Part shown: piece by piece, positions 1-32,000 of the stretch
How the letters are laid out: each line of letters starts with the position of its first letter
How positions within the stretch are numbered: position 1 is the first letter of the stretch
Source: Erysipelothrix inopinata
GTDB taxonomy: Bacteria > Bacillota_I > Bacilli_A > Erysipelotrichales > Erysipelotrichaceae
Assembly (NCBI RefSeq): GCF_014396165.1
Contig: NZ_CP060715.1
Span: forward strand, 60,001 to 92,000
Reading direction: 5' to 3'
DNA length: 32,000 nucleotides
The notes under the pieces: model-generated
What the model was told of the DNA's origin: nothing
Seen by the model: only the letters and a program-made list of their open reading frames with translations
Databases searched by the model: none
Made by a program: the position numbers and the translations under genes

Positions 1-280
<280 letters not shown>

Positions 281-350
281 ATTCTTTCTCATTTTTTAAC
301 TCTGACGAGTTTGTTTTGTTTTGTTTTTATTTACTTGAAATTGACGTTTC

Positions 351-370
351 CTGTTCAGTTTTCAAAGACC
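351..370 (-). promoter_or_regulatory. boxA-like rRNA leader antitermination element
   Basis: The minus-strand RNA reads GGTCTTTGAAAACTGAACAG. This resembles the TTCTTTGAAAACT box seen in Firmicutes rrn leaders. It lies between the rrn promoter and the 16S 5' end. Confidence 0.4.
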
Positions 371-403
371 ATTTGCTGCGCCGGTTTCCCTTAGCGCTTG
401 TAC

Positions 404-432
404 ATAATATCATTACCTCAACACCCTGTCAA
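404..432 (-). promoter_or_regulatory. rRNA operon sigma-A promoter
   Basis: On the minus strand: -35 TTGACA (432-427), a 17-nt spacer, and -10 TATTAT (409-404). An A/T-rich UP-like tract (AATAAATTTGAAATAAAAGTGAAAAAAG) lies upstream. The 16S 5' end is about 125 nt downstream. Confidence 0.75.
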
Positions 433-462
433 CGCTTTTTTCACTTTTATTTCAAATTTATT

Positions 463-492
463 AAAAAAAGCAGATTTTCATCTAAAATCCGC
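463..492 (-). terminator. intrinsic terminator of the ABC transporter operon (T-runs on both sides)
   Basis: The minus-strand RNA is GCGGAUUUU-AGAUG-AAAAUCUGC followed by UUUUUUU. It starts 4 nt after the ATPase stop codon. Confidence 0.75.
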
Positions 493-495
493 TTT

Positions 496-1281
496 TTATT
501 CACTAAATGAGTACTCATATTGCATAAACAAATCCATTAAATCTTGTTGATTTAGGTTTAATTTTTCTTCTTCATTGAAATCTTCAACAATATCACCACC
601 ATGAAACATGATAAGTCGATTTCCAAAACGGAGCGCATGATTTAAATTATGGGTAACCATAATGACAGTTAGGTCATCTCTTTCCTTAATCATTTTATCT
701 GTTAGATTCATGATTGCTTCAGAACTTTTTGGATCAAGTGCTGCAGTATGCTCATCCAGCAATAATAAATGAGGATTATTCATTGAAGCCATGAGTAGTG
801 AAAGTGCCTGGCGTTGTCCGCCCGATAGTAATCCAACCTTCACATCCAACTTATCTTCTAATCCCATATTTAATTGAGATAGCATTTCAATATATTTCTT
901 CTCATTCGCACGATGTCCTAACGACTTCAGATTAAACAATCTCCCTTTTAGTTCAGATAATGCTAGGTTCTCTCTAACGGTTAATGATGGGGAGGTTCCC
1001 ATTTGCGGATCTTGGTATACTCTCGATATATTTTGAAATCTCTTAAAGTCAGGTTTTTTAAGAATTGATGTTCCTTCAAAAATCACGTCACCACTATCAC
1101 TTTCAACTTGACCACAAATTACATTTAGGAGTGTTGACTTACCCGAACCATTCGATCCAATGACAGTTACAAAATCGCCCTGTTTCACATTTAAATTTAA
1201 ATCTTCATAAAGAACTGTTTCCGATACGGTTCCAACGTTAAATTTCTTCCCTATATTATGTAGTTGAATTATTCCATCCAT
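496..1281 (-). CDS. ABC transporter ATP-binding protein (COG1101-type partner of the COG2984/COG4120 importer)
   Basis: Contains Walker A GSNGSGKST, signature LSGGQRQ and Walker B LLLLDEHTAALD. RBS GAAGGAA lies 8 nt upstream. The gene abuts the permease gene. Confidence 0.9.
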   Translation of the reverse strand: MDGIIQLHNIGKKFNVGTVSETVLYEDLNLNVKQGDFVTVIGSNGSGKSTLLNVICGQVESDSGDVIFEGTSILKKPDFKRFQNISRVYQDPQMGTSPSLTVRENLALSELKGRLFNLKSLGHRANEKKYIEMLSQLNMGLEDKLDVKVGLLSGGQRQALSLLMASMNNPHLLLLDEHTAALDPKSSEAIMNLTDKMIKERDDLTVIMVTHNLNHALRFGNRLIMFHGGDIVEDFNEEEKLNLNQQDLMDLFMQYEYSFSE

Positions 1282-1283
1282 TT

Positions 1284-2177
1284 TTACTGTTCCTTCATCT
1301 TTCGTCTTGGTAATTTCGTAGATAAATTATTAAGTACGATTGCTCCAACAAATATTATTACAGTCGCAAGTTTCATCATCTTAGGATCCATATTCATACG
1401 TATTGCGATCGCAATAATAAATCTATAGAGAATAGAACCCACGATTACCATAAATGTCATACTGCATTTTTTCTTCCTTAATAATAGGGTTCCTAAAATA
1501 ACTGATGCTAGACCCAGAACAACCATCCCTGTTCCCATGGAAATATCGAATGATTTTCCAACCGAAACTGCTACACCACCCGATAAGGCAACGATGCCAT
1601 TTGAAAGTGCCAATCCAAATATTTTCACTTTTCCAACATCATGACCCAATGATGCTACTAAATTTTCATTGTCTCCAGTTACTTTCAATAAGTAACCAAG
1701 ACGTGTTCTCAAGATGAAATCAATAAAAATTTTCACACCCACCACGAGGAGAACCATTACGATTAGTTGATAGTTATTTACAATAAACGATGGAGCATTC
1801 ATTGCCTCTAACCAATTTGTATCAAAGAGGTTTGCATATTTAAATAAAGCAATGTTTCCTTTACCACCAATAAGTAGATTTATTGAGTATAATCCCGTCA
1901 TTACCAAAATCCCACTTAACAATGCCGTTATCTTAAATTTAACATGGAAAATACCAGTCATCATTCCCGCTAAGACGCCTGCCAAGAGTGATGCAATTAA
2001 CGCAACCCAAGGATTGACACCTTGAATTATCAGTACTGCACTTACGACCGCACCTAATGGAAATGTTCCATCAACTGACAAATCGGGAATATCCAATATT
2101 TTATACGATAACATAACACCCATAGTCAGAATCCCATAGAGAAGACCCTGTATCAATACATCAATTGCAAATGCCAT
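1284..2177 (-). CDS. ABC transporter permease (COG4120-type, multi-pass membrane protein)
   Basis: A 297-aa highly hydrophobic protein. Its start overlaps the binding-protein stop (TAATG overlap at 2175-2179). The operon context is binding protein - permease - ATPase. Confidence 0.85.
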   Translation of the reverse strand: MAFAIDVLIQGLLYGILTMGVMLSYKILDIPDLSVDGTFPLGAVVSAVLIIQGVNPWVALIASLLAGVLAGMMTGIFHVKFKITALLSGILVMTGLYSINLLIGGKGNIALFKYANLFDTNWLEAMNAPSFIVNNYQLIVMVLLVVGVKIFIDFILRTRLGYLLKVTGDNENLVASLGHDVGKVKIFGLALSNGIVALSGGVAVSVGKSFDISMGTGMVVLGLASVILGTLLLRKKKCSMTFMVIVGSILYRFIIAIAIRMNMDPKMMKLATVIIFVGAIVLNNLSTKLPRRKMKEQ

Positions 2178-3130
2178 TATTCTTTCACCATAGCTCTTTC
2201 TAGTACAGAACCAGGAATTTCAATTCCCAATTCTGTTGCGATTTTTTGACTTACCATTAATTCAGTTGACGTTGCAGTCACAACTGGTAAATCCTTGATT
2301 TCTTTTTTATTTACAAGTATATCAACAATCATCTCACCAGCTTGTTTTCCTAAACTCATGTAGCTTACAGAATCACTCGCGAAGATTCCTTGATCAAATT
2401 GCCCTGATTCAGCCATAAATACAGGAATATTTGTTTTTAAACCCGCATCAACCACAAGCCCTGTCGAAGCAGCAACTGTGTTATCATTAACGATAAACAT
2501 TGCGTCAACATTTTGTGCAAGTTGCGAAACAGCCATTGGTAGCTCATTACTTTGAGAAATACCTTTTTCTACAATTTCTAATCCAAGTTCAGAAGCGAAC
2601 GCTTTGATATCTTTAACTTGGTTTGTACTATTGATTTCACCTGTATTGAATGGAATTCCAACCGTTTTCACGTTTGGCGTAATTTCATTAATAAGCTCGA
2701 ATTGTTTTTTAAGTGGTGGCATATCGCTCACACCCGTAACATTTCCTTCAGGCTGATTTACATTTTCTACAAGTCCCGCTTGCTTTGCATCTGATACTGC
2801 ACTGAATACAATGGGTATTCCAGTTCCCTCCGCTGCATTAACTGCAGCTTGTACCGACGGTGTTGCTACTGCAAATATTAAATCCACTTTGTCATTTACA
2901 AATTGCGATGCAATTTGTTGTGCTGTTGATACATCTTCATTTGCCGTTTTGATAACCACTTCAAAGTCGTCACGTTCCTTTAGTACCGAATTCATACCAT
3001 CAAATGAATCATTTAGCGCTGGATGATCTCCCCACTGAATGACACCCACTTTAAATTTTTCATTTCCTTTAGCTTGGCATCCCGCCAAAATAAACATTGT
3101 AAGTAAAACAATTAATATATTCTTTTTCAT
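2177..3130 (-). CDS. ABC transporter substrate-binding lipoprotein, paralog 1 (ABC_sub_bind / COG2984 family, usually annotated putative Trp/Tyr uptake)
   Basis: Lipoprotein signal MKKNILIVLLTMFILAGC. Shows clear paralogy with ORFs 3422-4360 and 7512-8468, sharing motifs KVGV.Q...H..L, IFA..T, NVTGVSD and PVF.AE.G. Confidence 0.85.
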   Translation of the reverse strand: MKKNILIVLLTMFILAGCQAKGNEKFKVGVIQWGDHPALNDSFDGMNSVLKERDDFEVVIKTANEDVSTAQQIASQFVNDKVDLIFAVATPSVQAAVNAAEGTGIPIVFSAVSDAKQAGLVENVNQPEGNVTGVSDMPPLKKQFELINEITPNVKTVGIPFNTGEINSTNQVKDIKAFASELGLEIVEKGISQSNELPMAVSQLAQNVDAMFIVNDNTVAASTGLVVDAGLKTNIPVFMAESGQFDQGIFASDSVSYMSLGKQAGEMIVDILVNKKEIKDLPVVTATSTELMVSQKIATELGIEIPGSVLERAMVKE

Positions 3131-3159
3131 AGTCTCTATCCTTCTCTTCTATATTCAAC

Positions 3160-3184
3160 AAAAAAGCCGTGTATCTACACGGCC
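3160..3184 (-). terminator. attenuator terminator of leader 1, directly upstream of the paralog-1 RBS
   Basis: The RNA is GGCCGUGU-AGAU-ACACGGC followed by UUUUUUG. It lies about 30 nt upstream of the ATG at 3130. Confidence 0.8.
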
Positions 3185-3270
3185 AAAATAAACGTTTAGA
3201 AGATTTAGTAATGAGCCTATGTAGATTTTAGTAACACAAAACAGCTAATATCCACTCGGCTATTAACTGA

Positions 3271-3336
3271 TTAACTAAAATAATAATAGTAGCTCCATTG
3301 TTGGGCTTGTGTATTAAGTAATATGTTGTCTTTCAT
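3271..3336 (-). CDS. candidate leader peptide L1, MKDNILLNTQAQQWSYYYYFS (21 aa), Tyr-rich regulatory codon run
   Basis: Hand translation of the minus strand gives ATG AAA GAC AAC ATA TTA CTT AAT ACA CAA GCC CAA CAA TGG AGC TAC TAT TAT TAT TTT AGT TAA. An SD-like AAGGAAAGG..GGUG lies upstream. The ORF sits between the promoter at 3361-3389 and the terminator at 3160-3184. Confidence 0.6.
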   Translation of the reverse strand: MKDNILLNTQAQQWSYYYYFS

Positions 3337-3360
3337 ATGAAGCACCAACCTTTCCTTGAT

Positions 3361-3389
3361 AGAATAACAGACATTTTCATAGTTATCAA
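3361..3389 (-). promoter_or_regulatory. sigma-A promoter of leader 1 / paralog-1 operon
   Basis: -35 TTGATA (3389-3384), 17-nt spacer, -10 TATTCT (3366-3361) on the minus strand. Confidence 0.55.
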
Positions 3390-3421
3390 TAGTTTTACAT
3401 AAATTTTTCATTTCTTTTTCA

Positions 3422-4360
3422 CTATTCAAGATATTCTTTCAAATCTTCAGGAATTTCAAGTCCGTATGTTTTAGTCATCTTCTCATTAATCCGAATGCGT
3501 GTAGTTTTTGCTTTTTCAACGGGTATTTCAGAAGGTTTCCGTTGTTTGTTTAAAATGTCAAAGATCATATTTCCTGCTTGGTTTCCAAGTTCTGTATAGC
3601 TTATCGAGACAGTAGCGAGAACTCCTTCATCAAATTGTCCATCTTCCGATGCAAATACCGGAACTTGATTAGAACTTGCTTGATCCACAATCAATGAGGT
3701 ATTACTAACGTTCAAGTCATCTGTAATTAAATACATGGCATCTACCTTTTTCAAAAGATTGGGAAGTCCCAGTGCAAGTTCTTGCCCATTGGTTACACCC
3801 ATACTTTCAACATCAAGTCCCAAGTGTTTTGCTTCGGATTCCAGCAGCACTTTTTGAAACTCACCATTGCTGTCACCCGTTCGATAAACCAATCCAACCC
3901 TTTTACTATCTGGCATTATTTTTTTCATCAATTCCAGTTGTTGTGCTACTGGAGCTCTATCAGTTACCCCCGTTATCTTATCAGTTGGATGTTCCATATC
4001 ATCAACAAGTCCTGCTGCCACTGGGTCGGTTACCGCAATAAATACAACCGGTATTGATCCATCAAATACATTAAGTGCCATTTGTGCGGATTGTGTCGTA
4101 ATCGCATAGATAACATCTACACCCTCATCTTTTAGTGCTTGAGCATTTATCATAATGTTCGCTGGATCTGATTGGGCATTTTTCAATACTATTTCAACAT
4201 TTTCCTTTTCAAGAACCTGAGCCATACCGGCGTACGAATCATTCAGCGATGCATAATCCCCAAACTGAAGCACGCCTACTTTATATTCTGCAGAAGACTT
4301 CGAGCTGCATCCCGTTAACACCAATAAAACAATTAATAATAAACTTAATCTCTTTCGCAT
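3422..4360 (-). CDS. ABC transporter substrate-binding lipoprotein, paralog 2 (orphan, no adjacent permease of its own)
   Basis: Start moved to the ATG at 4360 (MRKRLSLLLIVLLVLTGC), which follows RBS GGAGGAG. The track start at 4375 lies in the terminator U-tract. Lipobox LTGC is present, and the protein is paralogous to 2177-3130. Confidence 0.85.
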   Translation of the reverse strand: MRKRLSLLLIVLLVLTGCSSKSSAEYKVGVLQFGDYASLNDSYAGMAQVLEKENVEIVLKNAQSDPANIMINAQALKDEGVDVIYAITTQSAQMALNVFDGSIPVVFIAVTDPVAAGLVDDMEHPTDKITGVTDRAPVAQQLELMKKIMPDSKRVGLVYRTGDSNGEFQKVLLESEAKHLGLDVESMGVTNGQELALGLPNLLKKVDAMYLITDDLNVSNTSLIVDQASSNQVPVFASEDGQFDEGVLATVSISYTELGNQAGNMIFDILNKQRKPSEIPVEKAKTTRIRINEKMTKTYGLEIPEDLKEYLE

Positions 4361-4375
4361 AACCTGCTCCTCCAT

Positions 4376-4402
4376 AAAAAAAGGATCGTGTGTCCACGAT
4401 CC
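4376..4402 (-). terminator. attenuator terminator of leader 2
   Basis: The RNA is GGAUCGUG-GACA-CACGAUCC followed by UUUUUUA. It lies immediately 5' of the GGAGGAG RBS of paralog 2. Confidence 0.85.
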
Positions 4403-4471
4403 TCAATGTAATATCAATAACATTTGATGTGCCCTACGACGAAAAGGGCGGCAATAACTTGCTTCCCTTGA

Positions 4472-4510
4472 TTAACTTCGTCTGTTGCTCCATCGTTTAT
4501 TTATCATCAT
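4472..4510 (-). CDS. candidate leader peptide L2, MMINKRWSNRRS (12 aa)
   Basis: Hand translation gives ATG ATG ATA AAT AAA CGA TGG AGC AAC AGA CGA AGT TAA. SD AAGAGG lies 8 nt upstream. It shares TGG AGC and the AGT TAA TCA ending with L1. Confidence 0.45.
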   Translation of the reverse strand: MMINKRWSNRRS

Positions 4511-4582
4511 TGTTATTACCTCTTTTAACTAAGATATCACAGTTGATAATTAAAATCTATAGTTTCTGTAAAATATTGTTAG

Positions 4583-5125
4583 TTATTTCATTTCTTTCAT
4601 TGTTTTTTCATGTTTTCGAATCTTCTTAATTGCCCAATCATAATGACTTGCAGTAGATGAAACGCAGTAGCTACCTAAAGTGGTGCCTCCTGTCCATTTG
4701 AACACACCCTTGGAAAATAACTCATCATTAGAGAATGTATCAATCATTGCCATTACTTTTTCGTGACTCTCTTTTAGAAGTGCATTGGCTTCTTCGTATG
4801 AAGTATCCTGGTGTTTAGCAATGAACGCTTCATTCATCGCACCATAAGTTTTCCAATTATATGGTGCAGGCAAGAAAGGTGTTTCAACTCCTGCAACATT
4901 TTGATCCACCCAGTTTAGTAATAACTGATGCCACTCGTAGAGATGAATGAGTACATCTTTAATATTTTTATCTCTTTTCCAATGTGCTTCCTTGTATTTA
5001 TCCCCTTCAAACTGAAAGTCTGCTTTTAGATCTTCATCATTTAACTTATTGAGTAAGTTATATAGTTTTTCAAAATTATCATTACTTTGCTCTATTAAAT
5101 CTTTCTTAGTTGTTGGTCTTGCCAT
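4583..5125 (-). CDS. ClbS/DfsB-family (DUF1706) four-helix-bundle protein
   Basis: A 180-aa protein. The N-terminal MARPTTKKDLIEQSNDNFEKL and the FSNDELF motif resemble my recollection of E. coli ClbS (MAVPSSKEELIKAINSNF ... FSNDELY). Confidence 0.65.
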   Translation of the reverse strand: MARPTTKKDLIEQSNDNFEKLYNLLNKLNDEDLKADFQFEGDKYKEAHWKRDKNIKDVLIHLYEWHQLLLNWVDQNVAGVETPFLPAPYNWKTYGAMNEAFIAKHQDTSYEEANALLKESHEKVMAMIDTFSNDELFSKGVFKWTGGTTLGSYCVSSTASHYDWAIKKIRKHEKTMKEMK

Positions 5126-5129
5126 AATA

Positions 5130-5939
5130 TTACTCCTTTTCTGTAATTATATATCCTGCTTCAGTTATCCAATCATTCGCATTTTCACTTTGAGCTGGTG
5201 AGACAATCGGAATGTTAACCATAACTCCCGACAGTTCCAGTCCATGATGTTCTGCCCATCCAGCCAAAACTTCACACACCTGATTCATTTGATTATAGTC
5301 ACCCGCAAACACAGTGGATACCATTTTAAATGACGGTTCACATTGATATACGTCTTCACTCAGTCTCGACTTAGATATATCTATGGATATTTGAACTTCG
5401 ATATCTATTTGTTCTAATTTATATTCTTTATCATGATAAATTGTCATACACTGATACGGATCTGAAAATATAACGGAATTATCAGTTGTTTTTTCATAGA
5501 GCTCATCCCATAGAGATGCTTCACCGTAATAATCTGTAACATTTTTACGAACACTTATTACGTTTCTAGCTGGTATCTCTTTAACACTAACATGATACTT
5601 TTCAAAGGATTTCTTTTCGTAAGACATTGAATTCAACAATTGCAGTTTGGCTTCCATTTCTATGATATCTTCCTGCAACTTATTTCGCCGCGACTCAAGT
5701 TTATTTTCAACAAACCCTTGATCATGACTTGAACTAATTTCCTTTATTTCTGCCAAAGAGAAACCAACTTCTTGAAGAACCTTAATTCTATTTAAATCCT
5801 TTATCTGATGACTACTATAATATCGGTATCCTGTAAGTTCGTCATGCTTATAAGGTAAAAACAATCCTAGATCTTCATAATGATGAAGTGTTCGGATCGT
5901 CGTATTCGTAATTTTTGAGAAAGCACCAATCCGAAACAT
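5130..5939 (-). CDS. MerR-family transcriptional regulator with C-terminal GyrI-like effector domain (BmrR-like)
   Basis: N-terminal MerR HTH (FRIGAFSKITNTTIRTLHHYEDLGLF...GYRYY), a coiled-coil linker, and a C-terminal domain of about 150 aa that looks GyrI-like. Confidence 0.85.
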   Translation of the reverse strand: MFRIGAFSKITNTTIRTLHHYEDLGLFLPYKHDELTGYRYYSSHQIKDLNRIKVLQEVGFSLAEIKEISSSHDQGFVENKLESRRNKLQEDIIEMEAKLQLLNSMSYEKKSFEKYHVSVKEIPARNVISVRKNVTDYYGEASLWDELYEKTTDNSVIFSDPYQCMTIYHDKEYKLEQIDIEVQISIDISKSRLSEDVYQCEPSFKMVSTVFAGDYNQMNQVCEVLAGWAEHHGLELSGVMVNIPIVSPAQSENANDWITEAGYIITEKE

Positions 5940-5960
5940 AGACCACCTCGCTATATCTCT

Positions 5961-5991
5961 ATTATAATCTCTAACACTACGTGAGAGTCAA
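5961..5991 (-). promoter_or_regulatory. MerR-type promoter with a 19-bp spacer and an internal imperfect dyad
   Basis: On the minus strand: -35 TTGACT (5991-5986), 19-nt spacer CTCACGTAGTGTTAGAGAT, and -10 TATAAT (5966-5961). The spacer holds the dyad CTCTAACAC-TAC-GTGAGAG (plus-strand reading). Confidence 0.65.
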
Positions 5992-6002
5992 CACCCATCT
6001 CT

Positions 6003-6034
6003 AAAATAAAAAGGCGTCACATTTTGTGATCGCC
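6003..6034 (-). terminator. intrinsic terminator after the uracil permease gene
   Basis: The RNA is GGCGAUCACA-AAA-UGUGACGCC (9 bp with one bulged A) followed by UUUUUAUUUU. Confidence 0.8.
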
Positions 6035-6046
6035 CCTTGCTTATGA

Positions 6047-7342
6047 TTATTTTTTTACAATTAGGTTTAAAATTTGGTTGAGTAAAATTCCGATAATAGC
6101 TGCAAGGCTCATTCCTGACAATGCAACTCCGCTCATTATTTCCACACTTGCACCACCCAACCCAACTACAAGCATGCTTGATACGATAACAAGATTTTTC
6201 ATATCTGCAAGATCAGTATTATCTTTGATTAACACTTTGATTCCGTTTGAAGCAATCAATCCGTATAGGATGATTGTCATTCCCCCAATTACAGCCCAAG
6301 GGATACTTGCTATAAATGCTTGAATCCACCCTAAGAATCCAAGGCAAATCGCAATTACTGCTGCAAGTCCTATTACCCAAACCGAACCTACTCCAGTCAT
6401 TGCAATAACGCCAGTGTTTTCTCCATAGGTAGTATTTGCCGGTCCACCCAATGCAGCCGACACGAAGGTCGCAATCCCATCACCTAATAGTGTTCTATTA
6501 AGTCCTGGATCTTCAAGAAAATCGTTTCCTGTAATTTCACCCAGAACAATATGGTCACCAATGTGTTCCGCAATCGTAACAAGTGCAAGTGGTGCAAAGG
6601 CGATGACAGTTCCAAAATCAAGCTTGTATGTTCCTAACACTTGAAAATTTGGAATTTGAAAGAAACTATAACCGTCAAGAACATGTTTAATATCAACAAG
6701 CCCTGTAAGAACTGCAGTAATGTAACCTACTAAAATAGCAATTAGGAATGGAATTACTTGAATAAACCCTTTTCCTTTAAGCGATACAAGAACTACTGTT
6801 GAGAATGTTACGAGTGCAACAAGTGGCACTTTCCATTCTGCACCCACAACACCTAAATATTTCCCTTGTTCAACAAGGGGTTGGATTCCTCTTAATCCTG
6901 ATTCTACCACCGCATTGGGTGCAAGTGATAATCCAATAATCACAATCATCGGTCCAATGACTACCGGAGGAAGAAGTTTCTTAATCCATCCACTTCCTGT
7001 AAACGAAATAATAATAGCAATTAATACATAGATAAATCCAACAACCATCAGTCCAGTATAAGCACTTTCTGGTCCACCTGTTGCCATGATTGCTGCGGAA
7101 ATACTTGAAATATATGCAAAGCTACTTCCTAAATAAACGGGAGCTTTTGCTTTAGTACAAAGAATATAAATTAATGTTCCTATCCCACTACATACTAAGG
7201 CAACCCCAATATCTAATCCTGTCAATATCGGAACAAGAACTGTTGCTCCAAACATTGCAAATACATGTTGAAAACTTAAAACTAACCATTCAAGTTTTGA
7301 TTTTGGTTTCTCATGAATACCAATACGTAACCCATTCTCCAT
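6047..7342 (-). CDS. pyrP: uracil permease (NCS2 / uracil-xanthine permease family)
   Basis: A 431-aa protein of about 12 TM segments. The N-terminal motif SFQHVFAMFGATVLVP...SGIGTLIY...PVYLGSSFAYI is typical of PyrP/UraA. Confidence 0.85.
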   Translation of the reverse strand: MENGLRIGIHEKPKSKLEWLVLSFQHVFAMFGATVLVPILTGLDIGVALVCSGIGTLIYILCTKAKAPVYLGSSFAYISSISAAIMATGGPESAYTGLMVVGFIYVLIAIIISFTGSGWIKKLLPPVVIGPMIVIIGLSLAPNAVVESGLRGIQPLVEQGKYLGVVGAEWKVPLVALVTFSTVVLVSLKGKGFIQVIPFLIAILVGYITAVLTGLVDIKHVLDGYSFFQIPNFQVLGTYKLDFGTVIAFAPLALVTIAEHIGDHIVLGEITGNDFLEDPGLNRTLLGDGIATFVSAALGGPANTTYGENTGVIAMTGVGSVWVIGLAAVIAICLGFLGWIQAFIASIPWAVIGGMTIILYGLIASNGIKVLIKDNTDLADMKNLVIVSSMLVVGLGGASVEIMSGVALSGMSLAAIIGILLNQILNLIVKK

Positions 7343-7365
7343 ATAACTTCCTCCTGTGCAATCGC

Positions 7366-7393
7366 AAAATAAAAGAGCGCATGTGCGCCCTCT
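7366..7393 (-). terminator. attenuator terminator in the pyrP leader
   Basis: The RNA is AGAGGGCGC-ACAU-GCGCUCUUU followed by UAUUUU. It lies about 25 nt upstream of the pyrP RBS AGGAGGAAG. Confidence 0.8.
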
Positions 7394-7433
7394 AAGGATA
7401 GTTTAAAGAATAAAAACTTATGTCATATTCTTT

Positions 7434-7467
7434 ATCCTTGCCATAGTCTCGCTATGACTTAAAGGAC
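7434..7467 (-). promoter_or_regulatory. candidate PyrR-type binding hairpin (anti-antiterminator), divergent apical loop
   Basis: The RNA is GUCCUUUAAGUCAUAGCGAGACUAUGGCAAGGAU. It has the CCUUUAA ... AAGGA frame of PyrR sites. The apical GUCAUAGCGAGACU replaces the consensus GUCCAGAGAGGCU. Confidence 0.4.
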
Positions 7468-7511
7468 TGCTTGCTAATAATATAGCATAAAACAATTTAA
7501 AACCCAATGCT

Positions 7512-8468
7512 CTATTCAACTATTTTCGCATTCTTATAGTTATTTGTGTCTATATCGAATTTTTCTGCGACTAATTTATTGAGAATTAGCGTGGTTTCAC
7601 GACTTTGATAGACACCAAGCGACTCCGGTTGAACATTCTCGATAAGGATTTTTTCAATCATTTCTCCCGCTTTTTTTCCCAATTGTTCATAACTTAACGA
7701 TTCAGCCGCAAGAATTCCTTCTTTCATTTGGCCATCTTCTGATGCAAAGACAGGAATACTTTGTTTCGTAGCCAGTTCAGTGATTGTCGATGTTGCAGAT
7801 ACGACCATATTATCTGTAATGTTGTAGATTGCATCCACCCGACCTAACATCTGAGTAACTACTGTTGATACATCTTGAATGTTAGAAATTCCCACTACAT
7901 CAAGTTCTACACCAACACTTGGTGCAATTTTTTGTAAAGCATCAATTTGAACTGTAGAATTAATCTCACCCGTATTATAGATTATTCCAACTTTTTTTGC
8001 CTCAGGCAAAATATTTTTGACAACCATTAATTGTTGATCAGCAGGTGCTAAATCACTCACACCCGTAACATTACTTCCAGGATGATTTAAAGAATCAACC
8101 AACTGTGCCTCAACAGGATCGGTTACTGCATTAAAAATCACAGGAATGCTTGTACCTTCTGTAGCATAATATGCAGATTGTGCTGCGTTAGTTCCAATAG
8201 CATAGATTAAATCATACTTGTCCGATACCATACTTTGCGCAATTAAATCCGCATCTGCAACATTTCCTTGAGCATTCTTAACCACAAACTCTGCATCCTT
8301 ACCGTATTTTTCTTGCCAATATTCTTGTGCTCCTCTAACTGCCGCATCAAGTGAGGGATGTTCCGCAATCTGAATCACACCTATCCGATACTTACTTTCG
8401 TTGCTTGCCTGAGCCGTACATCCTGCAAGTAATACCACACTCATCATCATTACTAGTATTTTTTTCAT
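7512..8468 (-). CDS. ABC transporter substrate-binding lipoprotein, paralog 3 (orphan)
   Basis: Start moved to the ATG at 8468 (MKKILVMMMSVVLLAGC), which follows RBS GAAGGAGAG. The longer track ORF runs through the terminator. Lipobox LAGC is present, and the protein is paralogous to the two other binding proteins. Confidence 0.85.
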   Translation of the reverse strand: MKKILVMMMSVVLLAGCTAQASNESKYRIGVIQIAEHPSLDAAVRGAQEYWQEKYGKDAEFVVKNAQGNVADADLIAQSMVSDKYDLIYAIGTNAAQSAYYATEGTSIPVIFNAVTDPVEAQLVDSLNHPGSNVTGVSDLAPADQQLMVVKNILPEAKKVGIIYNTGEINSTVQIDALQKIAPSVGVELDVVGISNIQDVSTVVTQMLGRVDAIYNITDNMVVSATSTITELATKQSIPVFASEDGQMKEGILAAESLSYEQLGKKAGEMIEKILIENVQPESLGVYQSRETTLILNKLVAEKFDIDTNNYKNAKIVE

Positions 8469-8488
8469 AGTCTCTCCTTCTCTCAAAT

Positions 8489-8510
8489 AAAAAAGCCACT
8501 CAATGTGGCT
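8489..8510 (-). terminator. attenuator terminator of leader 3
   Basis: The RNA is AGCCAC-AUUGA-GUGGCU followed by UUUUUUAUUU. It lies about 20 nt upstream of the ATG at 8468. Confidence 0.8.
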
Positions 8511-8582
8511 GATTGATTTAAGAAAGGAAGCCACATTGATTTAACCAAAGACAAAAGGTCAATATCAACGGGCGACATTAAC

Positions 8583-8636
8583 CTAGTTTCTAAAGATAAA
8601 AAAGAAGCTTAATTGCATTTGAATAGTCTGTATCAT
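8583..8636 (-). CDS. candidate leader peptide L3, MIQTIQMQLSFFFIFRN (17 aa), Phe-rich regulatory codon run
   Basis: Hand translation gives ATG ATA CAG ACT ATT CAA ATG CAA TTA AGC TTC TTT TTT ATC TTT AGA AAC TAG. SD AAGGAAGG lies 8 nt upstream, about 15 nt downstream of the -10 box. Confidence 0.65.
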   Translation of the reverse strand: MIQTIQMQLSFFFIFRN

Positions 8637-8658
8637 AATCCAAACCTTCCTTGAGACT

Positions 8659-8687
8659 ATAATATCATCCCTTACATTTGTTTGCAA
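8659..8687 (-). promoter_or_regulatory. sigma-A promoter of leader 3 / paralog 3
   Basis: -35 TTGCAA (8687-8682), 17-nt spacer, -10 TATTAT (8664-8659) preceded by TGA, which gives an extended -10-like context. Confidence 0.6.
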
Positions 8688-8757
8688 TACTTTTCATTAT
8701 CTATGTAAACATGTTTCATTTAGTGATATAATAGGCGGAGAAAAGGAGATACTAAAT

Positions 8758-10509
8758 ATGTATACTTGGTCTTTAGATGAACTCTATAAAGGATACGATG
8801 AATCCTTCGATACAGATGTAAAAAAAGTATCAGAAATTATCACATCACTTAATCAACAAGCACTTAACTTAAACAACAAAGAAGATTTAATTGCTTTTAT
8901 GAAACTGGATATTGAATTCAACAATCTTGCTCAATCACTCGTTAGCTTCGTAAGCTTAAATTTAGCTACCAATGCTACCGATACCATTAGCAATCAAAAA
9001 TATAGTCAATTGATGCCTATGTTTAACGAGGCTACTAAAGCATATGCTTATTTTAAAAAGTTCTTAGCAGAGAATAAAGATAACTTTGATGAATGGGTTC
9101 TCGAAGATGACTTCCTTAAAGAACATGAATTCATTCTTCGTGAAATCATCAGTAACAGTCAATATAACCTAAATGAGGATGTGGAAGACGTTATTGCAAA
9201 AATGAAACTTAACGCATCCTCTAACTGGTCAAAATTACAAGGATACCTTGGATCAATGGCTACCATTGAATATGATGGTAAAACTCATACTCTTTCCTCA
9301 ATTCGTAATCTTGCCTATTCACATGATGCGAAAACACGTAAAGAAGCATACGAAAAAGAACTCGAACTTTATACTAAGATTGAAGATGCCATTGCATTTG
9401 CATTGAATAGTATTAAAGGAGAAGTTAATACTCTTTCTGCACTTCGTGGATATGAAAACGCTCTTGAACAAACACTTATCGCATCACGTATGTCAAAAGA
9501 AACATTGGATGCATTGATGGGAGCAATCGAGTCATACCTTCCTACATTTAGAAAATACCTTAACCATAAGGCTGAACTTCTTGGACACACCAACGGACTT
9601 CCTTGGTATGATCTTTTCGCACCATTTGAAACAAGCAATCCTAAAGAATATACAGTTGAAGATTCTCGCGAGTTCATTTTAGATAGTTTTGGACACTTCT
9701 CAGATGACTTGCAAGAAATGGCACGTAAAGCCTACGATGATCGTTGGATTGATTTCTTACCTCGTGAGGGAAAACGTGATGGAGCATTCTGTTCAAATCA
9801 ACCACAAATCAAACAAAGCCGTGTTCTTGCAAACTTTGATGGTTCAATTTCTGATATCGTTACGATAGCTCATGAATTAGGACACGCATACCACGGAATG
9901 ATGATTGAGGACTTATCAATCTTAAATACAAACTATACAATGCCTGTTGCAGAAACTGCATCAACATTCTGTGAAAATATCGTCTTCAATGCTGCTCTTA
10001 AAACTGCAAGTGATGAAGAAAAACTTGTCTTAATTGAAAACTCAATTTCTGACTTAACTCAAATCACGGTTGATATCATGTCACGCTACAAGTTTGAAAG
10101 CGAAGTCTTTGAGAGACGTCAAACTGAGTTCTTATTTGCAGCTGATTTAAAAGAAATCATGTTGCAAGCACAACGTGATACATACGGTGAAGGCTTAGAT
10201 CCTGAATTCTTACATCCTTATATGTGGGCTTGCAAGGGTCACTACTATAGTGGTGGACTCAGTTACTATAACTTCCCTTATGCATTTGGTGGTTTATTCG
10301 CGCTTGGTCTTTATGCACAATTCGAAAATGAAGGGGCATCATTTGTCCCTAAATATCAAGCACTTCTCAAAGCTACAACAACCGCATCTTGTGAAGATGT
10401 AGCCATGATGGCTGGAATTGATGTTACTCAAGAAGCATTCTGGAAATCAAGTCTCGATGTTGTTGCAAAACGAATCGACGATTTCATTGCATTAACACCT
10501 ATTAAATAA
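8758..10509 (+). CDS. pepF: M3-family oligoendopeptidase F
   Basis: A 583-aa protein with zinc motif HELGHAYH and overall PepF-like architecture. RBS AAGGAGA is upstream. Confidence 0.85.
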   Translation: MYTWSLDELYKGYDESFDTDVKKVSEIITSLNQQALNLNNKEDLIAFMKLDIEFNNLAQSLVSFVSLNLATNATDTISNQKYSQLMPMFNEATKAYAYFKKFLAENKDNFDEWVLEDDFLKEHEFILREIISNSQYNLNEDVEDVIAKMKLNASSNWSKLQGYLGSMATIEYDGKTHTLSSIRNLAYSHDAKTRKEAYEKELELYTKIEDAIAFALNSIKGEVNTLSALRGYENALEQTLIASRMSKETLDALMGAIESYLPTFRKYLNHKAELLGHTNGLPWYDLFAPFETSNPKEYTVEDSREFILDSFGHFSDDLQEMARKAYDDRWIDFLPREGKRDGAFCSNQPQIKQSRVLANFDGSISDIVTIAHELGHAYHGMMIEDLSILNTNYTMPVAETASTFCENIVFNAALKTASDEEKLVLIENSISDLTQITVDIMSRYKFESEVFERRQTEFLFAADLKEIMLQAQRDTYGEGLDPEFLHPYMWACKGHYYSGGLSYYNFPYAFGGLFALGLYAQFENEGASFVPKYQALLKATTTASCEDVAMMAGIDVTQEAFWKSSLDVVAKRIDDFIALTPIK

Positions 10510-10517
10510 CAAAAGAA

Positions 10518-10567
10518 AACATTAATCTAAACAACCCTAATAGGGAGTCAAAGATTAATGTTTTTTT
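10518..10567. terminator. bidirectional terminator between convergent pepF and esterase genes
   Basis: AACATTAATCT ... AGATTAATGTT forms an 11-bp stem around an inner CCCTAATAGGG hairpin. A T7 run follows on the plus strand, and an A-rich run precedes it. Confidence 0.7.
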
Positions 10568-10613
10568 GTCTAAACCCAAAGTAAATTATCGTCTTCGATC
10601 TTAAATATATTCA

Positions 10614-11363
10614 TTACTCCGAAAGAGTTTCCATTTCTTTTATAAATGTTAAACCTCTCCCCAACGCAACACTAAAGTAATCCCAATTGTGCTCACCATC
10701 ATGATAGTAATGTTCTGATACCTTCGCATGATTTTTTAGTTCACTTACAAAACGTTGCACATTTTCAACAGGAACAACTGGATCAATGGTACTTGCTTCA
10801 ACATAATAATTTACAGATGTATCTTTTAAAAATGATTGTGGGTGAGTTGCCTTCCAAAGACCGTGGTCAAATTCATTGGCATCGTTTCTGAAAAGGCCCC
10901 AATCTGATGTGACAGTTTCATCCGTAACGTCATACCAAACTGCCGGTGCAATCGCAAAAACATTCTTAAACTTATCTGGATGTTTTAGGGAAATACGCAG
11001 TGCACCATGACCTCCCATTGAAATTCCACCAAGGTTTAATTCATCGTTGCAATGATATTTATCTTGAATCATTGGAATCAAATCTTCAAGAATTGCGGAT
11101 TCCATATTTAATCCAGAACCATTGAAATAAAACGAATTGAAACCATCAACAAAAACGACAATTTGTTGGATATTTAAACGGTCTAAGTGTTCTTTCGCAA
11201 GACCCTTATCGACAACATTCGTATGATTACCATAGGCTCCATGAAATAAACATAGTACCGGTAAATGAGAATCATCACTCCATGATTCAGGTATATAAAC
11301 ACTATAATTCCAATCAAGTTTTAAATTCTTAGAATACATTGATGTTGCAATAATTTCACTCAT
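10614..11363 (-). CDS. alpha/beta-hydrolase, putative esterase family
   Basis: A 249-aa protein with nucleophile elbow GISMGGHG and a conserved LPVLCLFHGAYGNH segment typical of the esterase-D/putative esterase family. Confidence 0.75.
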   Translation of the reverse strand: MSEIIATSMYSKNLKLDWNYSVYIPESWSDDSHLPVLCLFHGAYGNHTNVVDKGLAKEHLDRLNIQQIVVFVDGFNSFYFNGSGLNMESAILEDLIPMIQDKYHCNDELNLGGISMGGHGALRISLKHPDKFKNVFAIAPAVWYDVTDETVTSDWGLFRNDANEFDHGLWKATHPQSFLKDTSVNYYVEASTIDPVVPVENVQRFVSELKNHAKVSEHYYHDGEHNWDYFSVALGRGLTFIKEMETLSE

Positions 11364-11463
11364 AAATTTACACTCTCTTTTCTCTATCTATAGTTATATC
11401 ATGAATTGTAACTTTTGGGGCGAAGTTCCAGAAATTATAAAAGAAAAGATCTCTTTCGAGATC

Positions 11464-11769
11464 TTAAGAAACAAAATAAGTATGTTCTGTTTTCCATTCA
11501 ATAACTTTGATATGGACCCAGAAGCTGTAGATTCCAAATGTTATCATCGTTAAGAACCACCATAGAATCCAATGAGTGAAAAGACTTCCTGCACTCCCAT
11601 TAAACATAAGTCGCTTACCTTCAATAACACTATGTTCTATTTCCCATCGATAGGAACGAACAATAGCCCATGGTGTACCCAAACCTACGGTAAAGATAAC
11701 GATTAATACATTTGTAATTTGAAGACCGATGTACGACCCTAAACCGCCATCGAAATATGATTGTTTCAT
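11464..11769 (-). CDS. small membrane protein resembling a single DUF898 (YjgN-like) repeat
   Basis: A 101-aa protein with two hydrophobic helices, including the segments GLGTPWA and TFGIYSFW. The family call is from memory and is uncertain. Confidence 0.45.
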   Translation of the reverse strand: MKQSYFDGGLGSYIGLQITNVLIVIFTVGLGTPWAIVRSYRWEIEHSVIEGKRLMFNGSAGSLFTHWILWWFLTMITFGIYSFWVHIKVIEWKTEHTYFVS

Positions 11770-11926
11770 AATCTATTCTCCTTCTTTTATATAAAGTTTA
11801 AAAGCACTTATTTAAAAGTGCTTAGGCATCATTAATTAAACATGTGGAAGATGTTGCCCATAAAAATAATACCATACTTTCTCCAATTTGTATCTTACAT
11901 TGTTGTAATAATACACTAACACAACG

Positions 11927-11956
11927 AAAAAGACGACATTCTGGGAAAATGCCGTC
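11927..11956 (-). terminator. intrinsic terminator downstream of the LPXTG glycosidase gene
   Basis: The RNA is GACGGCAUU-UUCCCAG-AAUGUCGUC (9 bp with one G-U) followed by UUUUUCGUU. Confidence 0.7.
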
Positions 11957-12060
11957 TGTGTAGTGTCTGTTTGGAGACAGGAGTCACTACAATATTATTT
12001 TATATTATTTTCGGTATTTATGAAATAATTGTGACAAGAATCTAGTTTAAGGTCATCAAT

Positions 12061-14340
12061 TTATTGCATTGATTTTTTCTTACGACTATAAAGGACAAGA
12101 ATTGATCCCATCACAACTAGTCCACCCACCATAAACATTGAGGTGGATGATACACCTGTTCCCGGTAGTTTGCCTTCTGGGTTCACTTCTGGATCTGGTT
12201 TTACCTCTGGATCAGGTTTCACTTCTGGATCTGGTTTTACCTCTGGGTCTGTAGGAGTATCTGCTTCAACATTAACTACCACATTACCTTCGAATATTTC
12301 ATCAGTAACTGAAGAGGATACTTTAATATTTACTGTGTACTCTCCTACTTTACTCAAATCAACTTTTTGGGAAAAGTCTGTCGTAATGATTGTTTCATGA
12401 TTTGAAACTATTTTTACAAGTTCTAGTAATTCTGTTTCAGTCAAACCACTGTTTAGTTTTACCTTGATTGATTTCTCTGTCAAAGTAACACTTAGAGGTT
12501 CTATAACTTCAGCTTTCACTCCTGTTGTTTCAACATAAGCCTTATCAAGAACAGTAATTGCATATGCTGCATTCACATCTTCTAAGTCATAAATATTATT
12601 TTTACCTGCTTCAAAGTTTACACGATCTACAATGTTACCTGCCGCAATTATTTCTTCTACAGTTTGACTTGGAGTTCCTTTGTAGATGACATAGAAACGT
12701 GCATTATTGTTTAAAGCATCCGTCCATACAAGTTTGCCATCTTTAATTGAAGCAGATTGCAATGGACTTGTATCTTTCGGTGATAAACGTTTATGGCTTG
12801 GTGTTAGTGAAGGTTTACTGAATGAATCAGATTTTAGAATATCGATACTGTCATTTTTAGCTATATTTCTTGGACGTAAAGCTTCATCTAAAGAATCAAT
12901 ATCTGATTTCACAATATCAGCATAACTATAGATTGAGCTACCGGATATGTTTTTTAATTTTTGATTGAATTTCATTTGATTATTTATTTCATCAGGATTC
13001 ATCCAATCAGCATCCCAACCACCATTACTTGTATGTTTGTAGTTAGCATGTCCAACATATAATTTAACATCAGTTCCCTCAACAACTGAATCCCACCAAC
13101 GCGCAATTTCTCCATATGGCGCAGCAGGTGCTGAGAATGACCAATAAATCTGTGGCGAAATATAATCTAGTTTTCCATCTTTAATCCATTGGTATGTATC
13201 AGCAAAGATTGTTTTTGAATAACTTTGAGATGATCCTGCTGGAGTATTTGATCCACGAGGATCATTTGCTTTGTGTTCCCAAATTCCGAATGGGCTAATT
13301 CCAAATTGAACTGCCGATTTCGTAGTTTGGTTATGTGTTTTTAAAACATCATTCACAGCATCTACAAGCTTGGTGACATTATCACGACGCCATGCTTCAA
13401 TACCTGCAGGAGTATCATCAAATTCACCTTTATACTTCAAGAATGTTTCTCGATCTTCTTCGAAAGTGCCAAACACATCTGACCCTGGAATATCTTTTCC
13501 TTCTGGATCTTTACGAAGTGCACCCTTGTAAGGATAGAAGTAGTCATCATAATGAACAGCATCAATATCATACTTTGTTACGACTTCTTTAACGGTATCA
13601 GCCACATGTTTAATAACTTCCGGTTCACCAGGATTTAAAAAGAGTTTCCCTTGGAATTTTAATACTAAATGTGGATTCTTGACTGCAAAGTTATCATTTG
13701 ATAAATGTCCAAGTTTATTTAAAGCTTCAACTTGTTCTGCAGGGGTGAAGTTCTTAACTTCTTCTGCGGTATATCCAAGTGCTACGACTTGCGATAAGAT
13801 AGCTGGTGCATCAATATCAGAGTTTGTAACACGGTAAGGATTAAACCATGCGTGGAATTCCATTCCACGATCATGAGTTGCTTTTACCATGTATTCAAGT
13901 GGATCATAATTAACGTCTTGACCTTGTTTACCACTTAAAAATTGTGATGTAGGATTTAATTCAGATGGATAGAATGCATCAAGTAGAGGACTTACTTGGA
14001 ATATCACGGCATTCATATTCCATGATTCCATTTGATCCAAACGTTCTTCATATTTATTGATAAACTCTTCTTCAGTATTCACCTGTGGAAAGTGGAGGTT
14101 GAAGATTGTAGCAATCCAAGATGATTTGAATTGCACTCTTTCCTGAACATAGGTGTTAGGAATCTTAACACGTTCATCAGATCCCCCATAGAGATAAACA
14201 GGTTTACTTTCATCGTAACCATAGGTTCCATCGGCATTCTTTACATACCGATTCAATTCTGTTTCCCCCTCATCCGCACTGACGGCTGTTGTTGCAAAAA
14301 ACATCAATACACTTAAAACTGCAATGAACAATTTTTTCAT
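12061..14340 (-). CDS. LPXTG cell-wall-anchored glycoside-hydrolase-like family 10 (GHL10/DUF187, YngK-like) protein
   Basis: Signal peptide MKKLFIAVLSVLMFFATTAVSA. The catalytic-domain-like region (SWIATIFNLHFP ... NAVIFQVSP ... HAWFNPYR) resembles GHL10. The C-terminus carries PEVKPD repeats, then LPGTG, a hydrophobic helix and RKKK. Confidence 0.75.
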   Translation of the reverse strand: MKKLFIAVLSVLMFFATTAVSADEGETELNRYVKNADGTYGYDESKPVYLYGGSDERVKIPNTYVQERVQFKSSWIATIFNLHFPQVNTEEEFINKYEERLDQMESWNMNAVIFQVSPLLDAFYPSELNPTSQFLSGKQGQDVNYDPLEYMVKATHDRGMEFHAWFNPYRVTNSDIDAPAILSQVVALGYTAEEVKNFTPAEQVEALNKLGHLSNDNFAVKNPHLVLKFQGKLFLNPGEPEVIKHVADTVKEVVTKYDIDAVHYDDYFYPYKGALRKDPEGKDIPGSDVFGTFEEDRETFLKYKGEFDDTPAGIEAWRRDNVTKLVDAVNDVLKTHNQTTKSAVQFGISPFGIWEHKANDPRGSNTPAGSSQSYSKTIFADTYQWIKDGKLDYISPQIYWSFSAPAAPYGEIARWWDSVVEGTDVKLYVGHANYKHTSNGGWDADWMNPDEINNQMKFNQKLKNISGSSIYSYADIVKSDIDSLDEALRPRNIAKNDSIDILKSDSFSKPSLTPSHKRLSPKDTSPLQSASIKDGKLVWTDALNNNARFYVIYKGTPSQTVEEIIAAGNIVDRVNFEAGKNNIYDLEDVNAAYAITVLDKAYVETTGVKAEVIEPLSVTLTEKSIKVKLNSGLTETELLELVKIVSNHETIITTDFSQKVDLSKVGEYTVNIKVSSSVTDEIFEGNVVVNVEADTPTDPEVKPDPEVKPDPEVKPDPEVNPEGKLPGTGVSSTSMFMVGGLVVMGSILVLYSRKKKSMQ
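12179..12250 (-). repeat. 4 x 18-bp tandem repeat encoding (D)PEVKP linker units
   Basis: The plus strand reads GGGTTCACTTCTGGATCT / GGTTTTACCTCTGGATCA / GGTTTCACTTCTGGATCT / GGTTTTACCTCTGGGTCT. Confidence 0.9.
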
Positions 14341-14536
14341 GCTCTCCTCCTGTTAGCGTTTACAAGTCACATTATACTGGAGTGAAATTAAATTTCAAGT
14401 ATTAATTATTAACTTTGTAATAATATTGTGTAACCGATATCATCAATGCACACTTAAACCTTGGTAAAATCGTAATTAAATCATCAGAATTTTTTTATTA
14501 CATAAATCATCGGATCATCACCTCTTTGGTTTGTCT

Positions 14537-14569
14537 TGTAACATCCCTGTAACATGTTTCTTTTAAAAT
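14537..14569 (+). promoter_or_regulatory. direct-repeat response-regulator box plus -10 (promoter of the phosphoesterase-RR-HK operon)
   Basis: TGTAACAT (14537-14544) and TGTAACAT (14548-14555) are phased at 11 bp. Ten nt separate the second TGTAAC from -10 TAAAAT (14564-14569). Confidence 0.6.
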
Positions 14570-14597
14570 ACTCATGAAACTAAAAAGGAAGATTTTT

Positions 14598-15446
14598 ATG
14601 AAAAAATATAAAACACTTAAATTCGTAGTTATATCTCTGTTAATTTTAATTGTCGTAAATACAATTTATGCATTTAAAGTTGAACCCTATAGTATAAACA
14701 TTGAATGGAATCTTATTAAACCAGAAGGAGAAGTAACAGAAACACTTAAAGTAGTTCATTTCTCTGATATCCATCTAAAAGAGGATTTTAATAAAGTGCC
14801 ACTCGATAATATCGTTCATAAAATAAACAACCAGCAAGCTGATATCGTAGTTTTTACTGGTGACTTATATGATAACTATGCAAAATACAACAGTGATGAT
14901 ATGATTATTTCATACTTAAAACAGATTAAATCAAAGTATGGCAATTTTGCTGTTTGGGGGAATCACGACTATGGTGGAGGTTCTTCACGACACTATGATT
15001 ATGTTATGAAGGAAGCTGGTTTTAGGCTTTTACGTAATGAAGAAGTGATGATTAAAACAGAAAGCAATAAATCAATCTTAATCTACGGATTGGATGACAG
15101 TATGTTGGGAAAACCACATACCAAATCTTTAACAAGAACCGATGAATCGGATTTCATAATAATGTTGAGTCACGAACCAGATACTGTAGATAGGTTTATC
15201 AATGAAGATTTCAACTTATTTCTAAGCGGACACAGTCATGGTGGTCAAATTAATATTCCATGGATTCCTGCTCTCAATAAGTTTGCAGTTAATCAAACAA
15301 ATCTTGCTGAAAAATACACCAAGGGGTCTTATGATCTCACCAACTCAAAATCAATTTTTGTAAATGTTGGGATTGGAACAAGCCATGTACCGATGCGGTT
15401 TGGTGTTCATCCCAAAATCACAGTTCATAAAATTTTCTTAAAATAA
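14598..15446 (+). CDS. membrane-anchored metallophosphoesterase (YkuE-like)
   Basis: Start moved to the ATG at 14598, which follows RBS AAGGAAG. The track start at 14574 sits 5 nt after the -10 box. Motifs present: HFSDIH, GDLYD, GNHD and GHSHGGQ, plus an N-terminal TM helix. Confidence 0.85.
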   Translation: MKKYKTLKFVVISLLILIVVNTIYAFKVEPYSINIEWNLIKPEGEVTETLKVVHFSDIHLKEDFNKVPLDNIVHKINNQQADIVVFTGDLYDNYAKYNSDDMIISYLKQIKSKYGNFAVWGNHDYGGGSSRHYDYVMKEAGFRLLRNEEVMIKTESNKSILIYGLDDSMLGKPHTKSLTRTDESDFIIMLSHEPDTVDRFINEDFNLFLSGHSHGGQINIPWIPALNKFAVNQTNLAEKYTKGSYDLTNSKSIFVNVGIGTSHVPMRFGVHPKITVHKIFLK

Positions 15447-15455
15447 GGAGGCCTC

Positions 15456-16106
15456 ATGAAAATACTTGTCGTTGAAGATGATATTAAAATCAATGAAATT
15501 TTAAAAATGTATCTTGAACATGAAGGTTATACCGTAACCAGTGTTTTTAATGGCGATGATGCTCTTTCTTACTTTGATAAGGATACTGCAGATCTGGTTC
15601 TTTTAGACTGGATGCTGCCCAAAAAAAGTGGAATTGAAGTATGCAAAGCACTAAGGTTCATGGATGTTCCTACCAAGATAATTATGCTAACAGCAAAGGA
15701 TACTCCAGAAAGTGAACTCCTTGGGCTAACTAGCGGTGCAGACGACTATATTCGCAAACCCTTCGACATACAGATTGTCCTCTTAAGAATTAAGAAGCTT
15801 CTCAATTTCGAGAAAACTTTAAGATATAAAGATATATCCTTGAACACGCAAACAGGTGAAGTATATAGAAACAAGATGTTACTTACCCTTACACTTCGCG
15901 AATACAAACTGCTTGAATACTTAATGATGAATCAAAACGTTATTCTGACACGAGATCAAATTATTAGTAATGTTTGGGGCATCGATTATGACGGTGAAAT
16001 GCGAACTATTGACACCCACATCCGACGACTCAGGGCTAAAATTGGTGATGACACCATCAAAACTAAAATTGGCCTTGGATATGTGATGGGAGATCTTTAT
16101 GAGTAA
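15456..16106 (+). CDS. OmpR/PhoB-family response regulator
   Basis: Receiver domain (MKILVVEDD ... DLVLLDWMLP ... LTAK) followed by a winged-helix trans_reg_C domain (LTLREYKLLEYL ... IDTHIRRLRAKI). RBS AGGAGG is upstream. Confidence 0.92.
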   Translation: MKILVVEDDIKINEILKMYLEHEGYTVTSVFNGDDALSYFDKDTADLVLLDWMLPKKSGIEVCKALRFMDVPTKIIMLTAKDTPESELLGLTSGADDYIRKPFDIQIVLLRIKKLLNFEKTLRYKDISLNTQTGEVYRNKMLLTLTLREYKLLEYLMMNQNVILTRDQIISNVWGIDYDGEMRTIDTHIRRLRAKIGDDTIKTKIGLGYVMGDLYE

Positions 16107-17484
16107 ATTATCAAAAAAACTTATGATTGTAGTGATCTCCATACTTATAATTTCCACAACACTTACAACTATACTAAATATATCTTTTTCTAAAAAATAT
16201 TATTTGCATCAGAAACGCAAAGAAATCACTGAGATTAGTGATTCGTTCATTACGATGCTTGATCATGGCGAATCTGAGGAAAAGGCCATCACTACTATTG
16301 AAGAGGCAAATAAAGTAATCATTGCTGAAGTTCAGTTTGATCATGATACTGAAGAAGAAACCATCAACCAAAATATACAACAAGCTTTTACAGAAAAAGG
16401 TATTGGTTTTCAAAGGTATTGGCTTTGGGATCAAGATTTCGAACTATTAACGCAAGGAGAACGCCAACTTAGACTCTACAATCAAGAAAAGTTAAATTAT
16501 AGTCTACTCATAAATTATGTTCCCGTCGGAAACTCAATTTTCGCAATTACCACAATCGTACCAAATATCGAAGATGCTTTTATGATTTCGAGTGGACTCT
16601 TGATGGTTATCAATATACTCATGACATTTGTAGCACTCCTATTGATTAGCCTATTTATCCGTGACATTACGAAACCACTAAAACTTTTTGAACTGTTTGC
16701 ACAATCACTCGAAGATGGAAGTTACGAACCTATTGAAATCCACACTAACGACGAACTCGAACAAGTTGCAAACAGCCTTAATTCAATGGGAGAAAAACTA
16801 ACAGAATCGAATAATGCTCTATCAAATAAAAACAAACAAATGGCAGATCTTCTCGAAGATGTAACACACGAACTCAAAACTCCTATTTCATTAATAAGAC
16901 TTTATACACAAGGTATTAAAGACGGTATTGATGACGGATCATTTCTTGATACCATTTCTGATGCAAATGACCAAATGGCTAAAGATATTGACCGCTTACT
17001 CTTGATGTCTAAGATTGATAGAGACGAAATTGTGTTGTCTTCTATAAATATTTCTACACAACTTGAGGAAAACATCAATAAGGTAAAAATTATGAATTCC
17101 CAAAGTCAGCTTGAATTTAAACAAAATATCGAGGATAACGTCTACATTAAGAGCCATAAAGATTCTCTTGATACAATTCTACTAAATCTCATTACGAATG
17201 CTGTCAAGTATGGAACTGGGGAGTTTATTGATATTCTGTTAAATACCCAAAACGATGGGGTCCATTTTGTGATCAGCAATCAATTTCAAAATGATAATCT
17301 CGATTTGAATAAAATAACACAGCCTTATTATGTTGGAGAAGCTTCAAGAAATAAAGAACTCTCTGGAACAGGTTTAGGACTTTCCCTTGTCTCAAAGATG
17401 TGTGAAACATTTGGATATTCGTTTAAATATTGGACTCATAATAATCAAATTTACTTCGAAATTGTTATACCACATGTCACATAA
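16099..17484 (+). CDS. sensor histidine kinase with two TM helices and an extracytoplasmic loop of about 130 aa
   Basis: H-box THELKTPIS, N-box LITNAVKYG and G-box GTGLGLS are present. The start overlaps the RR stop (ATGAGTAA). Confidence 0.9.
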   Translation: MSKLSKKLMIVVISILIISTTLTTILNISFSKKYYLHQKRKEITEISDSFITMLDHGESEEKAITTIEEANKVIIAEVQFDHDTEEETINQNIQQAFTEKGIGFQRYWLWDQDFELLTQGERQLRLYNQEKLNYSLLINYVPVGNSIFAITTIVPNIEDAFMISSGLLMVINILMTFVALLLISLFIRDITKPLKLFELFAQSLEDGSYEPIEIHTNDELEQVANSLNSMGEKLTESNNALSNKNKQMADLLEDVTHELKTPISLIRLYTQGIKDGIDDGSFLDTISDANDQMAKDIDRLLLMSKIDRDEIVLSSINISTQLEENINKVKIMNSQSQLEFKQNIEDNVYIKSHKDSLDTILLNLITNAVKYGTGEFIDILLNTQNDGVHFVISNQFQNDNLDLNKITQPYYVGEASRNKELSGTGLGLSLVSKMCETFGYSFKYWTHNNQIYFEIVIPHVT

Positions 17485-17502
17485 TATAAATCATTTCCTA
17501 AC

Positions 17503-17547
17503 AAAAAAAAGATTAACGCCACTTTAGAAATGGGTTAATCTTTTTTT
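17503..17547. terminator. bidirectional terminator between convergent HK and phosphatase genes
   Basis: An A8 run, then AGATTAAC ... GTTAATCT, then a T7 run. Confidence 0.75.
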
Positions 17548-17550
17548 ACG

Positions 17551-18321
17551 TTAAACAATAGGATTTACGTATAACATTCTTAATTTTTCAATATCTGTTT
17601 CATTAAGACCCAGACCCTCGGTTATGTAATTATTAAAATCACCGTATCTTTCTTCAATTGCTAAAAAAGCTTCATCAAGATACGTTTTGTCTACGGTCAT
17701 ATAACCGCGAATATTATCGATTTGCGCATCCGTTAAATTTTCTTCGATTTGAATCTCTTTAAGACGTTTTTCAACATAATCATGGGTCAAAGTGTTCGTA
17801 AGTAAATAATCTTCATAGATTACTTCATCACTTGCTCCCAGAATTTTCAAGATTTGAACTGCTGCAAATCCTGTTCTATCTTTTCCCGCTGTACAGTGAT
17901 AATAGAGTGATCCTTCTCTTTTTTCTAATAGGACATCGAAGAATCTTCGATATTCATCGCGACAAGCGTCACTCATGATAAACATCCGGTTCAAGCCGCG
18001 CATATGTTCTTGGGATACTTCACGTTTAAATCCTTTCATCATTTCGTTAGGATCAGCATTTTCTCGAGCTTTCGACATGATATCAATATGAATTGATTCA
18101 ACCCCTGGTATTACATCATCTGGTGCTTTTTTAATTTCTTCATCAGTGCGCAAATCTACAACTGTTTGAAGATGGTAATCACTAATAAGTTGATCTAACG
18201 TTCTTTCACTTAAATTATCCAAAACACCACCACGTAATAGTTTATGAGGTTTTATTGTTCCACCAGAAACTTCAATACCTCCCATATCTCTAAAATTTCG
18301 TATCGAATTCATATTTGACAT
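17551..18321 (-). CDS. protein-tyrosine phosphatase (Y_phosphatase3-like)
   Basis: A 256-aa protein with the CX5R active-site loop HCTAGKDRTG. Confidence 0.8.
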   Translation of the reverse strand: MSNMNSIRNFRDMGGIEVSGGTIKPHKLLRGGVLDNLSERTLDQLISDYHLQTVVDLRTDEEIKKAPDDVIPGVESIHIDIMSKARENADPNEMMKGFKREVSQEHMRGLNRMFIMSDACRDEYRRFFDVLLEKREGSLYYHCTAGKDRTGFAAVQILKILGASDEVIYEDYLLTNTLTHDYVEKRLKEIQIEENLTDAQIDNIRGYMTVDKTYLDEAFLAIEERYGDFNNYITEGLGLNETDIEKLRMLYVNPIV

Positions 18322-18378
18322 CCTCTTTCTATAATTAATACATTAAACAAATTATAGCATAATAAATCTTCTGACATT

Positions 18379-18411
18379 CTGTAACATCGCTGTAACACTA
18401 CTAAACTAGAA
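18379..18411 (+). promoter_or_regulatory. second copy of the TGTAACA direct-repeat box plus -10 (promoter of the dehydratase-murG operon)
   Basis: TGTAACAT (18379-18386) and TGTAACAC (18390-18397) are phased at 11 bp. Ten nt separate the second TGTAAC from -10 TAGAAT (18406-18411). The geometry is identical to 14537-14569. Confidence 0.6.
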
Positions 18412-18460
18412 TTGAAATATACAAAAATGAGAACATATGTTTTCTTAGCAAGGAGTATTT

Positions 18461-19429
18461 ATGAAAAATAAAGTTGTATTAATTATTGGTGGAACTGGTT
18501 CTTGGGGTGATGGCCTCATCACAGAACTTTTGAAAGAAGATATATTAAAAATCAAAGTATTTGCTCGAAACGAATTTCAAATGGTAATGTTAATGAGAAA
18601 ATATAACAATCCCAAAATTGAAATCATCATCGGCGATATTAGAGACTACAATGCATTAGAAATTGCATGTGAGAATGTAGATATCGTTTACCATCTTGCA
18701 GCACTGAAACATGTACCAATCTGTGAACAACTACCCGATGAAGCTATCGAAACAAATATCTTTGGAACACAAAACGTTATTGATGCGTCAATAGCAAATG
18801 ATGTTGATAAAGTTATCTTTACTTCTACAGATAAAGCAGTGAACCCAAACTGTACCTATGGAAGTACTAAAATGCTGGGTGAAAAACTTATTCTATCAGC
18901 GAATAATCGTAACAGCAGAACGAAATTTATTGTATTTCGAGGCGGAAACCTCATAGGAAGTACCGGAAGCGTCATTCCTCTATTTGAGGATCAGATCCTT
19001 GAAAAAGGGTCCATTTCACTAACAGATGAAAATATGAATCGTTTTTTCATATCGGTTCACTCAGCTTCACAACTCCTCATAAAGATTTCTAAAAGAGGCA
19101 TCGGTGGAGAAATCTATATCCCTAACATGCCTTCGATATTCATCCGAGATATTGCGAAATATATATTAAATAAATGGAATATTAATCCCGATAAGATTGA
19201 ACTTATTGGAAAACGACCTGGAGAAAAAATAAGTGAAGTTCTTGTGGCAGAAAATGAAAGAAAAAGTTTATATCGTTTCGATGAATCTTTATTCATTATT
19301 TGTAATGATCAACATGGTTGGTTAGCAAACGGAGTTATTCAATATGTTGATGAATTTGATGAAAACTCCGCTGTAAACCAATTGTCCTACAGTCAAGTCG
19401 TAACATTTCTGAAAAGTGCCGGAGTCTAA
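18461..19429 (+). CDS. short-chain NAD-dependent sugar-nucleotide 4,6-dehydratase, PseB/FlaA1/CapD-like (Polysacc_synt_2 family)
   Basis: Contains a GGTGSWG Rossmann motif and TDKAVNPNCTYGSTK, which covers the catalytic Tyr/Lys region. Its size of about 322 aa matches the PseB class. Confidence 0.75.
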   Translation: MKNKVVLIIGGTGSWGDGLITELLKEDILKIKVFARNEFQMVMLMRKYNNPKIEIIIGDIRDYNALEIACENVDIVYHLAALKHVPICEQLPDEAIETNIFGTQNVIDASIANDVDKVIFTSTDKAVNPNCTYGSTKMLGEKLILSANNRNSRTKFIVFRGGNLIGSTGSVIPLFEDQILEKGSISLTDENMNRFFISVHSASQLLIKISKRGIGGEIYIPNMPSIFIRDIAKYILNKWNINPDKIELIGKRPGEKISEVLVAENERKSLYRFDESLFIICNDQHGWLANGVIQYVDEFDENSAVNQLSYSQVVTFLKSAGV

Positions 19430-19430
19430 A

Positions 19431-20729
19431 ATGAAATATTTATTCACCGGTGGAGGAACTGCTGGACATGCAATGGTAAATACAGTTCTTATAACTAAAT
19501 TATTGGATTCAGATGTCGAAATTATATATATTGGTTCGAAAAATGGTATTGAAAAGGAAATGTTAAAAAAATATAAATCTGTAAAATACCATGGTGTATC
19601 AACTGGAAAACTTCGTAGATATTTCTCAATGAAAAATGTTACTGATATTTTTAGAATAATTTATGGTTTTTTCACTGCTCTCAAACTTCTCTACAAAGAA
19701 AAACCAGATCTCATCTATTCAAGTGGAGGATATGTTTCGGTTCCTGTAGTTTGGGCTGGATTTTTACTTCGTATCCCCATTGTTATTCGAGAAACTGATT
19801 ACACAGTAGGTCTTGCGAATAAGTTGAGTCTCCCTTTTGCGGATAAAATCTATCTAACATTTCCGGATACACAGCAATACATCACAACTCGACACAACCT
19901 TACACAATCCACTATCATAAGGCCTGAACTTTTTGAAACTGAAACAATAATCTTTAGTAGGAAGAAGCCACTATGTCTTGTCATGGGTGGAAGTAGTGGT
20001 GCAAATGCTATCAATAACTTTATATGGGATAATCTTACTAATTTAAAAGATCAGTACGATATTATTCATATTACTGGAAAAAACAAGTCAAATAAAAATG
20101 TTGCTGATACGAATGACTACATTCAATACGAGTATATCGAAGATATGAGCTCGATGTATAATATCGCAGACGTAATCATCACAAGAAGTGGCTCAAACGC
20201 AATTATAGAAGGCCTTCTTCTCGGAAAGAGAATGGTGTGTATTCCTTTATCAAACTCAATATCAAGAGGTGAACAGATTGCAAACGCAAATTTTGCTGTA
20301 TCACATGGAACTGCGATAATACTTCCTGATAATTTTTCACTCACAAACTTTCGGGAAGCGATAAATTCTGTAATCAATATGTCTATAAATACTGAGTATA
20401 TCAGCACTAAAGGTGAATTAGAACGTGAAATATCAGAACATATTTCTGATATAAACCAAATATCCAAAATAAAAATCAAGAAGGAAACAAATTATATGAA
20501 CAAAAAAATTGCTTCCATAGCTACGCTATTCATTGTTATGGGATTTGGGGCACACATATATCGATTAAGGCTGCCTGAAATGATAGATGAATCCGGAATG
20601 ATTATCAGCGATAATCTTGGTTGGATTGTAATTGGTATACTACTCATTCTCATTGGTTCTCTTATGCTGATATCTAATATTTTGTATCATCAAATTGCTA
20701 TAAAACAAAAAAAGGGTTCTAATTTATAG
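19431..20729 (+). CDS. murG: MurG-type GT28 glycosyltransferase fused in frame to a 77-aa two-TM module
   Basis: Start moved to the ATG at 19431 (MKYLFTGGGTAGH), which follows GGAG. The N-terminal roughly 355 aa follow the streptococcal MurG pattern (GGGTxGH, STGKLRRYFS, GGYVSVP, GLANK). Residues from the ATG at 20496 onward are paralogous to ORF 28477-28689. Confidence 0.75.
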   Translation: MKYLFTGGGTAGHAMVNTVLITKLLDSDVEIIYIGSKNGIEKEMLKKYKSVKYHGVSTGKLRRYFSMKNVTDIFRIIYGFFTALKLLYKEKPDLIYSSGGYVSVPVVWAGFLLRIPIVIRETDYTVGLANKLSLPFADKIYLTFPDTQQYITTRHNLTQSTIIRPELFETETIIFSRKKPLCLVMGGSSGANAINNFIWDNLTNLKDQYDIIHITGKNKSNKNVADTNDYIQYEYIEDMSSMYNIADVIITRSGSNAIIEGLLLGKRMVCIPLSNSISRGEQIANANFAVSHGTAIILPDNFSLTNFREAINSVINMSINTEYISTKGELEREISEHISDINQISKIKIKKETNYMNKKIASIATLFIVMGFGAHIYRLRLPEMIDESGMIISDNLGWIVIGILLILIGSLMLISNILYHQIAIKQKKGSNL

Positions 20730-20748
20730 AAGCCCTTCTTTAATTTAA

Positions 20749-22518
20749 TTAATCTTGGAATACAGGAATTATTTTCTTCAAGTTTACATCAACCATTCCG
20801 AGATCTGACATTTTCATTTGGGGAATAACGATTAATGCTAAAGTACAAATACGTAGCACAGGATTAAGTAGTTCTTCCATTCCTAGACCAAGATTAACTT
20901 GGTAGAGTGCTTTACTTTCTTTAGCTACGGTTTTCGCATCATGGTGTGACATCAATCCACAAACTGGAAGTGCCATCGTTCCTATGACCTCGCCATCAAG
21001 TACCGTCGCGAAACCACCACCGATTTCACGAAGTTTATTTACAGCTACAACAGCATCCTTTGGATCGTTATAGACTAATGTAATGTTATGAGAGTCATGT
21101 GAGACAGTTGTAGATAAACATCCTTTATTATTTCCGAAACCCTTCACAATCGCAATTGAAATCGTATCATTATTAGGATGACGGTTTACAATTGAAGTAA
21201 ACATCATTCCTTCTTTAAGAATTACTTCTCCATCAACAACCTCGAGTGTATCTGAAGATAGTTTGGTGAGTGACCCTTTTGGACTTAAATATTCGATAAA
21301 GTTGACAGTAACTTCACCATTTTGGATTGGTGCTTTAAGTGTCAAATCTTCAGGCTTTAAGTCTTTTACAAACACTGTGTTTCGACTTTCGAGTTCATGT
21401 GTTCTTGGCTCAATAGGAGCCACCAGTTTTTGATCTTTCGCTACTAATTTCCCTTCAAAGAAAACATGACTTGGTCGAATATTTTTCAAATCATCAACGA
21501 GTAAAAAGTCTGCGAGATAACCTGGAGCAATGGCACCAATATTTTCTAAATGTGCTTCGCGAGCACTGTTGAATGTTGCACTTCGAATCGCATCACGCGG
21601 ATCCATTCCAGCTTGAATTGCGACATTCACGACATCATTCATATGTCCCACGCGTAAAATATGCTCCGCTTCACGATCATCAGTACATAAACAAAATGTA
21701 TCGTGATAGCGATTATTTTGAATTGCTTCCCAAATATCGACGACGTTTGTTGACATAGAACTTTCACGTGCATCAACATACAATCCTTGACGAAGTTTCT
21801 CGACTGCTTCACTACCATGACGTGATTCATGACATGTTTTTGGACCTCCTGCAATATATGCAGAAAGAAGACGTCCTGAAGCCATGGGTGCGTGACCTTG
21901 AATATATAAGTTATTCTTCTTTGCTACTTCGAGAATATCGAGAAGATGCTCTTCACCATCAGCGACACCCACAAAATCCATCACTTCTGCAAGTCCAATA
22001 ACACGTTCAAGTTTTGAAAGCTCATCAATTTCTGGTGCTAAAAATTCTGCTCCAGCATTTTCCAATCCATGAACCGATGGAACACAAGAAGGAATATCAA
22101 TTAACTGACGCATTGGTAGATTTTCTGCAATATCATGCATGTAAGTGACACCTTCAACACCAACAACATTCGCTACTTCGTGAGGATCTGTAATACTTGT
22201 AGTTGTTCCCCATGCAGCTGCAATTTCCGCAAAGTTTTGTGGTGTTAACATTGTACTTTCCACATGCATATGCGCATCAATAAGGCCTGGAATACAATAA
22301 TTACCATGACCATCAACAATATCACCTGTAACTTTATCCAATTCTTTAAGTTCGTAGTCAACATGAGCAATACTATCTTTATATACGTAAATATTTGCTG
22401 GTAAAATTTCACCTGTAAATACATTAAATACATTCACATTTGTCAGTACCCAGTCGCAAGGAATAACACCCCTCGCAGCTTGTATTAATTCTTTAACTTC
22501 TACTTGTTTTAATTTCAT
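20749..22518 (-). CDS. ade: adenine deaminase
   Basis: Start moved to the ATG at 22518 (MKLKQVEVKEL), which follows RBS GAGGAG. Amidohydrolase motif GLIDAHMHVESTMLTP is present, and the length of about 589 aa fits. Confidence 0.85.
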   Translation of the reverse strand: MKLKQVEVKELIQAARGVIPCDWVLTNVNVFNVFTGEILPANIYVYKDSIAHVDYELKELDKVTGDIVDGHGNYCIPGLIDAHMHVESTMLTPQNFAEIAAAWGTTTSITDPHEVANVVGVEGVTYMHDIAENLPMRQLIDIPSCVPSVHGLENAGAEFLAPEIDELSKLERVIGLAEVMDFVGVADGEEHLLDILEVAKKNNLYIQGHAPMASGRLLSAYIAGGPKTCHESRHGSEAVEKLRQGLYVDARESSMSTNVVDIWEAIQNNRYHDTFCLCTDDREAEHILRVGHMNDVVNVAIQAGMDPRDAIRSATFNSAREAHLENIGAIAPGYLADFLLVDDLKNIRPSHVFFEGKLVAKDQKLVAPIEPRTHELESRNTVFVKDLKPEDLTLKAPIQNGEVTVNFIEYLSPKGSLTKLSSDTLEVVDGEVILKEGMMFTSIVNRHPNNDTISIAIVKGFGNNKGCLSTTVSHDSHNITLVYNDPKDAVVAVNKLREIGGGFATVLDGEVIGTMALPVCGLMSHHDAKTVAKESKALYQVNLGLGMEELLNPVLRICTLALIVIPQMKMSDLGMVDVNLKKIIPVFQD

Positions 22519-22541
22519 TTCATGTCTCCTCATCACAAATT

Positions 22542-22582
22542 AAAAACCGGAATTAACCTACACTTATAGTAAGTTTATTCCG
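22542..22582 (-). terminator. expression-platform terminator of the purine riboswitch
   Basis: The RNA is CGGAAU-A-AACUUAC-UAUAAGU-GUAGGUU-A-AUUCCG followed by GUUUUUAAUUU. Confidence 0.7.
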
Positions 22583-22617
22583 ATTCCATATATTCTTCCA
22601 CGATTAAAAGTCCCCCT

Positions 22618-22678
22618 GTTATAGTACCCTGTTAGGCAAGGCGTAGAGACTGTCCACCGAATTAGGACAATATATAAC
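22618..22678 (-). promoter_or_regulatory. purine riboswitch aptamer, guanine-type (C at the specificity position), short P2
   Basis: The RNA is GUUAUA-UAUU-GUCC-UAAUUCGGU-GGAC-AGUCUCUAC-GCCUU-GCCUAAC-AGGGU-AC-UAUAAC. It retains the P1 pairing, J1/2 UAUAUU-like, J2/3 GUCUCUAC (consensus GUUUCUAC), GG in L2 with CC in L3, and J3/1 AC. Confidence 0.65.
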
Positions 22679-22740
22679 GGAATACGCAAATTATAACACA
22701 TCTGAAATAGTATTTCTGATTTATACTCAGATTTCTAAAA

Positions 22741-23055
22741 TTAATTTGAATTGACGACTTTCTCCATTTCATCAAGGAGTCCTGCAACTCTCAATGGAGT
22801 ATAATATTTTCCTTCAATCACCATTACTTTTATGTCCGTACCCTCAACAAGTTTAAGGACATTTTTATATACAAAGCGAATTTGGGGTGCAATGATGATA
22901 ATATCATAAGATTGTTTCTTGATGTATTCTTTGATTCTTGGTTCACCGATAGCCTCAATCGTAAATTCAGGATTTCGAAGTTTCCCTTCTTTTTCAATTG
23001 CTTTCGCAATAAAAGAAGAACTCATCCCACCAGCACATGTCATCAGTACTTTCAT
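22741..23055 (-). CDS. PTS lactose/cellobiose-family EIIB component
   Basis: A 104-aa protein. MKVLMTCAGGMSSS carries the active-site Cys typical of EIIB(Cel). Confidence 0.85.
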   Translation of the reverse strand: MKVLMTCAGGMSSSFIAKAIEKEGKLRNPEFTIEAIGEPRIKEYIKKQSYDIIIIAPQIRFVYKNVLKLVEGTDIKVMVIEGKYYTPLRVAGLLDEMEKVVNSN

Positions 23056-23627
23056 TATTTGTCTCCTTTAAGACGTGACTCACCTTCACGTTTTTTTAGT
23101 ATTTGAATCATTTTCGCAAATGTATTTCCATTGCGAATTGTTGTATCCGGATAGTTAGGATGAGCAAGAACTTTTCGATACGCAGATTTGTAGTAAAGCT
23201 GACGCGTCGTAAAATTAGTCGACCAGAAAATTGTATTATCAATAATTGAAATATGATCAAGTTCAGTATCATACAAACTTAAATCTGGACAAATTTGTTC
23301 CGCTCTGACGTCATTCAATAAAAATAAAATATTGTGACGCCACTCTTTATCCTCATTCCACCCTATAGGTAAATTAGGTTCTAACGCAAATACTTCTTCT
23401 GCTGATAAAATGTACACTGCAATTGGAAAACCAAAGGTTTTTTCAAGATCAGTTTCCAACTTTACGCGATCAACCTTATTCTTAGAATCAAAAAAGACGA
23501 CGCCTGTATTTCCATGAGTTTCAACATTCTCATAAGTAAGTGAGAAAAGAACTTTTAAGTCTGACATGCTGACTTTATGATTGCCGCCAACATTTAAACC
23601 TCGTAATAACGCAACATATGTCTTCAT
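23055..23627 (-). CDS. DUF1697 domain protein
   Basis: A 190-aa protein with N-terminal YVALLRGLNVGGNHKVSMSDLK, the hallmark of DUF1697. Its stop overlaps the EIIB start. Confidence 0.7.
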   Translation of the reverse strand: MKTYVALLRGLNVGGNHKVSMSDLKVLFSLTYENVETHGNTGVVFFDSKNKVDRVKLETDLEKTFGFPIAVYILSAEEVFALEPNLPIGWNEDKEWRHNILFLLNDVRAEQICPDLSLYDTELDHISIIDNTIFWSTNFTTRQLYYKSAYRKVLAHPNYPDTTIRNGNTFAKMIQILKKREGESRLKGDK

Positions 23628-23691
23628 TTTATGTCTCCATATTTCTTATCCTATAGGTCTATTTTAAACCATCTCTATCTAATTACATAGT

Positions 23692-23716
23692 AAAAAGAAG
23701 ACTCTTAGAGTCTTCT
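23692..23716 (-). terminator. intrinsic terminator whose loop is the GntR stop codon
   Basis: The RNA is AGAAGACUC-UAA-GAGUCUUCU (9-bp stem) followed by UUUUUACU. The UAA loop is the stop codon at 23705-23707. Confidence 0.7.
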
Positions 23717-24412
23717 ATGGTTATTTGCGGAAACAAAGAGTGTTGTTTCCTGATAGTTGTGGATAACACGTGAACTATTAAAGAGCATTCCATTTGTAAG
23801 AAACACCTTTTCATTAATCACTAACATTGGATCTCCCTTTTGGTATCCAAACACTTCAGCATCTTCTTGATTTAAATGTCCAACTGAAATGTACTTATCT
23901 GCAAAACCGATTCGCATCTTAAGATCATGTTCAATGTAATCGTAGATCGAACGTTGTGCAATCTCAATACCTAGATAGGGTACAATTTCTTTATTATACA
24001 GACTGTACTCAATCGTAAAGGGTTCATCATCTACGTACCGAATACGTTTTAGACGATAGACTGGATTTCCTATCTCTGTATCAAGTTCACTCGCCATTAC
24101 TTCATCCGCATCTACGAGTTCGAGATAGACAACCTCTGTTCGAACAGTACTTGCTTTAAACTCTTGCGATACGCCGCGAATCATACTTGCATTGATTGCT
24201 TTTTCATGTTCAAACTGACGAATGTATACACCACTTCCCTGAACACGATACAACATACCCCACTCAACTAAGAGATCTGTTGCATTACGAATTGTATTTT
24301 TACTTGTTTGAAATTCTTCAACGAGTTCATCCTCAATGGGTAATTTAATTTTATATTTTTCTGACTTAATGTTTTCCATTAACTGTTCAGCGATGATTTG
24401 ATATTTTTTCAT
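23705..24412 (-). CDS. GntR-family (HutC/UTRA-type) transcriptional regulator
   Basis: A 235-aa protein with an N-terminal winged HTH (LPIEDELVEEFQTSKNTIRNATDLLVEWGMLYRVQGSGVYI) and a UTRA-like C-terminus. Confidence 0.85.
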   Translation of the reverse strand: MKKYQIIAEQLMENIKSEKYKIKLPIEDELVEEFQTSKNTIRNATDLLVEWGMLYRVQGSGVYIRQFEHEKAINASMIRGVSQEFKASTVRTEVVYLELVDADEVMASELDTEIGNPVYRLKRIRYVDDEPFTIEYSLYNKEIVPYLGIEIAQRSIYDYIEHDLKMRIGFADKYISVGHLNQEDAEVFGYQKGDPMLVINEKVFLTNGMLFNSSRVIHNYQETTLFVSANNHRRL

Positions 24413-24478
24413 GAGGCCTCCACTTACCCAATCATTATATCAAATTTACCGTGTATTACTATCAATCTAAAACGTGAA

Positions 24479-25777
24479 TTAATTGTTAGATTCTTCTTTT
24501 ACATATTCGTGATCCAATTTCTTCAAGAATGGATAGTAGATTACTATTGAAGCAATAATGATAAGAATTTGTACAAGAGCTCCTCGCCATCCCGATACTA
24601 AGAATCCAGAAATAATTGGCGGTGTTGTCCATGGAACACTCACGGCCGTAAACGGTGCCATAAATCCAGATACGATTGCGAAATAAGGAATTAATACCCC
24701 TACTAAAGGAACTACAATAAATGGAACTAACATAATTGGGTTAAACACAATTGGTAATCCATAGATAACTGGTTCGTTAATGTTAAAGAGGCCTGGCACA
24801 ACCGATACTTTCGAAATCTCTTTAATACGTGATGATTTCGCGGAAATTAGTGCAGCAATTACAAGTCCTATTGTAATACCTTGCCCACCAAATTTCGCAA
24901 AAATATCGATGAGTTGAATTGTCATAACCTTTGCATTTTCACCTACAACTAAAGCCTGTCCTGATTCTAAGATAGCTGTGTTAGATAGAGCATTTGCTGT
25001 AAGGATTGGTCCCATGATTCCCATAACAATATTTGGACCATGAATACCAGCCCAGAATAGGATCCCCATTAGGAATGTAATAAAGAGTCCACCTGCTAAG
25101 GTATCAGACACATTTTGAAGCGGTGTTTGTAACACATTGAAGATAACTTCAGTAAGTGAGGCACCTCCTAGTGCATGTGTTAAGATATGAATCAACATGG
25201 ATCCTGCCATAATTACAAATCCTGGAATTAATGCAGAGAATGCATTCACAACCCCTGTAGGTACACCTTCTGGAAGTTTAAATATAATATTCTTTTTGAT
25301 AAAGAATGTAAAGATTTTAGCCGAAACAACCCCAACAATAATAGACGTGATAACTCCGTTTCCGCCAGTCCATCCCTTAGGAATAACACCACCAATTTTA
25401 ACTCCATCAACTACTGTGAATGAGTTGGTAAGAATTAAAAATGATACCAATGCAAGAAGTGCAGAACTTATTCCATCAACTTCTTCATTTCGTGCATACA
25501 CATAAGCAATTGCGAGTACCGATGCAATGGCCAAGATGTCAAATGTAGATCCAACAACCTGGTTTAATGGGCCAGCCCAACCAGCCCCAAAGATACCAGA
25601 CATAATTGAATCCCAATTACTAATTGGAAAGTTTGCAATGAGTAAAAAGATCGAACCAATTAATGTAATCGGCATCGTTAATAAGAAACCGTCTTTAACT
25701 GCAATCATTGTTTTAGTATTTACAAATTTCATAAAATGCTCAAGTACTTTATTTAACCATGTGCTTAATTTTTCCAT
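24479..25777 (-). CDS. PTS cellobiose-family EIIC permease
   Basis: A 432-aa polytopic membrane protein with the typical EIIC(Cel) N-terminus (LNKVLEHFMKFVNTKTMIAVKDGF). Confidence 0.85.
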   Translation of the reverse strand: MEKLSTWLNKVLEHFMKFVNTKTMIAVKDGFLLTMPITLIGSIFLLIANFPISNWDSIMSGIFGAGWAGPLNQVVGSTFDILAIASVLAIAYVYARNEEVDGISSALLALVSFLILTNSFTVVDGVKIGGVIPKGWTGGNGVITSIIVGVVSAKIFTFFIKKNIIFKLPEGVPTGVVNAFSALIPGFVIMAGSMLIHILTHALGGASLTEVIFNVLQTPLQNVSDTLAGGLFITFLMGILFWAGIHGPNIVMGIMGPILTANALSNTAILESGQALVVGENAKVMTIQLIDIFAKFGGQGITIGLVIAALISAKSSRIKEISKVSVVPGLFNINEPVIYGLPIVFNPIMLVPFIVVPLVGVLIPYFAIVSGFMAPFTAVSVPWTTPPIISGFLVSGWRGALVQILIIIASIVIYYPFLKKLDHEYVKEESNN

Positions 25778-25786
25778 TTCTTCCTC

Positions 25787-27196
25787 CTATAGTATTTCCC
25801 CGCGAGACTTAATAACCTCTTTATACCAATAAAACGAGGCTTTCTTCTTTCGCTCTAAATTATGATTATGATCAACATAAACAAAACCATATTGCTTTTT
25901 AAAACCATTAAGCCAACTCAATAGATCAATAAATGACCATGCATAGTAACCACGAATATCAACCCCATTTTCGATAGCTTTTGATACCGCACGAAGATGA
26001 TCAGCAATATAGTGAATTCTTGCAATGTCCATGATTTCACCTTCAATAATTGGATCCTCATCACCCAGTCCATTTTCAGTAATGTAGAATGGCACATCAC
26101 CATAACGCTCTTTTAATAATACAAGTCCAGCAAAGAATGCTTCGGGTGAAATTTCCCATCCCCACTTTGTATAGCGACTTGTACTTAGAACCTGAGTCTG
26201 AGCGCCACCATCAAAAGTTAGTCCTCCAGCACTTCCCGTACTGTTTTCGCGACTTCGTGTTTGATACTCTGAAGAATCCGATTGTTTTACTCTCATTGGA
26301 GCATAATAATTTAACCCCATAAAATCATTGAGAGGTGCAGCCTCAAGAAGCACTTCCTTATCAGATTTCGTAATTTCAAAATCTTGGTTTCGTTCTTTAA
26401 GAATCTCTAACATTGCTTCAGGGTAACTTCCTTTCAAAATCGGATCATAAAAGAAGTAAGTATCTGTAAGATTACTGTAATCACTTGCCTCAACATTTTC
26501 TTTTTTGTCATCAATAGGAAATGCAGGATTAAATACATGGGTAATTCCAATATCACCATGCAACTTCATTTCCTTTTTATAGATAAGAACTGTTTTAGCG
26601 TGAGTTGTGAAAACATTATGTAAGGCTTGATAATAATTCTTAAACTCATTGACCATTCCTGGTGGATGCGCTCCGAAGATATAGCCGTGTCGAATAAATA
26701 CAACAGTTTCATTGAAAGTAATCCAATGTTTTACACGATCACCAAATGCTTCAAAACACACTCGAGCATAATTTTCAAAAGCATCCAAAGTTCTTTGAGA
26801 TAACCATCCCCCATCTTTTTGTAAAGATTCTGGTAAATCCCAATGATAAAGAGTCACAAAAGGTACAATTCCATACTTTAAACATTCATCAATAAGATTA
26901 TTGTAGAAATCAATTCCCTTCTGATTAATCTCGCCATCGCCATCTGGGAAAATTCGAGTCCAAGCAATTGAAAATCGATACGACTCAAGTCCCATCTCTG
27001 CCATCAAAGCAACATCTTCTTTATAGCGATGATAATGATCAACTGCGACATTACCATTTGTATTTTCAAAGGTCTTACCCGGAATTTTAGAGAAGACATC
27101 CCAGTTGGATTCTCCCTTACCATCTTCATTGTAGGCACCTTCCACTTGATAAGCAGCTGTTGCTGCCCCGAATAAAAAATCATTTTTAAATCTCAA
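25787..27196 (-). CDS. GH1 6-phospho-beta-glucosidase
   Basis: Contains FLFGAATAAYQVEG, TFNE (acid/base Glu) and ITENG (nucleophile Glu). It uses a TTG start at 27196-27194 after RBS AGGAGGTGG. Confidence 0.9.
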   Translation of the reverse strand: MRFKNDFLFGAATAAYQVEGAYNEDGKGESNWDVFSKIPGKTFENTNGNVAVDHYHRYKEDVALMAEMGLESYRFSIAWTRIFPDGDGEINQKGIDFYNNLIDECLKYGIVPFVTLYHWDLPESLQKDGGWLSQRTLDAFENYARVCFEAFGDRVKHWITFNETVVFIRHGYIFGAHPPGMVNEFKNYYQALHNVFTTHAKTVLIYKKEMKLHGDIGITHVFNPAFPIDDKKENVEASDYSNLTDTYFFYDPILKGSYPEAMLEILKERNQDFEITKSDKEVLLEAAPLNDFMGLNYYAPMRVKQSDSSEYQTRSRENSTGSAGGLTFDGGAQTQVLSTSRYTKWGWEISPEAFFAGLVLLKERYGDVPFYITENGLGDEDPIIEGEIMDIARIHYIADHLRAVSKAIENGVDIRGYYAWSFIDLLSWLNGFKKQYGFVYVDHNHNLERKKKASFYWYKEVIKSRGEIL

Positions 27197-27208
27197 ACGC
27201 CACCTCCT

Positions 27209-27227
27209 GAATGATTATAATTCATTC
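27209..27227. promoter_or_regulatory. palindromic operator candidate A (GAATGA-N7-TCATTC) between the -10 and the RBS of the glucosidase operon
   Basis: GAATGATTATAATTCATTC has 7 of 9 symmetric pairs. It shares the TCATT/AATGA half-site with 27272-27284. Confidence 0.45.
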
Positions 27228-27237
27228 CTATGTATTT

Positions 27238-27266
27238 ATATTATTGCTATCTTTGTGATATTGCAA
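27238..27266 (-). promoter_or_regulatory. sigma-A promoter of the glucosidase-EIIC-gntR operon
   Basis: -35 TTGCAA (27266-27261), 17-nt spacer, -10 TAATAT (27243-27238). Confidence 0.55.
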
Positions 27267-27271
27267 GCCTT

Positions 27272-27284
27272 TTCATTGAATGAA
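27272..27284. promoter_or_regulatory. palindromic operator candidate B (TTCATT-G-AATGAA) just upstream of the -35
   Basis: A perfect 13-nt palindrome, TTCATTGAATGAA. Confidence 0.45.
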
Positions 27285-27310
27285 TTATGTGAAAAAGGAC
27301 CTCTTAACCT

Positions 27311-27347
27311 AAAAAAAAGAACTTTCCGACTGATTATTGGGAAAGTT
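27311..27347 (-). terminator. intrinsic terminator after the RpiR gene
   Basis: The RNA is GAACUUUCC-CAAUAAUCAGUC-GGAAAGUUC followed by U8. Confidence 0.75.
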
Positions 27348-27369
27348 CGTGTCTATTTGTGATTTTGCA

Positions 27370-28209
27370 CTATCTAAGTAACGTTGACGTAGAGAGTCTT
27401 TTTTGATTGTCTTCATAATCAAATGAAAAGATAAGAGAGTAAATAAAATCTAATACTAACTGAATTGCAGTACGGGAGGAGAAAGACGCCATCTTCGTAA
27501 TCAATTCTTCTTGAGGAGCAACATGAATAACTTCCGCAGCATACTGACATAGTGGATTCTCGTTGGGTCCTGTAATTAAAATTACTTTTATTCCACGTTC
27601 ACTCAGATCCTTGATAATGCGAAGATTATTTAATCCATTACCATAATAGGAAATCATCAATGCGATACTATCTAAAGGTTGCGTATGAACTTTCATGAAC
27701 TGAAATCCTACTGCAGTCTCTAGATTACAATCACGATTGATTCGAAATAGCTTGTATTGAAAGTCCTGAGCAAGGATCAGTGACTGTCCTGTACCATAAA
27801 GATAGATATGAGGCGCCTCATACAACATTCTCGAAACCTTTTCTAAGTGTACAATATCGAGTTGTTGATACGTATCATTCATCGACTGAATGTTTAGATT
27901 CAAAATACGATTGGTAATTTCTTCTGCGGTTTGATTCTTTTCAAAAGGTAATTCATCCTGAATACGTCCCTCTTGAATTGATGCCGCTGACATTTCCCGA
28001 GCTAACTGTAGTTTAAGATCACTAAACCCATCGACTCCCAATTTACGACAAAAACGCGTAATGGTTGAAGCTGATGTAAATGTCTTATCTGCCAAAGCAT
28101 GAATCGTCATGTCTGTGATTTCTTTCGTGTGATCCACAATATACTGTGCAATTTGTTGTTCACTATTTGAGTAATGTTCAAAGTTTTTGATACGATTTAT
28201 TAAGAGCAT
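27370..28209 (-). CDS. MurR/RpiR-family transcriptional regulator (HTH_6 + SIS domain)
   Basis: Start moved to the ATG at 28209 (MLLINRIKNFEHYSNSEQ), which follows RBS GGGAGG. It has an RpiR-type HTH (ALADKTFTSASTITRFCRKLG) and a SIS-like C-terminus. Confidence 0.85.
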   Translation of the reverse strand: MLLINRIKNFEHYSNSEQQIAQYIVDHTKEITDMTIHALADKTFTSASTITRFCRKLGVDGFSDLKLQLAREMSAASIQEGRIQDELPFEKNQTAEEITNRILNLNIQSMNDTYQQLDIVHLEKVSRMLYEAPHIYLYGTGQSLILAQDFQYKLFRINRDCNLETAVGFQFMKVHTQPLDSIALMISYYGNGLNNLRIIKDLSERGIKVILITGPNENPLCQYAAEVIHVAPQEELITKMASFSSRTAIQLVLDFIYSLIFSFDYEDNQKRLSTSTLLR

Positions 28210-28278
28210 GCCAAACCTCCCTTTTTTATCTATTATACATTGTTTTCTCCAAAAATATTGTGTATAATGAATTAGCAT

Positions 28279-28367
28279 TGGAGGATTGGCCGAGCGGCTT
28301 AAGGCACCATCTTGGAAAGGTGGCGAAGTGTTATGCTTCCGAGAGTTCGAATCTCTTGTCCTCCGCC
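28279..28367 (+). tRNA. tRNA-Ser (anticodon GGA), CCA encoded
   Basis: Acceptor stem GGAGGAT/GTCCTCC and anticodon stem CCATC/GGTGG. The anticodon loop TTGGAAA gives anticodon GGA. There is a long variable arm, a T-arm GAGTTCGAATCTC, and a terminal GCCA. An extended -10 TGTGTATAAT lies about 15 nt upstream. Confidence 0.9.
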
Positions 28368-28378
28368 ATATGAAATTA

Positions 28379-28400
28379 CACCCACTTTATAGTGGGTTTT
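28379..28400 (+). terminator. intrinsic terminator after tRNA-Ser
   Basis: ACCCACT-TTAT-AGTGGGT followed by TTTTTATTT. Confidence 0.8.
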
Positions 28401-28476
28401 TATTTATACAATTTTATTTTTATAAGACACTCGATATCATTTTTCTTCTCAACAAAAAAGATGCACTCGCATATTC

Positions 28477-28689
28477 TTAAGCTTTAAACTTCTTCGAACT
28501 AACAATGTTATAAATAAATAGAACGATACCCATTATAATCAAAATTAGCCCAATAACGATGGGTCCGAGATTATCTGAGACGATAACACCATTTGCATCC
28601 ATCATCTCCGGGGTATTTAAACGATAGATGTGTGCCATAATACCACTTGCTATCAAAACACCACTAATAATATTCAATCTTTTTTTCAT
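28477..28689 (-). CDS. small two-TM membrane protein, paralog of the MurG C-terminal module
   Basis: A 70-aa protein. It shares AHIYRL..PEM.D..G.I.SDNLG.IVIG..LI..G with residues encoded by 20496-20729. Confidence 0.65.
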   Translation of the reverse strand: MKKRLNIISGVLIASGIMAHIYRLNTPEMMDANGVIVSDNLGPIVIGLILIIMGIVLFIYNIVSSKKFKA

Positions 28690-28892
28690 ATTCTTTACTC
28701 CTACTACTTATTATAATCCTTTTATAAGTTTATAGATGAGTTCTCTTAACATAACATCATTCAACACAGTTTTCGGCATTTATAATTTTCAAAAATATCG
28801 AAAATTAATAAAGTGCTATTTTCTCTACATCGGTTCCTCTTAATTATGGTAGGATGAATAGGAAGTACAACTTAAATGTGGAGGGGAAAAAT

Positions 28893-29636
28893 ATGAATGC
28901 TCTAGAACTTTCAAAGCAATTAAATTCGAAATTGACTGATATTTTTAAAGAAGATGACAGTGATTTTTTTAAAAAGTATTTTAATGAAGCGAAAAAAAAA
29001 GAAAAGGAAACTTATACGGAATCATTTTTCTCAGTGGTTAATGAAGTCATCGGAGAAAACTTTATGCGAGCATATTCAAAAGGAGACTACGTATCTTTTA
29101 CTGAGTACAGTCAGCGAGAAAAATTGACAGTTGATTTAGTTTCTTGGATATCTTTTAATGATGGTAGTACAGATAAAAATATTAAAGAAAATCTGTGGAA
29201 GTATGAAACTTTATTTGAACATGAAAACGATGGATTTACATGGCTCGATGAGCTTCAAAAACTATGTTCACTTAAATGTGAGAATAAACTGATTGTGACT
29301 TATGGCCGTTGCCCTCAGGGAAATAGTGAATATTTCAATAAGGATCGTAATGTAATACTCGGAAATCCACCTCAGACCCCTGACAAGAAGGGAGTTAATC
29401 TTCTAGATCATGCAAATAAAATTGTGAAAGAAACACTTTCACACAGTGAACAAAAGTTCATTGAGATGGCAAAGGATGATGAAAAATTTTTAGAAGTATT
29501 TCCAAATATTGTAGTAATGTTTGGTGCGGAAGTTGCGGAATTAGAGAACAATAATAAAGAGTTATCTGCTTATTTATATGATAGATATCAATATAATTAC
29601 ATACAAGAAAAATTCGTACTCATACAGGAAGATTAA
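28893..29636 (+). CDS. hypothetical protein (orphan, no family recognised)
   Basis: Start moved to the ATG at 28893, which follows RBS GGAGGGG. The 247-aa protein is acidic and Lys-rich, with no TM segment or signal peptide. The stop codon directly abuts the IS left end. Confidence 0.6.
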   Translation: MNALELSKQLNSKLTDIFKEDDSDFFKKYFNEAKKKEKETYTESFFSVVNEVIGENFMRAYSKGDYVSFTEYSQREKLTVDLVSWISFNDGSTDKNIKENLWKYETLFEHENDGFTWLDELQKLCSLKCENKLIVTYGRCPQGNSEYFNKDRNVILGNPPQTPDKKGVNLLDHANKIVKETLSHSEQKFIEMAKDDEKFLEVFPNIVVMFGAEVAELENNNKELSAYLYDRYQYNYIQEKFVLIQED

Positions 29637-29727
29637 TGACGAAAGGCACTCAAAATGATAAGCTCCCCTTAAAGTAGACACCCGAAATAAATAAAAACGG
29701 GTACTACAAAAAGGAGGAGCTTTTTCT

Positions 29728-30432
29728 ATGGGTAGAAAGAATAAATATCCAGCGGAAATAAAAGAACAAGTAGTTAAAGAATATTTGAACGGCATAAAAG
29801 GTGCAATGGAAATATCCCAAGAATTATCGATTAATCCTGGGACATTGCGTAGATGGGTGAAAAAATACCAAATCGTCGGTGTTGAAGCATTCTCATATAA
29901 ACCTCGAAATAAAAGTTATTCGAAAGAACTTAAGGAATCTGCTATTCAAGATTACCTTGAAGGACTAGGTTCTCTCGCAGATATTATTATCAAATACGAT
30001 ATAAGTTCCGATGAGGTTTTGCGTGGATGGATAAACAAGTATAATAGACTTGAAACCATAAAGGATTACGATCCTAAAGGAGAAGTCTATATGACAAAAG
30101 GTAGAAAAACAACGATTGAAGAACGTCAAGAAATTGTCGCACATTGTATTGAACATGACTACGATTATAAGGGAACAGCCGAACTCTACGGGCTTTCCTA
30201 TGCTCAAGTTTACCAGTGGGTTCAAAAATATAACGAGATAGGATATGAAGGGCTTCTTGATAAACGTGGCAAACGAAAACAAGAAGATCAACTCAGTAAT
30301 GAAGAACGTTTAGAACGTAAAATCAAACAACTCGAAAGAGAACTTGAACTGAAAGAACGTGAGAATATTCTATTAAAAAAAGTGAAGGAAATAGAAGGGC
30401 GGCGATATTCTCCAAAGCAAAACAAGAAGTAA
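29728..30432 (+). CDS. IS3-family transposase OrfA (double HTH, leucine-zipper-like C-terminus)
   Basis: A 234-aa protein with HTH segments (EISQELSINPGTLRRWVKKY and TAELYGLSYAQVYQWVQKY) and a coiled-coil LERKIKQLERELELKEREN. RBS AAGGAGGAG is upstream. Confidence 0.85.
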   Translation: MGRKNKYPAEIKEQVVKEYLNGIKGAMEISQELSINPGTLRRWVKKYQIVGVEAFSYKPRNKSYSKELKESAIQDYLEGLGSLADIIIKYDISSDEVLRGWINKYNRLETIKDYDPKGEVYMTKGRKTTIEERQEIVAHCIEHDYDYKGTAELYGLSYAQVYQWVQKYNEIGYEGLLDKRGKRKQEDQLSNEERLERKIKQLERELELKERENILLKKVKEIEGRRYSPKQNKK

Positions 30433-31391
30433 AGTATCTCGCAGTCCAAGAACTTCATCATAAACATGGTTGGAGTATTCAATGGATGTGTAAAGTACTT
30501 AAAATCGCAAGAAGTAGTTATTATAAATGGACGCACCGTGTTGAAACAAGCAATGAAATTGAGAATCATGAGCTTTGTAATCTCATTCTTGATTATGATG
30601 AAATGTTTGGACATATCTTAGGCTATCGACGAATGACAGATTGGATTAATGAGTTTAATAGAGTTCAGTACAATCCAAAGAGAATTCGAAGACTCATGAA
30701 GAAGCTGGGTGTGAAATCAGTGATTCGGCAAAAGTCTAAAAAGTATTCACGAAGCACTCCTGAAATCACAGCTGAAAATATTTTAAATCGTAACTTCTTT
30801 GCCTCTAAACCAAATGAAAAATGGTTGACAGATGTCACAGAATTTAAGATTAAAGGTTCAGGTAAGAAGCTGTATCTCAGTGCGATTATTGATCTTTATG
30901 ATTTGAGTATTGTGGCGTACCACATAAGTGATCGTAACAATAATCAACTTGTGTTTGATACTTATCATAAAGCTATCACGAGATATCCAGAGGCAAAACC
31001 TTTATTTCACAGTGACCGAGGATTCCAATATACAAGTAGGGTATTTAGAAAACAGCTAGAAGATCAAGGAATGATACAAAGTATGTCTAGAGTGGGACAC
31101 TGTATTGATAATGGTCCTATGGAAGGATTCTGGGGAACTATCAAATCAGAAATGTACTATCCTAATGAATTCAATACTAAAAGCGAGTTAAAGAAAGCAA
31201 TTGATGTGTATATTGATTTTTATAACAACAAGAGACTTCAAAAACGATTTAAAAACAAAACACCAATGATGGTTCGAACTGAAGCATTAGGATCAGAGAC
31301 ACCTATAAGTTATTCAATTCCAACCAACAAGAAAATTGAAGCTTATTGGTCAAACATTAGAGAAAAGCAAATGCAGGCGACTGTAGCATAA
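30363..31391 (+). CDS. IS3-family transposase OrfB frame (DDE integrase core), expressed as an OrfAB fusion by -1 frameshift
   Basis: The -1 frame is open from 30363. The slippery heptamer A-AAA-AAA lies at 30375-30381 in the orfA frame. DDE-region motifs are WLTDVTEF, LFHSDRGFQYTS and NGPMEGFWGTIKSE. Confidence 0.8.
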   Translation, partial: EYSIKKSEGNRRAAIFSKAKQEVKYLAVQELHHKHGWSIQWMCKVLKIARSSYYKWTHRVETSNEIENHELCNLILDYDEMFGHILGYRRMTDWINEFNRVQYNPKRIRRLMKKLGVKSVIRQKSKKYSRSTPEITAENILNRNFFASKPNEKWLTDVTEFKIKGSGKKLYLSAIIDLYDLSIVAYHISDRNNNQLVFDTYHKAITRYPEAKPLFHSDRGFQYTSRVFRKQLEDQGMIQSMSRVGHCIDNGPMEGFWGTIKSEMYYPNEFNTKSELKKAIDVYIDFYNNKRLQKRFKNKTPMMVRTEALGSETPISYSIPTNKKIEAYWSNIREKQMQATVA

Positions 31392-31613
31392 GAAAAGATG
31401 ATTCATCGTAAAGCGATAAATCATCTTGGGTATTTTATTTATTTCACCTGTCTACTTGACAGGGAGCAGTTCAAAAATTGAGTGCCTTTTAGTTTGAGTC
31501 TTGCTTAAAAACGTTACTCTAGAAGACAAAATGTTGATTGTAAAATAATTAAATAAGATGGCTTGAAAAAAATAGTCAAAGTAATAAAATGAAATTATCA
31601 GAAGGTGATGTGT

Positions 31614-32000
31614 ATGGATAAATTTGAAACACTCTCTAAAGAGAAGCAAAATAGAATTATTAATGCTGGGTTACACCAGTTTTCAAAATATGGGTATCAG
31701 AAGGCAAATACAGAAGATATTGCCTACGAAGCACACATAGCGAAAGGACTCCTCTTTTACTATTTTAAAAATAAAGAAGCATTCTATCTCTATCTTTGCG
31801 ATTTCTGTGAATCTTATTTTATGGAAGAATTCAGTAAAGGCATTGATACTACGATAACTGATTTCTTTGATTTCATCGAAGCTACAATTATATCCAAAGT
31901 TGATATTATCAAAACTTATCCTTATATGTTCGATTTCTGTATGATGCTGACATTGGCTCGACAAAAAGATAATCAAAAGGCTAACGATTTTCTTGTATCT
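31614..32000 (+). CDS. TetR/AcrR-family transcriptional regulator (5' part, runs off the window)
   Basis: Absent from the ORF track because no stop lies in the window. ATG at 31614 follows GAAGGTGA. It translates to MDKFETLSKEKQNRIINAGLHQFSKYGYQKANTEDIAYEAHIAKGLLFYYFKNKEAFY, a classic TetR N-terminal HTH. Confidence 0.8.
   Translation, partial: MDKFETLSKEKQNRIINAGLHQFSKYGYQKANTEDIAYEAHIAKGLLFYYFKNKEAFYLYLCDFCESYFMEEFSKGIDTTITDFFDFIEATIISKVDIIKTYPYMFDFCMMLTLARQKDNQKANDFLVS

Follow-up and report, generated by a model that had tools for sequence, protein, structure and literature searches.

The genes described here specify a single ABC importer for aromatic amino acids, of the TrpX/CD0873 family, with one permease, one ATPase and three paralogous lipoprotein receptors, and each of the receptor genes is preceded by a leader of its own. 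The reading of this three-leader arrangement as ribosome-mediated attenuation, an established mode of control that here takes an unusual, modular form, is well supported by sequence comparison and folding. Each receptor gene is probably transcribed through its own leader, whose mini-ORF would report the charging of one tRNA: Tyr (leader L1), Trp (L2) or Phe (L3). In its core (one importer and three receptors, each behind a leader-peptide attenuator for a different amino acid), this was already the view of the first-pass annotation, and it is borne out by conservation, by the mapping of leader types onto receptor clades and by covariation in L1 and L3; all the computational checks suggested there came out in its favour.

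The importer locus and its leaders

The analysed window comprises 32,000 nt of Erysipelothrix inopinata DNA (NZ_CP060715.1, positions 60,001-92,000); all coordinates are window positions. The importer genes are all located on the minus strand:

496-1281, minus strand: ABC ATPase, PF00005 (profile match)
1284-2177, minus strand: permease, PF02653; start codon and P1 stop codon overlap
2177-3130, minus strand: P1, binding-protein paralog, lipoprotein, PF04392 (profile match); Tyr-leader clade
3422-4360, minus strand: P2, binding-protein paralog, lipoprotein, PF04392 (profile match); Trp-leader clade
7512-8468, minus strand: P3, binding-protein paralog, lipoprotein, PF04392 (profile match); Phe-leader clade

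The paralogs matched PF04392 (ABC_sub_bind) with E values of 1e-59 to 1e-68 and share 38-40% pairwise identity. The start codons assigned earlier to P2 (4360) and P3 (8468) are preceded by SD sequences and were retained; the longer ORF starts, at 4375 and 8534, engulf the RBS and the terminator. Every related locus, like the window, contains only one permease. The permease and ATPase genes lie downstream of L1 and P1 only, and by this gene order transcripts from the L2 promoter must cross L2 and then L1. In agreement with the first-pass annotation, no terminator-like site separates the P2 stop codon (3422) from the L1 promoter.

The leaders are 130-230 nt long, a length taken up by the mini-ORF and the hairpin chain. 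Each PF04392 gene was confirmed to lie behind an SD-preceded mini-ORF and an intrinsic terminator, the terminator-like sites (3184-3165 in L1, 4404-4381 in L2 and 8510-8494 in L3) being placed immediately 5' of the binding-protein RBS. The promoters also ascribed to the leaders were recovered in part: promoter-like sites were called in L1 and L3, but the scan gave no call in L2, for which there is only an element identified by eye. The L1 and L3 sites are consensus matches with TG, the count of which in this region is not above that in shuffled sequences. Window-wide, 92 SD-preceded ATG mini-ORFs of 6-30 codons were counted, four of them with an aromatic-rich tail; L1 and L3 carry the two richest aromatic tails and are the sole two with a T-run downstream.

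In about 12 distinct Erysipelothrix-type lineages, whose binding proteins share no more than 44-61% identity with those of the window, the mini-ORF, its SD, the terminator and an own promoter are conserved 5' of every paralog. Alignment of these orthologous leaders, a check suggested in the first-pass annotation, showed that the frame, SD, start and codon identity of the mini-ORFs are kept, and that changes in the codon run are synonymous only (TAC/TAT, TTC/TTT, CGN/AGA, AGC/AGT/TCA). In a neighbour-joining (NJ) tree the binding proteins formed three clades, comprising 11 proteins with Tyr leaders (..YYYYFS, ..FYYFYYR), 9 with Trp leaders (invariant W-S) and 8 with Phe leaders (..SFFFFF), with zero exceptions. 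The proposed likeness of L1 and L2 was found to hold for TGG AGC, which both share in the window, but not for the AGT TAA TCA ending, which orthologous L2 leaders do not conserve. The suggestion that these two arose by duplication is weak; the clearly homologous pair is L1 and L3, for which the case from sequence is strong.

The helix chain of the Tyr and Phe leaders

The following elements were assigned to L1 and L3:

3361-3389, minus strand: L1 promoter-like site, TTGATA-17-TATTCT with TG (consensus scan), 33 nt past the P2 stop codon
3271-3336, minus strand: L1 mini-ORF MKDNILLNTQAQQWSYYYYFS (Tyr leader), read directly from the sequence
3276-3297, minus strand: L1 segment 0, the W-S-Y.. codons (GGAGC at 3292-3296, UUUUAGU at 3276-3282), from the minimum-energy fold
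3242-3269, minus strand: L1 hairpin A, beginning 2 nt past the stop codon and followed by UUUU (fold, covariation, RNAalifold)
3223-3253, minus strand: L1 helix B, GGAUAUUAG paired with CUAAAAUCU (helix conservation)
3213-3227, minus strand: L1 antiterminator strand AAUCUACAUAGGCUC, partner of the terminator 5' arm GGCCGUGUAGAU
3165-3184, minus strand: L1 intrinsic terminator (terminator scan)
8659-8687, minus strand: L3 promoter-like site, TTGCAA-17-TATTAT with TG (consensus scan)
8583-8636, minus strand: L3 mini-ORF MIQTIQMQLSFFFIFRN (Phe leader), read directly, with SD-like AAGGAAGG upstream
8557-8583, minus strand: L3 hairpin A, its first base being the last base of the stop codon; followed by UUUU
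8537-8567, minus strand: L3 helix B, hairpin A 3' arm x antiterminator strand (5' half); excludes A and C
8528-8540, minus strand: L3 antiterminator strand AUCAAUGUGGCUU, partner of the terminator 5' arm and loop (8500-8510)
8494-8510, minus strand: L3 intrinsic terminator, with a U-tract to about 8486

A search for compensatory changes, likewise proposed earlier, uncovered covariation in the hairpins of both L1 and L3. Across 19 leaders, pairing in helix A reaches 92% and includes an AU<->GC swap; RNAalifold predicted this helix independently. Helix B is 81% paired, compared to 29-64% for slid controls. Helix C, the antiterminator, was found at the same position in 19 of 19 L1/L3-type leaders; its mean energy is -14.6 kcal/mol for cognate and -9.4 kcal/mol for non-cognate strands, and its z values against shuffles range from -0.4 to -5.4 (below -2 in 14 of the 19). 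The pairing of segment 0 in the 19 leaders has a mean of -10.2 kcal/mol (non-cognate, -7.3 kcal/mol) and is maintained by compensatory variants such as GGAGC:GCUCC, AAUGAGC:GCUCAUU and ACUAAGC:GCUUAGU. In the leaders compared, the stop codon always adjoins hairpin A, and the first codons of the run always share positions with segment 0.

In the minimum-energy fold of window L1, segment 0 pairs with the antiterminator strand region, and thus forms an anti-antiterminator; the antiterminator pairing itself reaches -14.3 kcal/mol (z = -2.0 against shuffles; P of the 5' arm being paired, 0.97). The corresponding pair of L3 is stronger (-17.0 kcal/mol, z = -5.4, P = 0.98), its segment 0 pairing is weak (-4.9 kcal/mol, z = -0.3), and helix B is present in its minimum-energy fold. 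The L3 hairpin A region was flagged as terminator-like by the scan (8584-8556), and the UUUU behind this hairpin is a possible pause signal. The mini-ORFs of L1 orthologs end in ..SNYYYFR, ..GSFYYFYYR, ..WSFYYFS or ..GSFYYYS, with 6 of 6 variable sites synonymous in the GSFYYFYYR group; those of L3 orthologs end in ..SFFFFFR, ..SFFFFFT, ..SFFFFSFI, ..TFFNFR or ..SFFFFNFK, and their Phe codon changes are synonymous.

Segment 0, hairpin A, helix B, helix C and terminator D are mutually exclusive in a chain. The codons opening the aromatic run (segment 0) pair with the antiterminator strand over its 3' half; hairpin A starts at the stop codon, and its 3' arm forms helix B with the antiterminator 5' half; helix C joins the antiterminator strand to the terminator 5' arm. 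From these structures we infer the following function. A ribosome stalled on the Tyr or Phe codons would mask segment 0 and leave hairpin A intact, and the antiterminator strand, held by neither segment 0 nor helix B, would form helix C, giving readthrough into the receptor gene. A ribosome at the stop codon would instead permit helix B, because it occupies the hairpin A 5' arm, while segment 0 would re-emerge behind the ribosome; both antiterminator halves would then be sequestered and terminator D would form. Without translation, segment 0 and hairpin A would likewise favour termination.

Folding with ribosome-masked segments, as recommended in the first-pass annotation, switched the terminator of window L1 and L3 in the way classical attenuation predicts, but had no effect in L2. 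For L1, an A site placed at the W, S and Y codons gave a P(terminator) of 0.07-0.24, and placing it at F, S and stop raised this to 0.66-0.70. For L3, P(terminator) was 0.00-0.09 at the positions S, F, F, F and I, compared to 0.89 at the last F, R, N and stop. In many orthologous L1/L3 leaders the switch was not reproduced at equilibrium, the full-length RNA folding into the terminator and the truncated RNA into the antiterminator, and the terminator decision must therefore be kinetic.

The Trp leader and the receptor ligands

The L2 leader contains the following elements:

4531-4539, minus strand: extended -10-like element, TG-a-TATCTT, found by eye
4472-4510, minus strand: L2 mini-ORF MMINKRWSNRRS (Trp leader), read directly, with SD AAAGAGGT upstream
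4426-4494, minus strand: long helix, the Trp and following codons (4476-4494) paired with 4426-4445
4444-4469, minus strand: hairpin A, inside the long helix, beginning 2 nt past the stop codon
4381-4404, minus strand: intrinsic terminator, 10 bp then U7 (terminator scan)

Clearer promoters are present in orthologous L2 leaders, e.g. TTGCAA-17-TATAAT in one of them. The amino acid of L2 had been given as Trp or Arg; the orthologs resolve this to Trp, as the W-S pair is invariant, with Trp unchanged in 9 distinct orthologous lineages, and Arg is not conserved. The supposed codon run is reduced to one conserved Trp codon. Within the long helix, the conserved portion reaches 91% pairing, compared to 20-68% for slid controls, and shows GC->UA and CG->UA changes. 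L2 is thus a leader with a mini-ORF, a conserved helix and a terminator, for which attenuation is only proposed: by the same logic, the Trp codon and the next four codons would provide the 5' strand of the conserved long helix.

It is possible, if rather unlikely, that L2 is not a classical Trp-starvation attenuator, and that it senses free Trp through the nascent peptide as TnaC does, acts through Rho or pausing, or is a constitutive partial terminator whose mini-ORF has another role. The single Trp codon is consistent with this, as is the Ser after it, conserved as an amino acid even across codon families (AGC, AGT, TCA). The search for an L2 antiterminator found none above chance (cognate -7.5 and non-cognate -8.6 kcal/mol; mean z against shuffles +0.5), P(terminator) was unchanged by masking in the window (0.75-0.84), and the GC-based hairpin A followed by UUUU resembles a pause site or weak terminator. 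However, arrest peptides have fixed spacing, whereas the Trp-to-stop distance varies here (5-7 residues), as do the residues past W-S. The post-Trp codons belong to a helix that is conserved and covaries, at precisely the place a stalled ribosome would occupy; in five lineages the strand so freed can form 8-10 bp with the terminator, in its upper stem and loop. Moreover, the sister leaders L1 and L3 are of the classical type, a distant analogue has WWW, and for an auxotroph there would be little point in an importer induced by the substrate it takes up.

From the leaders only, we infer that P1, P2 and P3 would be specific for Tyr, Trp and Phe, respectively. The family binds aromatic amino acids, and solved relatives bind Tyr, Trp or Phe (PMC6816091); the family background given earlier (aromatic uptake, streptococcal T-box) is correct (PMC6816091, PMC9382623). 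The specificity residues of CD0873, Glu263 and Tyr279, correspond to Glu and Tyr in all three paralogs, a tyrosine-like state, and as read from sequence give no support to a division into Tyr, Phe and Trp receptors. We consider it doubtful that the three receptors lack separate specificities, all of them binding Tyr, for instance, or aromatic amino acids broadly, and that only their regulatory inputs differ; the importer would then gain three starvation inputs. This reading draws on the shared Glu and Tyr, which define the tyrosine preference of CD0873 (PMC6816091), and on the NJ tree, in which the clades were duplicated within this lineage and not derived from Trp- or Tyr-type ancestors. Against it, each clade has an invariant signature of its own in the pocket-lining segments: QW..HPAL and FMAE in P1; QFGD[YF]ASL, [RK]TGD.NG and TD[DGS]L in P2, replacing an Asn otherwise conserved in the family; and Q[IL]..HPSL and NITDNM in P3. 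The P2 signature differs most from the other two. Three paralogs with matched leaders throughout the genus would also be hard to explain without different ligands.

Other sensors and related systems

The Rfam scan proposed in the first-pass annotation gave no match to T-box, riboswitch or known leader-family models in the window or in related loci. Attenuators with a sensor other than the ribosome, either a metabolite-binding riboswitch or an RNA-binding protein that would stabilise one of the alternative hairpins, with mini-ORFs incidental in AT-rich DNA, are improbable. L1 does have a weak, sub-threshold match (24.8 bits, where the gathering score is 59; E = 3.7) to the trpB motif RF04312, an orphan riboswitch candidate found mostly before an uncharacterised amino-acid-type ABC transporter (PMC11109978), but RF04312 matches zero orthologous leaders. 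Such a sensor would also fit the high sequence conservation of hairpins A and B and the use of a protein by other Firmicutes for the same transporter family (a HutP gene with UAG repeats); against it, no conserved regulator gene lies beside the related loci. Ribosome-mediated attenuation better accounts for the retention of frame, start, SD and aromatic codon identity with purely synonymous variation, for a codon type that follows the receptor clade perfectly, and for the constant positions of stop codon and segment 0 relative to hairpin A and the run.

A T-box riboswitch reading of the leaders, on the model of streptococcal trpXYZ, is effectively refuted: although a Trp T-box governs the homologous TrpXYZ operon of S. 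suis (PMC9382623), the short leaders here are occupied by a mini-ORF and hairpin chain, and neither the window nor any related locus gave a T-box match, whether at the gathering score or at E <= 10. A comparable arrangement was observed in a Thermotogota-like contig, where leader ORFs with WWW and FYFYYFWW, together with terminators, precede paralogous receptors of the same family.

Gene order and leader elements

The importer is encoded by an ATPase gene, a permease gene and three paralogous lipoprotein receptor genes (P1, P2 and P3), preceded by leaders L1, L2 and L3, respectively.

Genes and leader elements of the importer locus
1-280: 16S rRNA gene, 5' end, directly downstream of the importer operon (Rfam)
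496-1281, minus strand: ABC ATPase (PF00005)
1284-2177, minus strand: permease (PF02653)
2177-3130, minus strand: receptor P1, lipoprotein (PF04392, ABC_sub_bind)
3184-3165, minus strand: L1 terminator-like hairpin and U-tract, just before the receptor RBS
3336..3271, minus strand: L1 mini-ORF, MKDNILLNTQAQQWSYYYYFS
3389-3361, minus strand: L1 promoter-like site with TG extension (motif scan)
3422-4360, minus strand: receptor P2, lipoprotein (PF04392, ABC_sub_bind)
4404-4381, minus strand: L2 terminator-like hairpin and U-tract, just before the receptor RBS
4510..4472, minus strand: L2 mini-ORF, MMINKRWSNRRS
4583-7342, minus strand: DUF1706 gene, MerR/GyrI-like regulator and xanthine/uracil-type permease, three unrelated genes between P2 and P3 (Pfam)
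7512-8468, minus strand: receptor P3, lipoprotein (PF04392, ABC_sub_bind)
8510-8494, minus strand: L3 terminator-like hairpin and U-tract, just before the receptor RBS
8636..8583, minus strand: L3 mini-ORF, MIQTIQMQLSFFFIFRN
8687-8659, minus strand: L3 promoter-like site with TG extension (motif scan)

The three receptors share 38-40% pairwise identity and match the Pfam family ABC_sub_bind over its full length at 201-231 bits (cut-off 25.9), in an operon with the PF02653 permease and the ABC ATPase. The sequences nearest to the window in public databases come from Erysipelothrix genomes and MAGs, and most related lineages carry a contiguous array P3-P2-P1-permease-ATPase. The gene trio at 4583-7342 is shared only with a near-identical MAG (locus L001), the three receptor genes being in tandem in the other relatives; the trio is therefore an insertion.

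An SD-like purine block lies ahead of each mini-ORF, and direct reading of the mini-ORFs gave exactly the sequences reported in the first-pass annotation. That annotation had also placed no terminator between the P2 stop codon and the L1 promoter, and the terminator scan found none there. The L2 promoter is represented only by TG-n-TATCTT, recognized by eye. Among the 92 SD-preceded mini-ORFs of the window only four have an aromatic-rich tail; L1 and L3 are the richest of these and the only two with a T-run downstream. Further attenuators were sought in the rest of the window and none was found; an ordinary ORF of ∼100 aa occupies the gap at 11364-11930.

The permease and ATPase genes abut P1 without a gap, have no promoter-like site of their own and lie behind the Tyr leader L1 only (1284-2177 versus L1 at 3165-3389). 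Importer capacity therefore depends on transcription that passes L1 directly, or L2 first and L1 next, while P3, according to gene order, contributes a receptor only. Limitation for Phe or Trp alone would raise the amount of receptor, not of translocator, unless basal read-through suffices.

Several minor features were recorded at this locus. The SD-like block GAAAGGTTGG(G) is nearly invariant ahead of L1- and L3-type mini-ORFs (3341-3356 and 8641-8652 in the window) and is separated from the ATG by 8-14 nt, beyond plain-SD distance in most L1-type leaders. In the minimum-energy fold of the window L1 the block is base-paired to the GCCCAACAA (A-Q-Q) codons at 3298-3306 (minus strand), which suggests that an extra layer of control may act on mini-ORF initiation. 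A strong terminator-like hairpin at 7372-7393 (minus strand; 9 bp, 5 GC) is located 120 nt past the P3 stop codon and 30 nt ahead of the xanthine/uracil-type permease start; its role could be termination of the P3 transcript or attenuation of that permease gene. Rfam gave no match at this hairpin, whereas one relative (locus L006) has a purine riboswitch at L006:2436-2536. The 16S rRNA gene has a near-consensus promoter (TTGACA-17-TATTAT, 404-432, minus strand). The importer is followed by the SSU rRNA gene in three related loci as well (L006, L020 and L021), and the peptidase M3 gene on its other side is likewise syntenic.

Conservation of the leader peptides and comparison with known RNA classes

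Relatives were retrieved by genome, metagenome and protein-based searches, which yielded ∼12 distinct lineages: E. aquatica, E. anatis, Erysipelothrix sp. HDW6C, several MAGs and several metagenome contigs. In these lineages every receptor gene is preceded by a mini-ORF and a terminator. The mini-ORF, with its SD and start codon, is kept in frame in all three leader classes, and an intrinsic terminator lies between mini-ORF and receptor gene in every leader examined.

Leader peptides upstream of P1 orthologs end in ..QMSNYYYFR, ..GSFYYFYYR(K), ..QQWSFYYFS, ..VGSFYYYS or ..QQWSYYYYFS, and those upstream of P3 orthologs in ..SFFFFFR, ..SFFFFFT, ..SFFFFSFI, ..STFFNFR or ..SFFFFNFK. The P2-ortholog leader peptides are MYMKRWSNKRIEY, MTIIRRWSNNRIK, MIKTTTWSNSRIK, MALKRWSDNRI, MISRRWSDNLS, MMHNQRWSNKRIES, MMSFKRWSNNRIK and MMIISQTWSSSIIE. 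The regulatory codons thus comprise three to four Tyr (plus Phe) in L1, three to five Phe and no Tyr in L3, and a single invariant Trp in L2, where the codon signal is accordingly weaker. Alignment of the orthologs bore out the mini-ORF frame and codon type that had been read from the window: variation within the runs is synonymous only (TAC/TAT, TTC/TTT, CGN/AGA), a pattern that, judged from these alignments, is typical of translated sequences.

For L2 the first-pass annotation had proposed Trp or Arg as the signal. The Trp part stands, the W-S pair being invariant, with Ser after Trp kept even where its codon changes from AGC to TCA. Arg was rejected, as it is absent from the leader of one related locus (L030) and variable elsewhere. 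L2 is probably a Trp-sensing leader.

In a neighbour-joining tree of 28 receptor proteins the sequences fall into three clades that correspond to leader type with no exception. The three clades stand jointly apart from the solved Trp- and Tyr-binding relatives; the receptor gene was therefore triplicated within this lineage.

In Firmicutes, T-boxes dominate. The T-box model (RF00230) matched nothing in the window or the related loci, whether at gathering score or at E ≤ 10, and none of the Rfam leader-peptide families (Trp_leader, Phe_leader, leu/phe leader and others) matched at E ≤ 10. At gathering score only an rRNA fragment and a tRNA were detected in the whole window, and a sensitive Rfam scan of 3000-8900 revealed no T-box, riboswitch or leader family; the related loci were empty in this respect as well.

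The sensitive scan gave only a sub-threshold hit, of L1 to the trpB motif (RF04312), an orphan described as a strong riboswitch candidate in Firmicute 5' UTRs and consisting of a hairpin and a terminator; it lies mostly before an uncharacterised amino-acid-type ABC transporter, and its authors considered a classical attenuator still possible (PMC11109978). L1 aligns to the 3' two-thirds of the motif (CUAAAAU..GGCU..terminator), whereas its 5' half does not fit, and the score of 24.8 bits (E = 3.7) is below the gathering score of 59. In the sensitive scan neither L2, L3 nor the orthologous leaders matched RF04312. Membership was rejected given the sub-threshold score of L1, the lack of an ortholog match and the lack of a bona fide instance in the extra loci.

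Alternative structures of the leaders

The L1 and L3 types align over their full length, with the invariant blocks GTTAAT..GATATTA..TTT common to both, and the two leaders are evidently homologous. Both can be described as a chain of segment 0, hairpin A, helix B, helix C (the antiterminator) and the terminator. Hairpin A begins 0-6 nt past the stop codon; in 19 leaders it is 92% paired, where slid controls reach 23-59%, and one of its pairs shows an AU/GC exchange. It is also predicted independently by RNAalifold. Copies of the hairpin-A motif were sought in the window and in ∼300 kb of related loci, and were found only in L1/L3-type leaders. Helix B, formed by the 3' arm of hairpin A and the 5' half of the antiterminator strand, is 81% paired (slid controls 29-64%).

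Helix C, formed by the antiterminator strand and the 5' arm of the terminator, is present in 19/19 L1/L3-type leaders at a constant distance of 42-54 nt after the stop codon. It covaries, with diverse sequences (e.g., AAUCUACAUAGGCU:GGCCGUGUAGAU, AAAUCCGCAAGCUU:AGCUAUGUGGAUU, UUGAUAGGGCGAUUC:AAAUCGCCCUAUCAU), its mean energy is -14.6 kcal/mol for cognate and -9.4 kcal/mol for non-cognate strands, and it beats shuffled sequences in most leaders. Segment 0 comprises the first codons of the run and those immediately preceding it, among them a conserved Ser codon (AGC). Its partner is the 3' half of the antiterminator strand; mean energies are -10.2 kcal/mol for cognate and -7.3 kcal/mol for non-cognate pairs, and compensatory variants occur. 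The run ends 1-2 codons before the stop codon in every L1/L3 leader, and segment 0 is located 11-38 nt upstream of the stop. The predicted geometry of L1 and L3 fits ribosome control. In all three leaders the predicted anti-antiterminator overlaps the regulatory codons, where a stalled ribosome would prevent it from forming: it is segment 0 in L1 and L3, and a long helix over the S-N-x-R codons in L2.

The effect of a stalled ribosome had been expected to appear in folding with ribosome masks, for which we used a footprint reaching 15 nt upstream and 12 nt downstream from the A site. A mask on the W, S or Y codons of the window L1 gave a terminator probability of 0.07-0.24, and one on F, S or the stop a probability of 0.66-0.70; in the window L3 the probability was 0.00-0.09 on S, F, F, F and I, and 0.89 afterwards. 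The expected switch appeared in these two leaders only, but not in the window L2 or in many orthologs. In many of the latter, masked equilibrium folding is dominated by the terminator in full-length RNA and by the antiterminator in truncated RNA; the decision there must therefore be kinetic. Masked folding being uninformative in many orthologs, the structural case is built on covariation and on the comparison of cognate with non-cognate energies.

Hairpin A is followed by an invariant U-run (3238-3269 and 8556-8584, minus strand, in the window), and the L3 copy (8584-8556) was flagged as terminator-like by the terminator scan. The U-run may act as a pause site that couples, or synchronises, the polymerase and the leader ribosome.

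In L2 the Trp codon and the four codons that follow it form the 5' strand of a long helix enclosing the stop-adjacent hairpin. The conserved part of this helix is 91% paired, with two compensatory exchanges. A ribosome with the Trp codon in its A site would cover the 5' strand. Antiterminator pairing in L2 could not be separated from chance (cognate -7.5 versus non-cognate -8.6 kcal/mol; mean z of +0.5 against shuffles), and no pairing above chance was found between the 5' arm, the 3' arm or the whole of the L2 terminator and any upstream segment. With ribosome masks the probability of the L2 terminator stays at 0.75-0.84. In five lineages the freed strand can form 8-10 bp, interrupted by a central U.U mismatch, with the terminator's loop and upper stem. 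For the window, CACAUC..:GAU(C)GUG, inside a longer interrupted hairpin, is the best candidate pairing. L2 might act by a non-classical route, either through pausing at the hairpin and U-tract beside the stop codon or through weak pairing into the terminator loop.

A combined, rather speculative scenario for the three leaders can be put forward. In this scenario the leader scaffold would have been duplicated together with the receptor gene, the codon run swapped (Tyr in L1, Phe in L3) and the pairing fixed throughout the genus; L1 would be a dedicated Tyr-sensing leader, and L2 would couple translation to termination outside the classical scheme.

Predicted receptor ligands and relation to other systems

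P1-P3 match the solved chains 6HNI, 3LFT and 3LKV with E values of 1e-35 to 1e-46. These relatives bind Tyr (CD0873 of C. difficile, 6HNI/J/K), Trp (SP1069 of S. pneumoniae, 3LFT) and Phe (VC_1101 of V. cholerae, 3LKV) (PMC6816091). They belong to the same Pfam family and are likewise lipoprotein receptors of ABC importers, but P1-P3 form a clade of their own. The backbone-binding residues of TrpX are T108, A127, T129, D152 and N233 (PMC9382623); all three clades keep Thr, Ala, Thr/Ser and Asp at the first four of these positions, and the family-conserved Asn is present in P1 and P3 but lost in P2, which has Asp, Gly or Ser.

According to the published rule, Glu263 specifies Tyr, and Gln replacing Tyr279 specifies Trp (PMC6816091). 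P1, P2, P3 and their clades all have Glu and Tyr at these two positions, so the rule neither separates the paralogs nor confirms the Tyr/Trp/Phe assignment and is uninformative as a ligand test here; P1-P3 do not appear to follow it, and it would not transfer to this clade. Elsewhere in the pocket segments each clade has a distinct invariant signature. From the leaders and the clade structure we infer separate receptor specificities. The leaders thereby predict the ligands of three uncharacterised receptors; in C. difficile and S. suis their family is a vaccine and virulence target. E. rhusiopathiae, a relative, cannot make aromatic amino acids (PMC9769512), so control of the importer is probably important for growth, be it in the host or in the environment.

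Leader-peptide attenuation is classical in proteobacteria. As in E. coli trpL, pheL and hisL, the leaders have a promoter-proximal, putatively translated mini-ORF with regulatory codons, and L1 and L3 have mutually exclusive anti-antiterminator, antiterminator and terminator helices, among which ribosome position would decide. In contrast to the E. coli leaders, the host is a Firmicute (Erysipelotrichia), the targets are transporter receptor genes rather than biosynthetic operons, a Tyr-run leader is included, and the chain has five elements instead of four segments, with segment 0 and helix B forming two locks on the antiterminator strand; L1-L3 also lack sequence similarity to the Rfam leader families.

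Within Firmicutes, the Leu/Phe leader family of Lactococcus lactis (RF01743) uses one scaffold with Leu or Phe codons, in some cases before transport genes. Leader-peptide attenuation has also been described for the His leaders of hisS/hisZ in bacilli (PMC2965389) and the Leu-rich ilv attenuator of S. aureus (PMC5794164). The mechanism proposed here is of the same kind, but sequence and structure differ from these leaders, and the Tyr/Phe swap is tied 1:1 to paralogous receptors of one importer and is stable within the genus. In Corynebacterium glutamicum, the AroR leader peptide of aroF (Phe-Tyr-Phe) is reported to respond to Phe, not Tyr (summarised in PMC11802643). As described there, AroR is likewise a mixed-aromatic leader peptide controlling an aromatic amino-acid function, but it serves a biosynthetic gene of an actinobacterium, whereas separate Tyr-rich and Phe-only leaders occur here.

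Trp T-box control has been reported for trpXYZ of Streptococcus suis (PMC9382623), a transporter of the same family, and paralogous NSS transporters of the Bacillus cereus group have T-boxes for Leu, Trp or Phe (PMC2494555). These systems share with L1-L3 the signal (uncharged tRNA), the output (terminator read-through) and paralog-specific amino-acid inputs, but the proposed sensor here is a ribosome translating the mini-ORF, not a leader-bound tRNA, and T-box features are absent.

A literature search returned no description of the Erysipelothrix system or of any Tyr-run leader. The system appears to be known in kind, as leader-peptide attenuation, and new in the Tyr/Phe codon swap tied to paralogous receptors; it is predicted to be a conserved Firmicute case of amino-acid-specific leader-peptide attenuation. 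The homologous L1 and L3, which differ mainly in their Tyr or Phe run and are each coupled to their own receptor paralog, constitute a natural codon swap, a pair that shows directly how attenuator specificity evolves.

Loci related to the importer were also found outside this group. On a Thermotogota-like contig (L019:400-1900, L031:403-4722) two adjacent receptor paralogs are each preceded by a mini-ORF and a terminator, the leader ORFs being MRKENLVNKENLNINNWWWRRTLSRGSLFAR and MNNQNMFQNKLNNSFYFYYFWWKALSKDSRCSDME (..NNWWWRR.. and ..SFYFYYFWW..); reading by eye did not resolve alternative structures in the L019 leaders. A third paralog after the ATPase gene (L031:4723) has a promoter and a terminator, and no mini-ORF. 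High-GC Clostridia-like loci have neither a leader mini-ORF nor the HutP arrangement of the following three Firmicutes loci.

In a Halanaerobium genome (L023:3386-4000), a Clostridiaceae MAG (L024:2275-3000) and a Bacillota MAG (L007:104-760), a HutP-family gene (PF09021), UAG-triplet repeats and a terminator directly precede an operon with a single PF04392 receptor gene, a permease gene and an ATPase gene, the repeats and the terminator lying between the HutP-family gene and the operon. The UAG repeats (e.g., GUAGUAUGGUAGUAUGGUAGG) recur at the receptor RBS. This arrangement, which was not found in the literature search, resembles a protein-mediated antitermination system for this transporter family. 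Three controls are thus seen in one transporter family, namely T-box, leader peptides and HutP-type protein, the last two as read from sequence.

A 335-nt leader lies ahead of a lone PF04392 gene in a GC-richer organism (L026:2665-3000; L027 has the identical sequence). No Rfam family matched it at gathering score, and it shows no convincing mini-ORF. This leader contains a terminator-like hairpin, GACTACAGGCAATGCCTGTGGTC, followed by a T-run.

Follow-up and report, generated by a model that had tools for sequence, protein, structure and literature searches.

Operon and leader ORF

The window, i.e., the whole 32,000-nucleotide stretch of the Erysipelothrix inopinata genome that was analyzed, carries on its minus strand three reading frames that are contiguous or overlapping. 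The first (3130-2177) encodes SBP1, a lipoprotein substrate-binding protein with a Pfam match to PF04392 (5.7e-63), while the second (2177-1284) and the third (1281-496) encode, according to Pfam, an ABC permease (PF02653) and an ABC ATPase (PF00005). All the features described below lie on the same minus strand, and their coordinates are given in the direction of transcription.

SBP1 was 100% identical to an E. inopinata protein and had structure homologs in 6HNI (5.5e-60), 3LKV (2.5e-47), and 3LFT (1.6e-45). By Pfam and by homology to ligand-bound structures it is a PF04392 aromatic-amino-acid binding protein of the CD0873 / VC_1101 / SP1069 type, with tyrosine-bound CD0873 (PDB 6HNI) as the closest solved relative. 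CD0873 binds tyrosine (PMC6816091), and its tyrosine-specific pocket includes Glu263 and Tyr279 (PMC6816091). The corresponding residues of SBP1, E241 and Y257, were observed also in SBP2, in SBP3, and in the Phe-T-box homologs. Since this pair is present in every regulatory class, it is non-discriminating within the clade and was rejected as a guide to ligand specificity. In the same genus, E. rhusiopathiae makes only seven amino acids, none of which is aromatic (PMC9769512).

Upstream of SBP1 lies the leader under study (leader 1), one of three leaders with differing codon runs found within 9 kb; its two paralogs, also in the window, are of the Phe type and of the Trp type (the latter is leader 2). 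For comparisons we used 36 distinct homologous leaders from Erysipelothrix and other Erysipelotrichaceae.

A consensus scan detected a promoter of the extended -10 type at 3389-3361, with the -35 box TTGATA (3389-3384), a 17-nt spacer, and the extended -10 box TGtTATTCT (3369-3361), whose end is 24 nt away from the ATG of a mini-ORF. A promoter that matched the consensus at 8/12 positions or more within 75 nt 5' of the ATG was found in 30 of the 36 homologous leaders; the spacer was 17 nt in 36/36, TG preceded the -10 box in 34/36, and the -10 box ended mostly 22-25 nt before the ATG. Judged by sequence, the leader is thus provided with its own conserved promoter. The Shine-Dalgarno region AAGGAAAGG (3357-3349) was recognized by reading the sequence and by the motif located 5' of the ATG in the homologous leaders, where its consensus is AGAAAGGyTGGG; the spacing would fit pairing with the 3' end of 16S rRNA.

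The mini-ORF (3336-3271; ATG at 3336-3334, TAA at 3273-3271) has 21 codons followed by UAA, and its predicted product is MKDNILLNTQAQQWSYYYYFS. The final eight sense codons are UGG AGC UAC UAU UAU UAU UUU AGU. The sequence thus confirmed the first-pass annotation, which had noted this ORF with UGG and then UAC UAU UAU UAU UUU among its last eight sense codons. The four Tyr codons (UAC UAU UAU UAU, 3291-3280), followed by UUU for Phe (3279-3277), are the putative regulatory codons. The mini-ORF is probably translated. The leader has Trp and Phe codons as well, and a mixed aromatic response is possible.

Alternative pairings in the leader

Hairpin H1 (3269-3242) begins 1 nt past the stop codon. 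Its 5' arm, segment A (CAGUUAAUA, 3269-3261), and its 3' arm (UAUUAGCUG, 3250-3242) form 9 bp, including one U-G pair, around a loop of 10 nt (GCCGAGUGGA, 3260-3251). The first-pass annotation was right about the helix, the G-U pair, and the distance to the stop codon, but its loop string was one A short. Directly 3' of H1 is a U-tract (3241-3238), in which T34 and T35 are invariant in alignment A2. H1 with the U-tract was scored as terminator-like in leader 3, and the two together may constitute a hairpin-dependent RNA polymerase pause site.

Segment B (AGCCGAGUGGAUAUUAG, 3261-3245), made of the H1 loop and 3' arm, is the predicted 5' strand of a second hairpin, H2. The H2 pairing proposed earlier, GAUAUUAG (3252-3245) with CUAAAAUC (3231-3224) and one A/A mismatch, turned out to be real but to form no more than the central part of an extended pairing between 3261-3245 and 3231-3214 (AGCC..GUGGAU.UUAG : CUAA.AUCUAC...GGCU), which covers the entire 5' arm of the antiterminator. 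The motif GGAUAUU in segment B is almost invariant across the family. A second copy of CUAAAUC, also pointed out earlier, does exist at 3207-3201, but outside E. inopinata it is shared by the nearest relative alone. We rejected it as a functional alternative partner, since its duplex with B was no better than shuffled sequences in 35 of 36 leaders.

Segment C (ACUAAAAUCUACAUAGGCUC, 3232-3213) is the putative pivot of the switch, for which segment 0, segment B (forming H2), and segment D (forming the antiterminator with 3226-3215) are alternative partners. The footprints of H2 and of the antiterminator on C overlapped by 11-23 nt (mostly 11-17) in 36/36 leaders. In the antiterminator, AUCUACAU-A-GGC (3226-3215) pairs with GCC-GUGUAGAU (3183-3173) in 11 bp with one bulged A. 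Its 3' strand, segment D (GCCGUGUAGAU, 3183-3173), is at the same time the 5' arm of the intrinsic terminator (3184-3160), which consists of GGCCGUGU-AGAU-ACACGGCU (3184-3165) and a U-run extending to 3160.

Folding energies of the competing structures, proposed by the first-pass annotation as a check, were computed as -9.9 kcal/mol for H1 (z = -4.2), -12.9 kcal/mol for H2 as a hairpin (-15.5 kcal/mol as a duplex), -12.7 kcal/mol for the antiterminator (z = -3.3), and -11.9 kcal/mol for the terminator (z = -4.6). The antiterminator and the terminator were both upheld as originally drawn.

One more partner of C was found within the ORF. Segment 0 (GAGC..CUAU....AUUUUAGU, 3295-3274), which lies at the 3' end of the ORF, pairs with C around H1 in the minimum free energy structure of the ribosome-free terminator state; the segment 0:C duplex has -12.6 kcal/mol over 16 bp. 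Separately, we observed long-range pairing of the QQWS codons with the 3' arm and tail of the terminator, which was significant in leader 1 and its close relatives, while family-wide it was not significant.

Conservation and covariation in homologous leaders

The arrangement of a Shine-Dalgarno sequence, an ATG, and an ORF of 15-24 codons with a C-terminal aromatic run is kept in the 36 leaders. The recurrence of Tyr codon runs, suggested as a check in the first reading, was indeed observed. The runs are of Tyr, mixed Tyr/Phe, or Phe type, for example YYYYF, NYYYF, YYY, FYYYF, FYYYYY, YYYYY, FYYFYY, and YYFYFYF, with FFFFF in the paralogous class. Across the family the frequencies of Tyr or Phe at codons -7 to -2 were 0.56, 0.89, 0.97, 0.83, 0.78, and 0.78. 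Peptide length and the N-terminal part were variable, and UAU and UAC were exchanged synonymously between orthologs. The start of H1 stayed within -4 to +3 nt of the stop codon in 36/36 leaders. Two more leaders were present in an independent metagenome locus.

Both alternative folds showed pairing well above the controls. In the fold with H1 and the antiterminator 79.6% of cells were paired, compared to 32-44% in slid controls; for the fold with H2 and the terminator, the figures were 75.4% and 31-47%. For each of the two folds the observed pairing score was matched by none of 500 shuffles. In H1, 83% of cells were paired, with compensatory changes in 4 of 9 pairs, and in the terminator 91% of cells were paired, with compensatory changes in 7 of 8 pairs. 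RNAalifold, when run on the family, predicted the terminator as the sole helix, as is expected of a multi-state RNA.

In alignment-free swap controls we compared the energies of cognate and non-cognate partners. The mean energy was -15.8 kcal/mol for the cognate antiterminator vs. -9.7 kcal/mol for the non-cognate one, and -17.0 vs. -11.7 kcal/mol for H2. For segment 0:C, the MAFFT alignment A4 (with the ORF tail) was too ragged at segment C for column-wise counts, and the pairing was judged by swap and shuffle controls. It had a mean of -14.7 kcal/mol for cognate vs. -8.7 kcal/mol for non-cognate partners, with the cognate partner best in 11 of 17, and z was below -2 against shuffles in 28/36 leaders. 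By covariation and swaps alike, the predicted antiterminator and anti-antiterminator structures are supported as mutually exclusive, in line with the chain of hairpins described in the first-pass annotation.

Ribosome position and the choice of fold

To relate the folds to the position of a ribosome on the mini-ORF, we used footprint-masked partition functions and expressed the outcome as ddG of the terminator vs. the antiterminator, with positive values favoring the terminator. In leader 1 ddG was +3.7 kcal/mol without a ribosome. With the A site on Tyr codons 1 to 4, and only there, ddG was low (+1.4, -0.7, +0.4, and +1.0 kcal/mol, respectively), while on the Phe, Ser, and stop codons it rose to +4.6, +4.8, and +5.4 kcal/mol. 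At exactly the four Tyr codons, ddG was 4-6 kcal/mol nearer to the antiterminator than at the last codons or the stop. The family mean behaved similarly, with 4.0 kcal/mol without a ribosome, 1.8-2.1 kcal/mol at codons -7 to -4, and 4.7-5.6 kcal/mol at the last two codons and the stop, where the terminator was favored in at least 34 of 36 leaders.

In this model the position of the ribosome, on the regulatory codons or at the stop, thus changes which structure is able to form. The first-pass annotation had proposed that H1 is masked, and the terminator favored, when the ribosome has reached the stop codon, and that H1 stays free, and the antiterminator is favored, when it stalls among the Tyr codons; the modeled shift supports both. 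A reading in which the leader is by default ON without translation was rejected on account of the segment 0:C pairing and the preference for the terminator in the ribosome-free footprint model.

The preference for the antiterminator upon a stall is small, as ddG is about 0 in leader 1 and the family mean is still about 2 kcal/mol toward the terminator. The ON state would therefore depend on the order of co-transcriptional folding. Once the H1 5' arm is free, the stability of H2 (-12.9 kcal/mol) exceeds that of H1 (-9.9 kcal/mol), and so H1 would have to act as a kinetic lock.

Related leaders and T-boxes on homologous genes

A common fold unites the Tyr- and Phe-type leaders. The Trp-type has the same kind of parts in another fold, and the Trp-type paralogs keep the motif W-S-N-x-R-I-K/E with a single Trp. 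Since the H1/H2 fold is not common to leader 2, we did not accept this leader as a member of the Tyr/Phe family and left it out of the pooled set.

In the 32-kb window, a composition-blind scan for a Shine-Dalgarno sequence with an ATG, an ORF of 8-32 codons, a hairpin located at its stop, and a terminator gave three elements and no more, each 5' of a PF04392 binding-protein gene. In related loci, 46 of the 49 matches were Tyr-, Phe-, or Trp-type leaders.

Elsewhere the homologous genes have T-boxes. By motif, 58 of 119 genes for homologous binding proteins, from Tissierellia and other Clostridia, had T-boxes, and the 11 loci with homologous genes that were scanned with Rfam gave 19 T-box matches at 105-129 bits. 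The codons that apparently serve as specifiers were UAC (Tyr) or UUC (Phe), and in many cases a Tyr and a Phe T-box stood in tandem. In Streptococcus suis, a T-box is located upstream of the homologous PF04392 transporter trpXYZ (PMC9382623). Within the 32-kb window, the T-box model (RF00230) had no match at either the gathering or the E-value threshold. An amino-acid signal is corroborated by the two paralogs of leader 1 and by the T-boxes that homologous genes carry in other lineages, both recognized from sequence.

Proposed mechanism and alternatives

We consider it quite probable that leader 1 works as a leader-peptide transcription attenuator, in which the ribosome gauges how much charged tRNA-Tyr is available, and that it controls an aromatic-amino-acid (tyrosine-type) ABC uptake operon in E. 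inopinata. Regulation by tyrosine, its direction, the order in which the folds form over time, and tyrosine as the amino acid that is both sensed and transported are our inferences from the same data. The interpretation given in the first-pass annotation is supported as far as it went; it was incomplete, having missed the long form of H2, the segment 0:C pairing, the leader's own promoter, the paralogous leaders, and the T-boxes.

The leader RNA, about 190 nt long, would start from its dedicated promoter and carry the Shine-Dalgarno sequence and the 21-codon ORF at its 5' end, while pivot C would be contested by segments 0, B, and D. In the first state, with no ribosome on the 3' part of the ORF, segment 0 would pair with C around H1, D would pair with E, and transcription would terminate. 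Segment 0 would thus be the anti-antiterminator of the untranslated leader; its pairing with C implies that a leader without translation terminates, and it explains the need for a stall on the Tyr codons. In the second state, when Tyr-tRNA is scarce, the ribosome would wait with its A site on one of the four Tyr codons. Its footprint would mask segment 0 and end just before H1, and H1 would keep B locked; C, being free, would capture D as it emerges to form the antiterminator, and the polymerase would enter the genes of the binding protein, the permease, and the ATPase. In the third state, when Tyr-tRNA is abundant, the ribosome would reach the last codons or the stop and melt the 5' arm of H1. 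The released B would take C to form H2, leading to the terminator, and so B would be the anti-antiterminator after full translation.

In Bacillus subtilis, transcription and translation are reportedly uncoupled in functional terms (Johnson et al. 2020, Nature). Uncoupling would oppose such an attenuator unless Erysipelotrichaceae differ or the pause at H1 and the U-tract synchronizes the two processes.

The same parts could follow another logic, in which a general slow-down of translation or all three aromatic amino acids are sensed, or in which stalling leads to termination; this appears unlikely to us. The ORF does contain a Trp codon next to four Tyr codons and one Phe codon, but the position of the Trp codon varies among orthologs (W, M, L, or G) and the Phe codon at -2 sits where the terminator is already favored. 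It is also true that many homologs mix Tyr and Phe, as in YYFYFYF, that no permease or ATPase other than those of the operon was seen in the window, although binding proteins of the Phe and Trp type would need both as well, and that thermodynamics alone give no clear ON state. Nevertheless, the direction of the ddG shift, the uptake function, and the T-boxes on homologous genes favor induction on starvation, and termination on starvation would be maladaptive in an auxotroph.

Less probable still is a riboswitch or a protein-binding attenuator, with direct sensing of a regulator or of an aromatic amino acid and with the mini-ORF being incidental. The model for such an element is the trpB motif (RF04312). 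In leader 1, Rfam gave no match at the gathering threshold, and the matches at the E-value threshold were all sub-threshold and mostly driven by the terminator; one of them was the trpB motif at 3258-3155, with 24.8 bits (E = 0.2-1.1) against a gathering threshold of 59, where H2 and the terminator of leader 1 align weakly. No match to the motif was seen in the other leaders or paralogs, and given this and the score under the threshold, we rejected homology to trpB or membership in it. In a search for trpB instances that might have a mini-ORF on their 5' side, none were found by a consensus pattern scan of metagenomes or by Rfam in 13 further transporter loci, which had T-boxes. The motif has a hairpin, an antiterminator in its right shoulder, and then a terminator (Narunsky et al. 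2024, PMC11109978), and it is mostly located 5' of an uncharacterized ABC transporter with homology to amino-acid transporters (PMC11109978). Its authors called it a "strong riboswitch candidate" while noting that a classic attenuator could not be excluded (PMC11109978). The likeness to our leader thus extends to the Firmicutes host, the layout, and the transporter downstream. The near-invariant GGAUAUU in B resembles a ligand or protein site; its invariance is, on the other hand, explained by double pairing duty. A direct sensor would leave unexplained the Shine-Dalgarno sequence, the ATG, and the in-frame stop adjoining H1 in 36/36 leaders, as well as the identity of the Tyr/Phe run, which tracks the paralog and parallels the T-box specifiers, the synonymous UAU/UAC changes, and the dip of ddG at the Tyr codons.

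We regard it as very improbable that the product of the mini-ORF is a small protein with a function of its own, or a TnaC-type nascent-peptide sensor of free tyrosine, with hairpins that are an ordinary 5' UTR and terminator. In favor of this reading, protein-level conservation is seen in the C-terminal aromatic motif, and the Trp-type paralogs retain their W-S-N-x-R-I-K/E motif with a single Trp. Conservation is, however, limited to the codon run while length and N-terminal sequence drift, and the nucleotides of the run and of the preceding codons covary with segment C, which implies a constraint at the RNA level. The distance between the stop codon and H1 is fixed, and no observation requires a peptide homolog.

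Significance and comparison with known systems

Our literature search found no description of a tyrosine-codon leader, of this leader family, or of leader peptides on amino-acid uptake transporters. Most likely, the leaders make up a previously undescribed family that performs the role of T-boxes for the same genes. Leader-peptide attenuation is known almost only from biosynthetic operons of Proteobacteria and Actinobacteria, and examples from Firmicutes are rare. With Tyr- and Phe-T-boxes in sister lineages and leaders here, the family would present a clean natural swap of RNA mechanisms for the same signal. The leaders would also give a specificity label (Tyr, Phe, probably Trp) to unannotated binding proteins in an auxotrophic genus of animal pathogens. 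Furthermore, a leader of this kind would be a compact, reprogrammable amino-acid sensor, and the family a natural system for asking whether ribosomes keep up with RNA polymerase in this branch of Bacillota.

It is conceivable, though rather doubtful, that Erysipelotrichaceae replaced the T-boxes of aromatic amino-acid uptake by modular leader-peptide attenuators, whose specificity was reset by swapping the codon run (Tyr, Phe, mixed, or the Trp variant) with the hairpin relay co-evolving. This would imply tight coupling of transcription and translation, possibly via the pause at H1 and the U-tract, in a Bacillota lineage thought to be weakly coupled. The widespread orphan trpB "riboswitch candidate", seen 5' of ABC transporters that resemble those for amino acids, could then be the same kind of device, read by a ribosome, rather than a riboswitch.

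Among known systems, the trpL, pheL/pheA, and hisL attenuators of E. coli share with leader 1 a short 5' ORF with a run of the sensed codons and mutually exclusive hairpins that end in an intrinsic terminator. In both, the first pairing segment contains the regulatory codons, and leader 1 is predicted to behave like the E. coli attenuators in that the terminator is favored once the ribosome is at the stop codon and in that an untranslated leader terminates; the relay of several hairpins is as in the his leader. The Tyr leader has, however, no sequence or Rfam similarity to the E. coli attenuators (Trp_leader, Phe_leader, His_leader). It would sense tyrosine codons, it is located in a Bacillota host, and its target is an uptake ABC transporter rather than a biosynthetic operon. 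Furthermore, its pivot has two predicted anti-antiterminators, the 3' part of the ORF and the loop with 3' arm of the nested hairpin.

Leader peptides in place of a T-box are known in Gram-positive lineages, i.e., in Firmicutes and Mollicutes. The lineage of Acholeplasma is related to Erysipelotrichia. The examples, which we compared by description, are the His leader of the Bacillus hisS paralog/hisZ, a leader-peptide attenuator (PMC2965389), the Leu-rich ilv attenuator peptide of S. aureus (PMC5794164), and the Acholeplasma aroF uORF with Phe codons, uORFC-13-1 (PMC8632094), which also concerns aromatic amino acids. These leaders differ from ours in having biosynthetic or synthetase targets, and none of them has Tyr specificity, a transporter target, or a set of codon-swapped paralogs.

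A functional counterpart is the T-box riboswitch (RF00230), which, with Tyr (UAC), Phe (UUC), or Trp specifiers, regulates the same PF04392 gene family, responds to the signal proposed here, the charging of a specific tRNA, and works through the same antitermination at an intrinsic terminator. The tandem Tyr and Phe copies per locus parallel the Tyr and Phe leaders. The difference is in how the signal is read: a T-box binds uncharged tRNA via Stem I and the T-box sequence, whereas the Tyr leader, which has neither, would sense tRNA charging through the translating ribosome.

Structure and folding energies of leader 1

The first-pass annotation had proposed a Tyr-codon attenuator in front of SBP1, a PF04392 substrate-binding protein, and all the elements it named were found in the sequence where it had placed them. 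Leader 1 (3389-3160; minus strand, as for all window positions below unless marked) begins with an extended -10 promoter (3389-3361) directly upstream of the Shine-Dalgarno (SD) motif, followed by the mini-ORF (3336-3271) encoding MKDNILLNTQAQQWSYYYYFS. The first hairpin, H1 (3269-3242), has the described 9 bp with one U-G and begins 1 nt past the UAA; its loop, however, is 10 nt and not 9. The antiterminator (3226-3215 with 3183-3173, 11 bp and one bulge) and the terminator (3184-3165, with the U-run to 3160) stood as described. The H2 of the annotation was real as a core, but makes up only a part of a longer helix (3261-3245 with 3231-3214), which at full length buries the entire 5' arm of the antiterminator.

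The folding energies of the rival structures were far from negligible: -9.9 kcal/mol for H1 (z = -4.2), -12.9 for H2, -12.7 for the antiterminator (z = -3.3) and -11.9 for the terminator (z = -4.6). The summed energies of the ON fold (H1 + antiterminator, -22.6 kcal/mol) and the OFF fold (H2 + terminator, -24.8 kcal/mol) were nearly balanced.

Homologous leaders and covariation

An alignment of SBP1 orthologues searched against one genome per species gave 79 loci. We found 36 distinct leaders of the same build before binding-protein genes of Erysipelothrix and other Erysipelotrichaceae, all with the SD motif AGAAAGGyTGGG, an ATG, 15-24 codons and a C-terminal aromatic run. The extended -10 promoter is also kept, ending mostly 22-25 nt before the ATG. 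Tyr codon runs recur at SBP1-like genes (QQWSYYYYFS, QQMSNYYYFR, QQLSYYYS, QQWSFYYYFS, GSFYYYYYRSRS, SQSYYYYYVKT, GSFYYFYYR), with mixed runs such as AYYFYFYFR in deeper branches and pure Phe runs (SFFFFFR, SFFFNFR, SFFFFFT) at SBP3-like genes. Outside the aromatic run the peptide was not conserved, and UAU and UAC interchange. An unrelated metagenome contig, found via an SBP2 homologue, carried two leaders of this build, a Phe-type and a Tyr-type. Upstream of the homologous genes of the gut Erysipelotrichaceae Dielma, Clostridiales VE202-08 and Longicatena (L010, L013, L016), we found neither a leader-peptide attenuator nor a T-box.

Measured from the last nucleotide of the stop codon, H1 started at -4 to +3 nt in every one of the 36 leaders. 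In each of them we could also draw H2, in which the H1 loop and 3' arm (segment B) pair with the pivot segment C (3232-3213 in leader 1), the antiterminator, in which C pairs with the terminator 5' arm (segment D), and the terminator; the energies were -12 to -21 kcal/mol for H2 and -12 to -19 kcal/mol for the antiterminator. The sequences of the pairing arms diverge widely between species, and their complementarity is kept. In an alignment built from sequence alone, with the variable spacer left out, 79.6% of the cells were paired in the ON fold and 75.4% in the OFF fold, compared to 31-47% in controls with the partners slid by 1-3 columns, and none of 500 shuffles reached the observed covariation. 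In alignment-free swap controls, exchanging the cognate partner for one from another leader cost about 5-6 kcal/mol, for H2 and the antiterminator alike.

One proposed element did not hold up. The second copy of the H2 3'-arm motif was missing from the leaders of all other species, and its pairing with B was no better than shuffled. The copies lie in the spacer before the terminator, as CUAAAUC (3207-3201) in leader 1 and UUAAAUCAAU (8530-8520) in leader 3, the Phe-type leader of SBP3.

A third partner of segment C

Folding in the absence of a ribosome revealed a pairing missed by the first-pass annotation. The 3' part of the ORF (segment 0), which spans the aromatic codons plus two or three preceding ones, pairs with C, with H1 nested inside; in leader 1, 3295-3274 pairs with 3232-3213 (16 bp, -12.6 kcal/mol). 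Compared with shuffled ORF tails, z was below -2 in 28 of 36 leaders. In the swap control, the cognate mean was -14.7 vs -8.7 kcal/mol for non-cognate partners, and the cognate partner ranked first for 11 of 17 representatives. Therefore, C has three competing partners: segment 0, B and D. This pairing explains why GAGCU, ahead of the Tyr run, and GGCUC, following the antiterminator arm, are conserved at the nucleotide level.

A different long-range pairing was less general. The QQWS codons (CAACAAUGGAGCU, 3306-3294) are complementary to 3168-3156, which covers the terminator 3' arm, the U-tail and the downstream GUUG. The duplex (-13.7 kcal/mol, z = -3.5) appears in the full-length MFE structure of leader 1. 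Pairing of this type was strong in the AQQxS subfamily of Erysipelothrix (down to -19.3 kcal/mol in E. tonsillarum), with z < -2 in only 10 of the 36 leaders.

Ribosome position and the predicted switch

In the folding model the ribosome masks 28 nt, reaching 15 nt upstream and 12 nt downstream from the first nucleotide in the A site. We compared ensembles in which the terminator 5' arm pairs only downstream (terminator) or only upstream (antiterminator). Without a ribosome, the terminator of leader 1 was favored by 3.7 kcal/mol. Placing the A site at Tyr codons 1-4 changed this difference to +1.4, -0.7, +0.4 and +1.0 kcal/mol, a predicted shift toward the antiterminator in line with what the annotation had proposed for a ribosome stalled early in the Tyr run. 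On the Phe, Ser and stop codons it rose to +4.6, +4.8 and +5.4 kcal/mol; the model thus agrees that a ribosome at the stop favors the terminator. Averaged over the family, the same valley was seen: 4.0 kcal/mol for the ribosome-free leader, 1.8-2.1 for codons -7 to -4 and 4.7-5.6 for the final two codons and the stop. It falls at the codon positions that hold Tyr or Phe in 56-97% of leaders.

An untranslated leader would thus terminate because segment 0 pairs with C. A ribosome awaiting Tyr-tRNA would cover segment 0 while H1 holds B; C, left free, would pair with D, and transcription would read through. A ribosome at the ORF end would melt H1, letting B capture C and the terminator form. Since the model puts the ON state only about level in energy with the OFF state, the ON state must rely on folding order, which is the weakest link in the argument. 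The U-tract after H1 is invariant in the alignment, which suggests that H1 also serves as a pause hairpin, like those of the trp and his leaders, and gives the ribosome time to catch up (the concept of a ribosome-synchronizing pause hairpin is reviewed in PMC8632103).

Paralogous leaders and gene order

A composition-blind scan of the 32 kb (SD, ATG, 8-32 codons, a hairpin at the stop and a terminator) returned exactly three elements, leaders 1, 2 and 3. Leader 3 (8687-8494), upstream of SBP3, has a promoter TTGCAA-17-TGaTATTAT, an ORF encoding MIQTIQMQLSFFFIFRN (8636-8583), an H1 overlapping the UAG stop (8584-8556) and a terminator (8510-8494). Its antiterminator UCAAUGUGGCU:AGCCACAUUGA pairs perfectly. 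Here thermodynamics alone gave H1 + antiterminator when H1 was free, and H2 + terminator when the 13 stop-proximal nt were masked.

Leader 2 (4545-4381), the Trp-type leader upstream of SBP2, has an ORF encoding MMINKRWSNRRS (4510-4472), a hairpin and a strong terminator (4404-4381). Its homologues keep a single Trp followed by S/Y/H-N/S-x-R/L-I-K/E (e.g., RWSNKRIEY, TWSNSRIK, IWYNSLIE). Unlike in the Tyr/Phe family, the post-Trp codons pair with a segment further downstream that resembles UCGGUUGUUGCU, and this fold showed no clear antiterminator. The lone conserved Trp and the conserved peptide tail might point to a different sensing mode.

Leader 1 lies between the genes of the PF04392 lipoprotein SBP2 (4375-3422) and of SBP1 (3130-2177), the latter followed by an ABC permease (2177-1284) and an ATPase (1281-496). 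SBP1 shares 100% identity with an E. inopinata protein at NCBI. No terminator is present between the SBP2 end and the leader 1 promoter (3422-3390), and transcripts released by the Trp-type leader probably continue into leader 1. Behind this Tyr leader sit the sole permease and ATPase genes of the window, which the Phe- and Trp-type binding proteins would also need. The third PF04392 gene, SBP3, spans ~8450-7512. Its longest mechanical ORF opens with a GTG at 8534, which falls within the Phe leader, ahead of that leader's terminator. Translation probably starts instead at an ATG near 8450, giving a lipobox-bearing lipoprotein signal (MMMSVVLLAGC). An L-A/T-G-C lipobox is found in each of the three binding proteins.

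Elsewhere in the window, a 16S rRNA gene 5' end runs off the start (1-280), positions 432-404 hold a near-consensus promoter (TTGACA-17-TATTAT plus an upstream TG), and a tRNA-Ser(GGA) gene lies at 28280-28368 (plus strand). A PF00860 xanthine/uracil permease family gene (7342-6047) is preceded by a leader (7469-7369; terminator 7393-7372) with a weak match to the PyrR-binding site (RF00515, 25.9 bits vs a gathering score of 54, E = 0.55), and the gene may encode a uracil permease under a divergent PyrR attenuator.

Tyrosine as the probable signal

Three independent lines agree on tyrosine as the probable signal. The loci fetched contain 119 genes for homologous binding proteins, and a T-box motif precedes 58 of them, mainly in Tissierellia and other Clostridia; the Rfam scan of 11 loci detected 19 T-boxes (105-129 bits). 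The specifier position held UAC or UUC, and Tyr- and Phe-T-box genes are often tandem, like the Tyr and Phe leaders of the window. Tandem pairs with a T-box each, apparently UAC (Tyr) and UUC (Phe), were seen in Tissierellia and relatives (L035, L038, L043, L047, L051, L053, L067, L078).

The nearest solved structure to SBP1 was C. difficile CD0873, which was crystallized with tyrosine and whose thermal stability was shifted by tyrosine only; its relatives 3LKV and 3LFT hold Phe and Trp. The CD0873 residues said to set specificity, Glu263/Tyr279, correspond to E241/Y257 in SBP1, but are also present in SBP2, SBP3 and Phe-T-box homologues, so that the pair does not discriminate among these proteins.

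In a Clostridiaceae MAG (L084 1775-2191), the homologous binding-protein/permease/ATPase operon is preceded by a HutP-family gene, with no T-box or leader-peptide match. HutP is an RNA-binding antiterminator protein, and this gene may provide the same transporter with a third mode of regulation.

Only seven amino-acid pathways are complete in E. rhusiopathiae, and no aromatic amino acid is among their products (PMC9769512); uptake must therefore be regulated.

Comparison with known regulators

The Rfam search of leader 1 gave no family at the gathering threshold, and leader 1 is not a T-box. Membership in the trpB motif, the best sub-threshold match, was rejected at 24.8 bits vs a threshold of 59. 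The trpB motif paper describes a similar hairpin-plus-terminator before ABC transporters of amino-acid-like type; the authors state explicitly that they were unable to rule out a classic attenuator (PMC11109978).

Leader 1 is a real, conserved and mechanistically coherent element. Each sequence, structure and model feature of classical leader-peptide attenuators that we examined was found in it, and it is a predicted member of that functional class. T-box-replacing leader peptides have been reported in Firmicutes, though rarely; a His leader is described in bacilli (PMC2965389), a Phe uORF upstream of aroF in Acholeplasma (PMC8632094) and a Leu-rich ilv leader in S. aureus (PMC5794164). Our literature search returned no report of Tyr-codon leaders, of leader peptides controlling PF04392 or trpXYZ-type transporters, or of leader-peptide elements in Erysipelothrix. 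What is new is the amino acid predicted to be sensed, the regulated gene class, the lineage and the three-partner architecture around C. The attenuation mechanism itself is already known: the logic of leader 1 is that of classical leader-peptide attenuation, and its multi-hairpin relay resembles the his leader.

Follow-up and report, generated by a model that had tools for sequence, protein, structure and literature searches.

A putative phenylalanine leader-peptide attenuator ahead of an aromatic amino acid transporter gene in Erysipelothrix inopinata

The window (the whole 32-kb stretch of Erysipelothrix inopinata DNA that was analyzed) carries on its minus strand a leader that is very probably a ribosome-mediated transcription attenuator. 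It would use a leader peptide to sense charged tRNA-Phe and would control the gene of an aromatic amino acid substrate-binding protein (SBP). Proteobacteria classically sense amino acids by leader-peptide attenuation, and T-boxes dominate in Firmicutes. To our knowledge, leader-peptide attenuation is rare in Firmicutes and is rarely placed ahead of transporter genes. The mechanism is a textbook one, but for this family, host group, and target gene we found no prior description, and a literature search found no account of aromatic leader peptides for a PF04392-type transporter.

Elements of the leader

All elements are on the minus strand. A sigma-A-type promoter was found at 8687–8659, where the preliminary description had placed it. 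It consists of the −35 element TTGCAA (8687–8682), a 17-nt spacer, and the extended −10 element TGaTATTAT (8667–8659), in which the motif scan located TG at 8667–8666 and TATTAT at 8664–8659. The promoter match alone was not above chance (8 sites versus 9.5 in shuffles). Since the predicted transcription start lies at ~8653, the transcript would begin at the SD sequence AAGGAAGG (8652–8645, 8 nt ahead of the ATG), in keeping with the earlier proposal that it starts almost directly with the SD and a mini-ORF. This leader ORF (MIQTIQMQLSFFFIFRN, 8636–8583) has 17 codons and a UAG stop, with its ATG at 8636 and the TAG at 8585–8583. The codons UUC UUU UUU AUC UUU, previously noted as four Phe codons among five, were read at 8606–8592. 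They are the proposed stall site under Phe-tRNA limitation. A conserved palindrome with the pattern ATG(A/T)AA-N3-6-TT(A/T)CAT is located at 8703–8719, upstream of the leader.

The chain of alternative hairpins that had been proposed was also present, in part longer than described. Hairpin 1:2 (AGGUUAAUGUCG-CCCGU-UGAUAUUGACCU, 8584–8556) begins within the UAG stop and is followed by a U-rich tract. The 7-bp pairing of GGUUAAU (8583–8577) with AUUGACC (8563–8557) is its core, and the stem extends to 12 bp. Helix 2:3, the anti-antiterminator (8573–8530), is formed by UUGAUAUUGACC and GGUUAAAUCAA, and in the minimum free energy (MFE) structure the pairing is longer (8573–8557 with 8546–8530). Antiterminator 3:4 (8539–8500) pairs UCAAUGUGGCU (8539–8529) with AGCCACAUUGA (8510–8500) in 11 perfect base pairs around an 18-nt loop, using the 5′ arm of the terminator as proposed. 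Intrinsic terminator 4:5 (8510–8485) consists of the stem AGCCAC-AUUGA-GUGGCU (8510–8494) and the U-run UUUUUAUUU (8493–8485). The 10-nt direct repeat UUAAAUCAAU was seen at both places, 8544–8535 and 8521–8512; among the orthologues it is retained in a near-identical metagenome-assembled genome (MAG) only. Our analysis added a segment 0 within the ORF. It occupies 8616–8599, includes Phe codons, and pairs with 8591–8575 in the MFE structure, so that the 0:1 helix (8616–8575) takes in both the Phe codons and the stop codon.

We compared these elements with chance expectation. Six terminator-like sites were found in 7000–9200, versus 0.9 expected. On both strands of the 32-kb window, only two SD-preceded mini-ORFs had four or more identical aromatic residues in a stretch of 6; each is directly upstream of a PF04392 gene, and shuffled windows gave 0.2 such ORFs.

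Regulated gene

The gene behind the leader (7512–8480, minus strand; RBS GAAGGAGAGA at 8480–8471) encodes a lipoprotein of 318 amino acids starting with MKKILVMMMSVVLLAGC. The product matches PF04392 (E 1.9e-68), has the lipobox LLAGC, and is related to the PDB entries 6HNI (E 1.8e-57), 3LKV, and 3LFT. These structures bind aromatic amino acids, namely Tyr (6HNI), Phe (3LKV), and Trp (3LFT) (PMC6816091). Judged by homology, the regulated gene is the SBP gene of a TrpXYZ/CD0873-type aromatic amino acid ABC importer, and it is monocistronic. The permease and ATPase genes are located behind a Tyr leader, not behind the Phe leader. A weak promoter-like match was seen at 8486–8458.

The SBP regulated by this leader may prefer Phe. 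In a neighbor-joining (NJ) tree, the SBPs fell into distinct F, Y, and W clades that match the leader type with one exception, L075, in which an F leader stands ahead of a Y-clade SBP. We also tried to assign Phe, Tyr, or Trp specificity from the published selectivity positions of CD0873 (E263 and Y279). These positions were uninformative and lend no support to Phe specificity, because all three SBP paralogues in the window have Glu and Tyr there.

Proposed mechanism and folding models

Transcription would start at ~8653, and the 17-codon leader ORF would be translated at once. When Phe is scarce, the ribosome would stall with its A-site on UUC UUU UUU (AUC UUU), immediately before segment 1. 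Hairpin 1:2 would then fold and keep segment 2 from segment 3, leaving segment 3 free. Antiterminator 3:4 would capture the 5′ arm of the terminator, and RNA polymerase would read into the SBP gene. When Phe is plentiful, the ribosome would reach the UAG that overlaps segment 1 and melt 1:2. Segment 2, together with the 1:2 loop, would base-pair with segment 3 and the greater part of the antiterminator 5′ arm. Terminator 4:5 would form, and transcription would end near 8489–8485. We infer the stalling, the folding kinetics, and the in vivo response to Phe.

The MFE of the leader was −49.4 kcal/mol (z = −4.3), and none of 200 shuffles was equally stable. The preliminary description had called for the energies of its four structures, which we calculated. 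Local folds gave −12.1 kcal/mol for hairpin 1:2 (8584–8556) and −13.9 kcal/mol for helix 2:3 in a slightly shorter version than that of the MFE (8572–8557 with 8546–8531). Antiterminator 3:4 had −17.5 kcal/mol, and the short terminator stem of 6 bp had −8.4 kcal/mol. Helix 2:3 covers 8 (local fold) to 10 (MFE) of the 11 nt of the antiterminator 5′ arm. As segment 0 pairs with segment 1 in the MFE structure, the untranslated ground state is predicted to be 0:1 + 2:3 + 4:5, which would also terminate. The 0:1 helix is specific to the window in its details, and a different 0:3 pairing was found in other lineages.

Ribosome positions were modeled with masked partition functions. For the window, the terminator formed in 1–8% with the A-site on the S/F/F/F/I codons and in 98% with the ribosome at R/N/stop, in agreement with the logic of ribosome positions put forward earlier. 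When the transcript was truncated in the model of the window, the antiterminator won even with the A-site right on the stop codon (92%), which makes it necessary to assume that 2:3 is kinetically trapped. Among the lineages modeled, the equilibrium models discriminated in about 5 of 9 (the window, L007, L023, L018, and L075), and the two crude models gave no ribosome-position switching for L006, L008, L009, and L056. Five lineages were terminator-dominated whatever the state in the full-length model, and four were antiterminator-dominated whatever the state in the truncated model. As models, equilibrium calculations with ribosome masks cannot substitute for kinetics.

Conservation across lineages

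The same module, with SD, ORF, F-run, 1:2, 2:3, antiterminator, and terminator, is kept in 12 Erysipelothrix/Erysipelotrichaceae lineages. Species with the module include E. tonsillarum and E. enhydrae (loci L007 and L210), and E. rhusiopathiae has an SBP homologue (P0028) of 48% identity. The preliminary description had stated that a lack of Phe runs and compensatory mutations in relatives would refute it; the F-run was found in all 12 lineages, and 1:2 contains compensatory pairs. The N-terminal peptide sequence drifts across these lineages, and the Phe run stays 1–2 codons ahead of the stop. Its variants are SFFFFFR, SFFFNFR, SFFFFNFK, SFFFFFT, STFFNFR, and SSFFYFR, and the UUU/UUC changes are synonymous. 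Reading frame, SD, start codon, and stop position are kept in all lineages. The orthologue SD is AGAAAGG or AAGGAAGG at the same place. In the orthologue sequences, read by eye, the promoter stands at the same position, again with the TG extension and with an A-tract upstream. The distance from the stall site to the hairpin is conserved across lineages: the first Phe codon lies about 22–25 nt from the GGUUAAU core of 1:2, as counted from orthologue sequences, and 13–22 nt from the folded base of the extended 1:2 stem. A terminator is present in every orthologue, 21–45 nt upstream of the SBP ATG.

Because MAFFT alignment of whole leaders misaligned the variable antiterminator/terminator part, the arms were aligned by anchored extraction. 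In the anchored alignment, 92.7% of antiterminator cells were paired, versus 31–43% when the arms were slid. In a swap test, the antiterminator arms had a mean of −15.1 kcal/mol with their own partners versus −8.4 ± 2.9 kcal/mol across lineages (shuffle z −6.3). Antiterminator and terminator covary, with double changes at 8 of 10 pairs, and none of 500 shuffles reached the score. For hairpin 1:2, RNAalifold on 11 lineages gave 11 pairs, 4 of them with compensatory changes. The 2:3 core UUAACC:GGUUAA is kept in 11 of the 12 lineages; in the exception, L006, segment 3 reads GGAAAU and helix 2:3 takes another fold. The distal part of 2:3 had no demonstrable covariation in the swap test (own −10.2 versus cross −7.2 ± 3.8, with the own pair often not the best).

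The leader was also compared with that of MAG L001. The two leaders are identical at 217 of 219 positions (99%), whereas the SBP coding sequences are 87% identical (72% at third codon positions) and the flanking genes 87–92%. By this comparison, the leader is under strong purifying selection and far more conserved than the adjacent coding sequence.

Paralogous leaders and T-box homologues

Two further SBP paralogues are present in the window. One has a homologous leader with a Tyr run, and the other has a leader with a single Trp, which is invariant and stands in the conserved context RWSN. The homologous leaders have a UAY run (Tyr) in place of the UUY run on the same scaffold. A profile built from the F leaders also picked up Y leaders and leaders of the mixed YF kind, in every case ahead of an SBP gene, and the loci examined bring the leader family to at least about 35 members. 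A metagenome scan used the pattern AGCTTYTTYTTYN{3,6}TTYN{5,15}GTTRAT, which is too degenerate; it gave at least 120 matches, and none of those listed had the downstream hairpin signature.

On balance, we lean towards reading the leader as a re-tunable RNA module, in which one hairpin scaffold was duplicated with SBP genes and the codon run sets the specificity. Three SBPs would be switched individually and would share one permease/ATPase. The variants seen are F-run and Y-run paralogues, mixed YFYFYF in single-SBP species, and the separate single-Trp leader. If this reading is true, the module mirrors, with a different sensor, the Phe/Tyr specifier swaps of T-boxes in Tissierellia, and the upstream palindrome adds a second control layer via a DNA-binding regulator.

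In Tissierellia, the homologous SBP genes carry RF00230 T-boxes (114–129 bits) with the specifiers UUC (Phe) and UAC (Tyr). The Tissierellia UUC and UAC SBPs group together in the NJ tree, apart from the Erysipelothrix F, Y, and W clades. An in-place replacement of T-boxes by leaders was considered and rejected on this clustering, and parallel evolution is at least as likely because of it.

Alternative explanations

The hairpin switch could be real but answer to something that binds the RNA (a small molecule, uncharged tRNA, or a protein) and not to leader translation, with the mini-ORF incidental to the U-rich tract. Hairpin 1:2 (GGUUAAU...AUUAACC) and the U-tracts show nucleotide-level conservation, and a pyrimidine tract would likewise tolerate U/C changes; the conserved palindrome at 8703–8719 implies that another regulator may act at the locus. 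However, no Rfam family, T-box included, matched the leader, and the frame, SD, start, and stop position are kept in all lineages despite the drift of the N-terminal codons. The change from a UUY to a UAY run fits a codon-reading sensor, not a U-tract binder. A switch of this kind is very unlikely. It is also highly improbable that the leader works by nascent-chain arrest of its peptide, in the manner of TnaC/SecM, with free Phe or another ligand in the ribosome tunnel being sensed in place of tRNA-Phe charging. F, Y, and N/I replace one another freely in the run, although the C-terminal motif (L/N)SFFF.F(R/K/T) near the stop codon is conserved and the paralogous Trp leader has its single invariant Trp in the conserved RWSN context. 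Shortage is the condition that should induce an importer, and stalling on a codon run provides this response directly. Moreover, a ribosome on the first Phe codons sits just short of segment 1, and the terminator design matches the classical logic.

The elements could also be non-regulatory. The terminator might then act as a constitutive, leaky attenuator or mark where an sRNA or small-protein gene ends, with the SBP gene expressed by read-through or from another promoter. We give very little credence to this explanation, since an antiterminator that covaries with the terminator 5′ arm would be purposeless for a constitutive terminator. The extreme purifying selection on the whole leader also argues against it, as does the parallel between the codon identity of the leaders and the T-box specifiers of their homologues. 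It would accommodate the weak terminator, the orthologues (several) that were terminator-dominated in every modeled state, and the weak promoter-like match at 8486–8458. Attenuation by a ribosome translating the Phe run remains our preferred reading.

Relation to known systems

An Rfam scan of the window at gathering thresholds found only rRNA and tRNA, and the Rfam scans gave no T-box (RF00230) match in the window. A cmscan of 8350–8800 at E ≤ 10 recovered neither Phe_leader (RF01859) nor the Leu/phe leader (RF01743). Permissive matches to NsiR4 and a snoRNA were at chance level and were discarded. The term pheL-like, used in the preliminary description, therefore holds by analogy and not as a match to either Rfam family.

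In the pheL-pheA and pheM-pheST leaders of E. coli, an ORF with Phe codons precedes a terminator and an antiterminator, and stalling on the Phe codons leads to read-through. The Erysipelothrix leader likewise has a Phe-run ORF, an intrinsic terminator, and a competing antiterminator. It has no sequence or structure homology to those leaders (no Rfam match at E ≤ 10), its host is a Gram-positive member of Erysipelotrichia, and its target is a transporter SBP instead of a biosynthetic enzyme or synthetase. In addition, the proposed stall site lies upstream of segment 1 and not within it, and there is one extra helix layer. In hisL of Salmonella and E. coli, with segments A–F, A:B + C:D + E:F terminates and B:C + D:E antiterminates. 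The predicted chain here has six segments too, with 0:1 + 2:3 + 4:5 terminating and 1:2 + 3:4 antiterminating. The regulatory codons and the target differ from those of hisL, the sequences are unrelated, and the Erysipelothrix 0:1 pairing is not conserved in detail.

Within Firmicutes, candidate His leader-peptide attenuators have been described in Erysipelotrichales, Peptostreptococcaceae, and the B. cereus group (Ashniev et al. 2022, PMC9413887), in lineages without T-box control of the same genes (PMC9413887), and S. aureus ilvBNC has a Leu-rich attenuator (PMC5794164). They share leader-peptide attenuation with the mechanism proposed for the Phe leader, and some belong to the order of Erysipelothrix itself, Erysipelotrichales. 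Their signals are His or Leu and their targets are biosynthetic operons, whereas aromatic codons and transporter SBPs are involved here, and nothing suggests RNA kinship. The Leu/phe leader RF01743 of Lactococcus lactis is a Firmicute motif (Weinberg et al. 2010, PMC2864571). It is an Rfam-listed element of the leader-peptide type involving Phe/Leu codons, as is the case here; it differs in taxon and downstream genes, and our scan gave no match to it.

S. suis trpXYZ is regulated by a T-box(Trp) (PMC9382623). This T-box and those of Tissierellia act on the same transporter family (PF04392 SBP, BPD_transp_2 permease, and ATPase), with terminator versus antiterminator as output and the charging of an aromatic amino acid tRNA as signal. 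In Tissierellia, as in the window, paralogous SBPs are tuned singly to Phe or Tyr. The sensor of the Erysipelothrix leader would be a ribosome translating a codon run, unlike the direct tRNA binding of the T-boxes. In the NJ tree, the Phe SBPs of the two orders did not come out as one-to-one orthologues. Erysipelotrichia would thus control an aromatic amino acid importer by codon-run leaders where relatives use T-boxes.

Homologous SBPs are tied to virulence: the C. difficile protein CD0873 is a candidate for a vaccine, and S. suis TrpX is conditionally essential in vivo. With its reduced genome, Erysipelothrix lacks many pathways for amino acids (PMC9769512), and the control of uptake is therefore likely to be important in the host. 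The SBP paralogues gain a provisional label as Phe-, Tyr-, or Trp-responsive, a label taken from the leader codons only and not from ligand preference. Because they share one common scaffold, the F, Y, and mixed leaders form a ready-made specificity-swap series.

Anatomy of the probable Phe leader

The preliminary description had read a minus-strand mini-ORF and hairpin chain as a pheL-like attenuator. The observation was confirmed, and we consider its interpretation as a Phe leader-peptide attenuator very probably correct. All listed elements (promoter, SD, mini-ORF, hairpins, antiterminator, and terminator) were present where they had been placed on the minus strand. The scan located a promoter with a -35 element TTGCAA (8687-8682), a 17-nt spacer, and an extended -10 element TGaTATTAT (8667-8659). 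The SD AAGGAAGG (8652-8645) precedes a 17-codon leader ORF (8636-8583) encoding MIQTIQMQLSFFFIFRN, whose regulatory codons UUC UUU UUU AUC UUU lie at 8606-8592. Hairpin 1:2 begins within the UAG stop codon (8584-8556); the 7-bp pairing claimed for it reaches 12 bp. Helix 2:3 in the MFE structure joins 8573-8557 with 8546-8530. The antiterminator (3:4) was found as claimed, with 11 perfect bp (8539-8529 with 8510-8500, -17.5 kcal/mol), and shares the 5' arm of the terminator (4:5), AGCCAC-AUUGA-GUGGCU (8510-8494), which precedes UUUUUAUUU. The direct repeat of 10 nt, at 8544-8535 and 8521-8512, is real in the window but was not kept in orthologues except in a near-identical MAG.

The MFE structure contained one element missing from the earlier list. 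A segment 0 (8616-8599) lying within the ORF is paired to segment 1, so that without translation the ground state is 0:1 + 2:3 + 4:5. This six-segment topology is that of hisL. The MFE also paired the leader SD (AAGGAA, 8647-8652, minus strand) with UUCCUU (8524-8529) in the antiterminator loop, a pairing that, on completion of the leader, would keep further ribosomes from entering its ORF. Because it was not conserved among orthologues, this pairing is probably incidental. Directly 3' of hairpin 1:2 lies a U-rich tract, UUUUGUCUUU (8547-8556, minus strand), which was conserved in all lineages and scored terminator-like in the scan. A terminator there is disfavored, since termination at that point would make the switch logic senseless; more plausibly, RNA polymerase may pause at the tract, synchronizing transcription with leader translation.

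The leader folded at -49.4 kcal/mol (z = -4.3 versus shuffles), and terminator-like sites were enriched (6 observed versus 0.9 expected). Only two SD-preceded mini-ORFs with at least four identical aromatic residues within six occurred in the whole 32-kb window, versus 0.2 in shuffled windows. They were the Phe leader and a Tyr-run ORF at 3336, each directly 5' of a PF04392 gene.

The regulated gene and its neighbors

The gene behind the leader (ATG 8468 to 7512, minus strand) encodes a 318-aa lipoprotein assigned to PF04392 by Pfam, a substrate-binding protein (Phe-SBP), and is monocistronic in the window. Its nearest solved relatives were the Tyr-binding CD0873 of C. difficile (6HNI), the Phe-binding VC_1101 of V. 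cholerae (3LKV), and the Trp-binding SP1069 of S. pneumoniae (3LFT). Phe-SBP belongs to a TrpXYZ-type aromatic amino acid importer. Two further PF04392 paralogues, 38-40% identical, lie at 3422-4375 and 2177-3130, the latter followed by permease (1284-2177) and ATPase (496-1281) genes.

The nearest relatives of the window were Erysipelothrix MAGs of identical gene order. In the window and close MAGs, three genes lie between Phe-SBP and the remaining two SBP genes: a uracil/xanthine permease (6047-7342), a MerR/GyrI-like regulator (5130-5939), and a DUF1706 gene (4583-5125), all on the minus strand. The SBP genes are contiguous in other Erysipelothrix species. A strong terminator-like hairpin (7393-7372) was seen between the Phe-SBP stop and the uracil/xanthine permease start. 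The window also holds the 5' end of a 16S rRNA gene (1-280, minus strand, truncated by the window edge) and one tRNA gene (28280-28365, plus strand).

Conservation and covariation

One genome per species was scanned, which returned 80 loci, and a script was run over every SBP gene therein, which separated Erysipelotrichaceae from Tissierellia cleanly. Erysipelothrix and other Erysipelotrichaceae carried SD-bearing mini-ORFs ending in aromatic runs, about 160-220 nt 5' of SBP genes. Counting extra loci fetched by protein identity, Phe leader orthologues were found in twelve distinct lineages, with peptides including MVNNHNITNISFFFFFR, MTNINHKQLSFFFNFR, MTNENHKQNSTFFNFR, MTNIHHKQNSSFFYFR, MHNILNNSFFFFNFK, MKRTKIYKQLSFFFFFT, and MQNTHNLITQKSFYFYFS. 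The F-run is fixed at 1-2 codons from the stop with synonymous UUU/UUC swaps, and the N-terminal part drifts. A lack of Phe runs and compensatory mutations in relatives had been named as evidence against attenuation; F-runs occurred in all twelve lineages, and compensatory pairs were present.

The SD was kept in all lineages, and inspection of orthologues by eye indicated a conserved promoter with the TG extension. All lineages had the GGUUAAU...AUUAACC hairpin immediately 3' of the stop, an antiterminator duplex (-12 to -17.5 kcal/mol), and a terminator 21-45 nt 5' of the SBP ATG. Segment 3 (GGUUAA) was present in 11 of 12, the exception being locus L006.

The antiterminator and terminator arms vary between lineages yet covary. 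In a swap test, the antiterminator duplex averaged -15.1 kcal/mol within its own lineage versus -8.4 ± 2.9 kcal/mol across lineages. In an anchored alignment, 92.7% of antiterminator cells were paired, versus 31-43% with the partner slid. Both sides had changed in 8 of 10 pairs, and the covariation score was reached by none of 500 shuffles. Hairpin 1:2 had compensatory pairs at 4 of 11 positions. The 2:3 core is uninformative because it hardly varies; its distal part was present in every lineage, and a swap test across lineages did not show covariation there.

Strong purifying selection acts on the leader. Its 219 nt differed at 2 positions between the window and the MAG locus L001 (99.1% identity); identity was 87% in the SBP gene, falling to 72% at third codon positions, and 90-92% in neighboring genes.

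Modeling of the proposed switch

To represent a ribosome, a mask kept bases unpaired over a stretch reaching 15 nt upstream and 10-14 nt downstream of the A-site, and the terminator probability was calculated. In the full-length window model, the terminator reached 1-8% with the A-site on an S, F, F, F, or I codon, and 98% once the A-site had reached the last Phe/Arg codon or any later position up to the stop. The model thus reproduced the proposed logic, in which a stall on Phe gives read-through and a ribosome at the stop gives termination. Loci L007 and L023 discriminated like the window; L018 and L075 discriminated when the model ended before the terminator 3' arm. Four loci (L006, L008, L009, and L056) did not discriminate under either crude mask model.

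In orthologue sequences, the first Phe codon lies about 22-25 nt from the GGUUAAU core and 13-22 nt from the stem base of the extended hairpin 1:2; thus, stalling at the first Phe codons would leave the ribosome immediately before segment 1, which a ribosome at the stop codon would cover. Placing the A-site precisely at the stop in the truncated-transcript window model still favored the antiterminator. Therefore, it must be assumed that 2:3, being transcribed first, would be kinetically trapped.

Sister leaders and specificity

A Tyr leader (3150-3390, minus strand) sits 5' of the SBP-permease-ATPase operon, with a promoter, SD, mini-ORF MKDNILLNTQAQQWSYYYYFS (ATG 3336), and terminator GGCCGUGUAGAUACACGGCUUUUUU. 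Its codons include W, four Y, and one F, so scarcity of any one aromatic amino acid might open the operon supplying the shared permease. A Trp leader (4395-4560, minus strand) precedes SBP 3422-4375, with mini-ORF MMINKRWSNRRS (ATG about 4509) and then terminator AGGAUCGUGGACACACGAUCCUUUUUUU. Its single Trp codon, set in a (K/R)(R/T)WS(N/S) context, is invariant in eight loci. One lone regulatory codon is unusual in Trp attenuators, and the conserved context could hint at a nascent-peptide effect instead.

An F-leader profile found the homologous Y leaders (in the window, 3354-3161, nhmmer E 2e-5). It also recovered the mixed YF leaders that occur in species with one SBP, and each match lay immediately 5' of an SBP gene; W leaders were not matched. 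This recovery argues that F, Y, and YF leaders are one homologous RNA family, with specificity set by the codon run. Mixed leaders (...YFYFYFS, ...YYFYFYFR, ...SFYFYFS) occurred at L015, L016, L020, L022, L024, L026, L029, and L206. Mixed-leader Erysipelotrichaceae had one SBP gene in the fetched locus; at L206, permease and ATPase genes directly follow it. Possibly, a mixed leader with a single SBP represents the ancestral condition before division, in which Tyr and Phe were sensed jointly.

In an NJ tree, the grouping of SBPs followed leader type, L075 being the one exception. On this Erysipelothrix contig (1471-3619), an F-run leader MKRTEIYAQLSFFFFFT lies directly 5' of a Y-clade SBP, followed by a permease. 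The arrangement resembles a natural leader swap, in which paralogous leaders apparently recombined, or the sequence between them was deleted, with loss of the F- and W-SBP genes. The separate leaders, the profile matches, the tree grouping, and the Tissierellia T-box specifiers favor a division of labor by Phe, Tyr, and Trp. The two published selectivity positions (CD0873 E263/Y279) are occupied by Glu and Tyr in each of the three window paralogues, which counts against a simple Phe/Tyr/Trp assignment.

Tissierellia SBP homologues had T-box motifs upstream (Rfam RF00230, 114-129 bits). Tissierella creatinophila has two tandem SBP genes with UUC and UAC at the T-box specifier positions; over all T-box loci, a heuristic gave UAC 23 times and UUC 12 times. 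Since Tissierellia SBPs form a separate clade in the NJ tree, parallel evolution of Phe/Tyr tuning is as likely as in-place T-box replacement.

Known systems and other control

The Phe leader would operate in the manner of classical attenuators (pheL, trpL, and hisL), a textbook mechanism. An Rfam scan of the window and leader region gave no match to Phe_leader, Leu/phe leader, or T-box; the leader is outside every curated family. Firmicutes precedents are the His leaders predicted in Erysipelotrichales (PMC9413887), the S. aureus ilv leader (PMC5794164), and the L. lactis Leu/phe leader (PMC2864571). In S. suis, the same transporter is under T-box(Trp) control (PMC9382623). Literature searches turned up no account of aromatic leader peptides for a TrpXYZ-type transporter. 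Worth studying are the leader family, its host group, its transporter target, the F/Y/mixed codon-swap series, and the Phe/Tyr T-box parallel.

Loci L010-L014 (Longicatena, Dielma, [Eubacterium] hominis, and relatives) had short SBP 5' regions without an aromatic mini-ORF or T-box. In the window, a palindrome, ATGTAAACATGTTTCAT (8703-8719), lies 16 nt 5' of the leader -35 and 39 nt 5' of the divergent pepF ATG. It was the only window match to ATG[AT]AA-N3-6-TT[AT]CAT (0.17 expected). Of 32 Erysipelotrichia loci, 12 likewise had a single match to the motif, each lying 100-300 nt 5' of an SBP gene; the palindrome is a candidate operator of a regulator. The 12 loci include two of the four examined ones that have neither leader nor T-box (L013 and L014), where the motif would represent a third control mode for the same transporter.

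Follow-up and report, generated by a model that had tools for sequence, protein, structure and literature searches.

Paired TGTAACA direct repeats as candidate operators of an OmpR/PhoB-family regulator before two operons of Erysipelothrix inopinata

The window analysed here, a stretch of 32,000 nucleotides from Erysipelothrix inopinata, contains two TGTAACA-N4-TGTAACA elements that, judging from sequence comparison, are probably operator boxes of the OmpR/PhoB-family response regulator encoded at 15456-16106, driving its own operon and an operon encoding a dehydratase and a MurG-like glycosyltransferase. We infer that the regulator binds both boxes, that by analogy with known systems it would act by activation and not by repression, and that its target genes have a cell-surface glycan function. 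Such a mechanism would be classical, but no earlier description of the regulator family or of its targets appears to exist.

Two boxes with the same promoter geometry

The boxes and the -10 hexamers associated with them are as follows.

14537-14554, + strand: box 1, candidate operator of the adjacent regulator, two TGTAACA heptamers around a tccc spacer (TGTAACATCCCTGTAACA), covering about -39 to -22 in the promoter of the two-component operon
14564-14569, + strand: -10 hexamer of the box-1 promoter, TAAAAT, without a -35 hexamer
18380-18397, + strand: box 2, candidate operator of the adjacent regulator, two TGTAACA heptamers around a tcgc spacer (TGTAACATCGCTGTAACA), covering about -39 to -22 in the promoter of the dehydratase/MurG-like operon
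18407-18412, + strand: -10 hexamer of the box-2 promoter, TAGAAT, without a -35 hexamer

Exactly two copies of TGTAACA-N4-TGTAACA occur in the whole window. The heptamer starts lie 11 bp apart in both, and each box is separated by 9 nt from its TAnnnT -10 hexamer, which at both sites follows the second TGTAAC after exactly 10 nt. The position of box 1, the 11-bp period and the 10-nt distance had been reported correctly in the preliminary description, which placed box 2 at 18379-18398, with the start 1 nt off, and assigned the second repeat alone to the -35 region. If the -10 hexamer is taken as -12 to -7, the 18 bp of the box extend from about -39 to -22, and it is therefore the whole box that overlaps, and would replace, the -35 element. 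The best TTGACA match at a spacing of 16-18 bp is 1/6 at both window sites.

The earlier observation that this tandem arrangement is found nowhere else in the window held when up to two mismatches were allowed, which added only reverse-strand echoes of the same two sites, arising because TGTAACA is nearly palindromic, and a scan of the window with a position weight matrix built from family boxes revealed no third box. The base composition of the window predicts 0.00078 exact boxes over both strands (P for two or more, 3e-7), and 0 of 100 dinucleotide-preserving shuffles attained the observed count. Neither lone TGTAACA heptamers (8 observed versus 6.0 expected) nor the loose pattern TGTWAH-N5-TGTWAH with one mismatch (17 versus 13.4) were enriched in the window; the signal is thus the exact tandem arrangement and not the word.

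The two-component operon

Box 1 precedes an operon of three genes.

14598-15446, + strand: membrane-anchored, YaeI/LpxG-like metallophosphoesterase, first gene of the operon (Pfam Metallophos; YaeI and LpxG NCBIfam models below cutoff)
15456-16106, + strand: OmpR/PhoB-family response regulator, 216 aa, proposed box binder (Response_reg and Trans_reg_C, receiver and winged helix)
16099-17484, + strand: sensor histidine kinase, 461 aa (TM, extracytoplasmic domain of about 135 aa, TM, HAMP, HisKA, HATPase)

The phosphoesterase start was moved to the ATG at 14598, with the ribosome-binding site AAAGGAAG; the start chosen by the ORF finder, 14574, is just 5 nt past the -10 hexamer, and orthologues are annotated as 280-287 aa. 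The regulator falls outside every named equivalog family: its best NCBIfam model, PhoB, gave 181 bits against a cutoff of 296, and YycF gave 158 bits against 340. RegX3 was its best PDB match, and the PhoB DNA-binding-domain structures 3t72 and 1gxp were also matched. The recognition helix of the regulator is RTIDTHIRRLRAKIG and that of PhoB, a member of the same family, is RTVDVHIRRLRKAL; we take the two to be similar. The phospho-acceptor would be D51, an invariant Asp in alignment A1. The kinase gene overlaps the regulator gene by 8 nt, and its product scored 107 bits against the WalK model (cutoff 725) and 86-92 bits against the PhoR/PnpS models (cutoffs 334-400), with no PAS domain. Its sensor domain had no Pfam match and represents a small family, with 84 clusters at 50% identity among 1.84 billion representatives.

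Recurrence of the box in the regulator family

Related loci were gathered by regulator, kinase or MurG-like searches, with control loci as the sole reference for association, and 28 independent boxes were compiled from the loci of relatives in which the regulator is 43-64% and the kinase 29-46% identical. A comparison of orthologous loci had been proposed in the preliminary description, and both the box and its geometry recur in relatives. The 28 boxes give the consensus TGT[A/C]A[C/A]A-N4-TGT[A/C]A[C/A]A, and conservation is confined to the two heptamers and the -10 hexamer, with variable spacers and flanks. All 28 are co-oriented with the gene downstream, and 27 have TAnnnT at offset 9, the 28th having CATAAT. 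No -35 hexamer match above 3/6 was found in the 28 promoters, and column counts over the first 18 compiled sites revealed no extended -10 TG.

In about 14 independent lineages the orthologous regulator-kinase operon has a box in front of it, at the same distance from a -10 hexamer. The position orthologous to box 1 is boxed in L081/82, L083/84, L085/86, L087/88, L092 and L096, and the autoregulatory position is also boxed in a Peptostreptococcaceae genome (L005) and in Lysinibacillus sphaericus OT4b.31 (L004). No strong box was found before the regulator gene in the Hungatella-like L174 and the Enterocloster-like L173, and autoregulation is therefore not universal in the family. The pattern of box, 9 nt and [T/C]AnnnT had 49 matches in 0.52 Mb of family loci versus 3 in 1.43 Mb of unrelated or paralogous control loci. 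Of the metagenome loci fetched once the matrix had been built, 13 had a full-length kinase match, and 10 of these carried boxes (L092-94, L096-99, L101, L103 and L104); several of the 10 are near-duplicates of one lineage, and two of the three boxless loci are short or truncated contigs.

In five further lineages (L089, L090, L091, L175/176 and L177/178) a dehydratase/MurG-like operon with a box of its own, in the same geometry, lies near the two-component operon, in four of them directly after the kinase gene or a (disrupted) two-component operon. In L089, L090 and L091 the dehydratase and MurG-like genes come after the regulator and kinase genes and have a second box, and in L175 the separation of roughly 10 kb was deduced from flanking genes in common. 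The link to this target was reached from both ends, by regulator searches and by MurG-like protein searches. This comparative evidence supports the earlier proposal that the adjacent regulator would control both its own operon and the dehydratase/MurG-like operon. Other boxed targets in the family are GH129-like genes and one MBOAT operon (MBOAT/DHHW acyltransferase). A secreted GH129-like protein is the commonest boxed target across the family, and the term envelope-remodelling regulon, plausible as it is, is too narrow.

The dehydratase/MurG-like cassette

Box 2 lies within a segment that varies between close relatives.

18461-19429, + strand: PseB/CapD-like UDP-HexNAc 4,6-dehydratase, 322 aa (Polysacc_synt_2 PF02719, E = 7e-85)
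19431-20729, + strand: MurG-family GT28 glycosyltransferase, 432 aa from ATG 19431 (PF03033 and PF04101)
18369-20735, unstranded: presence/absence cassette relative to the close relative L081, with box 2, promoter and the two genes

The dehydratase scored 266 bits against TIGR03589 PseB (cutoff 408) and the MurG-like protein 311 bits against PRK12446 (cutoff 339). The latter, which has a RETD/SRGEQ signature of its own, groups most closely with the Bacillus-type PRK12446 MurG proteins, at 44% identity; two hydrophobic stretches in its C-terminal tail, read from the translation, are probably transmembrane. In L081, whose regulator is 95% identical, about 175 unrelated bp lie between the phosphatase and adenine deaminase genes, with no box there, and L172 has the cassette with an identical box 2. 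Box 2 and the box in front of the LCP-dehydratase-MurG-like operons of L175-L178 are homologous, both having the TCGC spacer and a downstream CTACTAA. The closest homologues of the MurG-like protein (55% identical) are encoded within these boxed operons, with a two-component operon of this kind next to them or about 10 kb away.

The divergent tyrosine phosphatase gene had been suggested as a further target. It has its own promoter, with an extended -10 TGcTATAAT on the minus strand at 18359-18351, which is kept in L081, where this locus has no box. The suggestion is not supported, and the gene is not a conserved target. Just upstream of box 2, a sigma-70-like TTGACA-18-TACATT (18315-18344) could allow box-independent transcription.

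Proposed mechanism and alternative readings

By analogy with PhoB, the kinase would phosphorylate the regulator, which would then dimerise head-to-tail on the two 7-bp half-sites, 11 bp or one helical turn apart. The box at about -39 to -22 would stand in for the absent -35 hexamer, and the bound dimer would bring RNA polymerase with the housekeeping sigma factor to the -10 hexamer 10 bp downstream. Box 1 would thereby confer positive autoregulation on the phosphoesterase-regulator-kinase operon, and box 2 would drive the operon of the PseB-like dehydratase and the MurG-like glycosyltransferase, an accessory cassette that carries its own box. This cassette would be one of several interchangeable target modules of the regulator family, next to the secreted GH129-like protein, the LCP-dehydratase-MurG-like operon and the MBOAT/DHHW acyltransferase operon.

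The E. coli pho box, acting in class II activation via sigma-70 region 4, is likewise a pair of direct repeats of the TGTCA/TGTAA type, each 7 bp long with A at position 7, that start 11 bp apart and have no -35 hexamer beside them. Pho boxes are placed 10 bp ahead of a -10 consensus TAN3T/A (PMC1906773), and strict spacing requirements apply to PhoB-activated promoters (PMC10294691). Since the geometry of the boxes described here is that of the pho box, PhoB-style activation is the likely mechanism.

It is unlikely that the boxes are instead sites of the essential regulator WalR/VicR, with both operons belonging to the WalRK cell-wall regulon of Firmicutes and the adjacent regulator not involved. 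The two window sites do fit TGTWAH-N5-TGTWAH exactly, as well as the refined Streptococcus mutans VicR consensus TGTWAHA-N4-TGTWAHA (PMC4168254), the 11-bp period is the same, and the target genes are cell-wall related. However, position 4 of the family half-sites is never T (0/56) and is C in 24/56, otherwise A, which violates W (A/T). Moreover, the box travels with the family of the adjacent regulator, at whose own promoter it stands in many lineages, and VicR sites can lie on either strand, with positions that vary relative to promoters (PMC4168254), whereas the family boxes keep one orientation and offset. The scores given above also set the regulator and kinase apart from the YycF and WalK equivalogs.

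Binding of the adjacent regulator as a promoter-occluding repressor, resulting in negative autoregulation and target repression, seems distinctly unlikely. A box over the core promoter is at a common site of repressor action, and OmpR-family regulators can repress, depending on site location (PMC10294691). However, with no usable -35 in any of the 28 promoters and no extended -10 TG in the first 18 sites, these promoters should be weak without an activator, leaving little to repress, and an offset to the -10 hexamer that does not vary is the hallmark of PhoB-type activation.

We regard as very unlikely that this is the phosphate-starvation Pho system of the organism, with genuine pho boxes, a phosphate-scavenging phosphoesterase and a wall operon that replaces phosphate-rich polymers. 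The box sequence and its position match the E. coli pho box, PhoB is the best NCBIfam model for the regulator, homologues are named 'PhoP' by JGI, and a phosphoesterase is encoded by the first gene of the operon. Yet the regulator and kinase stay far below the PhoB and PhoR/PnpS cutoffs, and the kinase, unlike PhoR, has an extracytoplasmic sensor domain and lacks PAS. Among about 20 independent family loci for which genes had been called or ORFs listed, none had pst, phoU or alkaline phosphatase genes nearby; the box-bearing target genes encode proteins active on glycans or the wall, and the hosts are Clostridia and Bacilli. That the sites reflect coincidence, or are left over from a local duplication, and are devoid of regulatory meaning has a nearly negligible probability, since, for all that the lone word is not enriched and -10-like hexamers are common in so AT-rich a window, two exact boxes are not expected by chance, the sequences that flank them bear no relation to each other, which excludes duplication, and box and geometry, but not the surrounding sequence, are kept across families of Clostridia and a Bacillus relative.

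Accessory MurG paralogues outside the dcw cluster are also known from Actinobacteria, in VanRS van operons with murG-like genes and as MglA, an alternative lipid II synthase, of Kitasatospora, where they are connected with a two-component system or with cell-wall stress (PMC8698665, PMC8092295). Unlike these, the MurG paralogue described here belongs to a different phylum, has no accompanying vanHAX genes, is nearest to the Bacillus-type PRK12446 group and has a PseB-like dehydratase as its partner, joined in relatives by an LCP ligase. The two window sites also resemble E. coli PhoB sites occupied in vivo, and WalR or a true Pho regulator could bind them as well or instead.

Two tandem boxes in the window

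Two tandem direct repeats of the form TGTAACA-N4-TGTAACA lie in the window, box 1 ahead of the two-component operon and box 2 ahead of the dehydratase/MurG-like operon, and each is followed by a -10-like hexamer.

Boxes and -10-like hexamers in the window
14537-14554: box 1, TGTAACATCCCTGTAACA
14564-14569: TAAAAT, -10-like hexamer of the box 1 promoter
18380-18397: box 2, TGTAACATCGCTGTAACA
18407-18412: TAGAAT, -10-like hexamer of the box 2 promoter

Genes around the boxes
12061-14340, minus strand: GHL10-like LPXTG surface protein (Pfam, NCBIfam)
14598-15446, plus strand: membrane-anchored metallophosphoesterase (Pfam, NCBIfam)
15456-16106, plus strand: OmpR/PhoB-family response regulator (PF00072, E = 1.6e-25; PF00486, E = 2.7e-23)
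16099-17484, plus strand: sensor histidine kinase of TM-sensor-TM-HAMP-HisKA-HATPase architecture (Pfam, NCBIfam)
17551-18321, minus strand: Y_phosphatase3 protein (Pfam, NCBIfam)
18461-19429, plus strand: Polysacc_synt_2 (PseB/CapD-like) dehydratase (E = 7e-85)
19431-20729, plus strand: MurG-family GT28 glycosyltransferase (PF03033, E = 1.6e-30; PF04101, E = 1e-25)
20749-22536, minus strand: adenine deaminase (Pfam, NCBIfam)

The preliminary description had placed site 1 correctly; site 2 begins 1 nt further right than it stated. The spacing that it reported, 11 bp between heptamer starts and exactly 10 nt from the second TGTAAC to the -10-like hexamer, holds at both sites. No further tandem arrangement was found in the window, even at two mismatches, the extra matches being only reverse-strand echoes of the two sites because TGTAACA is nearly palindromic. 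The base composition of the window predicts 0.00078 exact boxes (P(>=2) = 3e-7), and the observed count was reached by 0/100 shuffles. Neither the single TGTAACA heptamer nor a loose WalR-type pattern with one mismatch was enriched in the window. The signal is the exact tandem arrangement, and the observation is real and highly non-random.

Both inferred promoters lack a -35 hexamer: with spacings of 16-18 bp, no hexamer agrees with TTGACA at more than 1/6 positions. Taking the -10 hexamer as -12 to -7, a box spans about -39 to -22; the second repeat is thus not the sole occupant of the -35 region, as had been proposed, and the whole box replaces the -35 element. The phosphoesterase start was revised to the ATG at 14598, which has a ribosome-binding site, the first ATG (14574) coming just 5 nt past the -10 hexamer; orthologues are annotated with 280-287 amino acids. 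The divergent GHL10/LPXTG gene was rejected as a target of box 1: a near-consensus promoter of the gene itself lies at 14398-14371 (TTGAAA-16-TATAAT), and the gene lacks a box. A sigma-70-like TTGACA-18-TACATT (18315-18344, plus strand) lies just upstream of box 2, overlapping the start of the phosphatase gene, and could either give box-independent read-through into the dehydratase operon or be a chance match. An Rfam search of 14000-21000 for RNA elements gave only a chance NrrF match (E = 0.65).

Conservation of the box with the regulator-kinase family

Related loci (L numbers) were fetched via the regulator, the kinase, and the MurG-like protein. A contig scan with the regulator alignment returned, among the matches listed, mostly paralogues of unrelated phyla; L001-L005 were useful, and the rest served as control sequence. 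Regulator homologues at 50-64% identity are plentiful in gut metagenomes, the named cultured species being Enterocloster bolteae and Hungatella. Boxes at the same distance from the -10 hexamer precede the orthologous operons in L081/82, L083/84, L085/86, L087/88, L089 to L093, L096/97, L101/103, L002, L005, and L004. L005 is a Peptostreptococcaceae genome with a regulator 43% identical to that of the window, and L004 is Lysinibacillus sphaericus OT4b.31. In many lineages the phosphoesterase gene comes first in the operon, and in others regulator and kinase stand alone.

From 28 independent boxes of this family we derived the consensus TGT[A17/C11]A[C/A]A-N4-TG[T/a][A/C]A[C]A. The heptamer period is 11 bp in 28/28, every box points the same way as its downstream gene, and TAnnnT stands at offset 9 past the 18-mer in 27 of the 28, with no more than 3 at any other offset. 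Across these boxes the best -35 match is at most 3/6; outside the two heptamers, conservation is limited to the -10 hexamer and a short T-rich stretch on the 5' side of the box. The strict pattern (box, 9 nt, [T/C]AnnnT) occurred 49 times in 0.52 Mb of family loci vs 3 times in 1.43 Mb of control loci. A box was also present in 10/13 metagenome loci with a full-length kinase match that were fetched after the matrix had been built; several of these ten are near-duplicates of one lineage, and two of the three unboxed loci are short or truncated contigs. Chance or duplication is excluded by the shuffle test and P value, the conservation in the family, and the specificity against control loci.

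The window holds no third in-phase half-site; among the relatives one was seen in L089 only, a TGTGATA (9913-9941) after the box that overlaps the -10 hexamer of the regulator promoter. Three relatives carry peptidoglycan-related genes in or beside the family operon: a GH73 glucosaminidase gene (L004 6350-6988) is the first gene of the boxed Lysinibacillus operon, a protein with LprI lysozyme-inhibitor and DUF3298 domains is encoded at L001 5670-6968, and a D-Ala-D-Ala carboxypeptidase and a transpeptidase-domain protein at L085 12097-14956.

The dehydratase/MurG-like operon as a boxed cassette

The association of this two-component family with the dehydratase/MurG-like module recurs in six lineages and in both search directions. 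In L089 (GCA_964454685.1), L090, and L091, the regulator and kinase genes are directly followed by a Polysacc_synt_2 dehydratase gene and a GT28 MurG-like gene, and these have their own box of the same geometry (L089 12090, L090 7346, and L091 2295). Conversely, the closest homologues of the window MurG-like protein (P0127 and P0128; 55% identical) are encoded in operons of an LCP (LytR_cpsA_psr) gene, a dehydratase gene, and a MurG-like gene. Such an operon directly follows the phosphoesterase-regulator-kinase operon in L177/178. For L175, flanking genes in common with L083 lead us to infer that some 10 kb would separate it from the two-component operon; in L176 a DDE transposase has split the regulator gene. 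The box of the LCP-containing operons (L175-L178), TGTCACATCG[C/T]TGTAACAC, has the TCGC spacer and a downstream CTACTAA in common with box 2, while the flanks have diverged. Together, the boxes at orthologous operons and this target link provide strong comparative support for the central proposal of the preliminary description, that the adjacent regulator autoregulates its operon and controls the dehydratase/MurG operon through the repeats.

Box 2 and its operon (18369-20735) are a presence/absence cassette among close relatives. L081, whose regulator is 95% identical, lacks box 2 and the dehydratase and MurG-like genes, and about 175 unrelated bp (L081 12855-13030) replace window 18369-20735; another close relative, L172, has the cassette (737-3153) with an identical box. 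An integrase gene and an IS91-type transposase gene follow the homologous operon in L177/178.

The MurG-like gene lies in an accessory cassette between the phosphatase and adenine deaminase genes, outside the dcw cluster. Its product retains the G-loop motifs GGGTAGH, GGYVSVP, and GGSSGA and the donor-site motifs and is 44% identical to the Bacillus-type PRK12446 'MurG' proteins, from which its family differs in reading RETD where they have HESD and SRGEQ where they have SRGDQ. It falls below the equivalog cutoffs, just short for PRK12446 (311 bits vs 339) and further for TIGR01133 (204 vs 250). An extra C-terminal tail of 80 amino acids (20476-20729), absent from the homologues of 350-390 amino acids, contains two hydrophobic stretches that, judging from the translation, are probably transmembrane. 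The dehydratase is below the PseB cutoff (TIGR03589, 266 bits vs 408), and its Polysacc_synt_2 assignment is secure. Accessory MurG paralogues have precedents: MglA can replace MurG in Kitasatospora (PMC8092295), and van operons of Actinobacteria contain murG-like genes (PMC8698665).

Other boxed targets and the divergent phosphatase gene

The commonest boxed target across the family is a gene adjoining the kinase gene for a GH129-like (GH101-related) protein of 650-870 amino acids. It is boxed in L001 (9029), L003 (9199), L005 (9033), L093 (2654), L096 (7476), L104 (7522), the E. bolteae-like L173 (12092), and the Hungatella-like L174 (13692) and L094/98/99. The window lacks this gene and has instead the divergent GHL10-like LPXTG protein gene (12061-14340) with its own consensus promoter. 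In L005, further boxes precede an MBOAT/DHHW acyltransferase operon and occur where the locus ends. Given this range of boxed targets, the regulon is modular, with cell-surface glycans as its theme. The envelope remodelling originally suggested is one possible reading of a glycan-related regulon. Sensing of external, e.g., host, glycans is another, mucin-type O-glycans being the substrates of GH129 and GH101 enzymes.

The tyrosine phosphatase gene, also put forward as a possible target of box 2, does not hold up as one. Its extended -10 promoter, TGcTATAAT (18359-18351, minus strand), is kept in L081 as TGaTATAAT without any box, so the regulon does not include this gene as a conserved member. 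Relative to this promoter, box 2 occupies about -36 to -53 and faces the opposite way; a regulator bound there could nevertheless influence the promoter in the window strain.

Proposed mode of action and alternative regulators

The regulator combines a receiver domain, in which D51 is the probable phospho-acceptor, with a winged-helix Trans_reg_C domain. Its recognition helix, RTIDTHIRRLRAKIG, resembles that of PhoB, RTVDVHIRRLRKAL. In vivo, PhoB occupies sites such as TGTCACATCGATGTAATC and TGTAACCCGTATGTAACA, and pho boxes take the form of direct repeats placed 10 bp upstream of a -10 consensus TAN3T/A (PMC1906773); the geometry of the E. coli pho box is the same as that of the window and family boxes. 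From the geometry, the in vivo sites, and the helix resemblance, we infer both binding and the direction of regulation: the phosphorylated regulator would occupy the box as a head-to-tail dimer and recruit sigma-A holoenzyme, giving positive autoregulation from box 1 and induction of the cassette from box 2.

One alternative occupant of the boxes is WalR/VicR. The two window sites fit its consensus exactly, both as TGTWAHA-N4-TGTWAHA (PMC4168254) and as TGTWAH-N5-TGTWAH, and cross-binding in this organism is possible. However, C stands at position 4 in 24/56 family half-sites (T in 0/56), in violation of that consensus; VicR sites are fixed in neither strand nor position, and the box travels with the family of the adjacent regulator. 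Nor are the adjacent proteins YycF/WalR (158 bits vs 340) and WalK (107 vs 725), both lying below every NCBIfam equivalog cutoff. The pho-box likeness raises the alternative of a true PhoB/PhoR or PhoP/PhoR regulon, against which the same test speaks: the regulator fails the PhoB cutoff (TIGR02154, 181 bits vs 296), and the kinase, which has no PAS domain, fails those of PhoR (86 vs 334) and PnpS (92 vs 400). Moreover, no pst, phoU, or alkaline phosphatase gene was found in about 20 family loci for which gene calls or ORF lists existed, where only the uncharacterised metallophosphoesterase is linked. Repression from the box by the regulator is improbable, since the promoters have no -35 hexamer that could keep up basal activity.

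Two other readings were rejected. SigX-type promoters have the form TGTAAC-N17-CGAC, and neither site has a CGxC motif 16-17 nt past the first TGTAAC, as an ECF sigma promoter would. LytTR-type sites are 9-bp repeats with 12-bp spacers, and the adjacent regulator has a Trans_reg_C, not a LytTR, domain.

Implications

The regulatory logic is the textbook one of a PhoB-type operator combined with autoregulation; what the finding offers is therefore annotation and guidance for experiments rather than a new principle. The literature searched linked the motif with two-component systems only for WalR/VicR, PhoB, and unrelated systems, and revealed no account of this regulator family, its operator, or its modular cassette-borne regulon. 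A two-component family of gut Clostridia that appears to be uncharacterised, with orthologues in Hungatella, Enterocloster bolteae, and a Peptostreptococcaceae genome and a relative in Lysinibacillus, gains a precise operator, TGT[A/C]A[C/A]A-N4-TGT[A/C]A[C/A]A, 9 nt, TAnnnT, from which target sets can now be predicted by sequence alone. The target operon may travel from genome to genome as a cassette with its own operator, and a resident two-component system could therefore gain regulon members by horizontal transfer; operator-bearing cassettes may offer regulons an easy way to grow. Where an accessory MurG paralogue is paired with a sugar dehydratase, and sometimes also with an LCP ligase, it may be an inducible rather than a housekeeping enzyme.

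The dehydratase pairing and the LCP ligase of the relatives invite speculation about a modified undecaprenyl-linked wall glycan. We would give a low probability to the fuller scheme, in which the kinase would sense cell-surface glycan damage or a ligand and alternative lipid-linked glycosylation would be induced, yielding an altered wall glycan. In that case the PseB-like enzyme would make a 6-deoxy/4-keto UDP-HexNAc, the membrane-tethered MurG paralogue would move the sugar onto an undecaprenyl-linked wall precursor (lipid I or a linkage unit), and in relatives the LCP ligase would attach the product to peptidoglycan. If true, such an inducible glycan might shield the cell from lysozyme-like enzymes, lipid II-binding antibiotics, or phages.

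The kinase sensor domain

The extracytoplasmic sensor domain (window 16186-16590, kinase residues ~30-165) has no Pfam match even at E = 10 and, alone, gave zero matches in a word-indexed protein search. A mediocre single-sequence AlphaFold model (pLDDT 66) suggests a mixed alpha/beta fold and had no Foldseek match at E <= 0.001. The sensor domain family is small, with 84 clusters at 50% identity among 1.84 billion representative proteins. Within it the domain is well conserved, with Y35, E68, K100, G101, W108, Y127, Q129, and Y134 invariant.
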